The notes under the pieces: model-generated
Told to the model about the DNA's origin: nothing
Databases searched by the model: none
What the model saw: only the letters and a program-made list of their open reading frames with translations
NCBI GenBank assembly: GCA_963514005.1
Contig: OY740800.1
Location: 32,178,001-32,242,000 of the forward strand
DNA from: Raja brachyura
Lineage: Eukaryota
Reading direction: 5' to 3'
Length of the DNA stretch: 64,000 nt
Part shown: in pieces, positions 1 through 64,000 of the stretch
Layout: the number at the start of each line of letters is the position of its first letter
Position numbering within the stretch: the first letter of the stretch is position 1
Program-made: the position numbers and the translations under genes

Positions 1-2
1 GG

Positions 3-1079
3 TCCGCGCGGGAATCGCTCAGCTTCGCCGAGGCGGCTGGTAGCAACACATCGTCACAGTACCGATATTACCTCGACGAGGTACGGACTGCTGATAGGAG
101 CCTCAGAAGTTCCTTCGGGCGCGAGGTCTCTTACCTCCCACACACGCCCGATGAAGGGCGCTTGGATCGTATGGAGAGGATATTGGAGCAAGTTCTACTT
201 AATCAGAAACAGGACACACATAGCTCCAGGGGACTCATGGATATATCCCCGTCACCATCTATGGACAGCATAAGACCAGATGAGGAGGAAATCCTGGTAC
301 ATGCCCCAGCAGCACCTGAGGTCCCTCAGGAAGATCTGCTGGATGTGGCAGCCAAATTCGGGTTACCCGTATCATCAGGACAACCCCTCAACATCAAACT
401 GGCCGCAACCATAGATTACCTCACGAACCATCAACTGCAGGAGGAGGTCCTTGCAAAGGCCATGGAGAGACACAAGGCTCCAGGGAACTGCAATTCACTC
501 AACGTGCCAATCTGGGGTAATATCAGCCCGGGCATCAGAGCGCAGGAAGTGAAACTGCAGAGAATTCTAAAGCTACTTACGTCTGGGATCACCGCTTTTG
601 CAAAGTCGGTAGACGGGGTTGATCTAAGCATCGAACAGGAGGATGCTCTAGCTCTGCTCTGCAATACGCAGTACGAGATCAACGCTTTCAGGAAAAGCAT
701 TATAAAACCTTCATTGAATCCCAAATTTGCGGGACTATGCAGAGCACCTCCTACCCCCCCACCTAGACAGCTGTTCGGAGAAGACCTCCCAAAGCAGGTC
801 AAAGATCTGGATGACCATGCGAAAACCATAGGTCTGATGAGATCACATTTTGTGACCAGACCTTCGGCCAAGAAGACACCTTACTTCAGGCCACGAGGTC
901 AAACCGACAGGCCGACAAGGACCTACATTCCGGCACCTCCTCAATATCAACAGCCTCCTCAACCCAGGCCTTTTTTAGGGCTAGGCCCTCAGCGGCCAGC
1001 ATGGAAGATGCGGATTCCGCACCAACCACGCAACCCAGCACCTCCACGTCCCACCAAAAATCCCAGGGACCGCCGATAA
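3..1079 (+). CDS. DIRS gag-like ORF1 (5'-partial; frame open from position 3)
   Basis: No stop in frame from 3 to TAA 1077-1079; DIRS gag-like motifs IW..I...IR..E.KLQ and LFGEDL; Pro/Arg-rich C-terminus. Confidence 0.85.
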   Translation, partial: SARESLSFAEAAGSNTSSQYRYYLDEVRTADRSLRSSFGREVSYLPHTPDEGRLDRMERILEQVLLNQKQDTHSSRGLMDISPSPSMDSIRPDEEEILVHAPAAPEVPQEDLLDVAAKFGLPVSSGQPLNIKLAATIDYLTNHQLQEEVLAKAMERHKAPGNCNSLNVPIWGNISPGIRAQEVKLQRILKLLTSGITAFAKSVDGVDLSIEQEDALALLCNTQYEINAFRKSIIKPSLNPKFAGLCRAPPTPPPRQLFGEDLPKQVKDLDDHAKTIGLMRSHFVTRPSAKKTPYFRPRGQTDRPTRTYIPAPPQYQQPPQPRPFLGLGPQRPAWKMRIPHQPRNPAPPRPTKNPRDRR

Positions 1080-1081
1080 CC

Positions 1082-3010
1082 ATGAAGGTAAGGGGGTCTG
1101 GATTCCATGCACTTGCATGTCTAACTTCACGAGTTGGGGGCAGATTACGGGGATTTAAGGAGGCTTGGGAAACCATCACTTCAGATGAGTTTATCTTGCA
1201 AAGTATTCAGGGCTATGAGATTGAGTTTGTTCATGGCCAATTGCCTCCACCCCAGCATATGCCGAATCGCAAATTTGCACTTTCCAAAAAAGAATTGGCA
1301 GAAGGCTATGCTGAAATCTTGAGTTTACAAGAGAAAGGTGTGATAGAAAGAACCACACATGAACCAATTGAATTTGTATCCAATATATTTACTAAAACTA
1401 AAAAAGACGGTGGATGCCGGGTCATTATAGATTTAACTCACTTGAATACCTTTGTAAAATACACCCATTTCAAAATGGACACATTTGAAACAGCCAAATC
1501 TTTGATTTCGAAGGGCTGCTTCATGGCATGCATTGATTTAAAAGATGCATACTATTCAGTATCCATTCGGGAACATCATAGGAAGTTCTTGAAGTTTACC
1601 TGGATGGATCAGCTTTGGCAATACAAAGCATTGCCCAATGGGCTTACTACAGCCCCCAGATTGTTCACCAAACTACTCAAGCCAGTGTTATCTACACTGC
1701 GGAGACAAAATCATATGGTCATGGCCTATTTGGATGACATTCTGATAATTGGGCACACTCTGGAATCAGCAGAATTGGCGGTTTCAGCCACAGTGGAAAT
1801 TTTTCAAAAAATGGGGTTTATAATCCATCCAGACAAATCAAAGTTCCTCCCCGCACAGATCATGGACTACTTGGGGTTCACGATAGACTCCAATCGCATG
1901 ATCACCACCATCCCAACTAACAAAGTTGGTGATGTGTTTCAAGCATGCAAGAACCTGGTCTGCGCCAGTATACCGTCTATCAGATTAACTGCCAGGGTAA
2001 TTGGCAAAATTGTAGCAGTATTTCCAGCTGCTCAATATGGACCTTTACACTATCAGAATTTACAAAGGTCAAAAATAGCAGCATTAAAATTTAATGCTGG
2101 ACATTATGATAGACCTATGCAGTTGCCGGTTAAGGCAAAAATTGAGTTACTATGGTGGATTGGCAATATCCATAACTCATTCAAACCCATCATTGTGCCT
2201 CGTCCAATGGTATACTTGCAAACAGATGCAAGCTCCCATGGCTGGGGAGCTACGGACAACAACACCAGTTGTGGAGGTAGATGGGACTCACTTGAAGCTA
2301 CTTTGTTGTCAGCACAAGGGATAAACTATTTGGAGATGCTAGGAGCATTCCACGGACTAAGAGCCTATTGTTCAAACATGACTAACACTCATGTCCGTCT
2401 CCAAATAGACAATACCACTGCGGTGGCTTATCTGAATCATATGGGCGGTACCAGGTCAATTTCATGTGATGAATTGGCAAATATAATTTGGCTCTGGTGT
2501 ATTCAACGGAATATTTGGATCTCAGCTACCTACTTGCCAGGTGAGCTCAATACAGTGGCGGACACCAGGTCACGGAAATTCAATGACAACATCGAGTGGA
2601 TGTTGAACCCCCAAATATTCACCAAAATTACAGCCAAATTTGGTAAACCGGATATTGAGCTTTTTGCGTCACGGTTGAACCATCAGGTACCAACATACGT
2701 ATCATGGGAGCCAGATCCTGGGGCAATGGCGATGGACGCATTCTCGCTAGACTGGGGGAAATGGTTCTTCTATGCCTTTCCTCCATTCTGCCTCATCAGT
2801 CGGGTATTGCGGAAAATCCAGCTCGATGCTGCCAAGGGCATCCTCATTATACCCGACTGGCCTACGCAATCATGGTATCCGGTGGTCCTTGGAATGATAA
2901 GTCAACCATGGGTCCTCTTAGAGGGTTGCCCACAATTGGTGACGAACCCTGCCACAGGGGAACCACACCCCTGCTATAGTCACTTGAATCTATTGGCTTG
3001 CAGGATCTGA
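1082..3010 (+). CDS. DIRS Pol: reverse transcriptase, RNase H and C-terminal DNA N6-adenine methyltransferase-like domain
   Basis: RT motifs IDLKDAYY, LPNGL..AP, YLDD, YLGF; RNase H TDAS..GWG, INYLE, IDNTTAV, NTVAD; MT-like ELFAS...DAFS.DW...YAFPPF...PDWPTQSW. The ORF track starts at ATG 1001; ATG 1082 (ACCATG) follows the gag stop by 2 nt. Confidence 0.93.
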   Translation: MKVRGSGFHALACLTSRVGGRLRGFKEAWETITSDEFILQSIQGYEIEFVHGQLPPPQHMPNRKFALSKKELAEGYAEILSLQEKGVIERTTHEPIEFVSNIFTKTKKDGGCRVIIDLTHLNTFVKYTHFKMDTFETAKSLISKGCFMACIDLKDAYYSVSIREHHRKFLKFTWMDQLWQYKALPNGLTTAPRLFTKLLKPVLSTLRRQNHMVMAYLDDILIIGHTLESAELAVSATVEIFQKMGFIIHPDKSKFLPAQIMDYLGFTIDSNRMITTIPTNKVGDVFQACKNLVCASIPSIRLTARVIGKIVAVFPAAQYGPLHYQNLQRSKIAALKFNAGHYDRPMQLPVKAKIELLWWIGNIHNSFKPIIVPRPMVYLQTDASSHGWGATDNNTSCGGRWDSLEATLLSAQGINYLEMLGAFHGLRAYCSNMTNTHVRLQIDNTTAVAYLNHMGGTRSISCDELANIIWLWCIQRNIWISATYLPGELNTVADTRSRKFNDNIEWMLNPQIFTKITAKFGKPDIELFASRLNHQVPTYVSWEPDPGAMAMDAFSLDWGKWFFYAFPPFCLISRVLRKIQLDAAKGILIIPDWPTQSWYPVVLGMISQPWVLLEGCPQLVTNPATGEPHPCYSHLNLLACRI

Positions 3011-3987
3011 ACAGGCCACTACTTCAGTATGGTCTATCTTCAAGGACAATGGATACCATGGGAGCATCATGCAGGGAGTCCTCAAGACGGCAGTACTTAT
3101 CGCACATCAGGAAATGGGAATCCTATTGCGGCCGCATGGACGTTGCATATGACTCCGTCTCCATCACAGATGTGCTGGAATTTCTTGCGGGGCTACACCA
3201 TGATCAACATCTCAGCTATAGTGCCATCAATAGCGCCAGGAGTGCGCTATCGTCCTACCTCAATATTGAGGTAGGATCCAATAAATTGGTCTCCAAACTT
3301 ATGCGGGGGATATTTAATTCCAACCCGCCGAGGCCCCGTTACAACGTCACATGGGATATTGGTAAAGTACTGACCCTACTAAGAACGTGGTCACCCATGA
3401 CGGGGATCGAACTGGACAAACTCACCCTGAAGGTGGTGATGTTGATGGCACTTACTTCAGCACAAAGGGTGCAAACGCTTCACAAGGCCAAGATCGACAG
3501 AATGATCTCTACCCCTGAACGGGTCACTTTTTTCATTGATGAATTGCTCAAGCAGCATAGACCTGGGTTTACAGGGCTGCAGCTGGAGTTTCCAGCATAC
3601 CCCGCTGATGCTAGGCTATGCATAGCCACCCATATCCGCCACTATATCAAAGTGACGAGGAAAATAAGGGGAATGGAGCAATACCTGTTCATCAGTCACA
3701 AAAAACCTCACCATAGAGTGACGGTACAGACGATATCCCGATGGCTCAGGATCGTCTTAAACAAGGCAGGTATTGACACTGATGTTTTTGGGTCCCATTC
3801 CACCAGGGCAGCATCAACGTCGGCGGCAAGGGCCATGGAGGTGCCCATGGACCAGATACTTGCCACAGCGGGATGGGCCAGTGAAGCCACTTTTCAACGG
3901 TTTTACAACAAACCCGTCACCGTACATGGAATGTTCGCAGGAGCCGTGCTGGATGCAGGCCGAGAACATACAGTTACCCCTCAGTGA
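2998..3987 (+). CDS. DIRS tyrosine recombinase (YR)
   Basis: N-terminal core-binding region (Y...W..YC; SYSAINSARSALS); catalytic R (SAQR), HSTR, GW and Y (FYNK); overlaps end of Pol; true start uncertain (see splice finding). Confidence 0.93.
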   Translation: MQDLNRPLLQYGLSSRTMDTMGASCRESSRRQYLSHIRKWESYCGRMDVAYDSVSITDVLEFLAGLHHDQHLSYSAINSARSALSSYLNIEVGSNKLVSKLMRGIFNSNPPRPRYNVTWDIGKVLTLLRTWSPMTGIELDKLTLKVVMLMALTSAQRVQTLHKAKIDRMISTPERVTFFIDELLKQHRPGFTGLQLEFPAYPADARLCIATHIRHYIKVTRKIRGMEQYLFISHKKPHHRVTVQTISRWLRIVLNKAGIDTDVFGSHSTRAASTSAARAMEVPMDQILATAGWASEATFQRFYNKPVTVHGMFAGAVLDAGREHTVTPQ

Positions 3988-4132
3988 GGGGTCCTTTCTT
4001 GTTGTTATTAATAAATATTATTATTTTTTCAGAGAAACAGTGACGGAAATTGATTACTGCTGTCCACCTTTTCAGTAGCGTGTGTGATAGCATGGACGTT
4101 GTCCAGGGCGTGAAATCACAGAAGCTTTGAAG

Positions 4133-4475
4133 TCTTCACGAAGTCACTCACGTGACTCCGAAATGAAATAGTAAGATTAAACGAGAACTTACCAGTTTGA
4201 AGTTTGATCTTTATTTTATGAGGAGTTGCGATGAGGGATTTCGTGCCCTCCGCTCCCAACCCTCGATCATAAAGTCAACTGGTAACTAGAGTCTCTTCAA
4301 TCTTACTATAACAAGTCATTTCTTGGCTTGGTTTTTTTCTGTGATTCCACACCGCGGCTTTGAAGTATGTCGCGCATGCGTGCTGGCGGGTTCTTCACGA
4401 AATCCCTCATCGCAACTCCTCATAAAATAAAGATCAAACTTCAAACTGGTAAGTTCTCGTTTAATCTTACTATTT
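4133..4475. repeat. DIRS internal complementary region (ICR) and right terminal repeat
   Basis: 4166-4245 is the exact reverse complement of 4396-4475 (80/80). Confidence 0.92.
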
Positions 4476-4559
4476 TCCCAGTACTTTTGTTATTTCTTCA
4501 CGTGTGCCCGAGATTCCAGAATAGCCTGAACCCATGTTTTTATCCGTCAAAGAACGTGA

Positions 4560-5062
4560 GGCACGGTGGCACAGCGGTAGAGTTGTTGCCTCACAGCGCC
4601 AGTGACCCGGGTTCGATCCTGACGACAGTTGCTGTCTGTGTGGAGTTTGTGCGTTCTCCCAAGTGACTGCATGGGTTTTCTCCAGATGCTCCGGGTTCCT
4701 CCCACACTCCAAAGACATAGGGTCAAAAGGTCATAAGTGATAGGAGCAGAATTAGGCCATTCAGCCCATCAAATCGACTCCGCCATTCAATCATGGCTGA
4801 CCTATCTCTCCGTCCTGAACACATTCTCCTGCCTTCTCCACATAACCCCTGACACCTGTACTAGTCAAGAATCTATCTATCACTGCCTCAAAAAAATTCA
4901 TTGACTTGGCCTCCAAATAACATGCAGGTTTGTAAGTAAATTGGCTTCTGTAAATTGCCCCGAGTGTGTAAGATAGAACTGGCGTACGAGTGGTCATTAG
5001 CCAGCAGGGACCCTGTTGGCCGAAGGGCCTGTTTCTATGCTGAATCTCTAAACTAAGCCAAA
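4560..5062 (+). mobile_element. HE1-like tRNA-derived V-SINE interrupted by a minus-strand CR1 3' fragment (~4719-4915)
   Basis: tRNA-like head (GGTGGCACAGCGG / GGTTCGATCC), V-domain GGGTTTTCTCC..CTCCCACACTCCAAAGAC, CR1-like tail with (CTAAA)n. Confidence 0.85.
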
Positions 5063-5671
5063 CTAACAAGTCAGATCCATGCTATGACCACTCTGTTACT
5101 GATCTCATCTGACCTGTATAGCAATATATTTATATAGTCCTCCAAAGTTAGATGTTCTATTCTTCGCCCCCAAGGTCGACACTGAGTTAACCACATGTCT
5201 GTGATTTATTTTACTGCAAAACATTTGTTTTCCCTGAGGTTAAGAGGTAAGGAGAAATAAATAAGAAGAGATAAATGAAATTCTAAGGGATTGAGGCAGG
5301 GAAAGCTATTTCCCATGAAACACAAATCAAAATCAATGGGACGTAATCTTCAAAGTTACAGCCAGACCACTTTGGAACCAAACTAGGAAACACTTCCTCA
5401 GTAAATAGATCATGGTAATCGGATCCCTTCCTTCCTCAGTAGCCCATGGATGCTGCAGCTATCAATTGAGCCAAGATAGATTTTTGACAGAAGAAGAAAT
5501 ATATTCTCCATTAAAAGTCTGTCTCAGTTAGGATATGGATATGCAGCATGGATGGGTGGTTGAGGTTCACCAAGATAATGTATCAGTATCAAAAGGTTTG
5601 CGAATGATCCACTCTTATTCCAGTGTTTCCTGCAAAACACAGCAGCCAAGATGGACACATTATGAGAGAAG

Positions 5672-5835
5672 GATCAGGTGACGTTTCGGGTCGAGACCCT
5701 TCATCGGACTGAAGGGTCTTCACCTGAAATGTCACCTATTCCTTTTCTCCAGAGACGCTGCCTGACCCGTTGAGTTACTCCAACAGTTTGTGTTGATCTT
5801 CGGTGTAAACCAGCATCTGCAGTTCCTTCTTACAC
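5672..5835. mobile_element. Penelope-derived fold-back repeat
   Basis: GTGACGTTTCGGGTCGAGACCCTTC followed by an inverted arm; matches the repeat adjoining the GIY-YIG remnants. Confidence 0.75.
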
Positions 5836-5884
5836 ATAGGTCTTGGGGTTCTGTTAAGGACCAACTTCTATCTCTCACATTGAT

Positions 5885-6234
5885 TTACTGGTTAAAAGTA
5901 GTGTTTGGAGCACTTTGACACACTGCTGGGAAGATGAGAGAGAAATGTCCCATTCTGCACTGAATAGTCACAAATGAGTTAACGAATGGGCCGTTATCAA
6001 TAGTCTCGGTGTTCCATGGACAGGAACGGCCAGGGTTCCTGCTGCTGATTTCAAGTGATAGGATTCGGCTGGAAACCACATGTTCACGGAGTGTATATTG
6101 AGGGAGAGTTATCCACATCTTGTCCGGGCCCTCACAGCTCCAGACAGCCTTGGACACATCAGTACCGTTGGAACTGTAATCCAGAGAGTCAACACCTTTA
6201 AGGAAGAAGGGAATTCCTACAATGTAATAAGATC
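5885..6234 (-). CDS. Candidate terminal coding exon of an unidentified host gene (GSYYIVGIPFFLKG...NTTFNQ*)
   Basis: Non-repetitive; pyrimidine tract plus ATACAG|G acceptor at 6235; ~116 open codons to TAA; no family recognised. Confidence 0.45.
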
Positions 6235-6710
6235 CTGTATTTTGCAGAGGAAAATAGAGAGGATTGATGTGGCATTTATCTGATTTTAGTAACATTATAA
6301 CCCTTAAGCTCAGATTGCAATTGCCTTCGAAAAGTTCATAACAACAATTTTATGAGCTTTATAACAATGTTTTATACATCTCATCTGCAGACTGCTTAGA
6401 TGGAGAATTTTTGCTGCTAGTTTGTCTCAATGTTCCGTCACCAGTCTTTCTTTCTTAACATTGCTGTGTCTGGGTCCTAAAATACTTCTATTCTTTGTTC
6501 CTTACACACCCTGACGCTCTTCTGCACATGCACAAGCTTTATTTTCCTCTAGAAATAAAAATCAATAAATCTGCAGATGGTGGAAATCTGAAGTGAAAGA
6601 AGGGCAGGAAACTCTCATCAAGCCATGCAGCAACTGTGGGTGGAGAAACAGTCAATGTTTCAGGCCAGAGACCCTTCGAGGGAGGGATGATCATGTAATG
6701 GAAATCCTTA

Positions 6711-6884
6711 AGGGCCTGTCCCACCTGTACATCCCGAAATCCTGGGTCACCATGCACCATGCGCGCGTAATGCGTACCACGTGCGCATCACGATGCGCGC
6801 GTCATGCGTTGTGATGCGTAAATGATGTCGCGTAAATGATGTCGCGTAAATGACGTGCAAATGACGCCCAAGTGGGACAGGCCT
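6711..6884. mobile_element. PIF/Harbinger-type MITE
   Basis: TIR AGGGCCTGTCCCAC / GTGGGACAGGCCT; TTA target duplication on both sides; internal 15-bp tandem repeats. Confidence 0.85.
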
Positions 6885-7140
6885 TTACCAGTGTGTGGCC
6901 AGAATTGCCATGGGGCATAGAAGCTATAGATTAAGTCATCTGGTTGCTGTATCAACAGGGGAATGTTGGTGAAAGAAACGAGATAGAAACAGAGGAAGGG
7001 TAAAGCTGCAATATGCTGAGCTTTAGGAAGAACAGTTGCTGGCGAAGAGAGGAAAATATTCAATCTACGTTCTAGATGCATGACCTTTAGAAGATATAGC
7101 CAGTTCTGATACGATCCTATCTTAGCCCAGCTGCCTTCAA

Positions 7141-7285
7141 TGTTTAGGAAGGAACTGCATATGCTGGTTTAAACCGAAGATCGACACAAAATGCTGGAGT
7201 AACACAGCGGGACAGGCAGCATCTCTCGATAATCAAGAGATGCTGCCTGTCCCACTGAGTTACTCCACCATTTTGTGTCTATCTT
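7141..7285. mobile_element. Penelope-derived fold-back repeat (hairpin)
   Basis: GACACAAAATGCTGGAGTAAC..GGGACAGGCAGCATCTCT followed by its reverse complement after an ~8-nt loop. Confidence 0.8.
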
Positions 7286-7577
7286 TGCCTTATGGGCCTG
7301 TCGACTAGTTTGTTGCCACATGTTCGTCGGTGGTCGATATGCTGAAAACATTTTTGCGACAGTGGGTTTGACGCCAATGAGCGTAGCTTGACGTAAGCGC
7401 TGTTGTAGGTTGTTCGGCAACCTGCTATGACTATGACTGTCTCCGGCAGTTGTTTGCTTTCCTGCTGTTCAACAGTTGTCCATTTTATGGTGGACCAATG
7501 TGGTTTTGTCTTTTGTTACGTCTTTTGTTTTGTCTGTTGTTACGTGGCTGGTCCAGAAATGGAGGCTGCGAATACCG

Positions 7578-8150
7578 AATCACCAAGACCAAGCGTAGAC
7601 TGGGCGATAATTTCGCCGACACTAACGCTCAGGCTGTCTTGCCTATGTGTTCTCCTGGTTTCCAAACATTTTAACTCCCCTTCCCATTCCTATACTGACC
7701 TTTCTGTCTTTCCCATCCTGCATTGTCAGAGGCCACACCCAAATTGGAGGAACAGCACCTCATATTTCACTTGAGCAGCTTACAACTGAGTGTTATGAGC
7801 AGCTTACAAATGAATGTTAATTTCTCTAATTAACCCCTGTAACCCCTGTATTCCCTCTCTTCACCTTCCCCATCCTTCCACTGTTCCTTTCCTTGTATCC
7901 CTTTGTTGTCACCTCTTCCCCAGCCAACAATGGGCCATTATGGGCTCCACCCTTCCTTGGTCATCTGTTGCCGGCCCTATTTTGTTCAGGCCTTTTCTTA
8001 CCTCCAGTTCCCTACCCTCTACTTTCAGTCTGAAGAAGGGGCCAACCCAAAACATCGCCCAGCCATTTTCTCCTGAGATGCTGCCTGGCCCATTGAGTTG
8101 CACCAGCACTTTGTGTTAATGAACCAGCATCTGAAGTGCCTTCATACACA
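7578..8150 (+). mobile_element. Penelope-like element 3' remnant (GIY-YIG endonuclease C-terminus plus terminal repeat)
   Basis: Degenerate TKRRLGD.FA, V.KHFNSPSHS.TDLSV and KLEEQHLIF; followed by repeat with CTGAAGAAGGG core. Confidence 0.8.
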
Positions 8151-8179
8151 CTGGGAGTACAATAGTAGATTTTAGTTCA

Positions 8180-8470
8180 GTTTAGTTTAGTTTAGAGATT
8201 CAGGCCCTTCAGCCCGTCGGGCCGGCACTGACCAGCAATCCCCAAACACTACCACTGTCCTTCACACACTAGTGCCATGTTTACATTGATACCAAGCCAA
8301 CTAACCTACAAACCTGTACGTCTTTGGAGTGTGGGAGGAAACTGAAGGTCTTGGAGAAAGCTCACGGGAGAACGTAGAAACTCCGTACAGACAGCACCTG
8401 TTGTAGGATTGAACCTGGGTCTCTGGCGCTGTGAGGAAGTACTGTCGCTCCACTGCTGTGACACTGTGCC
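8180..8470 (-). mobile_element. HE1-like SINE
   Basis: (TTTAG)n tail, V-domain and tRNA head in reverse. Confidence 0.8.
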
Positions 8471-8964
8471 TCCCGTTATGGATCCAGATTGTGGAAATAC
8501 TTTACTCTTTATTAGGTAGTTCTGGCAAAACATCTCTACACATGCTTGTGTGTGTGGTGTATGCATGCATGGACCTGTGTGTTGGCATGTGTAAGTACGC
8601 ATACGAACATGTGTTTGTGTGCATGTCGGTTTGTGCGTGTGGATCTGTTTGTTGATGCATTTGTGCTGGCAGGAGAGCATCTCACCACACCGATATCAAA
8701 ATAGCCAGCTGTGCGCCTCTAAGAACCACTGCATCAAATGAAGCTGTGATAAAAATGTTTGAAAGAGTAAATCCTGCTGAGCTTCCTGTCAAGAGATGCA
8801 ATTGATTATTTTTTTAATTAGGAAGTTCATCACAGTGGGAGAGATGCCTGCCTGAGTTGTTGTGGCTGAACTCGGCTACATCAAAGCAGATCACATGCAC
8901 GTAGTTTCAGACAAGGTCTGTCCTGCCTTCTAATGTCATTCCCCACTCCCAGGCTCTACCATTT

Positions 8965-9265
8965 GGGCGGCACGGAGGCACAGCGGTAAAGTTACAGCGC
9001 CATAGACCCGGGTTTGATCCTGACTACGGGTGCTGTCCAAATGGAGTTTGTATGTTCACCCTGTGACTCCGTGGGTTTTTCCCCGGGTGCTCTAGTTTCC
9101 TCCCACACCCCAAAGACGTACAAGTTTGTAGGTTAATTTGGCTTCTGTGAGCTGTAAATTGTCCCGAGTGTGTAGGATAGTGTTAGTGTACGGGGATCGC
9201 TGGTCGGTGCTGACTCGATGGGCCAAAGGGTCTGTTTCCTCATTATATCTCTAAACTAAACTAAA
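8965..9265 (+). mobile_element. HE1-like SINE, full length
   Basis: GGGCGGCACGG head through (CTAAA)n tail. Confidence 0.85.
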
Positions 9266-9967
9266 CGTTGGGCCAATAGTCCTGAAGCAACATGGTACTA
9301 CATAAAGGTGCTGATTAGTTCTGTTGAATTCACATATTTAAAGATGGTTGTTTTTATTGATTCATGTATTGACAACTTGAGCTATCGAGCATAATCTTAA
9401 TTGCTATAAGAATATAAGAGCACAAGCAAAAGATGCCAGAACAGGCCATTTGGCTAATGTAGCTATATTGCTATTCAATAAGAAGTCCTTAATCTTGTCT
9501 GTGTCCTAAAATATTTCTATCCTGTCTTGCTTATGTTCTTCTGTAACAGGCACATATTTTACTTTCCTTAAGAAATAAAAAATCAAGATTGTAGAAATGT
9601 GAAATAAAAGAAATGATGCAAACACACATCAAGTCAGGCAGCATCTGGGGGAGAGAAACAGTCAACATTTCAGGTCAGAGACCTTCAGGAGAGGGATGGA
9701 TCAGACAATGAAAATCCGTAACAGGATGTGGCCAGAATTACCCTGGGGATAAGCTGCAGATGAAGATGAGGATAATCTTCAAAAATCCATTTTCTCTCTC
9801 GAATACTCAGTAATTTAGCCACTGGGAACTCCGTGAAAAGAGGATTCCAGAGATAATGGGTGATGGTTTTTCAGTCTTTGCACCGTTTTAAACTTTATTG
9901 ATGTGATCCGATGATCCTTTGAGCAAAATAGAACAATATTTTAGAACTACGCGACTGATATAAAATT

Positions 9968-10412
9968 GAATGAATGAATGAATAAGTTTATTGGCCAATC
10001 ATTCACATACAGGAATTTGCCTTCGTGCTCCGCCCGCAAGTGAGAACGAAATACAGTGACAGTTAGGAATGACCCATACAACATTAAACATTAATAATAA
10101 AACAATATTGATTAAACATGTGAATTAAATAAAATACCAGAGCAAAAGGAGGCTACAGATTTTTGGTTATTGAGTAGAGCTACTACTCGTGGGGGAAAAA
10201 AGCTGTTTTTATGTCTGGCTGTGGCAGCTTTGACAGCCCGGAGTCGCCTTCCAGAGGGAAGTGATTCAAAGAGTGTGTGGCCAGGGTGAGAGGGGTCAGA
10301 GATGATCTTACCCGCTCACTTCCTGGCCCTTGCAGTGTACAGTTCATCAATGGAGGGAACAACCAACAACCATCTCAGCTGATCGGACGATTTGCTGCAG
10401 CCTCCGGATGTC
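9968..10412 (-). mobile_element. Rex1/Babar-like LINE 3' fragment
   Basis: Reverse translation gives LPSGRRLRAVKAATARHKNSF; AATAAA and (ATTC)n tail. Confidence 0.75.
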
Positions 10413-10633
10413 GACCTTGGTTTCACATCTGCCGTAATCTTGGGTAGAGGTGCCCCAGCCCTTATCCTAAGCAACCAAAGGGCAGCACTGATGCATCACC
10501 CTGCATATATTGCTAAGCAACGTTGCATCCATGTGGATAATGCTCTGGTGCTTAAAGCCATACCTGCGATGACTGCATCACCAGGCTCTACTGAGGCCCG
10601 TCACAACATACCTGTCAGGCCCTCCATTCGTTT

Positions 10634-10835
10634 TGTGTAGGAAGGACCTGCAGATGCTGGTTTCAACTGAAGATAGACACAAAATGCTGCAGTAACTCAG
10701 TGGGACAGGCAGCATCTCTGGAGAGAAGGAATGAGTGGTGTTTCGGACTGAACATGGGTCTCGACCCAAAACGTCACCCATTCCTTCTCTCCAGAGATGC
10801 TGTCTGTCCCGCTGAGTTATTCCAGCATTTTGTGC
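10634..10835. mobile_element. Penelope-derived fold-back repeat
   Basis: Two inverted arms of the same repeat family. Confidence 0.8.
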
Positions 10836-11239
10836 CTTTCCCCATTCGTTTTCACCCACTTATCATCCTAGTGTCCAATTCAACCCATTCATGCTGTCCA
10901 CATGCATCAACTGCAGTGCAGATAACTCCACCATTGCTTGTTCCCTCCTCAAACCAAAAAACCATACCTCGAATAAAAACGTCCTCACTTATTTAACCAA
11001 CATTGCAGCATGTTTCATTTCATTTCAGCAGTCTGAAGAAGGGTATCGACCCGAAACATCGCCCATCCTTTGAACATTCTTTTCCCCATCCATTTGCCCA
11101 GCTGGCATTTTGCCTCAAAATCCAACTCAGGACTCCACTGCCTCGCAATTCTCCTCTATTTTGACTCTCAAACAAATATTGCAAATTGTCAGACTTTCTC
11201 TCTTTACCCTGACCCTTTCTTTCGTGATTTGAACACTTA

Positions 11240-12616
11240 AACCCCTGTCTCACGGTGCGAGTTGGCCCACGAGTGACCCCGAGTTTTCACTCGTGGTGAT
11301 CACGTACAGCCAACGTAGTGGGAACGTCGGAACTCGCGCGATCAACTTGTCCACTCGTGCCGCTAACGGCATGTACCTGTGAAACTTGTGAACTCGTGAA
11401 AAAAGTCAAACATGTTTGACTTTTTCCACGAGTCAAGTTTCGTGGTCAAGTTTAAAATTGAAACATTTAAACTCAGAGTTATATCGTAGTGGCCCGTGCG
11501 TTAAGTTTAGTGATTCGTGCGTCTACCGTGGGAACTCTTTAATAGACACAAAATGCTGGAGTAACTCAGCGGACCAGGCAGCATCTCTGGAGAGAAGGAA
11601 TGGAGTCGAGACCCTTCTTCAGACTTACCCAAAACGCCACCCATTCCTTCTCTCCAGATATGCGGCCTGTCCTGCCGAGTTACTCAAGCATTTTGTGTCT
11701 ATTTATACTTTAGTTTCGGATATGATCAAGTGTAAGAAACGCAAACCAGACTACCTTCACATCAGAAAATCCTAATGTTCCTAATTTAGCCGAGGCACTT
11801 CACTGTCCGTGTGTAGGAAGGAACTGCAGATGCTGGTTTACACCGACGATAGATACAAACATGCTGGAGTAACTCAGCGGGACAGGCATCGCATCTGGAG
11901 AGAAAGAATGGGTGATGTTTCGGGTCGGGACCCTTCTTCAGACTCCCCGCTCTTTCTTCCCTCGTCGATGTGAACTTGTGGGGGTGCGAGGAATCGGGCG
12001 TCGCTGGGTAAGGGGAAGAGAGGTTTTACTGCTGAATTATGCGCAACAGAGGCATGAAGTGGGGGTAAGGTCCGTTTAAACTATCTTGTCGCCCCCCCCC
12101 CCCCCCCCCCCGCAATGTTGGGAGAGAGAGGGAAGAGAGTTGTGCAAACAAACCACGGGAGACTGCATCTTTGGAGGGAAATCATAAAATGTATAGGGAT
12201 GTTTTGGGCCGGGACCCTAAAGGTTGACTACCCGTTTCGCAGATGCCGTTCCTAGCCCCCCTCTCACTCCTCCCCACCCATAGTCTTTGCCTTCTCCCAA
12301 TTCCACCATCCCTCGCCCCCCCCCCCCCCCCCCAAACCTGTCCTCGCCTGAACTGCTGAAGATAACCGAGTGCTTTAAATGCGAATCCCGGACTGCGGCA
12401 ACAACACACGCCCTGAGCGGGAGAGGAACTTGGTAATTCAAGAGCAAACGGGAGGGGAACTTGGTAACTCTGGAGACGATCTCGGAACATCGCAGATTAC
12501 CATACCCGTGGGAACTCGCCTCAAACACTTGCACATCAACTTGGAATATCGTACACAACCACGAGTCTGTCACTCTGGGTCACTCGTGTGTCAACTCGCA
12601 CCGTGAGACAGGGCCT
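11240..12616. mobile_element. Non-autonomous Harbinger-type DNA transposon with nested fold-back repeats (~11541-11702, ~11809-11943)
   Basis: ~45-bp imperfect TIRs CCTGTCTCACGGTGCGAGTTG..CACGAGTGACCC; TTA on both flanks. Confidence 0.8.
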
Positions 12617-12694
12617 TTACTAGCTTAACAAAATTACATTAGTTTAACAAGACTAAATAATTTTCTCCCCGAAAAATGCACAGGCAGATTACCC

Positions 12695-13000
12695 AGTTAT
12701 TCAGTGAAACTGCACTGTGGGAAGGTCTGCCTCTTTGCCCAGAGGTCCAGACTGACATCACACTGATATGGAAACGATGCACAGCATCTTGTTGAAGAGC
12801 AGATGCGTTATAGTCTATGTTTATTCCTCAATCAACATCACCAAAGCAGATTACACAGTCATTATCACATTACTGTCTGTTAGCCCTCTATCAAAATTAG
12901 CTGCCGTCTTTCCTATTACAACGATAACTACATTTTAAACATATTTCATTGGTTGAGATGGTCTGAGGTTATAAAAGACACCATATAATTGCAATTACTT
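12695..13000 (+). mobile_element. Ancient Deu-domain SINE (AmnSINE1/SacSINE1-like) remnant
   Basis: TTATTCCTCAATCAACATCACCAAAGCAGATTA..GTCATTATCACATT..TTAGCTGCCGTCTTTCCTA..CTGAGGT..ATATAATTGCAA resembles the Deu-SINE body and tail; second copy on minus strand ~25040-25205. Confidence 0.55.
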
Positions 13001-13399
13001 TCACAACTAATTTAACAATTTGTCTTTGGAGCTGTAAAATTGTTCTCAAAACCTAACAGGTCGATTGTTGGTGTCTTCTGTGCAAAGGTAGCTGCCTCTT
13101 CAGCTGGTTCTCAATTCTCCACCGAAATGGTTCAGAAAGCAACTCAGTTATGTTTGGTTGACTTTTCGAAGGGTGGTAATGACAAGGCTATGAACTAGGA
13201 AATGGGTTTAACCCATATAACTAAATATTTGCCATCATGAATGCAAAGGGTTTCTTAGTCATAGAGTCATCGAATCATACAACGTGGAAACAGGCTCTTT
13301 GGCTGTGTTATGTTTCTGGCATGTGGCATGTCATTTTTCCATTTCTGGTCCACCACTTTATTTGGTCTGTTTCTAGAATCTGTCTGGATGGTCTTTCAG

Positions 13400-14025
13400 A
13401 TCACTAACAGTCTGACCTGGTCAAATAACATCTCATCAACAGTTAAGAGAGCGCAGCACCGGTTGCACTTTCTGCGCCGGATGAGAAGAGCTCACCTCCC
13501 CCATCCTGTCCTCACCACTTTCTACAGGAGCACCATAGAGAGTATTTTGACCAGCTGCATCTCTGTCTGGTTTGGGGACTGTAAAGCCACCGACTGGAAG
13601 TCCGTGCAGAGAGTGGTGAGGACAGCTGAAAAAATCATCGGGACTTCTCTCCCCTCAATCGGGGATATTACGACCAAACGTTGCGTGTCTAAGGCCAGCA
13701 GTATTATAAAAGACCCCACACATCTCCATCACGGACTGTTCACTCTGCTGCCCTCGGGCAAAAGATATCGCAGCATAAGGAGCAGAACATCAAGGTTCTG
13801 CAACAGCTTCTTCCCACGAGCCATCAGACTCCTGAATGCCATGTAATGGGCTGCCACCATTGTCTATTTTATCCTTTTATCCATTTTATCCTATTATCCA
13901 TTTTATCCATTTTATCCTTCTTTTTATTTTCATGTTGCACGGGGAGCCAAATGCAACGGAAGTTCGTTTGGAATTGCATATATCGATGTATTTCTAAATG
14001 ACAATAAAGTTTGTTTGACTTGACT
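13400..14025 (+). mobile_element. Rex1/Babar LINE 3' fragment
   Basis: LTWS.N....VKRAQ.RLHFLRR..FYRSTIESILT..LLPSGKRYRS..SFFPRAIRLLN; 3' UTR with AATAAA and (TTGAC)n. Confidence 0.88.
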
Positions 14026-14904
14026 ATTGAATTGTCTGTAGCGTTCTTTGATGTTTCTGTGGATGGTCTGTTCTGCCTTGATTAGATAAGTGGGAGCCAT
14101 GGAAAAGATAGCGATTAAATCACCCAGTATATAGGAAACATTCCTGCTTGATGAGGGCTGAAAATTGTGAAAATACTGGCAAGAATAATATTGCTGATAC
14201 AGGGGAGGTGTCTTGGGACTAGAACACTTCAAATAGAGTCAAAGTGTCACACATCCTGGAAACAGGCCCAACTTGGCCAACATGTCCCAGTTACACTAGT
14301 GTCCACCTGCCTGTTTTTGGCCCATATCCCTCCAAACCTGTCCTATCTATGTACCTGTCTAACTGTTTCTTAAATGTTGGGATAGTCCTTGCTGCAACTA
14401 CCTCCTCTGGCAACTCGTTCCATACATCCACCACCCTTTGTGTAAACAAGTTACCCCTCAGATTCCTAATCTTTTCTCTTCTATGCTCTTTGTTTCCACG
14501 ATCATGGGTTTCAGTGGTAAAAGAAAGATTCAGTTATTCTTCACAAGGGACAATGAGTACCATCCTTACCATATCTTGAGGAAAAACAGAATAGAACTGA
14601 CAGGAACTGAATCCTATTTTCATTTGGTTCACAAACCAACCATTGGACCAATCGTGCTGCATATTGAATCTGCTTGGAAACTGTCCGTTGTCACTGAATT
14701 TCTGATAGCAATGTATCACTGGTTTAAACATAGAACTTGATACTTTCAAAGATAACTAACGCACCCACAGTATGCACCAGGTTTGATTTTAATGCATGCA
14801 ATTTGTGAACAGCACCCCTGCAATTTCCCAAATTATGTTGCTGGTCATAAGAAATGTGCTGAGAAGAGCACCCTTTCATAATCGCACCAACGTGCAGTGA
14901 CTTA

Positions 14905-15130
14905 AGGGCCTGTCCCATTTGGGTGTCATTTGCAAATCCCAAAATTTTGCAAATGACACCCACTGCGTGTCATTGCCTACGTCACCACGCACCATGCACA
15001 CGTAATGCGCACCATGCGCGCATAATGAATACCATGCACGCATCATGTGCGTGTCATGACGAGCGTTTCGTGACGCATAAATGATGTCGCGTAAATGACG
15101 CGCAAATAACGTCCAAGTGGGACAGGCCCT
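14905..15130. mobile_element. PIF/Harbinger-type MITE, same family as 6711-6884
   Basis: TIR AGGGCCTGTCCCA; TTA TSD; shared internal sequence. Confidence 0.85.
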
Positions 15131-15159
15131 TTAATCCTCTGCTGGGCTATCAGTTTCTG

Positions 15160-16925
15160 AGATTGATACAAAATGCTGGAGTAGCTCAGCGGGACAGGCA
15201 GCATCTTTGGAGAGAAGGAATGGGTGACATTTTGGTTCGAGACCCTTCTTCAGACTGAAAGCCATGGGAAAGGGAAACGAGAGATATCGATGATGATGTC
15301 GAGAGATACAGAACAAATTAATGAAAGATATGCAAAAATAACGGTGATAAAGGAAACAGGCCATTGTTAGGTGAGAACGGAAAGCATGTGTGTAGGTATG
15401 TTACAAAACTTACCTTTAGCGGCGCTGCACTTCTGCCGCTCCCCGTGTGCGCGCCTTTCGCGCCTTGCAGAGGGGGGCGGGCTTAAAGTGCCGTTTTTCC
15501 ACAGGCCTGGATAATCGATGAATGTCGGGCGATTTGGTTGCTGAAGAAAAATCGCTCCGACATTTCATCAATGAAGGTTTTTTTAAATTACTCTAGATTA
15601 TTTATTAACTAGAGTAATTTAAAAATCACCTTCAAAAGCCGTGACCGCAGACAACCGGAAGCATTTTGCGCAGGGAAGAAAAAAAGGTAAATACTTTATT
15701 TTTATATTAAAAGTTGGTTTTTCGGGAGGCAATAATATTTTCATGTTGCGAAATGGGGTCCCCAAAAAATGTATGGACCCCCAGTATTTTTCCCCCCGAC
15801 TTCACCGCTAACCGCAACGTTCCAATCCACCGCATTCCGCTAAAACCCACTCGCTAGTTGATTTAAATGGCCATTAATTTACAGGCATTAAACACTAAAT
15901 TCCTTCCATTTGGCCCAGAAATTCATGAAAATGAGATTTAAAAATGATGTTATATTGTGGATTATTGTGTGAATGTTATTTGGACACTTAGGTAATTTTT
16001 AAAAAGTTTATCTTTTCTAAGAAATTGATAGATGTTTAGATCTACTTATTGAATTTTGTAATTAGCTACAATTAGATAACTAACTAATTATATGCTTTAA
16101 TTTCAGGTAATCCAAGTAAGATTGTTTAATATTTGTTTCAGAATGCTTCAATCTATAATAACTGAAAATTTCATTGAGTTCTCTTAATTTTTAAGAATGT
16201 TATGGACATTTAACTTTTCCAGATCACAGCTTTTGAGTTAAGTCAATTGAAAGGCAATGGGAAGCAAGATGCTCATTTCCGAGTATGAAAATGGCCATAA
16301 CTTTCTTAATACTGAAGATATGAAAGTAAATTAGGTGTCAAATTAAACTTCTTTTTATGCTTTATCTGATGGGATAAATTGCAGACTTGATTTTTTAAAT
16401 CTCAAAATTTTGTAACATTGCTAATGTGTGACTTGGGTGGGGGAGGGATCGAGACAGAGGGTCTGCAGGGATTACTTGAAGTTAGAGAAATCAATACTCA
16501 TAACCCTGGGTTGTAAGCAGCCAAAGCAAATTATGAGATGCTGTTCCTCCAGTTTGCGTTGAGCCCCACTCTGACAATGGAGGAGGCCTAGGACAGAAAG
16601 TTCAGTGTGGGAATGGGAAGGGGAATTAAAGTGTTCAGCAACTGGGAGATCATGTATGTCCAGATGGTCTGAGTGACGGTGTTTAGCAAAACGATCGCCC
16701 AGTCTACATTTGGTCTCGCCGATGCATACGAGTCCACACCTTGAACAACGGATACAGTAGATGAGATTGGAGGACGTGAAAATGAACCTCGGCCAAACCT
16801 GAAAAGACTGTCAGGGTCCCTGGATAGAGTCAAGGGAGGAGGTGTAGGAACACCAGGTGTTGCATCTCCTGTGGTTGCAGGAGAAGGTACTTGTGGAGAG
16901 GGTGGTTTGGGTGGGAGGGGATGTC
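15160..16925 (-). mobile_element. Penelope-like element remnant (Cys-rich linker, GIY-YIG, terminal repeat), interrupted by a DNA transposon
   Basis: Minus strand reads TFSCNHRRCNT..SSNLIYCIRCSRCGLVCIGETKCRLGDRFAKH..KLEEQHL; terminal repeat at 15160-15260. Confidence 0.85.
15393..16423. mobile_element. Non-autonomous DNA transposon, TAG-starting 16-bp TIRs, 7-bp TSD (hAT-related?)
   Basis: TAGGTATGTTACAAAA...TTTTGTAACATTGCTA flanked by ATGTGTG (15386-15392, 16424-16430); second copy at 62785. Confidence 0.88.
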
Positions 16926-18532
16926 AACTGCTTCAGATCTGCAATGAAGCCTGCAGGACCAAAAAATACTAATTGACAGAGAGAGTGTGATAGCAGCCCT
17001 CTATCCCTGTGCTCCACTCCCTTGGTCTCTGCCCAAGATCTCTCGGACAGTTGTACTCAGGAAGATGAGAAACCCTTCAAGGTGACACAGAATGTTGCAA
17101 ATACATTGAAATGTTCCGTCATAATTCTACCTATTACAGGAAAGTGGAATTGTTTGCCACAGAAGGCAATGGAGGCCAATTCGCTGGATGTATTCAAGTT
17201 AGATAAAGGGGTAACAGAATCAAGGGATATGGGGAGAAAGCAGGAACGGGGTACTGATTTTGGATGATCAGCCGTGATCATATTGAATGGCGGTGCTGGC
17301 TCGAAGTGCCGATTGACAACTCCTCCTGCGCCTATTTTCTATGTTTCTATGTTTTTATGAAATCCTCCTCTCATCAGCCTTGATAAATCAGGACATTCAA
17401 GTGTCTTACGTCAAAATCCAAAAGCAATTGGCGAGTCCAGCAAGATAAATATTTAACAAATCATCCAACTTCACTACAAATTTGTTGGGTTCTTGATGGT
17501 GTTGGAATCATGGCATCCTAGCAGTAGGGTGTACACCAAAAATGATTAATCACATGAAATGTTTAAAGATATTTAAACAAGCTGACAAGCTATTTATAAA
17601 TAGAATTCTTTCTTCCTTGCTAATGTCTTAATGCCTTTCAGATTTGAAGAATGATCGTATCAATACCTCCTCAGCATCAGCGCCTCAAGCAAGAAGACAG
17701 GGGTAATGGGAAAAAAAAGAAATTATCCTCATCATTAGTGACGGGTCAACCACATTTCTTCTCATGTAATATTTAACTCTGAGCACCACGCATTCCTAAA
17801 TCAAGGTTAAGGAGTTAATTTTTTTTTTTTCCTAATGTACTTTGATTAGAGTTATTGCGAGGCTTTGTTCTTTTATTTCATAGACTAGGGTCAGGATGGT
17901 GAAATACCCCGTGGATCAGAAAGGTCTGAATGCCTCTGCTCCTCCCCCCTTCGAATTCAGATACAAAGTGGTCCTAATTAAGAATGAAAGCCAGAAACAC
18001 GTCCCTCTTACTTTTGGCTGTGAGTTTGTGGCAGCGTAATGGTGCTATTACCCTACCGCAATTACTTTAACTCAATCACAGTTACAATAATGCAAACAAA
18101 CCATTCCATGTCCGGGGGGGTTGTTTTTTATTACACTTAAAATAAGTGTGTGGGAGTTGCTGATACATGGCACGAAGTAGACAGGTTACCAAGTGAACCA
18201 TTGGGGCAACTGAACCATCCCACAACAACTAGAGAGCAGATCTGAGCAACTACCTACCCCATTGGAGACCCTCAGACTATCTATGATCGGGCATTACTGG
18301 CTTTATCTTGCACTAAATGTTATTCACGATATTCCCTTTATCATGTGTCTGTATAATGTGGATGACTCGGTTGTAATCATGTCTTGTCTTTCCACTGACT
18401 GGTTAGCACACAACAAAAGCTTTTCACTGTACCTCGGTACAAGTGACAATAAACTAATGACTAAGTGTCGTTAACATGAGAAGACCTGCAGTGAGGCAAA
18501 GGAAGGTAGGTGGAGTGCTCCAAGGAGATTTT

Positions 18533-19428
18533 AATTGAATTGAATTTCATTTCATTTTGTCGTTCAGACCGAATTTTGTTGCCCTTGCAGTCATACATAT
18601 AATAAAAATGACAAAAACACACAATAAACACAAATTTAACATCCACCACAGTGAGTTCACCAAACACCTCCTCACTGCGATGGAAGGCAAAATCTTAAAG
18701 TCTCTGGCTCTTCCCTCTTTGTTCTCCCTCTGCGCCGAGGCGATCCAGGCTTCAGATGTTGTGACCCCACCGGGTGATGGTAAGTAAGCCCCGCGGCTCA
18801 ACCGTGCTCCGCGAACGGGCCGATTCAAACTCCGCGGCCCTGGGGTGGTCGAAGCTGCCGCCCTCCAGTCCAGCGGACGAAGCTGTTGTTGCGGGAGCAC
18901 CGGAAAAACAGGTCACCAACCCGTGACCTGCGAGCTCCCGACGATGTTGTCCACTGGGCCCACGGCCAAGTCCACCGGGCCCACGGCTGAGCCTCCGAGG
19001 TCAGGCCGCTGCCGCAGCTCCGAGGCCGAGTCGGGTCGCCGCTGCCGCTATCGCCACTACAGCTCCGGGACCGAGTCGGGTCGCTGCTGCCGATGCCGCC
19101 GCCACCGTCACAGCTCCGGGGCCGAGTCGGGTCGCCGCTGCCAATGCCGCTGGAACGCCGCCACAGCCCGAGGCCGCCAGCTCCGCCATTAGGCCTCGGC
19201 GCAGACGGAGACGAAGACTGGGAGTACGACAGAAAAAAGTCGCACTCCCCCGAAGGAAGCGGCCAAAGACATGCTCCCCCCCCCCCACCCCCACACACAC
19301 ACACACACACACACAACCTAATAAAACAAAATTAACTAAAAACAGGACAAAGGAACAGAAAAAAAATAAAAAAACAGACGGACTGCAGGCGGGCAGTAGC
19401 TGTTAAGCTAGCGCCGCCATCTTGCGTG
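18533..19428 (-). mobile_element. Non-autonomous retroelement with GC-rich VNTR and (AATTC)n tail
   Basis: Homologous to 25927-26826; 5' end CAAGATGGCGGC; internal repeats CAGCTCCGAGGCCGAGTCGGGTCGCCGCTGCC. Confidence 0.7.
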
Positions 19429-20421
19429 TCCAAGTGCATAAAGGGCCTTAGGAGATCAGATAATGAAGACCTCCATAGTAAAGATCATAAATAGTTGGTC
19501 CATGTTTTAGGGTCATAAGAACATAAGGAATAGGAGTAGAATTAGGCCATTGAGGCCCCCCCTTCCCACCCCACCTCATTCCTCTAAACTCCAGCGAGTA
19601 CAGGCCCAGTGCCGACAAACGCGCATCGTAGGTTAACCTGCTCATAGGTCTTTAGGGGCATACAGCCCTTTCACATCTGGTACTTGCTCGCACGTCTGTG
19701 ATGTGGCTCTGAATGCATCTGAATTCCGCTGTCTGTGTAAGATTCCCAGTTTGGGCCATTCCGAGTCTCTGTGTTTGACTGTAGAAGAATGTTTGCGCGG
19801 AGGAATGAGGTCTGAGTCGTCTCCTGGCCCTGGCATTTATGCCAATTGCAGATAATTAACAGCAACAAGAATTACCCATGATTCAATTTGTCGCTACATG
19901 CTCATTTGTGAGCCTGCCAAGTATTGCTGGATTCACACACATGCATTTAATAGATGGCATTCCTCCAAATGAATTAGAAAAGGTGTTGTCGGATAATTAG
20001 AAATAATTCCAACCAAATACTTTATTTTTTTCCCCCCACACAAAATCTTGTGATTTTTGAAGCCATGCACACTCCTCTTCGGGAGAAATCTATAATGGCT
20101 CCTCCACATCCATGGCAGCTGCCTTGTGGTGGTGAGCCACCACTAATCTTTCCTGTACATGCCAGATGAGTCCGTGCTTTCCTCGGGTCCCGTCATGAAC
20201 CATCTGGGGGTCATAAGGTCAATAAGGTAATACATGACAGGGGTAGAATTAAGCCATTCGGCCCATCAAGCCTACACCGCCTGCAGCTGAGGTCAACCTC
20301 AGATTAGTGGGGATCATTGTGGGGAACAAGAGTGGCATGGTGACATCATTGATCTTGACTTTGGTTGTGTTACCGTTGACAGCTCTGATGTACACAACGG
20401 TCTTGGTGTCTAAGTGTATAA

Positions 20422-21232
20422 AGGGCCTGTCCCACTTAGGAGACCTCCACAGCAACCTCTGGTGACCTTGCCCACCACCCATGGTCGCTGCAAGGTCGCC
20501 ACGAGGTCACAGGAGGTTTTGGTCACTCTCCCTAATGGTCGAAAGTGGTTTCTGCGTGGTCGAGGCTCCATCTAGGTTGCTGCTTTTCTTTCATCATGAT
20601 TAAAACCGGCCTCGACTAAAAATAGGTTGCCGTTTGCTCGAAGGGCAGTGGAATGGGGTCGCTATTTACTTACAGACAGTCGAAGGCAGCCATAGGCAAT
20701 CTCTGTAGGCTAAACCAGCCATTTTGTTGGCTCATTGGAGTTTCACCACCTAAAAGACTCACCGGTAGGTCCAATGACCGCTAACTTTATTATACTTCTT
20801 AAAACTGTCTCCACTCCTTCTCCCCCCTCCTCCTTCTCTCCCCTTTCCCTTCCCCTTCTGTTCTCTCCCCCATTCACTCCCCCTTCTCTCCCCTTCTGTC
20901 TCCCTTCTCTCTCCCCTTCTCTCCCCTCCCCCACTCCCTCCCACCGCGCTCTTTAAAGGACTTCCCGTACTCTGTGGCAGCCGTTTACCTTCATCTTCAT
21001 CGTGCAGACAGCGCTACTCCGCTCTCCATGGCCGCCACCTTCACGATGTGTTTGTGTGTGTGTGTGTGTGTGTGGTCTGTAAATGCAGCTCGTGCTTCGG
21101 TCGATCCACCTTACGGTTTCAACGCGGCCGGTCGATCCAGCTCGAGGCTTCCCAGGCGAGTGCCCTCGAGCTTGAAGGTCGAAGGCCCTCTTCTGGACTT
21201 GCGGATTAGGTCGCCCAAGTGGGACAGGCCCT
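20422..21232. mobile_element. PIF/Harbinger-type non-autonomous element
   Basis: TIR AGGGCCTGTCCCACTT / AAGTGGGACAGGCCCT; TAA and TTA flanks. Confidence 0.82.
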
Positions 21233-21249
21233 TTACTCTCTGAAAATGA

Positions 21250-21640
21250 CAACACAAGTAGATAAAGTGGTTAAAGAAGGCATATTGTATGCTTGGTTTC
21301 ATTGGTCGGAGCATTGAGCATAAGAGTTCGGAAGTCATGATGCAGCTCTATCGGATAATGGTAAAGCTGCATTTGGAGTATTGCGTGCAGTTCTGATTTC
21401 CCCATTACAGGAATCATACAGAGACTTTGGAAAGGGAGTAGTGGAGATTTACCAGAATGGGGCCTGGAATGAGGATTATTTGAGGTTGGACAGACTTGAA
21501 TTGTTTTCTCTGGGACACCTGAGGTTGAGGGGAGACCTGATAGAAGTATATAAAATTATGAGGCATAGATAGGATGGACAGTCGGAACCTTTTTCTCAGA
21601 ATGGACATGTCAAATTCTAGAGGGCGTAGCTTTAAAGTAT
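21250..21640 (+). mobile_element. CR1 LINE ORF2 3' fragment
   Basis: Degenerate HLEYCVQF..L.LFSL...RLRGDLIEVYKIM. Confidence 0.8.
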
Positions 21641-21924
21641 GAGGCTCCACTCTTTCCTAAGATTGATCAAAATTAATATGCTTCTGCTTGGCCTGCTAAG
21701 TGATGAGTGCAAGTGATTCTATGCTGCACAACACTTACCTATTTCTGGTCTAATCTCTGTCCTGACCAATCATAATAGAGAAAATGCACTCAGAATATAT
21801 TCAAAGCCTTGAGTCCATGCTTCAGGAGCAGATAGAACCCCTGTGTAAAAGAAGTAACAAGTAGGCTACCTCATGAACTAATCAACACCCCCTGCCCCAT
21901 CGGACACCCCAGTCCATGGATTCG

Positions 21925-22443
21925 TAAGTTCATCTGTGATAGGAACAGAATTAGGCCATTCGGCCCATCAAATCTACTCTGCTATTCAGTCATGGCTAAT
22001 GTATCTTTCCCTCTTCACCCCATTCACCTGCCTTGACCTCTGACACCCATACTAATCCAAAATCTATCTATCTCTACCATAAAAATATCCATTGACTTGG
22101 CCTCCACAGATTTCCATGGCAGTGAATTCCACAGATTCACCACCCTCTGACTAAATAAATTCCTCCTCATCTCCTTCCTAAAGGAATGTCCTTTAATTCT
22201 ACGTTTATGACCTCTGGCCATACGCTCTCACACTAGTGGAAATATCCTCTCCACATCCATTGTGTCCAGGCCTTTTAATATTCGATAAGTTTCAATGAGG
22301 TCTCCCCTCATTCTTCTAAACTCCAGGCAAACGCCTGTCATATGTTAAGCCACATTCCTGGGATCATTCTTGTAAACCTCCATTGGACCCTCTCCAGAGA
22401 CAGCACATCCTTCCTCAGATATGGGGCCCAAAATTGCTCACAA
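21925..22443 (-). mobile_element. CR1 LINE 3' fragment
   Basis: RRNLFSQRVVNLWNSLP plus CR1 3' UTR (GGCCGAATGGCCTAATTCTG). Confidence 0.8.
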
Positions 22444-22569
22444 TAAATCCATGGTGATTCCCACATTGATGTGATCAGCCACCTTGGAACCAGAGATTCC
22501 ATCCTTGATCCCAAAGAGACATTTTAGTGAAAGTTTCTCCATTAGCAGTAATTTATTCACATTACTCAC

Positions 22570-22627
22570 TTCCAACCCTTTCCTGTTCCTACTTCTGATA
22601 TTCCATCCACTTCAAAGCTGTGCTGGC
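22570..22627 (-). other. Candidate host exon (GQHSFEVDGISEVGTGKGW)
   Basis: TTCTTTGCTTCTTCAG acceptor; AA|GTGAGT donor; one open phase. Confidence 0.3.
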
Positions 22628-24132
22628 CTGAAGAAGCAAAGAACTCAGAAAGAGTGTAAGAGAAAAATGTCAAATAGTATTTCAAAGTTAAATCCTTTTT
22701 GATCTGTGAAGTGACTAAACTCCAACCTCACGGCCTCATATGCTCAATTATATATTTATTAATAGACTTCTAATATTATTAATATTGCCGCTGAGACATT
22801 TAACTCAATTTTTTTGCCTCAGTTGCTGAAGGTGCAAGCTGATAACGAATTCCAATTTAAATGCATTTTTAAACTCTCCCTCCCCTGAACATTCAAAATG
22901 AAGGAATTAAACTTCTAATTTCTAATAGTTCATTTTTAAGATAATTGAGGGTGGAATTAATATTTATCCTGCAGTTAAAAAAAAGAATGTGTGATCGACG
23001 GTTCACATTCGGGGTGAGTTTGATTTCCACTTGTTGTGCAGATAGAGCAACTTGAGACGGTTCAAACCATATGAATGATGAAAGAGAACATGGACCTTCT
23101 GGGCTTTCAACGTTGGGTCTTCAGCAGCTTCACGAGACTCACGCTGGGAAGTTTGGACAAGGCTCCCACTCATTCATTGTTCTGTGGCATGCAGGCTGTG
23201 CCCAGTGGGGTTCTGCAGGAGTCAGTGCTTTAAACAAGCTACAATGACTTGGCTAAGGGATTGGATTGAAAGACTCAACATTGAAACAGGCCCCTTGGTC
23301 AACCGAGTCCACATCAACCATCGATCGCCGTTCACACTAATCTACGAAATCCGTAGGTCTTTGGGTGTGGGAGGAAATTGGAGCACCCGGAGGAAACCCA
23401 TGCGTTCACAGGGAGAACGTGCAAACTCCACAGACACATCTGAGTTTGGGACCACATCTGGGTCTCTGGCACTGAAAACATATGTACAAGTTTGTTGATG
23501 ATGCTAAACTCGGTAGGATTGTGAGTATAGGGAGGATAGGTGTCAGGATATGGAGAATAGGGTAGAAAGGCTTTAAGAGTAAGTGAGTAAGGACATTACA
23601 GACGGGATATGGAAAACTGTAAGGTCATCCATTTTGGTGCACAGAATGCAGACGTGGAGACAGAAATGAATATTAATATTACTCAATCTCTCACTATTTA
23701 ACAATAGTGAGATAGACTTAAAGGGCTGGATGGCCACCTGCGCTTCTGTTTCTTATAGTTTCACAGGTTCATCTGGAAATCTGTCTTGAACTGGTACTGC
23801 AGGTCCATCCCAGGGCACGTCAGGGTTCTCCCCACTACAGATGGATCACACATCCCACCACTTCAGATGGACCACAAGACCTTCCCAGGGGTTCGGCAGG
23901 ATCCCCTCTTGAGAACTGTTCAAAACCGAAACAGTTTGTCAGTCAGAAATGGGACCGCCCGGCGATACTTTTAAATAAAGACTGTAGTTGTTTAATGGTG
24001 AGTTTCACCCACCATTAAGATTTCCCTCCAAGATGCAATAGCATTGCCAAGTTCCCACACAGCAGAAGATGCCTACAGTCCCGCAGCATCCAGCAATTCC
24101 AACTCAATGGTCTCCCAAACACTGATTACTAC

Positions 24133-24182
24133 CTACAGCCGGTCCATAAGTCAGGTTGGACTGAAACATGAAGGGAGCAGGG
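24133..24182 (-). other. Candidate host exon (PAPFMFQSNLTYGPAV)
   Basis: TTTGCAG acceptor; TAG|GTAGTA donor; phase compatible with 22570-22627. Confidence 0.22.
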
Positions 24183-25509
24183 CTGCAAATTAATGCAAAA
24201 TGATAAGTAACTCCGTGGCCTGATAGAACAACATTCAGCGATGATCATCTGGGGGAAGCAAAGATTTTTGTAATGCTCCAGTTTTCTAAATAAAAGTGAC
24301 TGGTCATTAGGAAATAAAATAGATGCCATTTTACAAAGCTGCCAGTAAAGTGGAATAACTCCGACAGGGCCATTTGGCTATTTGCACTTGCATGCGATAT
24401 TAGTGCGTGTTCAAGAGTAAAATATTGCCGACACAGGACATCAGAACGAAAATTAAAAATGCTGGACATATTCAGAGGCCGGGTGACATCAAGTCAACAA
24501 TTTCTCATTCGAACTCAAAAGAGTGGAGCCGGTGTGAAGGTCGGGCTGGAGTTCGAGGATGGCACTGGCGATCGAGGGTGGGCCACATGGGTGCCGCAGA
24601 ATGGACACGCCACCGGGAACAAAGTGGGGGAACCGCCGTGAGGGGGGTGAGAGCAAAGGAGGACCCAGTGTGGGGAAACCGCAGAGAACAACGGAGGGAT
24701 CACAAATGGAATGTGTTACATAAAAAGCTGGAGAAACTCAGCGGGTGCAGCAGCATCTAAGGAGCGAAGGAGATAGGCGACGTTTCGGGTCGAGACCCTT
24801 CTTCAGTGTCTTCAGCATTGGAATGTGTTAAAATGGTTCAGGTGAAATGGAATACTTTGTAACTTTGTTGGCGACCTTTAAGTGGTGACCATGGGTATGC
24901 AAAACAAGGAATATCATGGTGACTTGTCACATGTGACAATAAAATATCATTCATTCTATAAAGTATCGTTCAAGTAAGAGTATAACAAGAAACAGAACAA
25001 ATAACAGATTCTCCAAACACAAGGGAAAACTGAAAGATCAGGCAAGGCCTCAATTTAACATCTCACCTGCAAGACACAATCTCTAATAACATTGGACTCA
25101 TTCTATAATGGATTGGAGTGATAGATCATGGTGCCAAAGAACCTGGAGTGGGATTTGGTCCAGAATCTTCTGACTCAGCCAGACTGCAACAACAATGCGA
25201 CAGCTGGCAAAGACACAAAAGCGCAACCATTGAACCACATTTATCTGCCATATGTACAAATTGAGAGTGACTTTTCGCAAGTTGAGGACAGGACTTCACA
25301 GAGGCTTGTCATTTAAACACTGCCTCTTAGTGTATCCACTGTATCAGAAGATGTCAGTTTGGTTTCAGAGCATCCAAAGCAGCTACAACTGATGTGTACT
25401 TTCTCCATACAGTCTCTCCGGCTAGGAGGAGAAGATCAAAGTTGTGAGGCACTGACACCAACTCAAGCCGTTCCATTCAATATTAATGCAAAAGATTGTG
25501 CTCTTCTTG

Positions 25510-27030
25510 GTGGACCTTCTACCGATGCGCCGTAGAAAGCATTTTATCGCGATGCATCACAGACATAGTTTGGGAACAGCTCCCTCCAAGACCCCGAGAG
25601 ATTGTAGAGACTTGTGGACGCAGCCCAGACCATCACATAAACCAACCATCCTTCCATTGATGCCATTTACACCTCACGCTGCCTCGGCAAGGCCACCAGC
25701 ATAATCAGGATGAGTCATACCGTGGCCATTCCCTCTTCTCCCCTCTCCCATCAGGCAAAAGTTATAGAAGTGTGAACACACACACCTCCAAATTCAGGGC
25801 AGACTAGAGCAGACTACCAACAACTAGAGAGCAGTCCTGCGCTACCATCTACCTCATTGGAGACCCTCGGACTATCTTTGATCGGACTTTACTGGACTTT
25901 ACCTTACACTAACCGTTATTCACGTTCAAATTGAATTGAATTGAATTTTATTATTTGTCATTCAGACCTTTCGGTCTGAACGAAATTTCATTGCCTTGCA
26001 GTCATACATATAATAAAAATGACAAAAACACACAATAAACACAAATTTAACATCCACCCACAGTGAGTTCACCAAACATCTCCTCACTGTGATGGAAGGC
26101 AAATCTGAAAGTCTCTGTCTCTTCCCTCTTTGTTCTCCCTCTGCGCCGAGTCGATCCAGGCTTCAGATGTTGTGACCCCACCGGGTGATGGTATGTAAGT
26201 CCCACGGCTCAACCGTGCTCCGCGAACGGGCCAGTTCAAACTCCACGACCTGGGGTGGTTGAAGCTGCCGCCCTCCAGACCAGTGGACAAAGTCGTTGTT
26301 GCAGGAGCTCCAAAAAACAGGTCACCAACCTGTGACCTGTGAGCTCCCGACAATGTCGTCCACTGGGCCCGCGGCCGAGCCTCCGAGGTAGGGCTACCGC
26401 CGGAACGCCGCTGCCGCCGCCACATCTCCAAGGCCAAGTCGAGTCGCCACTGCTGCTGCCGCCGCCATAATTCCAAGGTCGTGTCGGGTCGCCGCTACCG
26501 CTACCGTTGCCGCCGCCACAGCTCCAAGGCCAAGTCGGGTCGCCACTGCTGCCGCCGCAACTCCGAGGCCTAGTCGTGTCGCCACTGCCACTGCCATAGT
26601 TCCAAGGCCGTGTCAGGTCGCCGTTATCGCTGCCGCTGCCGCCACCACCGCAATTCCGAGGCCGGGTCGGGCCGCCGCTGCCGCTGCCACCGGAACGCCA
26701 CCACAGCTCCAAGGCAGAGTCGGGTCGGGTCGCTGCTGCCACTGCCGCCAGAACGCTGCCACAGCTCCGATGTCGAGTCGCCGGAACACCGCTACAGCCC
26801 CGAGGCTGCCAGCTCTGCCATCACGCCACGTTATTCCCTTTATCATGTATCTGTACACTGTGGATGGCTCGATTGTAATCATGTATTGTATTTCCACTGA
26901 CTGGTTGGCGCACACCAAAAGCTTACTCCAGCTTGTGTCCATCTTTGGTTTAAACCAGCATCTACAATTACTTCCTACACAAAAGCTTTTCACTGTACCT
27001 CGGTACACGTGACATTAAGCTACACTAAAC
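25510..27030 (+). mobile_element. Degenerate Rex1-like 3' fragment interrupted by the VNTR element
   Basis: CCCCTCTCCCATCAGGCAAAAG..AGAAGTGTGAA; its 3' UTR is also seen uninterrupted at 18210-18455. Confidence 0.65.
25927..26826 (-). mobile_element. VNTR-containing non-autonomous retroelement, 5'-truncated, expanded VNTR
   Basis: Homologous to 18533-19190; CACGTT duplicated at 25921-25926 and 26827-26832. Confidence 0.75.
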
Positions 27031-27811
27031 TCCATCCATTGGCACTTACTTGACGTTTAGGAGGTCCCAGTCTCAGGCTCTTTCCTTACAACCAGTGAGA
27101 CAGCCCGCGATGAATGGTGCAGACCATACCTCCTTCAGGGGCTAACATACGAGGGGAATAAGAAAAAAAAACTGTTGGAGGATAAAGCAAAATGCAATCA
27201 AGGATATTGACCAAGGATGACAATGTTACCTCAAGGACATGAACGATGTGCTTTTTACACTGCGCATTTGAATAAAAGGATTATTAGAAATCTTGTGAAG
27301 TAGCAAGACTTATTGCTTCAATTATGGTAATTTTCCATTCAAATTATTCTAATCCAGTTGAACGGGTTTGAAACGAGAGAATGAAGAGACAAAAAAAAAA
27401 GAGAATCTGATGTGAATTAAGTGGTGGGAAATGTTTCTGAAACAGTTAATTTCACAATCGATATTCCTCTCAAAAATTAAATGAAATGTTCAGGGAAAAG
27501 AATTTGTGTTTGTTAAACATCATTGATCTTAATGATATTTGAAATTGTCTTGAAGGAGACTTCATGTCCAACTCCGTAAGGGAGTTATTAAGGGAGTTAG
27601 GTTGACCCCACGAAGATTTACACTCCTAGTAGAAATAAAGCACTGCAGATGCTGGTTAATACACCAAAGAACACAAAGTGCTGGAGAAACTCTCAGGTCA
27701 GGCAGCATCTCTGGACAACATGGATGGGTGATGTTTTGGGTTGAAATCCTTCAATCCCGCTGTTCGGACTGGATTACTGCTGTATTGTCCACACCATGTG
27801 ATAGGTGCACA

Positions 27812-28122
27812 GGGCGGCATGGTGGCACAGTGGTAGAGTTGCTGCCTTACAGCACCAGAAACCCGGGTTCAATCCTGACCAGAGGTGCTGTCTGAACGGA
27901 GTTTGTACGTTACCCCATGAAGTGCATGGGTATTTCTTTGGGTGCTCCCGTTTCCTCCCACACTCTAAAGACAAACAGGTTTGTAGGTTAATTGGCTTGG
28001 TAAAATTGTAAATGATCCCTAGTGTGTGTAGGATTGTGTTAGTGTGCGGAGATCCCTGGTGAGTGGGGACTCAGTCGGCCAAAGGGCCTGTTTCCATGCT
28101 GTTTCTCTAAACTAAACTAAAC
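27812..28122 (+). mobile_element. HE1-like SINE, full length
   Basis: tRNA head, V-domain, (CTAAA)n tail. Confidence 0.85.
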
Positions 28123-29906
28123 CATGAATTCATTAAAGGGCAGAGAAGATTTAAGGACCTGGTTGCCCACTCCTAAATCTCACGCTCGTATGTTGTTGTC
28201 CATTTGTTAGGACAAGCAATTACGATTGAAACGAGCACTGTAACTAAATGTTAAGGGAGCAGAGTCTTGCCATAGTGTTGCAATTACAAATTACATTTTG
28301 CATAAATGAGGATCGATAGTACATTAAGAAACATGTCCTTTGTGATCAAATTTCTGGCCCATTAAGTGGCAAAAATCAATGGGGAATATATTTCTAAATC
28401 TCCCATGTCTAAAATGTCCTGCTGGTGTAACTCGAGTTATCAAAGGAAGGATTGAATGGTCAGATTTGCTCTCAGATAAAGATTCTATTCTCTCTTAAAA
28501 TAATAGACTGGAGGGCAACTTGGGAACAACTCCAAGGATGGAGACACCAGATGCAAGGTTTAACCTTGGAGTTTTGACTGAACGGCAAAATGAAGACATA
28601 AGCCAGTGGTAAGTAGACCATAGTTCTGCAGCTAGTTGTCCCAAACTCTAGATACCCTCGTTCTTTCCCGACCTTGGATGCTTGCACATTCTCCCTATGA
28701 CGACATAGGTTCACAAGTTCTAGGAGGTGAATTAGGCCATTCTGCCCATCCAGTCTACTTTGCCATTCAATCATGGCTGATCTCTGCCTCCTAATCCCAC
28801 TTTCCTGCCTTCTCCCCATGACCCTTGGCACCCGTTCTAATCAAGAATTTGTCCATCTCTGCCTCTCTGCTGGGTTTCCTCCAGCTGCTCGGATCTCCTT
28901 CCACATCATAAAGATGGGTGAGTTAATTGGCTGCATTAAATTGTCGCTAGTGTGTGAGGGTGAGTGGGTGAATCTGGGGGTTGATGAGAATATGAGGGGG
29001 GACAAAGTGGGAGCAGCGTAGTATTAGCGGGCATAGGCATGATAATCAGTGCACATTTCATGGGCTGAAATACCTGCTTCTAGCTGTACAACTCTATTAA
29101 ACCTAATGTAATATATGTAGGAACTCAGCAGACTTTCTTTGTGTCTCATATTATATGGAACGATCGATTAGAAATAATCTTCTTGCTTTTATTAGCAGAA
29201 TCCATGAACCAACCCCTTGGATTTCTCTGAACCTGGTGTCAGGTGTATATCCAGACACAGTGAGAAGGTGCCAATGTAAGTAGAGAAGGCAGTGACGAAC
29301 GAGAATAATTAGCTGACTTGACAAATGAAGATTAGCTTCTTTTCTCTCTGGATCCCGAAGCAGGATTGTAGCTACTGCCGGTGTCCGTTTCAGGATCGCT
29401 TGTTAAACAGAAACAACCCGGGTAAAGTGTCGCTCTTTGAAGCACAGGACCCAGAAAATGGTGGCACTCATCAGGACTTTATCCAGCTCATCAGTGTCTC
29501 CCAGTTTTTTAAGCAGCGTGTTTTTCATTTGACAATCACCTTCCTTCCTGCGCTTTGTGACAATTATAATGTTTGAAAGTAGCGACGCAGCAAAGTCACG
29601 ACTAGCAATGTGACAATGGACACCTCACCTGTGGTATCAGACCATTTACTGATCAATATAACTCACATTTCGGAACAGGTCTCTATTCCCGACTCAAAAT
29701 AGGCCCGTGAGTTTCTTTACATCTCCTGGGAGTTCAACTGAGTTTCTCCCTTCCATCCTTTGAGTTCTCCTCGATAGGACAAAGCTTCTGTCAATGGCAG
29801 GCTGCACAGTCTCAACCCCAGCCTAGGTAATAGATACAAACCCACTCCCTACAAGTCTAGTGTACATAACGTCACCTGAAGCCACCCTGTTCTCACATGT
29901 TCATCC

Positions 29907-30589
29907 TTTTTTTTTTAAATCAAAAATATTTATTCAAACATTAAAATAGTATTTACAACACAATAAAACAAAACAGAACCCACCCCCATAGTACAAGACA
30001 AAACAAATATACCAAGTAAACTACTAGACAACTATATTGCAATCCTTGTCCAGGACACATTCAACCCCCCTCAACGTGTCCAACAGTTCCAGAAATCCCC
30101 CAGGGTGCTGGAGAGGGACAGCGCGTAGTCCAGTACCACTTGGCCATGGACATAACCCCGGAAAAGGGGCAGGCAGCTGGCTCTGCAGAGCCCTCTTCCA
30201 CCTGGCACTGTGACTTGCGGATGGCCAACTTGGCCAGGCCCAGGAGCAGCCCAACCAGGACATCGTCAGTCCTACCCTCTCCCCTACAAACAGGGTGTCC
30301 AAAGATGAGGATGGTGGGTGTAAAATGCAGCCAGAAGGCATGGAGCAACCCCTTTAGGTATTGGAACAGTGGCTGCAGCCTCACACACTCCACATACATG
30401 TGGTACGCAGATTCTTCCGGTCCACAAAAGTGGCAGGCGGCTGGCGAGTCTGTGAACCGCGAGAGAAACAGGTTGTAGGGAACTGCTCGGTGCAATACCC
30501 TCCACCCCAGGTCCCCAATGTGGAGGGGGAGAATCCCTGGCCCACCGGAGGCGAGGAAGTGCAGGGTGTGGAGAAGCCCGTACAGGATA
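29907..30589 (-). mobile_element. Tx1/L1-clade LINE 3' fragment
   Basis: DLGWRVLH..CHFCG.EES..H...EC (CCHC finger); AATAAA and poly(A); TSD CACATGTTCAYCC at 29894-29906 and 30590-30602. Confidence 0.88.
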
Positions 30590-31079
30590 CACATGTTCAC
30601 CCTGGTGGTGGAATGACCTTCTACAGATAAATGCCATCACACAAGAGGACAGGAACTAGCCTTAACAAAGTTACAGCCAAAAAAATGTTGTTTTTAACTA
30701 ACCCATGGCAGAGATATTCAAAAAATATTGAAATCAATAAGCTATTAACACATTTTAACTAAAAACAAACTGGAACACTTAAATCATATTAGCGCACTAA
30801 TTAACAATTTAAAATATTTAACAAAATTATTTCATCTGAGAAATGTAAAATTATCTGAGACCTGCCTTGTTCCTCCACGGCTATTCCTCTCCATCAAAAT
30901 GGGTAGACTTCTTGTGCCTTTTTCAGATTTAACCTGGTACACGTTCAGGAGGAATGTCCTGTGGTGAAGGTGTTAGGCAACAGCAATCAGTTTCCATTCC
31001 ACCAATGGATTCAATGAGCAGTTCAGTGCTAGAGGACAGCTGGGACATTGGCACAAAGAGCTATCAAAGATATTTTGGA

Positions 31080-31336
31080 ATTTAGTTTTAGTTTAGTTCT
31101 AGAGATAGCGTGCGGAAACAGGCCCTTCGGCCCACTGAGTCCACACCGACCTGTAATCCCCACACATTACCACTATCTTGTGCACACTCGGGACAGTTTT
31201 ACATTTATACCATGCCAGTGCGGGAGGAAACCGAAGATCGGAGAAAACCCACGCAGGTCACGGGGAGAACGTACAAATTCCGTACAGACAGCACGCGTAG
31301 CAGAATGCTGCAACTCTACCGCTGCGCCACCGTGCC
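31080..31336 (-). mobile_element. HE1-like SINE
   Basis: Reverse match to the SINE family. Confidence 0.8.
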
Positions 31337-31584
31337 TTACTGGCATTTCTCCATAATCTCCAATCCAGCACCTTGGAAACCGATCAAATCAGTATCTGGG
31401 AAGACCTTAATTTATGTAAGCTCTCTTTCAATTCACACTGGAGTCAAGGTCTAATGGGTCCAATCTGTACTTCCTCAAAGGCCAATATATCTTTCCTAAG
31501 ATGTGGAACTCAAAACTGTCCATAGCAACATGAAATATAACCTTGTCTTCAGATAGCTATGTTACTTTTTAACACTTTCCAATA

Positions 31585-32279
31585 GTTCAAGTTCAAGTTC
31601 ACATTTATTGTTCCATGCACCATTAAGGTATAGTGATATTTGAGTTACCATACAGCCATACAAGTAAAAAGAACGCAATACACAATAAAATTAACATCCA
31701 CATCCACATTGATGGAAGGCAATAAAGTCCAGTCATCTTCCACTTTGTTCACCCATGGTGGTCGGGGCCTTTGAACGGGACCATTGCTGACGGTCCGTTG
31801 TTCTAGCCCTCTCGTCGGGATGATCGAAACTCCGGCGCCGGGACGGATCGGAACACTCCGCAGCATGGAGCTCCCGCGTCATCCGCTTCTCACCGGAGAC
31901 CGCGGCTTCACAGTGTTGAAGTCCACAGGCCCGCGGTCATAGCACTTCCACAGCGATCCTCAGCAAAGGATCGCCTACTCCGCGGTGGTAAGTCCACGCC
32001 GGGCTTGCGGCTTGAAGCTCCGGGCCGGTCTCCAGGAAAGACCGCACCAATCCAGTTGTTAGGCCACAGGGGGAGATGGAGACATGACATGGAGAAATAT
32101 CACATCTCCGTCGTGGTAAGCGACTGAAAACGGTTTCCCCCTACTCCCCCCCCCCCCCCCACCCTCCATAAAAACATACCGAGAAACATTAAAACATACA
32201 TTTTAGACACTAAAAATAACAAAAAAAGCTGAAATTACACATAGGCTGCTGGTGAGGCTGTCATCTTGGCGCCACCAGG
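31585..32279 (-). mobile_element. GC-rich non-autonomous retroelement related to the 18533 family
   Basis: Shared ACACAATAAA..TTAACATCCAC..GATGGAAGGCAA segment; AATAAA and (TTGAAC)n tail; 5' GGCGCCAAGATGAC. Confidence 0.6.
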
Positions 32280-32314
32280 TGATGAATAATATTCTCTATT
32301 ATTCCATGTGATCG

Positions 32315-32737
32315 GAGTGCAGGTAAATAGTTCCTTGAAAGTAGCGTCTCCGGGAGATAGAATGGTTAAAAAAAAGCTTTCAATACATTAGCCTTCATCA
32401 GTCAGGATATTGAATATAGAAGTTGGGTTGCTATGTTACAGTTGTACAAGACATTCATGAGGCTGCATTTGGAGTATTATGTTCAGTTTTGGTCACCTTG
32501 TCATGGGAAGGATGTTGTAAAGCTGGAAAGTGTGCAGAGAAGATTTACGAGGATTTTGCCCGGACTTGAGGTCCTGAGCTATGGCGAGAGGTTGGACAGC
32601 CTTGGACGATATTCTTCATTCCAGGATGAGAGGTGATCTTAGAGAGGTGTACAAGGGGATAGAGAGAGTGAATGCACAGAGTCTTTTACCCAGAGTAGGG
32701 GAATTAAGAACCAGACGACATGGGTTTAAGGTGAGAG
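32315..32737 (+). mobile_element. CR1 LINE ORF2 fragment
   Basis: MLQLYKT..R.HLEY.VQFWSP..KLESVQRRFTR. Confidence 0.82.
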
Positions 32738-32739
32738 GA

Positions 32740-32975
32740 TTAACACTATCCTACACACACGAGGGACAATTTACACATACGCCAAGCCAGTTAACCTACA
32801 TACCTGTACATCTTTGGAGTGTGGGAGGAAAACGAAGATCTTGGAGGAAATCCATGCAGTCACGGGGAGAACGTTCAAACTCCGTACAGACAGCACCCAT
32901 ATTCAGGATCGAACCCGGGTCTCCGGCGCTTCAAGCCCTGTAAGGCAGCAACTCTACCGCTGCGCCACTGTGCCG
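32740..32975 (-). mobile_element. HE1-like SINE (3' truncated)
   Basis: V-domain and tRNA head in reverse. Confidence 0.8.
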
Positions 32976-34062
32976 CATTAGGATCGTATCGCATTAGGAT
33001 TGCATTAGGATTCGATGCCTTGCCTATTTTCCTATTAAGTGATAGTGTAAATGTCTCTTAAACAATAGCAATAGTGTCTGATTTGACACCCTCCTCTGGC
33101 AGAGCATTCCATAATATATCTACCACTCTTTGCTAAAATAACGTACCCTTCAGAATCCCTTTGGAACTCCTTCTGCTACATTAAGCCTATAGTGATGAAT
33201 GCGTATTTTCAGAAGGCTTTTGACAGGATGCCACGTAAGACGCTTATCACCAAACATGAAGCAATTGACATTAAAGGAACATTGTTAGCGTGGGCATGAA
33301 GTTGACTCAGTAATAGACCAGAGAGGGCAAGAGGGCATGGTTGTTTCCCAGACTAGTAAACATAGAAACATAGAAAATAGATGCAGGAGTAGGCCATTCA
33401 GCTCTTCGAGCCAGCACTGCCATTCAGTATGATCATGGCTAATCATTCAAAATTTGTCTACCATCAGTAACCAGTTCCTGCTTTCTTCTCATATCCCTTG
33501 ATTCCATTATCCCTAAGAGCTATATCCAACTCTCTTTTGAATACGTCCAATGAATTGGCCTCCACTGCCTTCAGTGGCAGAGAACTCCACTTTCCTGTAA
33601 CAGGTAAAATTGTAATGGGGCACTTCAAAGAATTAGCAGGTTTGGTGGAGGTGGATAGCGCGTTCCACTGGGATCAATGTTGGGACCACTGCTCTCTTGA
33701 TCTATAATATTGGCTGACGCGAGGATACAAGCACAATTTCTTAATCTGCAGATGACCCAAAACTTGGCAGCATTGGGAACTGTGAGGAGGACAGCGATAC
33801 GTGACAGTGGAATACCTTCTGGCTGGTGAAATGATCCATGGCAGATCCGTGGCAGCTTAAGTAGATGCAGAGAAATGTGATGTTTTCGGTTGGGAAAAAC
33901 AAGGAGAGGCAACCATAGAAAGTAGCAGGCATTTTGAGAAAGTGGTTACAAAGTCAAACGCAATTCTGGGCATTATCAATAGAGGCAGAGTATAATGAGA
34001 GCAGTCATGCTGTACTATTATAAAACATTAGTCTGGCCTAGTCTGGACTTTTCTGTTCAATA

Positions 34063-34401
34063 CCGGAGGTTGCAGGTAGTGGAAGGTAAGACCTCCCTGG
34101 TGGAATAAAACTGAGTGTAAAAAAGGTCTTACCTTCCACTACCTGCAACCTCCGGCAACCACCTTCAACTAGCATCGCAACCGGCTTCAACTAAAAAATT
34201 ACCGATTTTTAAAACGTCAACCTAATTTTAGTCGCGGCCGGTTTTGAATCTTTTGAAATAATCGCCGGAACATAGAAGAAGCGGAAACCACTTTCGACCA
34301 TTAGGGAGACTGACAAAAACCTCCGGGAACCGCACGGAAACCTTGGTGGGGCGCAAAGTCTCCAGAGGTTTCCGTTCAGGTTTCCTAAGTGGGACAGGGG
34401 C
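34063..34401. mobile_element. Harbinger-type remnant (right TIR only) with internal hairpin
   Basis: Ends AAGTGGGACAGGGGCA-TAA; perfect 31-bp inverted repeat 34063-34093 / 34125-34155. Confidence 0.65.
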
Positions 34402-35990
34402 ATAATGAAGGTTTAAAATCAATGCGTTAGACCAAAAAAAGTTTTTTTTTTGGTGGCTTATTTGAGGAAAAAACTCTATAATTTGAAAGTGCGACAAAAA
34501 TTTGATTTTGCACTCATAAATGTTATATTTCACAGTGCTGTTCATCGTAAAAATTGGACGGATATGGCTGAATCCAATGGGCAACCTGGAAAAAGAAGAG
34601 GAAACAATAAATTAAATTCTCTAAAAGATTCCGCCAAACATATTTTTCCCCATAGTAGAGATGTTCATCTATGTGAACCAACATTCAAAGTTGCAAACAT
34701 TTAAGTTTTATAATCGGGTTTCCAAAAACTTCAGAGTAGACACTCACCTGACCGCAATACCAATAATAATTAAAATACATAACCTGGTTAGTCATCTGAA
34801 TGAACGAGAGCTAGAACACAAGAGTGCAATGTAAAGGTAGATAATCAATGGGGAATGTTCAGTGATCCACAGATCATTCACCTCTACTCTTGGTCTTCTC
34901 ACCCCCAGAGTGAGCACTTTCATCAATTTCAACTTTTCCTGCTGATAGTTTGTTGGTTTGATATCTAGGTGCCTCATTAAGGAGAGAGGAGAGATGAAGG
35001 CTTCTTGTGTACAGGCAAATGCACAGAGGGAGAGGATGAGGGGAGGGGAGGAAGGAGTGCTGGTCGGGGTGCCCCATCACTTAACCAGGCCCCTTGTCAA
35101 CCCCCACAGAATGTGGAACCACATTAACTGTCACCTTAATGCCTCCTAATTGTATGATTTAACACCCAGCTGCATCCAATCCCGAATTCTCAGCTCGATT
35201 TCTCATTCTTCAATTAACCCCATAATTATCACATTGGGACAGTTGTGCACTCTCTAATGGATCAATAAATATACCCTGACCTACATATCCTAGAGGGTTA
35301 CAGCACCTTTTTTTAAAACTCAGTTTTGAATTAGTGGGCTGGGAGAGGGACAACAGCTTCAACTCTCTAGAGATGCAAGGCTTTGTCTCTGGACTCATTC
35401 CGGAGGCCAAATTGGGAATTTTGTAAGAAACATTCAGGCCTTGTCAGGAGGGGGATGGAGTTGCAACTTTATCTATTCTATTGATCTGTAATCTTCCCCA
35501 CGGTTTCCTTTGACCCTCTTTATCTTGTGAGCCACTGATTGCCAAGAGTGTGTGATTCCATCTCTGCCTCCTGCTTGCTCACTCTGGGATTTATCAATCT
35601 TAAGCAAAAATGTTATTCTGCTTACAGTGCATGTTAAGGGACGTTAAGTGCATGTTTGGTTTCTTTATGGAGATAATAAATCGAAAGGATTAACAAAGCC
35701 CCAGCAAAAGCACTGTTGGTCAGAAACATGAACAAAATATCAAAGAATGAGATGAAAGGCAAAGTATTATACAAAAAATGTAGTCAGAGAGAGAAAGAGG
35801 GAACAGAGTATTGATTTTGGATGATCAGCCATGATCATATTGAATGGTGGTGCCAGCTCGAAGGGCCGAATGGCCTACTCCTGCACCTATTTTCCATGTT
35901 TATTTTAATTTGTGGAACTCATTGCCACAGAAGGCAAGGAAGGCGTAGTCAGTCGATATTTTTAAGGCAGAGATAGACAAATTTGTGATT

Positions 35991-36795
35991 ACCAGGAGAA
36001 CATTATCTGGAGTAAAGAGAACTGTCTCATCCGGAATACAACCAAGGTCAAAGAGATGGTTGTTAACTTTGGCAGGTCCAAGCTCCCACTTCAGCCGGTC
36101 AACACTGCAGGGGTGGACATTGAGGTGGTGCAGACACATAAATATCTGGGAGTGCACCTTGATGACAAACTGGATTGGTCAGTCAAGACCGATGCCCTCT
36201 ACAAAAAAGGACAGAGCAGACGCTTTTTCCTCAGAAGGCTCAGATCCTTCAATGTGCGCAATGACATGCTGTACCTGTTTTACAATACTGTGGTTGCAAG
36301 TGTCATTTTCTACGCTGTTGTATGCTGCGGAAACAACATCAGTGCTAAAAACAGCAGGACGTTGGTCAAGCTGGTAAAACGAGCTAGTTCAGTGCTGGGG
36401 GGGGGAGAGTGGAGAGTTGCAGGCCATCCTCGACAACTCCGGGCACCCCCTCCATGAAATTCTGGAAGGTCAAAAGAGCACGCAGAACAACAACTGGCTC
36501 CACTCCCTCCGCTGTAGAACGGAGCGGTTCAGGAAATCCTTCACCCCTCCAGCCATTAGATTTTATAATACTGATCGCTAGGCTGTATGGGGATGCTTTG
36601 CATTTTTTATAGTTAATTATTGAATCTTTTTAAGTATCTGTTACTTTCAGGTATTGTCCATATTGTATTTTATGTAATTTTTGTCTGCTTTCGTTCTGAA
36701 TGTGGGGGTTTGTTGGTTGGGGGCTTCTGGACATCTGAATTTCCCTGAGGGGATCAATAAAGTATTTATTAATATTATTATTATTATTATTATTA
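35991..36795 (+). mobile_element. Rex1/Babar LINE 3' fragment inserted in a CR1 tail
   Basis: KEMVVNF..KYLGVHLDDKLDWS..KKGQSR.FFLRRLRSFNV; AATAAA and (ATT)n tail; CR1 3' sequence resumes afterwards. Confidence 0.85.
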
Positions 36796-37487
36796 GAACG
36801 GGTGTCAAGGCTTATGGGGAGAAGGCAGAAAATGGAATTAGGATGCAGAGATCAGCCTTGATTGAATGGCGGAGTAGACTCGATGGGCCGAATTGCCTAA
36901 TTCTACTCCTATAACCTGTGAACGTGAAAAAAAGACAAAGTGCTGGAGTAACTCAGCGGGTGAGGCAATATCTCTGGAGAACATGGATAGGTGACGTTTT
37001 AGCTCGGGAACCTTTTTCAGTATTGCACAAGAATTTGGAAAGGTTTGAGTCAATGTAAGAGGATTATTGGAAACAGTCAGTAGGTTTTGTAGCATCTGAT
37101 GGGGAAAAAATAGGGTTGGTTTTTCAGGTGAATGACCCTTCATCTCAATTGGAAAAATGGGATAAACCAGTTAGTCTTGAGAGGTAGAGAAGGGGAGGGG
37201 TGGAGAGGATGTGGAATATTGTTACTGTCACCATTGCTTTAAGTTGAAACATCTGTCGATGCTGGAAATGAAAATCCACAGAGAAGGGGAATTTGCAAAA
37301 AGCTGTACTGATGAAGAGTGTCCAACAAAACATGAGCTCTATTTCTATTTCCACAGATGCTGCCTGACCTGCTGAATGTTTTCAGCATTCTCTAGTTTTA
37401 TTTTATCTGAAATTGGGAATTTGATACCAAGTCTTGAAGACTCCAATGGAGCCAAATAGAAGATGAGGTACTGTTGTTTGAACTTGT

Positions 37488-37791
37488 TCAGTTTAGTTTA
37501 GAGATACAGTGCAGAAACAAGCTCTTTGGCCCACCGAGTCCGAGTCGACCAGAGGTCACACCGTGCACTAGAACTATCCAACACACTAAGGACAATTTAC
37601 AATCTTTACCAATGCCAATTAACCTACCAACTCTTCTGACATCTTCCAACTGTGGGAGGAAACCAGAGCACCTGGGGAAAACCCACACGGTCATGGGGAA
37701 AAGGTACAAACTCCGTACAGAGAGCACCCGTAGTCAGGATCGAACCCGGGTCTCTGGCACAGCAACTCTACCGCAGTGCCACCGTGCGACC
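37488..37791 (-). mobile_element. HE1-like SINE
   Basis: Reverse match. Confidence 0.8.
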
Positions 37792-39074
37792 CTTGTATTG
37801 GGCTCTGTTGGAGTGATGTAGGATGGAAGGCAGAGGGTGGAACTGGAATAGAGCATTAAGCAACAAGATGCTCAGAACATTATACATCAAAGACGAGAGA
37901 GAAACAGAAATCACTGAGATTGAACTGGAAAAAACAGTACTTCACAATCAGGTGGAGAATGTTACAATTCTACCTGAAAGGAAAGCCAGCTTCCTTGCTG
38001 GTATGCACTGTGAATCATTTGAAAAGGTCTCATTTTGTTTGTGCAGACAAACTCGACCAGAACGAGTTGTGTTGAGACTGAACAGCCAGCAGCAATACAG
38101 ATTCAAAGTCAGAAGGAGCCAGAGGTCAGATGAGTGCAGGCCTGATCTCTCGCTCCTCTCCGAGACTATGGTGGTGTAGAGATTAGGTTGCAAGAGTAGC
38201 AATCAGAGCTCTGCACCATTGATCAAAGACCTGAGTTCAAATCTAACTACGGCGGCTGGGTAATTTGAGTTCAAGTAATTAAATAAATCTGTAGCAAAGG
38301 CAGAAAGAAAAATGCTTGTTTCAGCAACATAACTGTGAAACCACTAGATTACTAAAACCCCATCTGGATCACCGCTGTCGTTCAGAGAAATGATGTGGTC
38401 TGACCACAAGTGACTCCATGTATAACAAGATGGTTGAGTTCAGGAACTGAAGGCCAGTATTGCCAGTGACAATCCCATCCTGTGAATGAGGAAATAACGC
38501 AAAGCAGATTAATGTGTTGATGTTTGACGAATGTAAAGGTGGATTATTATTTAAATAGAAGATGGACACAAAATGCTGGATTGATTCAGCGGGACAGAGA
38601 GCATCTCTGGAGAGAAGGAATGGGTGACGTTATGGCCCAACCTCAATTACAATCGAGCCATTTACAGTGTACAAATAGATAGAAACATAGAAACATAGAA
38701 AAGAGGTGCAGGAGGAGACCATTTGGCCCTTCGAGCCTGCACCGTCATTCATTGTGATCATGGCTGATCACCCACAATCAGTAACCTGTGCCTACCTTCT
38801 CTCCACATCCCTTGATTCCCCTAGACCCTAGAGCTCTATCTAACTCTCTTTTAAATTCATCCAATTGGCCTCTACTGCCTTCTGTGGCAGAGAAATCCAC
38901 AGATACGATCATTAGAGGGCTTGACAGGGTAGATGTTGTGATGTCTCCACTAGCAGGACAGTCCACAAACAAGGGGACGAGCTTCAAAATAAAGGGCCGG
39001 TCATTTAAACTGAAGTGCATAGAAACTTCTTCCTTCGGGGGGTAGTGAATCTTTGAAATCTCTAGATATATTTA

Positions 39075-39347
39075 GTTTAGAGCTAGAGATTCAGTGCGGA
39101 AACAGGCCCTTCGGCCCACCGGGTCCGCGCCGACCAGCGATCCCTGCACATCATCACTATCCTGCACACACTAGCCAATTTACCTACATATTTGTATGAC
39201 TTTGGAGTGTGGGAGGAAACCAAAGATCTCGGGGAAAACCGACACAGTCACAGGGGAGAACCTACAGACACCGTACAGGCAGCACCCGGAGTCGGGATTG
39301 AATCCGCTGTAAGGCAGCAACTCTACCGCTGCGCCACCATGCCACCC
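39075..39347 (-). mobile_element. HE1-like SINE
   Basis: Reverse match. Confidence 0.8.
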
Positions 39348-40556
39348 AATATTAAAAATGGAGATGGATGAATATTTGCCAGGTCAAGGAATTGAGGGGT
39401 TATGACGAACTGGAATGGAAGAGGAATTGAGACCAGGCATGATCATGTTAAATGGTGGAGCAGGATTGATGACTTACTCCTGCTCCAATTTCCGTGCGTT
39501 CTTTGTTGAGCTGGGACTGGATATGTGGCCAGTCAGCTTTACATCAACCCACAGATTGTGCTTCCAGAGGGGTCACATTCATCAGAATGGGTTGTTGATT
39601 TAAACTTGGAATATAAATCTTTTGCCCATCTTTGTTTACTTTATATTTCTGCTTTTAATTTATTTATCAGCTGCTTAATCTTCAAAGACTTTATGCAATC
39701 CCTTTGCAGGATCTGGGTACTGTTAGCAAGGCCAACATTTATTGCCCATGTTGAAACTGGGAACTGCAGATGCTGGTTTACAGAGATGGGCGCAAAGTGC
39801 TGGAGTAACTCAGCAGATCGAATCGGTGGAGAACATCCCTGGAGGACATAGATGGGTGATGTTTTTGGCCGAGACCATTCTTCAGGCTGATTTATTGACC
39901 ATCCATAATTTCCCATCTTCTTCTTGTGTATGGCGTGCACAGCCTAAAGTTGTTCTATTTGATCTTATTTGATTGTGCACGCTAGGTTGATTGTATTCGT
40001 TGAAACAGGGCGGACCACGTGAAGGTTGCAATCTCCCACCCCATCATTTCCCATGAGAAGCTAATGGTGAACTGTCTTGGGCCACAGTCCATCTGGTAAT
40101 AGTGTTCCCACAGTGCTGTTGGAAGAAGCTCCGGGATTTGGACCTAAAGATGATGAAGGGCTGTTGATGAATTGCCAAGATGAGGTGATATAGTTACGAG
40201 AAAATCAGCAAAAGGTGGTGATCCAATGTACCTGCTGCCTTTGTTTCCCTTGGTGGTAGAGGTTATATAATCATAGAATGATACAGCACAGAAACAGGCC
40301 TTTCGGCCCCTCAACCATGCACACAAGTGCCTGTCTACCTGAGCTAGTCCCAGTTGCTTGCATATGGCCCAAATCCTTCTAAATCTCTGTTAATTGACCC
40401 CATCTATTGTAGTACTTTCCTTTTAATGCCTGTTTTTTAATTTCAATATTGCTCCTTGAAACTACAACCGCTGTCCTGAAACACAGTGTAATCACTCTCA
40501 CCTCGCCTCTGGAGTTCAGCTCTTTGATTCATGCTTGCACCAAAGCTGTGGTGAGA

Positions 40557-40860
40557 TTTAGTTTAGCTTAGAGTTACAGCGCGGAAACTGACCCTTCCGC
40601 CCACCGTTTCTACCGAACAGCGATCCCCATACACAAACACTATCCTACACACACTAGGGACAATTTACAATTTTACCAAGGCCAATTAACCTACAAACCA
40701 GCACGACTGTGGAGTGTGGGAGGAAACTGGAGCACCCGGAGAAAACCCACGCGGTCACGGGGAGAACGTACAAACTCCATACAGACAGCACCCATAGTCA
40801 GGATCGAACCCGGGTCTCTGGCGCTGTAAGGCAGCAACGCTGCTACCCCGCTGCGCCTGC
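40557..40860 (-). mobile_element. HE1-like SINE
   Basis: Reverse match. Confidence 0.82.
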
Positions 40861-41727
40861 TGCACCGGGTCTGAACCAAAGTGGTCTTAACAAAACACAA
40901 AACCCAAACTGGCCATCGAGAGCAGATTATTGTTGAAAGTACTACTTGATAGCATCATTTATTATACGGGCCTACAGTTGTTTTTGTTATGTAACCTTTG
41001 CAGTGGTTTTTGGTAACTAATTCACAAATCACTACCAAAAATGTGAAAAACAGAACAAAATTTCCTCTCGCAGAGTTTATGTACGAACAAAGAAAGTAAA
41101 TAAATGAACACGTTTTCAACTTGATGCATGCACAGATGACACATCTTCACGTGAGGAAAATTGCCATATGGACTGTTTTATAGGAACACAAATCTTTCCC
41201 CTCTCATTGGAAACCTATTAGGTTTTATTGACCCAAGCTTACCAAAGTTCTTCATTCAACATTTGGATATGGTGGGAAATCAATCACGTGCAGGCAAGAC
41301 CATTGTGGACTGAAGAACCTGTTCATATACTGGCTGTTCTAAGTGCGCCAGCGTGGCGCACTAAATGTATGTTGCACATCCATTTATGTCTTTGTTCAAC
41401 GCGTTAAATATAATTAAAGACAAATCACATTTTGTCTCACTCGCCAGGAAGAAAAGACTAAAGTTGCAAGCGAGCACATAGAACACTTGCATCCTGTGGG
41501 AAATGCCCTTTAGCTGTTCAAGATAAAAGCACTTCTCAAACCTCCAAGTGACTATGCTGTATTGGAGAAGTCAGGGAGTTCCTGTTTTTATCTGTTAAAA
41601 TCAAAGTCAAAGATAGACAATTCACTTGAGCAACATAATCTTATCATGTTCGCTTTTTTTCCAACACTTCTGCTCCTGTTACCCGTCAACTATCCTTTCT
41701 ACGTCACGGAACGCCATTAAGTCTTAC

Positions 41728-41754
41728 CCAGTGGAATTTTTTCACTTTGCAATC
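41728..41754 (-). other. Candidate 27-nt frame-preserving microexon
   Basis: CTAAT branch-like motif, TTTTTTCTGGTGAATCTTTCAG acceptor, TGG|GTAAGA donor. Confidence 0.3.
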
Positions 41755-41934
41755 CTGAAAGATTCACCAGAAAAAATTAGATCTGGACTTTATCTCCTGG
41801 TGTTGGATAAACAAATCCAGTCCTTTACAGAAATCTATTCCGGTAGTTAAGGTGTAATTAGGCTCGATCATCTGGAAATTGTCATCAGTCGTGCTACAGA
41901 GAAACACCTGCCATTGGTGATGGAGGGAGTTTAG

Positions 41935-42219
41935 TGGAAACAGGCCCTTCGGCCCACTGAGTTCGCACCGACCAGCGATCCCCGCGTATTAACACCACGC
42001 TAGGGATTTTTTTTCCATTTATACCAAGACAATTAACCTACAAACCTGTACGCTTTTTGGAGTGTGGGAGGAAACTGTAGTTCTCTGAGAAAGCCCACGC
42101 AGGTCATGGGGAGAACGTACAAACTCCGTATAGACAAGCACCCTTGGCCAGGATCGAACCCGGGTCTCTGGCAGTGTAAGCTCTGTAAGGCAGCAACTCT
42201 ACCGCTGCACCACCGTGCC
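41935..42219 (-). mobile_element. HE1-like SINE
   Basis: Reverse match. Confidence 0.8.
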
Positions 42220-42729
42220 TAGTGAATGTTTAACAGGGTGTGTGAGGCATCAATCAAATGGGTGGCTTTGTTCTGGTGTCCATTAAAGGTTGAAGATGCA
42301 CTCACCTGGGCAAGTGAAGAGTATTTCATCAAGCTTTGAAGATGAGATATTGAAGATGAGATGTTGAAGATGAGAATGCCATATGAATGTCAGGAGGTGA
42401 GACACTCACCCAAGGAAACCCAACCTCGGGCCTGTTATGTAAACACTGTAGCTCCATCTCCCACCCTCTCTATAAGCCTGATACCAACTTATTTTCTCTC
42501 ATTTGATTCTGATGAAGGGTCTGAATTAACTGAAACATTCATTCTGATTCTTTTTCCACAGCTGTGGTTTGATCTGCGGTGTGCTTCCAGGATTGTCTTT
42601 TTTTCATTTCAGATTCCCAGCATTTGCTAATGGGACTTTTTAGCTGGTCATCAGGTCTCTGCTTATTGGTGATCCCCACATTGGGCGCCCTATCAGTGGA
42701 AGGATGTGCTGGCATTGGAGAGGGTCTAG

Positions 42730-43940
42730 AGGAGGTTTTCGTGAATGATTCCAGGAATGATTGGGTTAACAAACGATTAGCATTTGAGGGCCCTGGGCCT
42801 GTACTCGCTGGAGTTCTTCATTGTGGGTGCGGTCTTCATTGTAACTTACCGAATAGTGAAAGGCCTGGATAGAATGTATGTGGAGAGGATGTTTCCACTA
42901 GTGGGAGTCTAGGATCAGAGGCCTATGCTCAGAATAAAAGGACGTACCATTAGAAAGGAGATGAGGAGACATTTCTTTCATTGGAAGGTGGTGAATCTGT
43001 GGAATTAATTGCCACAGGCGGCTGTGCAGGCCAAGCCAATGGGTATTTTTAAGGCTAAACTCCAGCCAGGACAGGCCCAGAGCCATCAAACATTCATCAC
43101 GTTAGCCCAATCATCCCAGGGATCTTTCTCGTAAACCTCCTCTGGACCCTCTCCAGAGCCAGCACATCCCTCCTCAGATATGTGGCCCAAAACTGCTCAC
43201 AATACTTCAAATGTAGTTTGACCAACGCGTCATAAAGCCTCAGTATTGCATCCCTGTTTTTACATTCAAATCCTATTTGAAATAAATGCTCACATTGTGT
43301 TTGCCTTCCTTACTACTGATTAACCTTTTGAGAATCCTACACCTTGCTCCTAAGTCCCGTTGCACCTCCGATTTCTGAATCCTCTCCCCATATAGGAAAT
43401 AGAAATAGTTATTTCTGCTACTAACGTGCGTGGTCACAGACTTTGCTACACTGTATTTCATTTGTCACTTCTCTGCCCACTCTCCCAACCTGTCCAAGTC
43501 CTTCTGCAGACTCCCTGTTTCCTTTACACTACCTGCCCCATCACTTCTCTTTGTACCATCTGTAAACTTAGCCACAAAGCCATCAATTCCATCATCCAAA
43601 TAATTGATATACATCGTGAAGAGTAGCGGCCCCCAGCACTGACCCCTGCGGAACACCACTAGCCACTGGCAATTAAATCAGAAAAAGCCTCGTTGATTCC
43701 CCCTCTCTGCCTTCTGCCATCCTGCCAACCCGCTATCCATGCTGGTATCTTCCCTCTGACACTATGGGCTCTGATCCTCTTTAGCAGCCTCACATGTGGC
43801 ACTTTATCAAAGGCCTTCAGAAAATCCAACACCATCCACCGACTCTCCTTTGTCTGTCCTGCTATTTACTTCTTCAAAGAATTCCAACAGATTTATCAAG
43901 CACGACATCCCCTTCACAAAACCATGCTGACTTTGGCCTA
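42730..43940. mobile_element. CR1 fragments: plus strand (~42730-43055) facing minus strand (~43060-43940)
   Basis: Minus strand has GVPQGSVLG-type and KF.D.TK RT motifs; plus strand has VVNLWN.LP. Confidence 0.75.
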
Positions 43941-45511
43941 GTCTCTCCCCAGAATAATGTTGGGGGGGGGGTCAGTCACTGTGCGTATTCGAGGAGGAGA
44001 TCTGTGCATTTCTAGATATGAGGGAAATGTGTCATACAGCATGGAAACAGGCCATTTGGCCAACATACACCCACAATAGGAAATGGGGTGAGAGAAATTT
44101 AAGTGCAATTAAGGTGACAGATTAGGCATGATCGAAAGAAAAGTCACTACCTATTCCTTTATTTTTGTATTCATTTGTCTCCCTCACGCTCAGTTGTGCC
44201 TTACTACCTGCCTTGACATCCCTGTTTAACCTTGTGCGCGATATTAATGTCAGCAATAGGGAGGACAAAAGGAGGAGCCGGCGTGCTTTGTAACTTTGTC
44301 AGTGCCGTACGTGGCCACTATTTGTATACATTGTGTATGCAGGCAAAGAATCTCACTGTGCCTAGTCACATGTGACAATAAAGTGTTCCACTCCATTGCC
44401 CATACATCAAAGGTATTGACCACCCAGCCATCGACAAGATCTACAGGAAGCACTGATATCACCAAACACACACACACACACCATCCTGGCCATGCTCTCT
44501 TCTCACCACTTCCATTGGGGAAAAAGGTACAGGAGCCTGAGAAGCATTACCTCCAGGTTCAAGAACACCTTCCTCCCATCAATCATCGGGTTCTTGAACT
44601 ACCCTGCATAACTCTAACAACAACCCTACCTCAGTACTAAATCACCGCAGACTTTGCATTACTATGGTTCCTCTGGATACTTTGATTTTAGAATAACAGA
44701 TAATTTGATTATTCAGATTGTTCCTATTGTCTGTAACTCGGTTTCACCTCGCCCAAAGCTAACAATGGCCTGTTTCCTTTAACATTGTTTCTGTTTTGCA
44801 TATCTTTCATTCGTCTGTTCTATATCTCTCTATATCACCATCTATATCTCTCGGTTCCCTTTCCCCGACATGGTCTGAAGAAGGGTTTCGACCCAAAGCG
44901 TCGCCTATTCCTTTTCTCAAGAGATGCTGCCTGACGCGCTGAGTTACTCCAGCATTTCGTGTCTATCTTCGGTGTAAACCAACATCTGCAGTTCCTTCCT
45001 ACACATAATTTACTGTATATTTTGTTTGTTGCTCTTGTTGCGATTAATGTGCCTGTTAGAACCTCACTGTTTCAGTTTAAATTAGGCGCATATGGCAAAT
45101 AAGCACACCTGAATATTTAATCTATTAAGGTTTATTCATTTTGTATTTTCAGATGTATTAAATAATCAACTAATTTAGTTTGTTATGTACTGTTTAGTGC
45201 ATTTATGGACATTTATGCTAACACCGGTGTAACCTTGAGAAGAGGCATGTAGAAGGGGCATTCAACTCCCCCTTCAGCTGCCTGTTCTGTTGCTTCAGGC
45301 AACCATCAATAATTCTGTGCCAATATCGAGAGCAGATGCACACATACGTCTGCTTTGCAACTTTAAAGCAAAGGTCTAGACCTCAGTATTTCCCTTATTT
45401 ACTCCCTAATATACTGGAAAGATTAGCTAATTTAAACTTCATTCATGAAACAGCTTACAGAGCCACTTGGTATCCTTACAATTTTTTTTTGTAAGGATTG
45501 ACTCCATGGAA

Positions 45512-46555
45512 GGGAGCAGAAGGTGATGGTGGAAGGTTGCTTCTCGGACTGGAGGCTGTGACTAGTGGTGTGCCTCAGGGTTCGGTGCTGGGCCCGTTAC
45601 TGTTTGTCATCTCCATCAATGATTTGGATGAGAACATTCAGGGCAAGATTTGCAAGTTTGCTGATGATACAAAAGTGAGTGGTTTTGCAGATAGTGAAGA
45701 TGCTTGTGAAAGATTGCAGCAGGATCTGGATCGTTTGGCCAGGTGGGCGAAGTAATGGTTGATGGAATTCAATACAGAGAAGTGTGAGGTATTGCATTTT
45801 GCACAGTAAATGGTCGGCCTCTGAGTAGTGTTGTGGAGCAGAGGGATCTAGGGGTACAGGTGCATGGTTCCTTGAAGGTCGAGCCACAATAGATAAGGTG
45901 GTCAAAAAGGCTTTTGGTACTTTGGCCTTCATCAGTCAGAGTATTAAGTGTAGAAGTTGGGAGGTCATGTTGAAGTTGTATAAAACGTTGGTGAGACCGC
46001 ATTTAAAATATTGTATTCAGTTTTGGGCACTATGTTATAGGAAAGATATTGTCAAGCTTGAAAGGGTTCAGAAAAGATTTACAAGGGTATTGCCCAGACT
46101 AGAGTGTGTGAGCTATAGGGAGAGGTTGAGTAGGCTGGGTCTCGATTCCATGGAGCGCAGGAGGATGAGGGGCTATCTTATGGAGGTGTACAAAATCATG
46201 AGAGGAAAAGATCGGGTAGATGCACAGGGTCTCTTGCACAGAGTAGGGGAATCGAGGACCAGAGGACATTGGTTCAAGTTGAAGGGGAAAAGATTTAATA
46301 GGAATCCGAGGGGTAACTTTTTCAACACAAAGGGTGGTGAGTGTATGGAACAAGCTGCCAGAGGAGGTTGTAAAGGCTGGGACTATCCCATTGTTTAAGA
46401 AACAGTTAGACAGGTGCATGGATGGGACAGGCTTGAAGGGATATGGACCAAGCGTAGGCAGGTGGGACTAGTGCAGCGTAGTGTAATGTTGGCCGGTGCG
46501 GGCAAGTTAGGCCGAAGGGCCTTTTTCCACACTGTATCACTCCATGTCTCAATGA
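45512..46555 (+). mobile_element. CR1 LINE 3' portion with tail
   Basis: SGVPQGSVLGPLLF..INDLD..KFADDTK; RPHL.YC.QFW; tail GGCCGAAGGGCCT shared with the HE1 SINEs. Confidence 0.9.
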
Positions 46556-47002
46556 CTCCTTGACTCTAGGACCAGCTTTCCTCTGGAACTGCCAGTTGCT
46601 GAATGCTATTACAGATTAAGAAGCAGTTAATCTTGTGAAAGATGCTTCAAGGAGTAGCAGCACTAACGGGCAATTACTGAGCCTGCTCCAATATTTATGT
46701 TGCAGTCTGAACCCGAACAAAATACAGAGATCATAGGTATGTGTAGTCAAAAGATCTCTTTCGTGTTTTATAAATTTATCTTAACGATATCCAAATTTGA
46801 AATACTGCAATTTTTCATATGTACATTTCTCGTAGATCTGGAGTCATAAATATAGTGTAGGAATGAGCTGCAGACGCTGGTTTACATCAAAGATGGACAC
46901 AAAATGCTGGAGTAACTCAATGGGACTGGTAGCTAGATCGAATGAATCAGGTTGAGACCTGTCCCGCTGAATAACTCCAGCATTTTCTGTCCATTAGAAA
47001 AT

Positions 47003-47036
<34 letters not shown>

Positions 47037-47037
<1 letters not shown>

Positions 47038-47850
47038 TTTTTTTTTAACTAAATCGGAAAAAAGAAAAAAGGAAAGGAAGGAGAAAGGAAAAAGAACAGA
47101 AAGAATTTCGAAAAAGATACGAAAAAGAAAAAAGAAAAACCCCTGAAGTAACAAAGAAGTGAAAAAAAAGAGGAGATATATCCCACTACCCTTCCCTACG
47201 GCTCACTCACCCGACCCTAGCGTCGGTGTTGAATTTGTGTTCAAACATTATGTTGTTGAAGAAATTCAATGAAAGGAGAACATATTTTGGAAAATTTATC
47301 AGACAACAAAACCCTTATTTTTTCTAAATGTTGTGTCTCGGTCATTTCTGTGATCCGCATCTTCACTGTGGGGACTGTTATCTTTTCCCAGAGTTTAAGT
47401 ATACGTTTTTTTCGCAGTTATTAAACCATAGTCAAGGCAGCGTCTTTGGAATATCGTTAACTTAGGGCACTCTGACATTCCTAATATTATTAATTTTGAA
47501 TCTGACTCCAATTGAATTTTGGGTGTTTTAGAAATGGTATTGAATGTTCCCGTCCAGAAGTTTTGTATTTTTATACAGGATACAAAAGAACGGGCTAGGG
47601 TAGCTTCTTGGAGGTGACATTTATCACAGAGAGGAGACAGTTGGGAAGATCTTGTTCAATTTGGTCTTTGAGTAGTATAACCTATACAATACTTTGAATT
47701 GTATCAGGCAATGCCTGGCATTTAAAGAGCTGTAATGTATGTATTGTAGACTTTCCACCCATATATCTTTCGAAATGGGAAAACCCAGCTCATCCTCCCA
47801 TGTTCGCCTATGAATCTCAGAAGGTGGGGTCAATATTTAGAAGAGTGTTA
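47037..47850 (-). mobile_element. L1-clade LINE 3' fragment, poly(A) adjacent to a (TA)n microsatellite (47004-47036)
   Basis: WEDELG.....W....LIQFKVL.RLYYSK.KL.KIFP....CDKC (L1 ORF2 C-terminus). Confidence 0.85.
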
Positions 47851-48687
47851 TAAATGTAAGATATCAACTTACTTGTATCGGCATGTCTATTCAAACAATC
47901 GATCCATTAGAAAATATAGCACAGAGATAGATTCTCCAGTCCCCACTGATCATCATGAGCCATTTATATTAATCTTAATTCCATATGTTCCCCTCACTAC
48001 ATTTCCAGCCACTCCACACACACCCTCTCCCAGATTATTCTACCGATGTACAAATTAAGGGTAAACAGCATCACTGGAGAGAAGGAACGGATGACGTTTC
48101 GGGTCGAGACCCTTCTCCAGACAGAGAGTCAGGGATAGGGAGACTAGAGATATGGAAGGATAAGGTGCGGAAATGACAGATCAAAGCAGACCCTAATCAA
48201 GGAAACGTAGAATGGTTCATATGTTAGGTGAGGGGAAGGTGACAACAATGCATACAAAGGGTCTCGACCCAGAACGACACCCATTCCTGCTCTCCAGAGA
48301 TCCTGCCTGTCCCGCTGAGTTACTCCTGCATTTTGTGTCTGTCTTCAGTGTAAACCAGCATCTGTAGTTCCTTCCTTTACAAATTAGGGGCAATTTACAG
48401 TGGCCAATTAACCTACCGACCATGAGAAGAAACCATGCAGTCACAGGGAGAACATGCAAACTCCACACTGATAGCACCCAAAAACCAGGATTGAATCCAG
48501 GTCGGGGGAAATGTGAGGCAGCAGCTCGGCTAGCTGTACCACTTTCTTCAGCCATTTTCTAAATCTTAAGCAAGTTCTGTCCTTTGCTATTATGAAGACG
48601 CGTGGAGCCTTTGGCCTATGTTTGCAAGGAGCATTGGAAAGCTTCACTTAGACTGAGGATTATGAGTAACTTTCAGTCATATATTTA

Positions 48688-48984
48688 GACTTCAGAGATA
48701 CAGCGCAGAAACAGGCCCTTCGGCCCACCGCGTCCGCGTGGAGTAGTGGTCCCCACACTGATTACTAGCAGTTTCCTACACACTAGGAACAGTTTATAAT
48801 GTTACCGAAACCTACACATCTATATGTCTTTGAAATGTGGAAGGAAACCAGAGTACCCGGTGAAAAAGCCACACAGTCACAGGGAGTACGTGCAAACTCC
48901 GTACAGACAGCACCCGTAATCAGGATAAACCCCGGGCCTCTGGCAGTGTGAAACAGCTGCTCTGCTGCTGCACCACCGTGCCAC
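48688..48984 (-). mobile_element. HE1-like SINE
   Basis: Reverse match. Confidence 0.78.
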
Positions 48985-50324
48985 TCGAACGAAATGAGTG
49001 AGTGTTTGAATTATTAACCCCTTTCAATAACACTACTGAAATCAGTATCAGAACTGCCAAACAGCAGTAATGGTTTCTCTGATATTAGTGGAAGAATTTT
49101 TAATAATATGCCCACAAGATAGTCAAGGGAAAATATATACATTGGTCTGTAGACTTTATTATAAACTTTGTACTCTCCTCTAAATCCACAGCTATTGTGG
49201 ATCCAGAGAAAACAGAGGAAGAACTAATATAGAATTTATAATTTATCTAAGAGAAATATGGAAGTTGCCATTAAGTACATAGAACAGGAATGAGAGAATT
49301 ACATTACAGCTAGGCCTTGTGGGTCGTGGAAACAAACAAAAAAAAAGAAAGAAAATGGTTAAAACAAAAGAGAAAAATAATTTGCTATTAGTTTAGTTTA
49401 GTTTATTGTCATGTGTGCCGAGATACAGTGAAAAGCTTTTGTTGCGTGCTGATCAGTCAGCGGAAAGACAATACATGATTACAATCGAGCCATCCACAGT
49501 GTACAGATACTGGACAGAGGGAATAACGTTTAGTGCAAGGTAAAGTCCGATTAAAGAAAGTCCAAGGGTCTCCAATAAGGTAGTCAGTAGCTCAGGAATG
49601 TTCTCCAGGTAGGAAGGTTCAGGTGCCTAATAGCTGCTGGGAAGAATGTGTCGCTAAATCTGGAGGTGTGCGTTTTCACACTTCGATACCTTTTGCTTGT
49701 TAGGATGGGATTATTAAGTAAACACTTCTTGAACCTGAGGTCACAGCTTTCAGACTCCTGTACGATCTTCTGGGTGGTAGGAGTGAAACGATAGCTTGGC
49801 CATGGTAGTGTGACTCATTAATGCTGGCTGCCTTTTTAAGGCAGTGCCTCCTAAAGATCCCTTTGATGGTGGGAAGGTTGATACCCGCGATAGGCCATGT
49901 GGTGGCTATCAACTTTTTTAATCTCCTTCATTCCAGATCATTCGCGTTGTTGAACCAGGCGTGATGTCGCTGGTCAATAATCCTGCACACCGCACACCTG
50001 TAGAATATCTAGAATGTATTTGTCGACATATTGAATCTCTTCAATCTTCTCAGGAAGTAGTGGCATCAATGGACTTTTGTTATGATTGCATTGATTTAGA
50101 AACATAGAAACGGAAAATAGGCGCAGGAGTTGGCAATTCGGCCCTTTGAGCCAACACCACCATTCAATATGACATTGGCTGATCAGCCAAAATCAGTACC
50201 CCATTCCTGATTTCTCCCCATGTCCCTTGATTCAGTTTGCCCTAAGAACTAAATCTAACTCTCATTTTCTGGGCCCACAATAGATCTTCAGAGACATGTA
50301 CAGCATGCCCAGAAATTTGACAAT

Positions 50325-51111
50325 AGACAATAGACAATAGGTGCAGGAGTAGGCCATTTGGCCCTTCGAGCCAGCATAGCCATTCACTGTGATCGTGGCA
50401 GATCATCCACAATCAGTACCCCTGTTCCTGCCATCTCTCCATATCCCGCTATCTTAAGAGCTCTATCTAACTCCCTTTAAATCATCCAGAGAATCGGCCT
50501 CCACTGCCTTCTGAGGCAGAGAATTCCACGGATTCACAACTCTCTGGGTGAAAAGTTTTTCCTCATCTCTGTTCTAAATGGTTTACCCCTTATTCTTAAC
50601 CTGTGGCCCCTGGTTCTGGACTCCCTCAACATCGGGAAAGTTTCCTGCCTCTAGCGTGTCCAATCCCTTAATAATCTTATATGTTTCAATAAGATTCCCT
50701 CTCATCCTTCTAAATTCCAGCGCATACAAGACCAGTCGCTCCATTCTTTCAACATCTGACAGTCCTGCCATCCCTGGAATTAACCATGTGAATCTACGCT
50801 GCACTCCCTCAATAGCAAGAATGTCCTTCCTCAAATTTGGAGACCAAAACTGCACACAACACTCCAGGTATGGTCTCGCCAGGGCCCTGTACAACTGCAG
50901 AAGGACCTCTTTGTTCCTATACTCAACTCCTCTTGTTATGAAGGCTGACATGCCATTAGCTTTCTTCACTGCCTGCTGTACCTGCATGCTTACTTTCAGT
51001 GACTGATGTAGAAAGACACCCAGGTCTCGTTGTACTTCCCCTTTTCCTAACCTGACACCATTCTGATAATAATCTGCCTTCCTGTTCTTGCAACCAAAGT
51101 GGATAACCTCA
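50325..51111 (-). mobile_element. CR1 LINE 3' fragment with (CTATTGT)n tail
   Basis: QVQQAVKKANGM..LYRAL.RP.LE.CVQFWSP..RRMRG.LIETYKI. Confidence 0.88.
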
Positions 51112-51918
51112 CATTTTTTCTGGAATTTTTTGAGGATGTGACAAGTAAAATGGATGAAGGGGTACCAGTGGATGTAGTGTATCTAGACTTTCAGAAAGCC
51201 TTTGATAAAGTCCCGCACGGGAGACTGGTGACTAAAATTAGAGCACATGGTATTGGGGGTAGGGTGTTGACATGGGTAGAAAATTGGTTGGCAGACTGGA
51301 AGCAAAGAGTAGGAGTCAACGGGTCCTTTTCAGAATGGCAGGCAGTGGCGAGTGGAGTGCCGCAAGGCTCGGTGTTGGGGCCGCAACTGTTTATCATATA
51401 TATTAATGATTTGGAAGAGGGAATTAGGAGCAACACTAGCAAGTTTGCGAATGACACAAAGCTGAGTGGCAGTATGAACTGTGAAGAGGATGTTAGGAGG
51501 TTGCAGGGGGACCTGGACAGGTTGAGTGAGTGGGCAGATGCGTGGCAGATGCAGTATACTATAGATAAATGTGAGGTTATCCACTTTGGCGGCAAAAACA
51601 AGGGGGCATATTATTATCTCAATGGGGGGAGGTACAGCGAGACCTGGGTGTCCTTGTACACTAGTCACTGAAAGTTGGCGTGCAGGTACAGCAGGCAGTG
51701 AAGAAAGCTAATGGAATGTTGGCCTTCATTAGAAGATTTCAGTATAGGAGTAAATAGGTTCTTCTGCAGTTGTATAGGGCTCTGATGAGACCACATTTGG
51801 AGTATTGTGTACAGTTTTGGTCTCCTAATTTGAGGAAGGACATCCTTGTGATTGAGGCAGTGCAGCGTAGGTTCACGAGATTGATCCCTGGGATGGCGGG
51901 ACTGTCATATGAGGAAAG
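51112..51918 (+). mobile_element. CR1 LINE RT fragment
   Basis: LEFFEDVT..VYLDFQKAFDKVPH..SGVPQGSVLGP.LF..KFANDTKL. Confidence 0.9.
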
Positions 51919-52384
51919 ATATGAGGGATGATGGTCTTAAATGCCGAGCTGCAGTTCAAATTAAAGAGGTCATTCAGCTCACCAAGTCCATTCCAGCCCT
52001 ACCCCGAGTACTACTGCTGCTAAAATTCCTACGTCCTCATGTCGTAGCTCTGCAAATTCTTTCCTTTCTGAAACGTTTTGAACAGGAATATAGTGTTGAA
52101 GAAAATTCTGGAGTAACTCGGCAGAACAGGCAGTATCTCTGGAGAGATGGAATGGGTGACGTTTTGGGTCAAGACCCTTCTTGTGATTTTAGTTTAATTC
52201 TAACAAAACATTGAAAAAACTAATTTTCCAGCGTTAGTACTTGAGGTGTTGAAGTGAAAATTATCATCATTGATACACTGTTTCCAAAATTAATCAGAAT
52301 AAGGCAAGAAGTGTTAATCAGATAGGAACAGCAATTACCACATAATTAATTGTGATACTGTCTCTAATAACATTTAACTTTAGG

Positions 52385-52716
52385 ACGGTGATGGAATAGC
52401 CTCTACTTGCCTGGATGATTGTAGCACTAATGAGCTCTAGAAACTCGACATGGCCCTGGGCGAAGCCACCAGTTGATCCACTTTCAGTAGCGTTCATTGT
52501 ATCCATTACTGGCACGTTGTGACTGCCTTGTATACCATTAGTCCACTCACCTGGGCTACTCTAACACCACCTGCCAAACCTCCAAACTCCACCACCGAGA
52601 ATGAGCAGAGTAGCAACCATATAGAAACACCACCACATACATGTTCCCCTCAAAGTGGCGAGCCATCTGACATGGAAATATTCACCATTCCTTCTTCCTG
52701 GAAAGTCTTCCCCTAA
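52385..52716 (+). mobile_element. Degenerate RTE/RTEX-like LINE fragment
   Basis: GATGGAATAGCCTCTACTTGCCTGGATGA..AACACCACCAC..GTTCCCCTC..TGACATGGAAATAT resembles elasmobranch RTE-type 3' regions. Confidence 0.45.
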
Positions 52717-54594
52717 AATTCATTAGCGGGATTAACAGGGTGGATGTTGAGGGAAGGAACTGCAAATGTTGGTTTATACTGAAGATAGACACATAATGCT
52801 ATAGCACCTCTGCAGGTCAGGCAACATCTCTGGAGAAAAGGAATACTATTTTTCTCCAGCGATGCTGCCTGACTCGTTGAGTTACTTCAGCATTTTTGTG
52901 TCTAGCGATCCTTCCTACATATTTTGTCTGGTCCATGGCAAAAGCTCCTCAAGGTTCTCCTCTTCTCTCTGACAAGGCTTGAAGAAAAGTTCCGACCCGA
53001 AACGTCACCTATTCCATTTCTCCATCGATGATGCCTGACCTGCTTAGTTGCTCCAGGTTTTTGTGTCTATTTGCAGTATGTGCTAAGATGTTTTCGCTCA
53101 TGGGAGAGTTGTGAACATGGGGGGTATAGTTACATGAGAAGGGGCTAGCCATTTAAAAGTCAAGTGCAAAGAAAATTCCTCTTGAAGAGGGTACTGAATT
53201 CTCTGCCAAGGGTATCATTAGATAGATTGGAGAAATGAAGGTTATGGGCAACGGGCACAGAAGAGGACTTTAGGCCAGTGAAGATCAGCCATGATCATAT
53301 TGAATGCAGGACTGGGCACAAGGGGTCTGATGGCTTATCTAGTTCTCATTCTTTTTATGTCTTGAGTCCCCCAACTACAACAAGGGAGTACCATCCCCAG
53401 AGGACTGCAGTGATCAAAGAAGGAGACCTTACCACCAGCTTCTCCAAGGTAAATAGATATGGCCAAGGACCAGCCGGGACCAGAGAAGGGCCAGCCAGAA
53501 CGATGAGGGGACCCTGTGGAGGGGACGCTGACCTGGTTCGCCGCTGCAACCAGCAGATATAATTGTTCTACAAACCTCTTGTAACTTTGTTGTCACCAGA
53601 GCGCACTGACTCTTGTGTACTGCCTGGGTGAGGTCTGCTCTGTGGCTTTACTGAGTTGTACGTAAGACAAAGCATTGCACTGTATGTAGGTACATGCGAC
53701 AATAACGTATCACTGAATCATTCATTCATTAAATCCCAATAAAGTGATTAAGTTTAAGAAAAGTGTGTATTAATCGAACAGCCAAAAAATGCACATATCT
53801 GACCTCAGTCACCGTGTGAATGTAAGTGTGAGAGAATGAAGTGAAGATATTGCCTTTCAACTGAAATACAAGTGAAGGATCGGAGATGCAGAAATAGAAC
53901 AGAACAGCAATGAGATCAAATGAAAAGATAAAAATTGAAACGTCAGGAAAGTCAGGGGGCAGGGAGTTTGAAAGGCTGATGATTGAGACAAAGGCAAGAG
54001 AGCAGAAGAGAGGCTGTACTATTAAGTCACAGCATGAATCAAGTTGATGGCAGTAGATAGCGTTGGTTTCATGTCCGTGACAACATGAGAAAGAGGAGCA
54101 GTGAAGAGAGGAATGGAATTTCAGATTGAGCTCATCTGAACATGGAAACGGCATTGAAGTCATTTGGTGCAAAGAGAACCAGTGAGGTTGTGCGTTTAGG
54201 TTTACATTTATGTTTATTATTCCCACGTACCAAGGTACAGTGAAATGCTTCGTTTTGCACGCTATCCAATCAAATCGGATAATGCTGCACATAAATACAA
54301 TCATGGTAAACTCAAGTAGAATAGATAGCGTAAAGGGAAAATACAGGGTGCAGAATATAGTTTCCATCGTTATAGCATGCCGGTTCAATAGACAGGGTCG
54401 AGTGTCCAGAATGGGGTAGAGGTGAATCAGACACTACCACAGCTTCTGGAATGGCTTTCAGAAACCTGGTAACATTTGCATGATAACCTGGATATGACAG
54501 GTTTAGGAGGATATGAGCTAAATGCAGACAGGTGGGACTAGTGCAGATGGGATATGTTGGCCGGTGTTGGCATGTTGGAGGATGATAAGCTGGG

Positions 54595-54856
54595 ATAGAC
54601 ACAGAATGCTGGAGTAACTCAGCGGGTCAGGCAGCATCTCTGGAGAAAAGGAATAGGTAAAGTTTCAGGTCGAGACCCTTCTTTAGACTTAGAGTCAGGT
54701 ACCTCTGGTTTCCCTCTCCCCTGACTCACTGACTGAAGAAGGGTCTCGGCCCGAAACATCGCCTATTCCTTTTCTCCAGCGTAGCAGCCTGACCCGCTGA
54801 GTTACACTATCTTCTATCTTCGGTGTAAACCAGTGTCTGCAGTTCCTTCCTACACA
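54595..54856. mobile_element. Penelope-derived fold-back repeat with hammerhead-like core
   Basis: Inverted arms; CTGAAGAAGGGTCTCGGCCCGAAACATC at 54733. Confidence 0.8.
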
Positions 54857-55529
54857 TGAACTTCTGGGCCTTGGGGAAACCCGTCAGATCAAGGGAGGCA
54901 GGCTCACCTTCATGGAAAGGATGAGTACATTTATGCAGCATTTGGGCAATGTGTACCCACCACGCCCTCTCCCAGACATGGCCCCCGAAGGTGATGCAGA
55001 AGCACCTGGGATACAACCTCTTCACTCGACCTTCCAATGCGTAAACCCTTTCCCTTGCTTACAACGCAAATCAGACCCGCTCCAAACAGGAGATAACAAG
55101 ATCTGAGCCAAGCAGATGACGGCAGCTTCAAAAGAGGAGAGAAAACGTGGCAGGCAAGAACTTTGAAGGAAGCTGGAAGAGAGAGTGATTCTGCTTTAAC
55201 AATGAGTTAAATATTGGGGTTATTAACTGCAGCTGATGAGGCCTCTTTGCTCCACGGCAAAGCTATTAATTTCTTTTCAACAACCAGGAATCTTTTAAGG
55301 AAATTGAATGCTTCACGTAGCAGATGGTTTCAATAAGCCAAGCGACACAGTGCTAGTAATCCAATTAACGCTACAAACGAAGCTGTTAGCGATGCTTAAC
55401 ACATGGCCCAATGTCTTCAGATTGTGTGGATCTGGCATTTAGCTCAGTGGCGTAGTAGTAAAGTTGATGCCTTACATTGCCAGAGAACCAGGTTCAATCC
55501 TGACTACAGGTGCTGTCTGTACGGAGTTT

Positions 55530-55932
55530 ATCGCGGCTATCCCTCGAGGTCGAGGATGATGGTCTATGTACCGTTGCTCACAGAACGAAGACACCTGTGC
55601 GTGTATTTGTTTAACGTGTACTTGATGTTGCACTCCAAGAAGCACACGGCCCTTCACAAATCAATCAACTAATTGCGATGGCAAGGGAACCAAGACGATT
55701 GGAGCTGATAGATCTGTTGCAGTCTTCAGCCGCCTTCACAGCCATCGAGTTCAAAATAACTTTATCCGCCGTTGTGATCTTGTAGATTGGATCGTTCTTA
55801 GTTTGGACCCTCACCCTCGACCTTACCGCCATGGGTGGCCCTACCAGAAGCTGGTGCTTCCGACGGCATCGCTCTCGGAATCATGGGGTTATGCATATGG
55901 TCATGAAAGGTTTACAGCTATGAGTTGCTACA
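55530..55932 (-). mobile_element. Short non-autonomous RTE-derived element inserted in an HE1 SINE
   Basis: TSD TACGGAGTTT (55520-55529, 55933-55942); RTE-like 5' motif GGTAGGGCCACCCATGGC and 3' end ATCCTCGACCTCGAGGGATAGCCG. Confidence 0.7.
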
Positions 55933-56149
55933 TACGGAGTTTGTATGTAGTCCCTGTTACCACGTGGGCTTCCTCCAAACACACGTACAGATTTGTAGGT
56001 TAATTGGCTTTGGTAAGTTGTAAAAGTGTCCCTAGTGTGTGCAGGTTAGAGTACAGGACGGTCGTTGGTTGGCGCAGACTTGGTGGGCGGAAGGGCCTGT
56101 TTCCACGCTGTATCTCTAAACTAAACTAATCTACAAGAAGAACCATGGT

Positions 56150-56436
56150 GGTTGCTGCCTCTCAGTGCCAGAGACCCAGGTTAGGTCCTGACTATGGTTG
56201 CTGTACGTACAGAGTTTGTACATTCTCCCCATGACCGCGTGGGTTTTCTCCGGGTTCTACAGATTCTTCCCACACTCCAAAGACGTGCAGGTTAATCTGT
56301 AGGTTAATTTGGCTTGGTATAATTGTAAATTGTCCCTGGTGCATGTAGGATAGTGTAAGTGTGCAGGGATTGCAGGTCAGTGTGGACCTGATGGGCCACA
56401 AAGCCTGTTTCTGCGCTGTATCTGTAAACTAAACGA
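56150..56436 (+). mobile_element. HE1-like SINE
   Basis: B-box region, V-domain, tail. Confidence 0.8.
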
Positions 56437-57137
56437 AACTCAGTGGGTCAGGCAGCATCTCTGCAGAACATGGATAGTTGACATTTTGGGTCGGGGCCCT
56501 TTTTCAGACCGGTTGTTCACTGGGGGAGGGTGGGGGAAGAATACTTGGAGAGAGGGGAGGCAAGACAAAGGGAGGCAGCTGATAGATCGACACTGGCGAG
56601 GGGATTTTCTGATAGGCAAATGGTTGGAAGAAAGGCCGGAGATTAAAGAAGAAGGTGTGAGACAGACAGATTGAAGAGGTGCAAATTGTGAAACCATAGA
56701 AAGGAATGTGGGAGGAGGAGGAGCTGGAGAAATAGGTGCATGTCTAGGAGAGGCACGGGGGAGGGGAGGATGGGGGGGGGAATGGAGGCAGGGGGAGGGG
56801 ATTCATTAAAGGTTAATTAAAATTGGAGACCTCGATTCACCCATTGAAAATCTGATGTCCATGACTTGACACATCCTACATAGTCCCACACTATGTAAGC
56901 TGGCCTCTGTCCTAACTGTGACCATGTTCCATCTGCACGGTGTGCTGACCTACAGTAAATTGGCTACCTATTAAGCAGTTGCACAATTTAAAAATTCTTA
57001 GCCGTGTATTCAAATCAAACCAAATCAAATCAAATCAAAATTTAATTACCTTGCTCCACCCTTCTCCATAATTGCCTTCAGTACTTTTAACCCTTTCATG
57101 TCTACACTCCTCCAACTCTGAACAATAGATAATGTCG

Positions 57138-57352
57138 ATAGACACAAAATGCTGGAGTAACGCAGCGGGTCAGGCAGCATCCCTGGAGCAAAGGAATAGG
57201 TGACGTTTCGGGTCGAGACCCTTCTTCAGAGGGAGGCTCAGTCTGACCCACATCATCACCTTTTCTCCAGAGATGCTGCCTGACCCGCTGAGTTACTCCA
57301 ACATTTTGTGTCTGTCTTCAGTGTAAACCAGCATCTGCAGTTCCTTCCTACA
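57138..57352. mobile_element. Penelope-derived fold-back repeat with consensus hammerhead core (57202-57229, minus)
   Basis: Minus strand CTGAAGAAGGGTCTCGACCCGAAACGTC; inverted arms. Confidence 0.8.
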
Positions 57353-57659
57353 CCAAATAATGTTGATTTTATAAGAGATAGTTATCTTGTTTGGAACTGA
57401 AGTGAAGTGATGGGATTTAATTGGGCCAAATAAAATGATGAGGGACTTAGAGAAAGTAAATAGTGAGGACCTATTTCCCTTCACATGGATTTAATGAAAT
57501 TGGTAGAAGGATTAGCGGGGAGGTGAGAATGTTTCAGATGGTGGGTTGGTGGGGGTTAGAAGTGAGTCCAGAACATTTTAGATGAAGGGTCAGTGGAGGT
57601 TAGAGGTAAGGTCAGAACATTTCAACTGGAGGGATGGTGAATGTTGGAGGTCAGATGTG

Positions 57660-58467
57660 AATGTGAGGTTATCCATTTTGGTGGCAAGAGCAAGAAGGCA
57701 GATTATTATCTAAATGATGTCAGATTAAGAAAAGGGGAGGTGCAGCGAGACCTGGGCGTCCTTGTACATCAGTCACTGAAAGTAAGCATGCAGGTACAGC
57801 AGGCAGTGAAGAAAGCTAATGGCATGTTGGCCTTCATGGAGAGAGGATTTGAGTATAGGACCAAGGAGGTCCTACTTCAGATGTGTAGGGCCCTGGTGAG
57901 ACAACATCTAGAGCTTTGTATGAAGTTTTGTTCTCCTAATTTGAGGAAGGACATGCTTGCTACTGAGGGAGTGCAGCGTAGGTTCACTAGGTTAATTCCC
58001 GGGATGGCAGGACTGACATATGATGAAAGAATGGAGCGACTGGGCTTGTATTCACTGGAATTTAGAAGGATGAGAGGGGATCTTATCGAAACATAAAATT
58101 CTTAAGGGATTGGCCAGGCTAGATGCAGGACATTTTTTTCCCATGTTGGGGAGTCCAGAACCATGGGTCACAGTTTTAGATAAGGGGTAGGCCATTTAGG
58201 GCTGAGATGAGGAAAAACTATTTCACCCAGAGAGTTGTGAATCTGTGGAATTCTCTGCCATAGAAGGCAGTGGTGGCCAATCCACTGGATGTTTTCTAGA
58301 GAGAGTTAGATATAGCTCTTTGGGCTAATGAATCAAAGGATATGGGGAGAAAGCAGGAACGGAGTACTGATTTTGGATGATTAGCCATGTTCATATTGAA
58401 TGGCGGCGCTGGCTCGAAAGGCCGAATGGCCTACTCCTACACCTATTTTCTATGTTTCTATGTTTCA
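57660..58467 (+). mobile_element. CR1 LINE 3' fragment with complete tail
   Basis: CEVIHFGGK..QRDLGV.V..RRMRGDLIET; tail (TTCTATGT)n. Confidence 0.9.
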
Positions 58468-58759
58468 ATGTTTCTAATGTTTGAGGTGGAAAGGTCAGAT
58501 GTTAAAACTCGCAGTCTAAAGGGGTGAGAGAGGCAGAAATCCTCAACAATATTTGGTTGTGTGCTTGAAGAGACGTGAACTGCAGGTTCTACAAACTCGG
58601 TGCAATAACTCTGCATTATTTTAAAATGTAATCCTGCCATCGCTAATAGTTATTATTATTGTGTCGCAGACTCTGGAATTGCCTTCTTAAATCACTCTGC
58701 TCCTCTATCACCTCTTTCTTCCTCAAAGCACAGCTCTTGGATCTTTTACTTTATTTTAC

Positions 58760-59035
58760 TTTGGAGATACGCCGCGGAAACAGGCCCTTTGGCCCAGCGA
58801 GTCTGCACCGACCAGCGATCTCCTTTTACTGAACTTCCCAAAGATGTGCAATTTTGCACTGAAGCCAATTAACCTAACACTTTGGAGTATGGGAGGAAAC
58901 CGGAGTACACGGAGAAAACCCACGCGGTCGCAGGGAGAGCATACAAATTCCATATGGACAGCACCCGTAGTCAGGATCGAACCCTGGTCTCTGGCGCTGT
59001 AAGGCAGCAGCTCTACTGCTGCGGCCCTGTACCAC
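58760..59035 (-). mobile_element. HE1-like SINE
   Basis: Reverse match. Confidence 0.8.
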
Positions 59036-59383
59036 AATCTGTCTAATAGTCCCTAATGTGGATCAATGTTTAACAATACTGCTGTCAGCCACAATAATAA
59101 ATAGCTATGTATATGTAAGTACTAATTAAAGCAAAATGTGACCAAAGTGAAATGGACAATAAGAGCTTTTCCAGTGAAAGCTTCAGAGTTAATCAGCTCT
59201 CGAGAAAATGGCAAGGTCCTCTCTGCTGCATGTTTATGTGAAGGTGTAGGGTAGAAGTGGAGTAGTCCCCAGAGTTAGCACCACCAGTCATCGCTGATAC
59301 GATGGTGATGTTGACTGCATTTTCCCACCTCCCCGGTATCCCCCCCCCCCCCAATCCCCCGTCCCTCCACCCATAATATTTCT

Positions 59384-59686
59384 TAGTTTAGAGATACAGC
59401 ACGGAAACAGGCCGTTCGACTCACCGAGTCCGCACCGACCAGCAATCCCCGCACAGTAACACTATCCTACACACTAGGGACAATATTTACATTTATATCA
59501 AGCCAATTAACCTACAAACCTGTACGTCTTTGGAGTGTGGGAGGAAACTGAAGTTCTCCGAGAATACCCACGCAGGTCACGGCGAGAATGTACAAACTCC
59601 GTACAGACAAGCACCCATAGCCAGGATCGAACCCGGGTATATGGCGTTGTCGGGCTGTCACTCTTCTCTTGCGCCACCGTGCCACC
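59384..59686 (-). mobile_element. HE1-like SINE
   Basis: Reverse match, full length. Confidence 0.82.
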
Positions 59687-60272
59687 AATAAAACTCTAAT
59701 TCACCATTTCTTTCCCTTGTTTACCAAACTCTGCCTTAAATACATTCAAAGACTCTGCTTCCAGGGGCCTTTACACAAGTGAAAGTTTGAACTCACTGAG
59801 GTAAATACTTAATGATCACATTTAAATTAATATAAAATATGCAATGCGCAAAACATGCATGCATTTATCGGTTATGACAATCCATGTGCTCAGTCCCTGT
59901 GAGTTCAGGGGAGATTGAATGATGGAAGAATTAAACTTGACGATAGGTCTGTCACTTTGCGTATTTCTACATAATTTGGCATGGCAGTACAAGCAAAGTC
60001 CATTACTGACTTGCTGGTTAAGCATACATTATGAATGTTTCTATCTAATTATTTCTACCTGAAAACGTTATGTTGGCTGGACCATCTCAATTGCCAGTTC
60101 AAGTGCGAGAGTCAGCTTGACTTAGACATTAGAGGGACTAAAATGAGTGAGTTTGTTTTCTATCAAACTTCTCAAGACCAAAATATGTTATAGCTGTTGA
60201 ATTCTCAATTGTAGTCACTAATGACAGGACAAGTGTTTGCTGAATGCTTCCGAGCAAATTACCTACTGTACA

Positions 60273-60856
60273 TAGAGTCATTAGAGTCATACAGCATGGA
60301 AACAGGCCCTTCGGCCTAACTTGCCCACACCAACCAACATGTCCCACCTGCCTGCGTTTGGCCCATAACTCTCCATACCTGTCCTATCCATGTACCTAAT
60401 TGTTTCTTAAACGTCGCGATAGTCCTTGTGTCAACTACCTCCTCTGACAACTCGTTCCATACACCCACCACCCTTTTATGTGAAAAAGTTACCTCTCAGA
60501 TTCCTATTAAATCTTTCCCCATTCACCTTAAACCTATGTCCTCTGATTCTCGCTTCCCATAGTCTTGGCAAGAGACTCTGTGCGTCTACCCAATTTATTC
60601 CTCTCATGATTTTAAATGCCTATATAAGATCATCCCTCATCATCCTGTGCTACAGAGAATAGAATCCCAGCCTGCTCAACCTCTCCCTATAGCTCAGACC
60701 CTTGAGTCCTGGCAACATCCTCGTAAATCTTCTCTGTAGGCTTTCCAATGTGACATCTTTCATGTAACATGGTGCCCAGAACTGAACACAATACTCTAAA
60801 TACTGCCTCACCAACGTCTTGTATAACTGCAACATGACCTCCCAACTTCTATACTC
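60273..60856 (-). mobile_element. CR1 LINE 3' fragment
   Basis: MLQLYKTLVR..LEYCVQFWAP..RRFTRMLPGL. Confidence 0.85.
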
Positions 60857-61767
60857 ATATTTTTGTAACTATTCAACGGGGCTTATAGTGTGCTGGATGT
60901 ACGGAATAATCCAGCGCAGAAGCACCCCACTATGCCCAGACTAGAAATCAAACACTTGTTCAATTACCAACCTTTGGTCCCAATCCTTCTGTGCCTCGGT
61001 GGTTTAAGTGCACGTCTGAATACTTCAAGAGTCAAGCGTCAAGAGTGCTTTATTGTCACGTGCCCCAGAATGGAACAATAAAATTCTTACTCGCAGCAAT
61101 GGAACAGATATATAAACATAGTACTTTCTCATAGTTAAATTTAGCTCCTGTGGCTAAAGGAATCAAGGGATATGAGAAAAAAATCAGGAATGGGGTACTG
61201 ATTTTGGATGATCTGCTATAATCATATTGAATGACGGTGCTGGCTCGAAGGGCCGAATGGCCTACTCCCGCACCTATTTTCTACATCTCTATGTTTCTAG
61301 TCAATAGAATAGAATAGAAAACTTTATTGTCACATGTAACAAGTCACAGTGAAATTGCCAAGGTGTGCAAATAGTCGCTCATAGGCCGCTTACAAAGTTA
61401 CAGATTCCCCCCCGCCCTCTAGCCCCCCCCACCCCCACCGCACCAGTTGTTCCCCATTTGTTCTCCCCCCCTCCCTCCTGGTGCTATCCCCATGCCAGAT
61501 CCCCATTGTCCATTGTTCTACTCCCCCCCCCCCCAAGAGTCAAGAGTGATTTATTGTCATATGTCCCAGATAGAACAATGAAATTCTTACTTGCAGCAGC
61601 TCAACAGGATATGTAAACATAGCACACTATAAAACAATATAATAAATGAGAAAAAAAAGTTCAACGTGTGCATATACACGCACATGCATAAGTACACATG
61701 AAAAACACAGAAACGATAATAGTGCAATAATAACAATAATAGTCTATGTAGTTCAGAACTTATTAGA

Positions 61768-62190
61768 ACAAAAAGTAGTAAACACTGCTCAGTCTATCAT
61801 CGGCTCTGACCTTCCTTCCATCGAGGGGATTTATCGCAGTCGCTGCCTCAAAAAGGCTGGCAGCATCATAAAGAACCCACACCACCCAGGCCACACACTC
61901 ATCTCCCTGCTACCTTCGGGTAGAAGGTACAGGAGCCTGAAGTCTGCAAAAACCCGGTTTAGGAATAGCTACTTCCCCACAGCCATCAGGCTATTAAACT
62001 TGGCTCGGAACTCTGAACATTAATATCCCTCCATCTGTTATTTGCACTTTATTAATTTCTTAATTCATGTGTGTATTTACGTATGTAATTGTAGTCAATG
62101 CCTACTATGTTCTGTTGTGCTATGCAAAGAAAGATTTTCATTGTCCTGTCAGGGACACGTGACAATAAACTCTTTTGACTTTGACTTTGA
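61768..62190 (+). mobile_element. Rex1/Babar LINE 3' fragment
   Basis: QKVVNTAQSIIG..HHPGH.L.SLLPSGRRYRS..FP.AIRLLN; AATAAA and (TTTGAC)n. Confidence 0.85.
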
Positions 62191-62549
62191 TTTGAGGTTA
62201 TAGGGAAGAAGCTGTTCCTGAACATGGACATCACCTTCCAGCCTCTGTCTCTGCCGTCTCCCTCTCCTCCCTCTCCTCCCTCTCCTCCCCATTTCTGGGT
62301 CCATTTCCTAATTTATTTTTCCCTTATTTGTTTCCACCAATCACCCACCTGCCTCCGTCTCCAAACTCCTCCTCTTCCTCTGTAAGATATTAAGGTCGGC
62401 CGTGGCAATTAGGCAGAAACAAACACAGGTTTTCAGACAAGCAGTTGCCATTGTGTGTCTTTATTTTACACAAATACACTGCGCATCACTCATGCACATA
62501 TTCACGAGACCGATAAGATAGGAAGATATATCACATGACACAACATGAT

Positions 62550-63925
62550 GGGCGGTACAGTGGTGCAGCGGTAGAGTTGCTGCCTCACAGCGCCTGAGAC
62601 CCGGGTTCGATCCCGACTACGGGTGCTTGTCTGTACGGAGTTTCTACGTTCTCCACGTGACATGCTTGGGTTTTCTCCGATATCTTCGGTTTCCTCCCAC
62701 ACTCCAAAGACGTACAGGTATGTAGGTTAATTAGCTTGGTACAAATGTAGAATTGTCCTTAGTCTGCGTAGGATAGTGTTAATGTAGGCATGTTACAAAA
62801 CTTACCTTCAGCGGCACTGCAGTTCTGCCACTGGCCGTGTGCGTGACTTTGGCGCCTTTTGGGGGGGGGGGGGGCGGGGTTAAAATGTGGTTTTCTACCG
62901 CCTGTCCTGGATATATTTTCGCGGGGAGCTAGCAAATGCCATAGATTTGTTTTCCGATGGCCGTTCTGTGAATTTTTTTTTAATCGCTGGACAATTTCAG
63001 CGCTGGAGTAAAATTAAAAGCAGCTTCTAAAGTCATCAACGCCGATAACCGGGACGGATTTCACGTCCGGGACAGCTAAAGGAAAGCCGTTTATTTTACA
63101 TATAAATGTGCTTCTTAAGATGACCTTAATCCACATTTTACGTTGCGAAAAGGTGATTTAGGCCACATACAAACCGGCAGTATTTTTCCTGCCGATATGG
63201 GGTTTAAATTCACCGCAACCGCAACATTCCAAACGATCGCGTTCCACAAAATCCCACTCGCAAGATGATTTAAATGCCATTCATTTACAGGAATTAAACA
63301 CAAAATTCCTTCAATTTTGCCTATAAATGACTGACAATGAGATTTAAAAATCATGTTATATTGTGAATTCTTGTGTGAATGTTATTTGGACACTTAGGCT
63401 ATTTAAAAATGTTAATATTTTCTTAAGAAATGGATAGATGTTTAGATCTAGTAATTGAATTTTGTAATTAGCTACAATTGGGTAACTAACTAATTATATG
63501 CTTTAATTTCAGGTCTTCCAAGTAAGATTGTGTCATATTTGTTTCAGAATGCTTCAATCTATAATAACTGAAATTTTATTTCAGTTCTCTTAATTTTTAA
63601 GAAAATTATGGACTTTTGACTGTCCTCGATCACAGCTTTTTTGTTAAGTCAATGGAAAAGCAATAGGGAACAAGATGCTAATTTCCGAGTATGAAAATGG
63701 TCATGACCTTTTTAATACTGAAGATATGAAATTGAATTAGGTGTCAAATTAAACTTATTTTTATGCTTTATCTGATGGGATAAATTGCAGACTTGATTTT
63801 TTTAATCTCAAAATTTTGTAACATTGCTAGTTAATGTGCGGGGATCGCTGGTCGGCGCGGACTTGGTGGGCTGAATGGGCCTGTTGCCATGCTGTATCGG
63901 TAAACTAGACTAAAGCTAGACTAGA
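62550..63925 (+). mobile_element. HE1-like SINE split by the 7-bp-TSD transposon
   Basis: Head and V-domain at 62550-62784; tail resumes at 63837. Confidence 0.85.
62785..63829. mobile_element. Second copy of the TAG-TIR, 7-bp-TSD DNA transposon
   Basis: TAGGCATGTTACAAAA...TTTTGTAACATTGCTA flanked by GTTAATG (62778-62784, 63830-63836); colinear with 15393-16423. Confidence 0.9.
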
Positions 63926-64000
63926 CTCAAATCACACCACCTGGTACTCAGTTCTTAAAGGTTCGAGCCATTATATACACTGCATCCTCCATCCCCACTC

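Follow-up and report, generated by a model that had tools for sequence, protein, structure and literature searches.

DIRS elements are widespread, and the manner in which their recombinase frame, often devoid of a start codon, is expressed has not been settled; the one earlier proposal that could be traced invokes a frameshift from pol, in Ngaro-like elements. The stretch of Raja brachyura DNA analyzed here (64,000 nucleotides of contig OY740800.1, referred to as the window) raises this question in a precise form, since it carries an intact, young DIRS1-like retrotransposon whose tyrosine recombinase (YR) frame has its first in-frame ATG at 3049; in 21 of 49 families, no ATG at all occurs in the open YR frame up to the start of the domain. 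The reading that we favor, to which we give a probability of roughly three in four, is that one promoter serves three products: Gag, Gag-Pol generated by a predicted -1 slip near the end of gag, and Gag-recombinase generated by the same slip on an RNA from which a pol intron has been spliced. The features involved are the following, in window coordinates.

1..1079, + strand: 3' part of gag (ORF1), whose start ATG lies 673 nt upstream of window base 1
815..3010, + strand: pol reading frame (RT, RNase H, methyltransferase), assigned by Pfam, position and homologues
971..977, + strand: gag-frame slippery heptamer T TTT TTA (RPFLG), where a predicted -1 slip would enter the pol frame, open from 815
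1077..1079, + strand: gag stop codon TAA
1082..1084, + strand: ATG in the pol frame, replaced by ACG or TTG in intact sister families
1085..1093, + strand: 5' splice site AAG-GTAAGG (cut after AAG), phase 0 in the pol frame, used in pol-less sister-family copies
1088..3003, + strand: predicted intron of 1916 nt with the RT, RNase H and methyltransferase coding sequence
2659..2979, + strand: open stretch in the YR frame, ended by the TAG at 2977-2979
2777..2799, + strand: FPPF motif, acceptor site of most invertebrate families; the window reads FPPFC, without the AG
2993..3004, + strand: 3' splice site TTGGCTTGCAG, then G, phase 0 in the YR frame
3004..3987, + strand: tyrosine recombinase exon of 327 codons (Phage_integrase E 6.5e-8, SAM-like domain)
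4133..4245, + strand: internal complementary region, in two parts that overlap at the circle junction
4366..4475, + strand: inverted terminal repeat on the right, with which the element ends

The left end of the element lies 873 nt upstream of window base 1, and its inverted terminal repeats have 54-nt arms that are 91% complementary (5' end against window 4366-4419). Within the internal complementary region, positions 4133-4169 are the exact complement of the 5' terminus of the element, and 4166-4245 are complementary to the 3' terminus at 4396-4475. The accessible text of Piednoel 2011 (PMC3266345) and Gazolla 2022 (PMC9210276) describes DIRS1-like retrotransposons of about 5.3 kb with inverted terminal repeats, a gag, an RT/RH/MT and a YR frame, and a pair of internal complementary regions whose overlap lies at the circle junction, all of which the window element shares. 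A Ngaro-like or PAT-like identity was rejected, given that split direct repeats are absent (no long direct repeat of the element occurs in window 1-12000) and that the termini are inverted repeats with an internal complementary region. Gag of the window copy comprises 583 codons, and its in-window part has no Pfam match. The pol protein matches RVT_1 (E 3e-22) and, weakly and under the Pfam cut-off, a Dam-like methyltransferase (E 0.006); RNase H, for which the window pol protein gives no Pfam match, is putatively assigned by position, homologues and knowledge of the family. The Phage_integrase and SAM-like domains identify the integration-type enzyme as a tyrosine recombinase rather than a DDE integrase, and its frame overlaps pol by 28 nt.

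After the gag stop codon the sequence reads CC, the ATG at 1082-1084, AAG, and then the GT at 1088-1089, one of two AG-GTRAG matches in window 1-4475 (the other being at 2541). Joining 1087 to 3004 carries the codon phase of the pol frame into the YR frame. A preliminary description of this DNA had proposed that splicing out pol opens the YR frame; the motifs, coordinates, phase 0 and ATG 3049 that it gave proved exact, its 1.9-kb intron measures 1916 nt, and the proposal is now backed by conservation, acceptor shifts, a gene model and pol-less copies. The donor motif is identical in 30 of 30 copies, which are about 99% identical and so do not provide independent evidence. When the 150 nt leading up to the first conserved pol motif are scored in each family, the best donor is in phase 0 with 4 bits or more in 37 of 52 families (8 of 60 having been left out for a short 5' flank), compared with 4 of 507 control windows in the pol body, 1 of 52 gag-side control windows, and a mean of 2.9 and maximum of 10 under 1000 codon shuffles; splice scores come from untrained weight matrices, and family counts overstate independence, since the families share ancestry. 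A strong phase-0 best donor is missing in the remaining 15 families. Phase 0 outnumbers phase 1 by 37 to 4, a three-way phase test having been discarded because a GTRAG in phase 2 would be a pol stop. The donor is kept although the protein in this region is not conserved.

On the other side of the intron, TTGGCTTGCAG is followed by GAT, with the AG at 3002-3003. By itself this acceptor is weak (1.4 bits, from an untrained matrix), and it rises above chance through comparison with relatives rather than through the single sequence; its motif is identical in 28 of 30 copies, the other 2 being unreadable, and these copies, at about 99% identity, are again not independent. The comparison covered 49 of 60 families (11 with the YR start unmapped were left out), less 2 frameshifted ones for the FPPF count. 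Of 47 families, 34 carry an AG immediately after FPPF that is in phase 0 with respect to YR, and in 10 of these 34 the YR frame begins exactly at the TAG of the acceptor. The 13 families without the FPPF AG each have, as picked by hand, a different YAG in phase 0 where the YR frame is open; in 8 of them that frame closes no more than 30 codons from the domain, as against 0 of the 34. The phase-0 acceptor is thus kept but shifts in position, and the acceptor-type label changes 6 times on the pol tree, a quick tree in which 9 of 46 inner branches are open. In the window, the phase also fits a CAG at 2797-2799, from which the frame runs into the stop at 2977-2979, and the open stretch that this stop ends is likely a remnant of a longer overlap present in relatives. 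Both acceptors are located in conserved pol codons (FPPF-S and C-R). With consensus sites at both ends that are conserved and agree in phase, the stretch has the signals of a spliceosomal GT-AG intron. A bias in the Ser codon at FPPF-S (33 of 34 AGY) was dropped as evidence, the codon class being inherited. Branch-point-like motifs are visible by eye in some families.

Copies that lack pol were found in sister families of the window family, joined exactly at both sites. A degenerate junction motif, able to detect this joint alone and no other pol deletions, gave 91 genomic matches and 0 for the reversed control; in 23 of 23 distinct places examined, the gag-side sequence continues into YR with pol absent. 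The copies retain gag and use the post-gag donor, and their full-length relatives display GT..AG at both joint points, with an intron of 1915-1918 nt in 17 of them. A single clade of pol-less copies was rejected (p-AU 1e-38), and the starred branches in their tree require 3 changes, which points to at least two origins of the joint. That tree left out 9 of 14 fetched full-length relatives: 6 decayed ones (shortened T run, broken or unreadable pol, unreadable acceptor) and 3 of a further subfamily that retains both splice sites. In these families both ends share 4 nt of microhomology (AGGT), so that a microhomology deletion would yield the identical joint; 1181 microhomology pairs of at least 4 nt exist within 300 nt of the two sites. 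We infer that the pol-less copies come from spliced RNA. A search of genomic DNA for the window family's own spliced junction gave 0 exact matches, versus 635 for its unspliced donor 26-mer. Contigs of four runs, not recorded as RNA and hence neutral on this point, show no 1087/3004 joint over window 1-4500 among the best 15 of 30. At the level of annotation, the RefSeq model XP_072015819.1 lacks RT and runs from Gag straight into YR; its joint falls on the predicted donor and on the predicted acceptor, 72 residues before the YR domain. Among 16 matches in a search for long Gag-YR proteins, it is the one with exactly the predicted joint. None of the 16 derives from a transcript contig, and two belong to a different layout, with Gag and YR in a single ORF; other gene models among them join the pieces differently.

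How ribosomes could reach the donor in the pol frame is suggested by the slippery heptamer at 971-977, which the preliminary description had overlooked and which would move them into that frame 37 codons ahead of the donor. Of 47 families with separate frames, 41 have a strict heptamer in the gag frame, as opposed to 1 in the pol frame, 2 in the third frame, and 1 of 45 in an upstream control; 5 families in which gag and pol form one ORF were counted apart, and none of them has it. In 37 of the 41 cases the heptamer lies inside the open pol frame, upstream of the gag stop. No clear stimulatory structure stands out in the RNA downstream of it, for folds other than pseudoknots (mean z -1.16, median -0.46, control -0.57, n=37; z -1.2 in the window). 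Under the favored reading, ribosomes would slip at 971-977, unspliced RNA yielding Gag and, through the slip, Gag-Pol, and RNA minus the intron yielding Gag-recombinase through the same slip; the window's own family would splice as its sister families do, and the Gag part may carry both enzymes into the particle. The predicted sizes for the window copy are 583 aa for Gag, about 914 aa for Gag-YR and about 1230 aa for Gag-Pol.

The preliminary description had instead let the ATG at 1082 serve both Pol and YR by termination and reinitiation, and although its splice holds, this second part finds no support as a general mechanism. An improbable alternative retains it: the splice is real, and ribosomes stopping at the gag TAA restart at the ATG (or at ACG or TTG in sister families), producing Gag-free Pol and YR with the same first two residues. 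ACG and TTG are near-cognate start codons, here in good context, and the spacing of TAA, CC, two codons and donor is constant in all host-genome families read; moreover, the window family and the L205-type family have the ATG, as does the L062 group (6 of 6). However, an ATG lies within three codons of the donor in only 3 of 37 families, the three invertebrate members of the same clade have none before the donor, and in intact sister families the codon reads ACG (10 of 10 copies of one) or TTG (4 of 6 of another). Restarting also leaves unexplained the heptamer, its absence from all five fused families, and the fact that the pol frame is open from the heptamer to the gag stop. Comparison of relatives thus indicates that the ATG is probably not required, and in the slip-and-splice reading it may add some Gag-free product.

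Considerably less probable is the possibility that the splice has no function and that ribosomes get from pol to YR by slipping -1 a second time in the pol/YR overlap, the splice-like motifs stemming from pol codons and the pol-less copies being microhomology deletions. Relative to pol, YR does lie in the -1 frame; both acceptors fall within conserved pol codons, the joint carries the 4-nt microhomology, and the window family has no spliced copy. Nevertheless, a strict heptamer occurs in the overlap in 1 of 49 families and any general one in 7 of 49, with none in the 28-nt overlap of the window; the donor is conserved where the protein is not, the acceptor TAG is a YR-frame stop in 10 families, and the identical joint arose at least twice. 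Just as hard to sustain is a separate short mRNA (from a leader donor spliced to 3004, or from an internal promoter) with YR translated from ATG 3049 or 3058, which draws on a strong donor 42-64 nt before the first gag-frame Met in four host-genome families (6 of 7 loci readable) and on a Met 16-18 codons into the YR exon in three of these four, but which conflicts with the absence of any YR Met before codon 105 in the fourth, intact family, with a leader donor-acceptor pair in 0 of 26 invertebrate families, and with the retention of gag and use of the post-gag donor in pol-less copies. A start at ATG 3049 alone is refuted by the 13 preceding codons, which change like coding sequence: the YR frame before the ATG shows 37 synonymous and 31 non-synonymous codon differences, compared with 2 synonymous in each of the other frames. 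The N-termini of 120 YR and 120 Pol homologues serve as leads only, since their starts come from automatic gene calling.

The elements of this scheme have precedents. The gag-pol -1 frameshift heptamer of HIV-1 is U UUU UUA, and such slips are found in retroviruses and LTR elements; the window heptamer is the same, also near the end of gag with pol in the -1 frame. In contrast to those systems, one predicted slip would feed two enzymes between which splicing chooses, and the families examined show no clear stimulatory structure. Spliced subgenomic mRNAs likewise express retroviral and gypsy env, foamy virus pol and copia gag, and avian retrovirus env shares the first codons of gag via splicing. 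Common to them and to the scheme proposed for the window element are a single genomic RNA, a regulated splice that removes pol, and retention of the unspliced template; here, unlike there, the product would be an integration enzyme fused behind nearly all of Gag. A further difference from retroviral and LTR systems is that DIRS-type elements encode no protease, according to the accessible text of PMC3783388. In Ngaro-like elements, YR has been proposed to arise through programmed frameshifting (Poulter and Butler 2015, quoted in the accessible part of PMC13003380); there, as in the window element, YR and the end of pol share sequence in frames offset by -1, and YR lacks a dependable start. Those elements belong to a different superfamily, with split direct repeats, whereas the DIRS1-like overlaps tested have the rarity of slip sites given above and conserved splice sites. 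The accessible text of PMC3266345 and PMC9210276 describes the ORF overlap without giving a translation route for YR, and the word stem "splic" has 0 occurrences in each; a literature search covering main texts found no earlier account of pol-intron splicing with a slip at the end of gag, which are proposed here for DIRS1-like elements.

It is reasonably likely, with somewhat less confidence than for the window itself, that in animal DIRS1-like elements at large a single -1 frameshift (or an in-frame gag-pol fusion) provides an enzyme slot after Gag, that splicing assigns this slot to RT or to recombinase, that the acceptor has repeatedly changed position, and that non-autonomous Gag-YR families arise from spliced RNAs. 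Repeated movement of the acceptor along the pol/YR overlap would leave the overlap long in some families and short in others, accounting for the variable ORF overlap used in element descriptions. The scheme makes exact, testable predictions (the junction and the protein sizes), and under it host splicing would set the ratio of RT to recombinase. It also offers a route for the origin of non-autonomous families: in contrast to other spliced retroelement mRNAs, the spliced RNA would keep both termini and could re-integrate, as the 91 copies suggest.

The element in the window is a DIRS1-like retrotransposon, an assignment that follows from its inverted termini and the presence of an internal complementary region (ICR). 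It is 5348 nt long, beginning 873 nt upstream of the window and ending at position 4475 (flanking contig included), and its family is young, as seen from best-matching copies that are ~99% identical to it and from the 635 occurrences of the family's donor 26-mer. In Pfam, the pol product matches reverse transcriptase (RT) and a weak Dam-like domain, and the product of the tyrosine recombinase (YR) frame matches phage integrase with a SAM-like domain. The preliminary description had placed nearly all of pol within a proposed intron that ends at the YR frame, and re-reading of the sequence confirmed every position involved, as well as the donor-to-acceptor distance of 1916 nt in phase 0:

1077-1079, forward strand: gag stop codon (from sequence)
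1082, forward strand: ATG in the pol frame (from sequence)
1088, forward strand: GT of the 5' splice site, phase 0 (from sequence)
3002-3003, forward strand: AG of the 3' splice site, phase 0 (from sequence)
3049, forward strand: first ATG of the YR frame (from sequence)

For comparison, 80 metagenome loci, 12 host loci (Raja brachyura) and the window were grouped into 60 families at 80% nucleotide identity, with a fourth host family (L154-L163) and additional relatives examined apart from this set. When splice sites were scored with approximate, untrained matrices and 8 families with short flanks were left out, 37 of 52 families had a best donor in the 150 nt preceding the first conserved pol motif that was in phase 0 and scored 4 bits or more (15 lacked such a site), compared to 4 of 507 equal-size windows within pol, 1 of 52 gag-side windows, and a mean of 2.9 (maximum 10) in codon shuffles. 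Phase 2 is forbidden by the open pol frame, the fair comparison being that of phase 0 with phase 1, which gives 37 best donors against 4. Since the donor-to-motif distance ranges from 18 to 108 nt among families and the surrounding peptide is unconserved, protein constraint does not explain this conservation.

As to the acceptor, an AG at the exact position used in the window is found in only 10 of 47 families, which at first sight resembles a refutation. However, in 34 of 47 families an AG, in phase 0 for YR, directly follows the pol motif FPPF, ~215 nt upstream of the window's position, and 13/13 families without it have an alternative phase-0 YAG further downstream in the open frame. Six of these sites coincide with that of the window, and others are at -72, -81, -201 and -204 (sites picked by hand, one of which scores <1 bit). 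Upstream, the YR frame stays open for 60 codons or more in 38 of 49 families, while the third frame does so in 1 of 49; in 10 families the YR frame opens exactly at the TAG of the post-FPPF acceptor, and it is closed near the domain in 8 of the 13 families without that AG versus 0 of the 34 with it. On a quick pol tree the acceptor position requires 6 changes, and the families with the window-type acceptor, three from the host and three from invertebrates, form a single clade. A reservation is that both main acceptors fall in conserved pol codons and that codon class is inherited. A YR-frame stop ~25 nt upstream of the acceptor (2977-2979 in the window, with counterparts at the equivalent position of L062, L068 and L075) is TAG, TGA or TAA according to family and absent from the L154 family; it could act as a branch-point motif or as a guard against the upstream cryptic acceptor.

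The predicted RefSeq gene model XP_072015819.1 continues a Gag that ends in KGE with an extension of YR, the joint lying 72 residues upstream of the domain, and contains no RT. This joint agrees with the donor-acceptor pair that families having gag and pol in one frame are predicted to use. In the host genome, a degenerate junction motif, able to detect only this one joint, occurs at 91 places versus 0 for the control, and in 23/23 distinct places examined the gag-side sequence passes straight to YR. These pol-less copies form three groups, 76-88% alike near the joint, whose full-length relatives carry GT..AG at the joint points, spaced 1915-1918 nt in 17 copies. One common origin for these copies is rejected (p-AU 1e-38); three changes are required by starred branches. 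The largest group holds, by motif, 88 of the 91 matches and was counted once, because it is an amplified non-autonomous family. The non-autonomous Gag-YR family without pol (91 places, such as L171-L198), several copies of which keep the ICR and right terminus, derives from a lineage with a shortened gag-end T run. Three points count against splicing as the source of the pol-less copies: donor and acceptor ends have 4 nt in common in the families concerned, the motif could detect this joint only, and the window's own family has no pol-less copy with the spliced junction in the host genome. Proteins P0253 and P0255 are single ORFs (~1420-1430 aa) with a Gag-like beginning, which continue along the pol-overlapping frame into YR; with such a long-overlap arrangement, Gag-YR could be made from unspliced RNA. 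Their Gag-like part had no match in the Gag set used here.

As for translation, the sequence T TTT TTA at 971-977 lies in the gag frame, and the -1 frame is that of pol, open around the heptamer. A strict heptamer (TTTTTTA/C or AAAAAAC) occurs in the gag frame of 41 of 47 separate-frame families (1 and 2 in the other frames), in 1 of 45 upstream controls, and in 0/5 families in which gag and pol share a single ORF; the phase-0 donor is kept by four of these five. Predicted RNA structure following the heptamer has a mean z of -1.16 and a median of -0.46 over 37 families, against -0.57 in the control, and z is -1.2 in the window, so that no clear stimulatory structure emerged. In six decayed host copies whose T run is shortened, pol is likewise broken or unreadable, which is consistent with a slip without proving it. 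The single ATG at 1082, proposed to serve both Pol and YR through termination-reinitiation, is not supported as a general route: this codon is ATG in the window family, ACG in 10/10 copies of the nearest intact sister family and TTG in 4/6 copies of another, and just 3 of 37 families have an ATG three codons or fewer from the donor. Ribosome restart at this codon (ATG, ACG or TTG) after the gag stop is lowered in likelihood only, since ACG and TTG are near-cognate start codons and stand here in good start context. A frameshift from pol into YR is opposed by an overlap without a strict slip heptamer in 48 of 49 families; for Ngaro YR, frameshifts were proposed by Poulter and Butler (2015), as quoted in a passage of PMC13003380. 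The idea that YR starts at ATG 3049 only is refuted: the 13 codons that separate this ATG from the pol stop vary in the manner of coding sequence (37 synonymous and 31 non-synonymous changes, compared with 2 synonymous in either of the other frames), and one intact family has no YR-frame Met before codon 105.

The feature is real, and we place the probability of the splice at about 0.9. Unspliced RNA would serve as template and yield Gag, a slip on it producing Gag-Pol, while spliced RNA would likewise give Gag, the same slip leading here to Gag-YR; such a frameshift-fed fusion is likely. Beside the observed motifs, their conservation and the pol-less copies, we infer that the window's own family splices, that ribosomes slip and that packaging goes through Gag. 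Retroviruses offer parallels to this gag-end slip and splice. No description of DIRS expression by pol splice and gag-end slip was found in the literature searched, which consisted of passages located by term in PMC7192593, PMC3266345, PMC9341512, PMC4495291, PMC9210276, PMC4157794, PMC3783388, PMC13003380 and bioRxiv 10.64898/2026.05.21.726589. The expression variant may be new, within an already known element family.

Some further features were noted. The 5' leader of L031 holds an intron-like unit of ~55-60 nt (3264-3323, outside the window on its upstream side and spanning the stretch from 64 to 4 nt ahead of the gag ATG), CAG/GTAAGT ... TTCCACAG, which recurs in L164, L165, L166 and L168-L170 and is retained in all copies read. 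A strong leader donor stands just before gag in all four host families read, and the donor-acceptor pair is found in 0/26 invertebrate families. Beyond the element, short repeats that look like SINEs, many as inverted pairs, are scattered over 4561-4720, 5664-5837 and onward to 12000. Finally, loci L080, L104, L112 and L115, from families whose gag and pol form a single ORF, have a pair of donors spaced by 5 nt (GTGAG/GTAAG), the upstream of which, in another phase, might give Gag alone.
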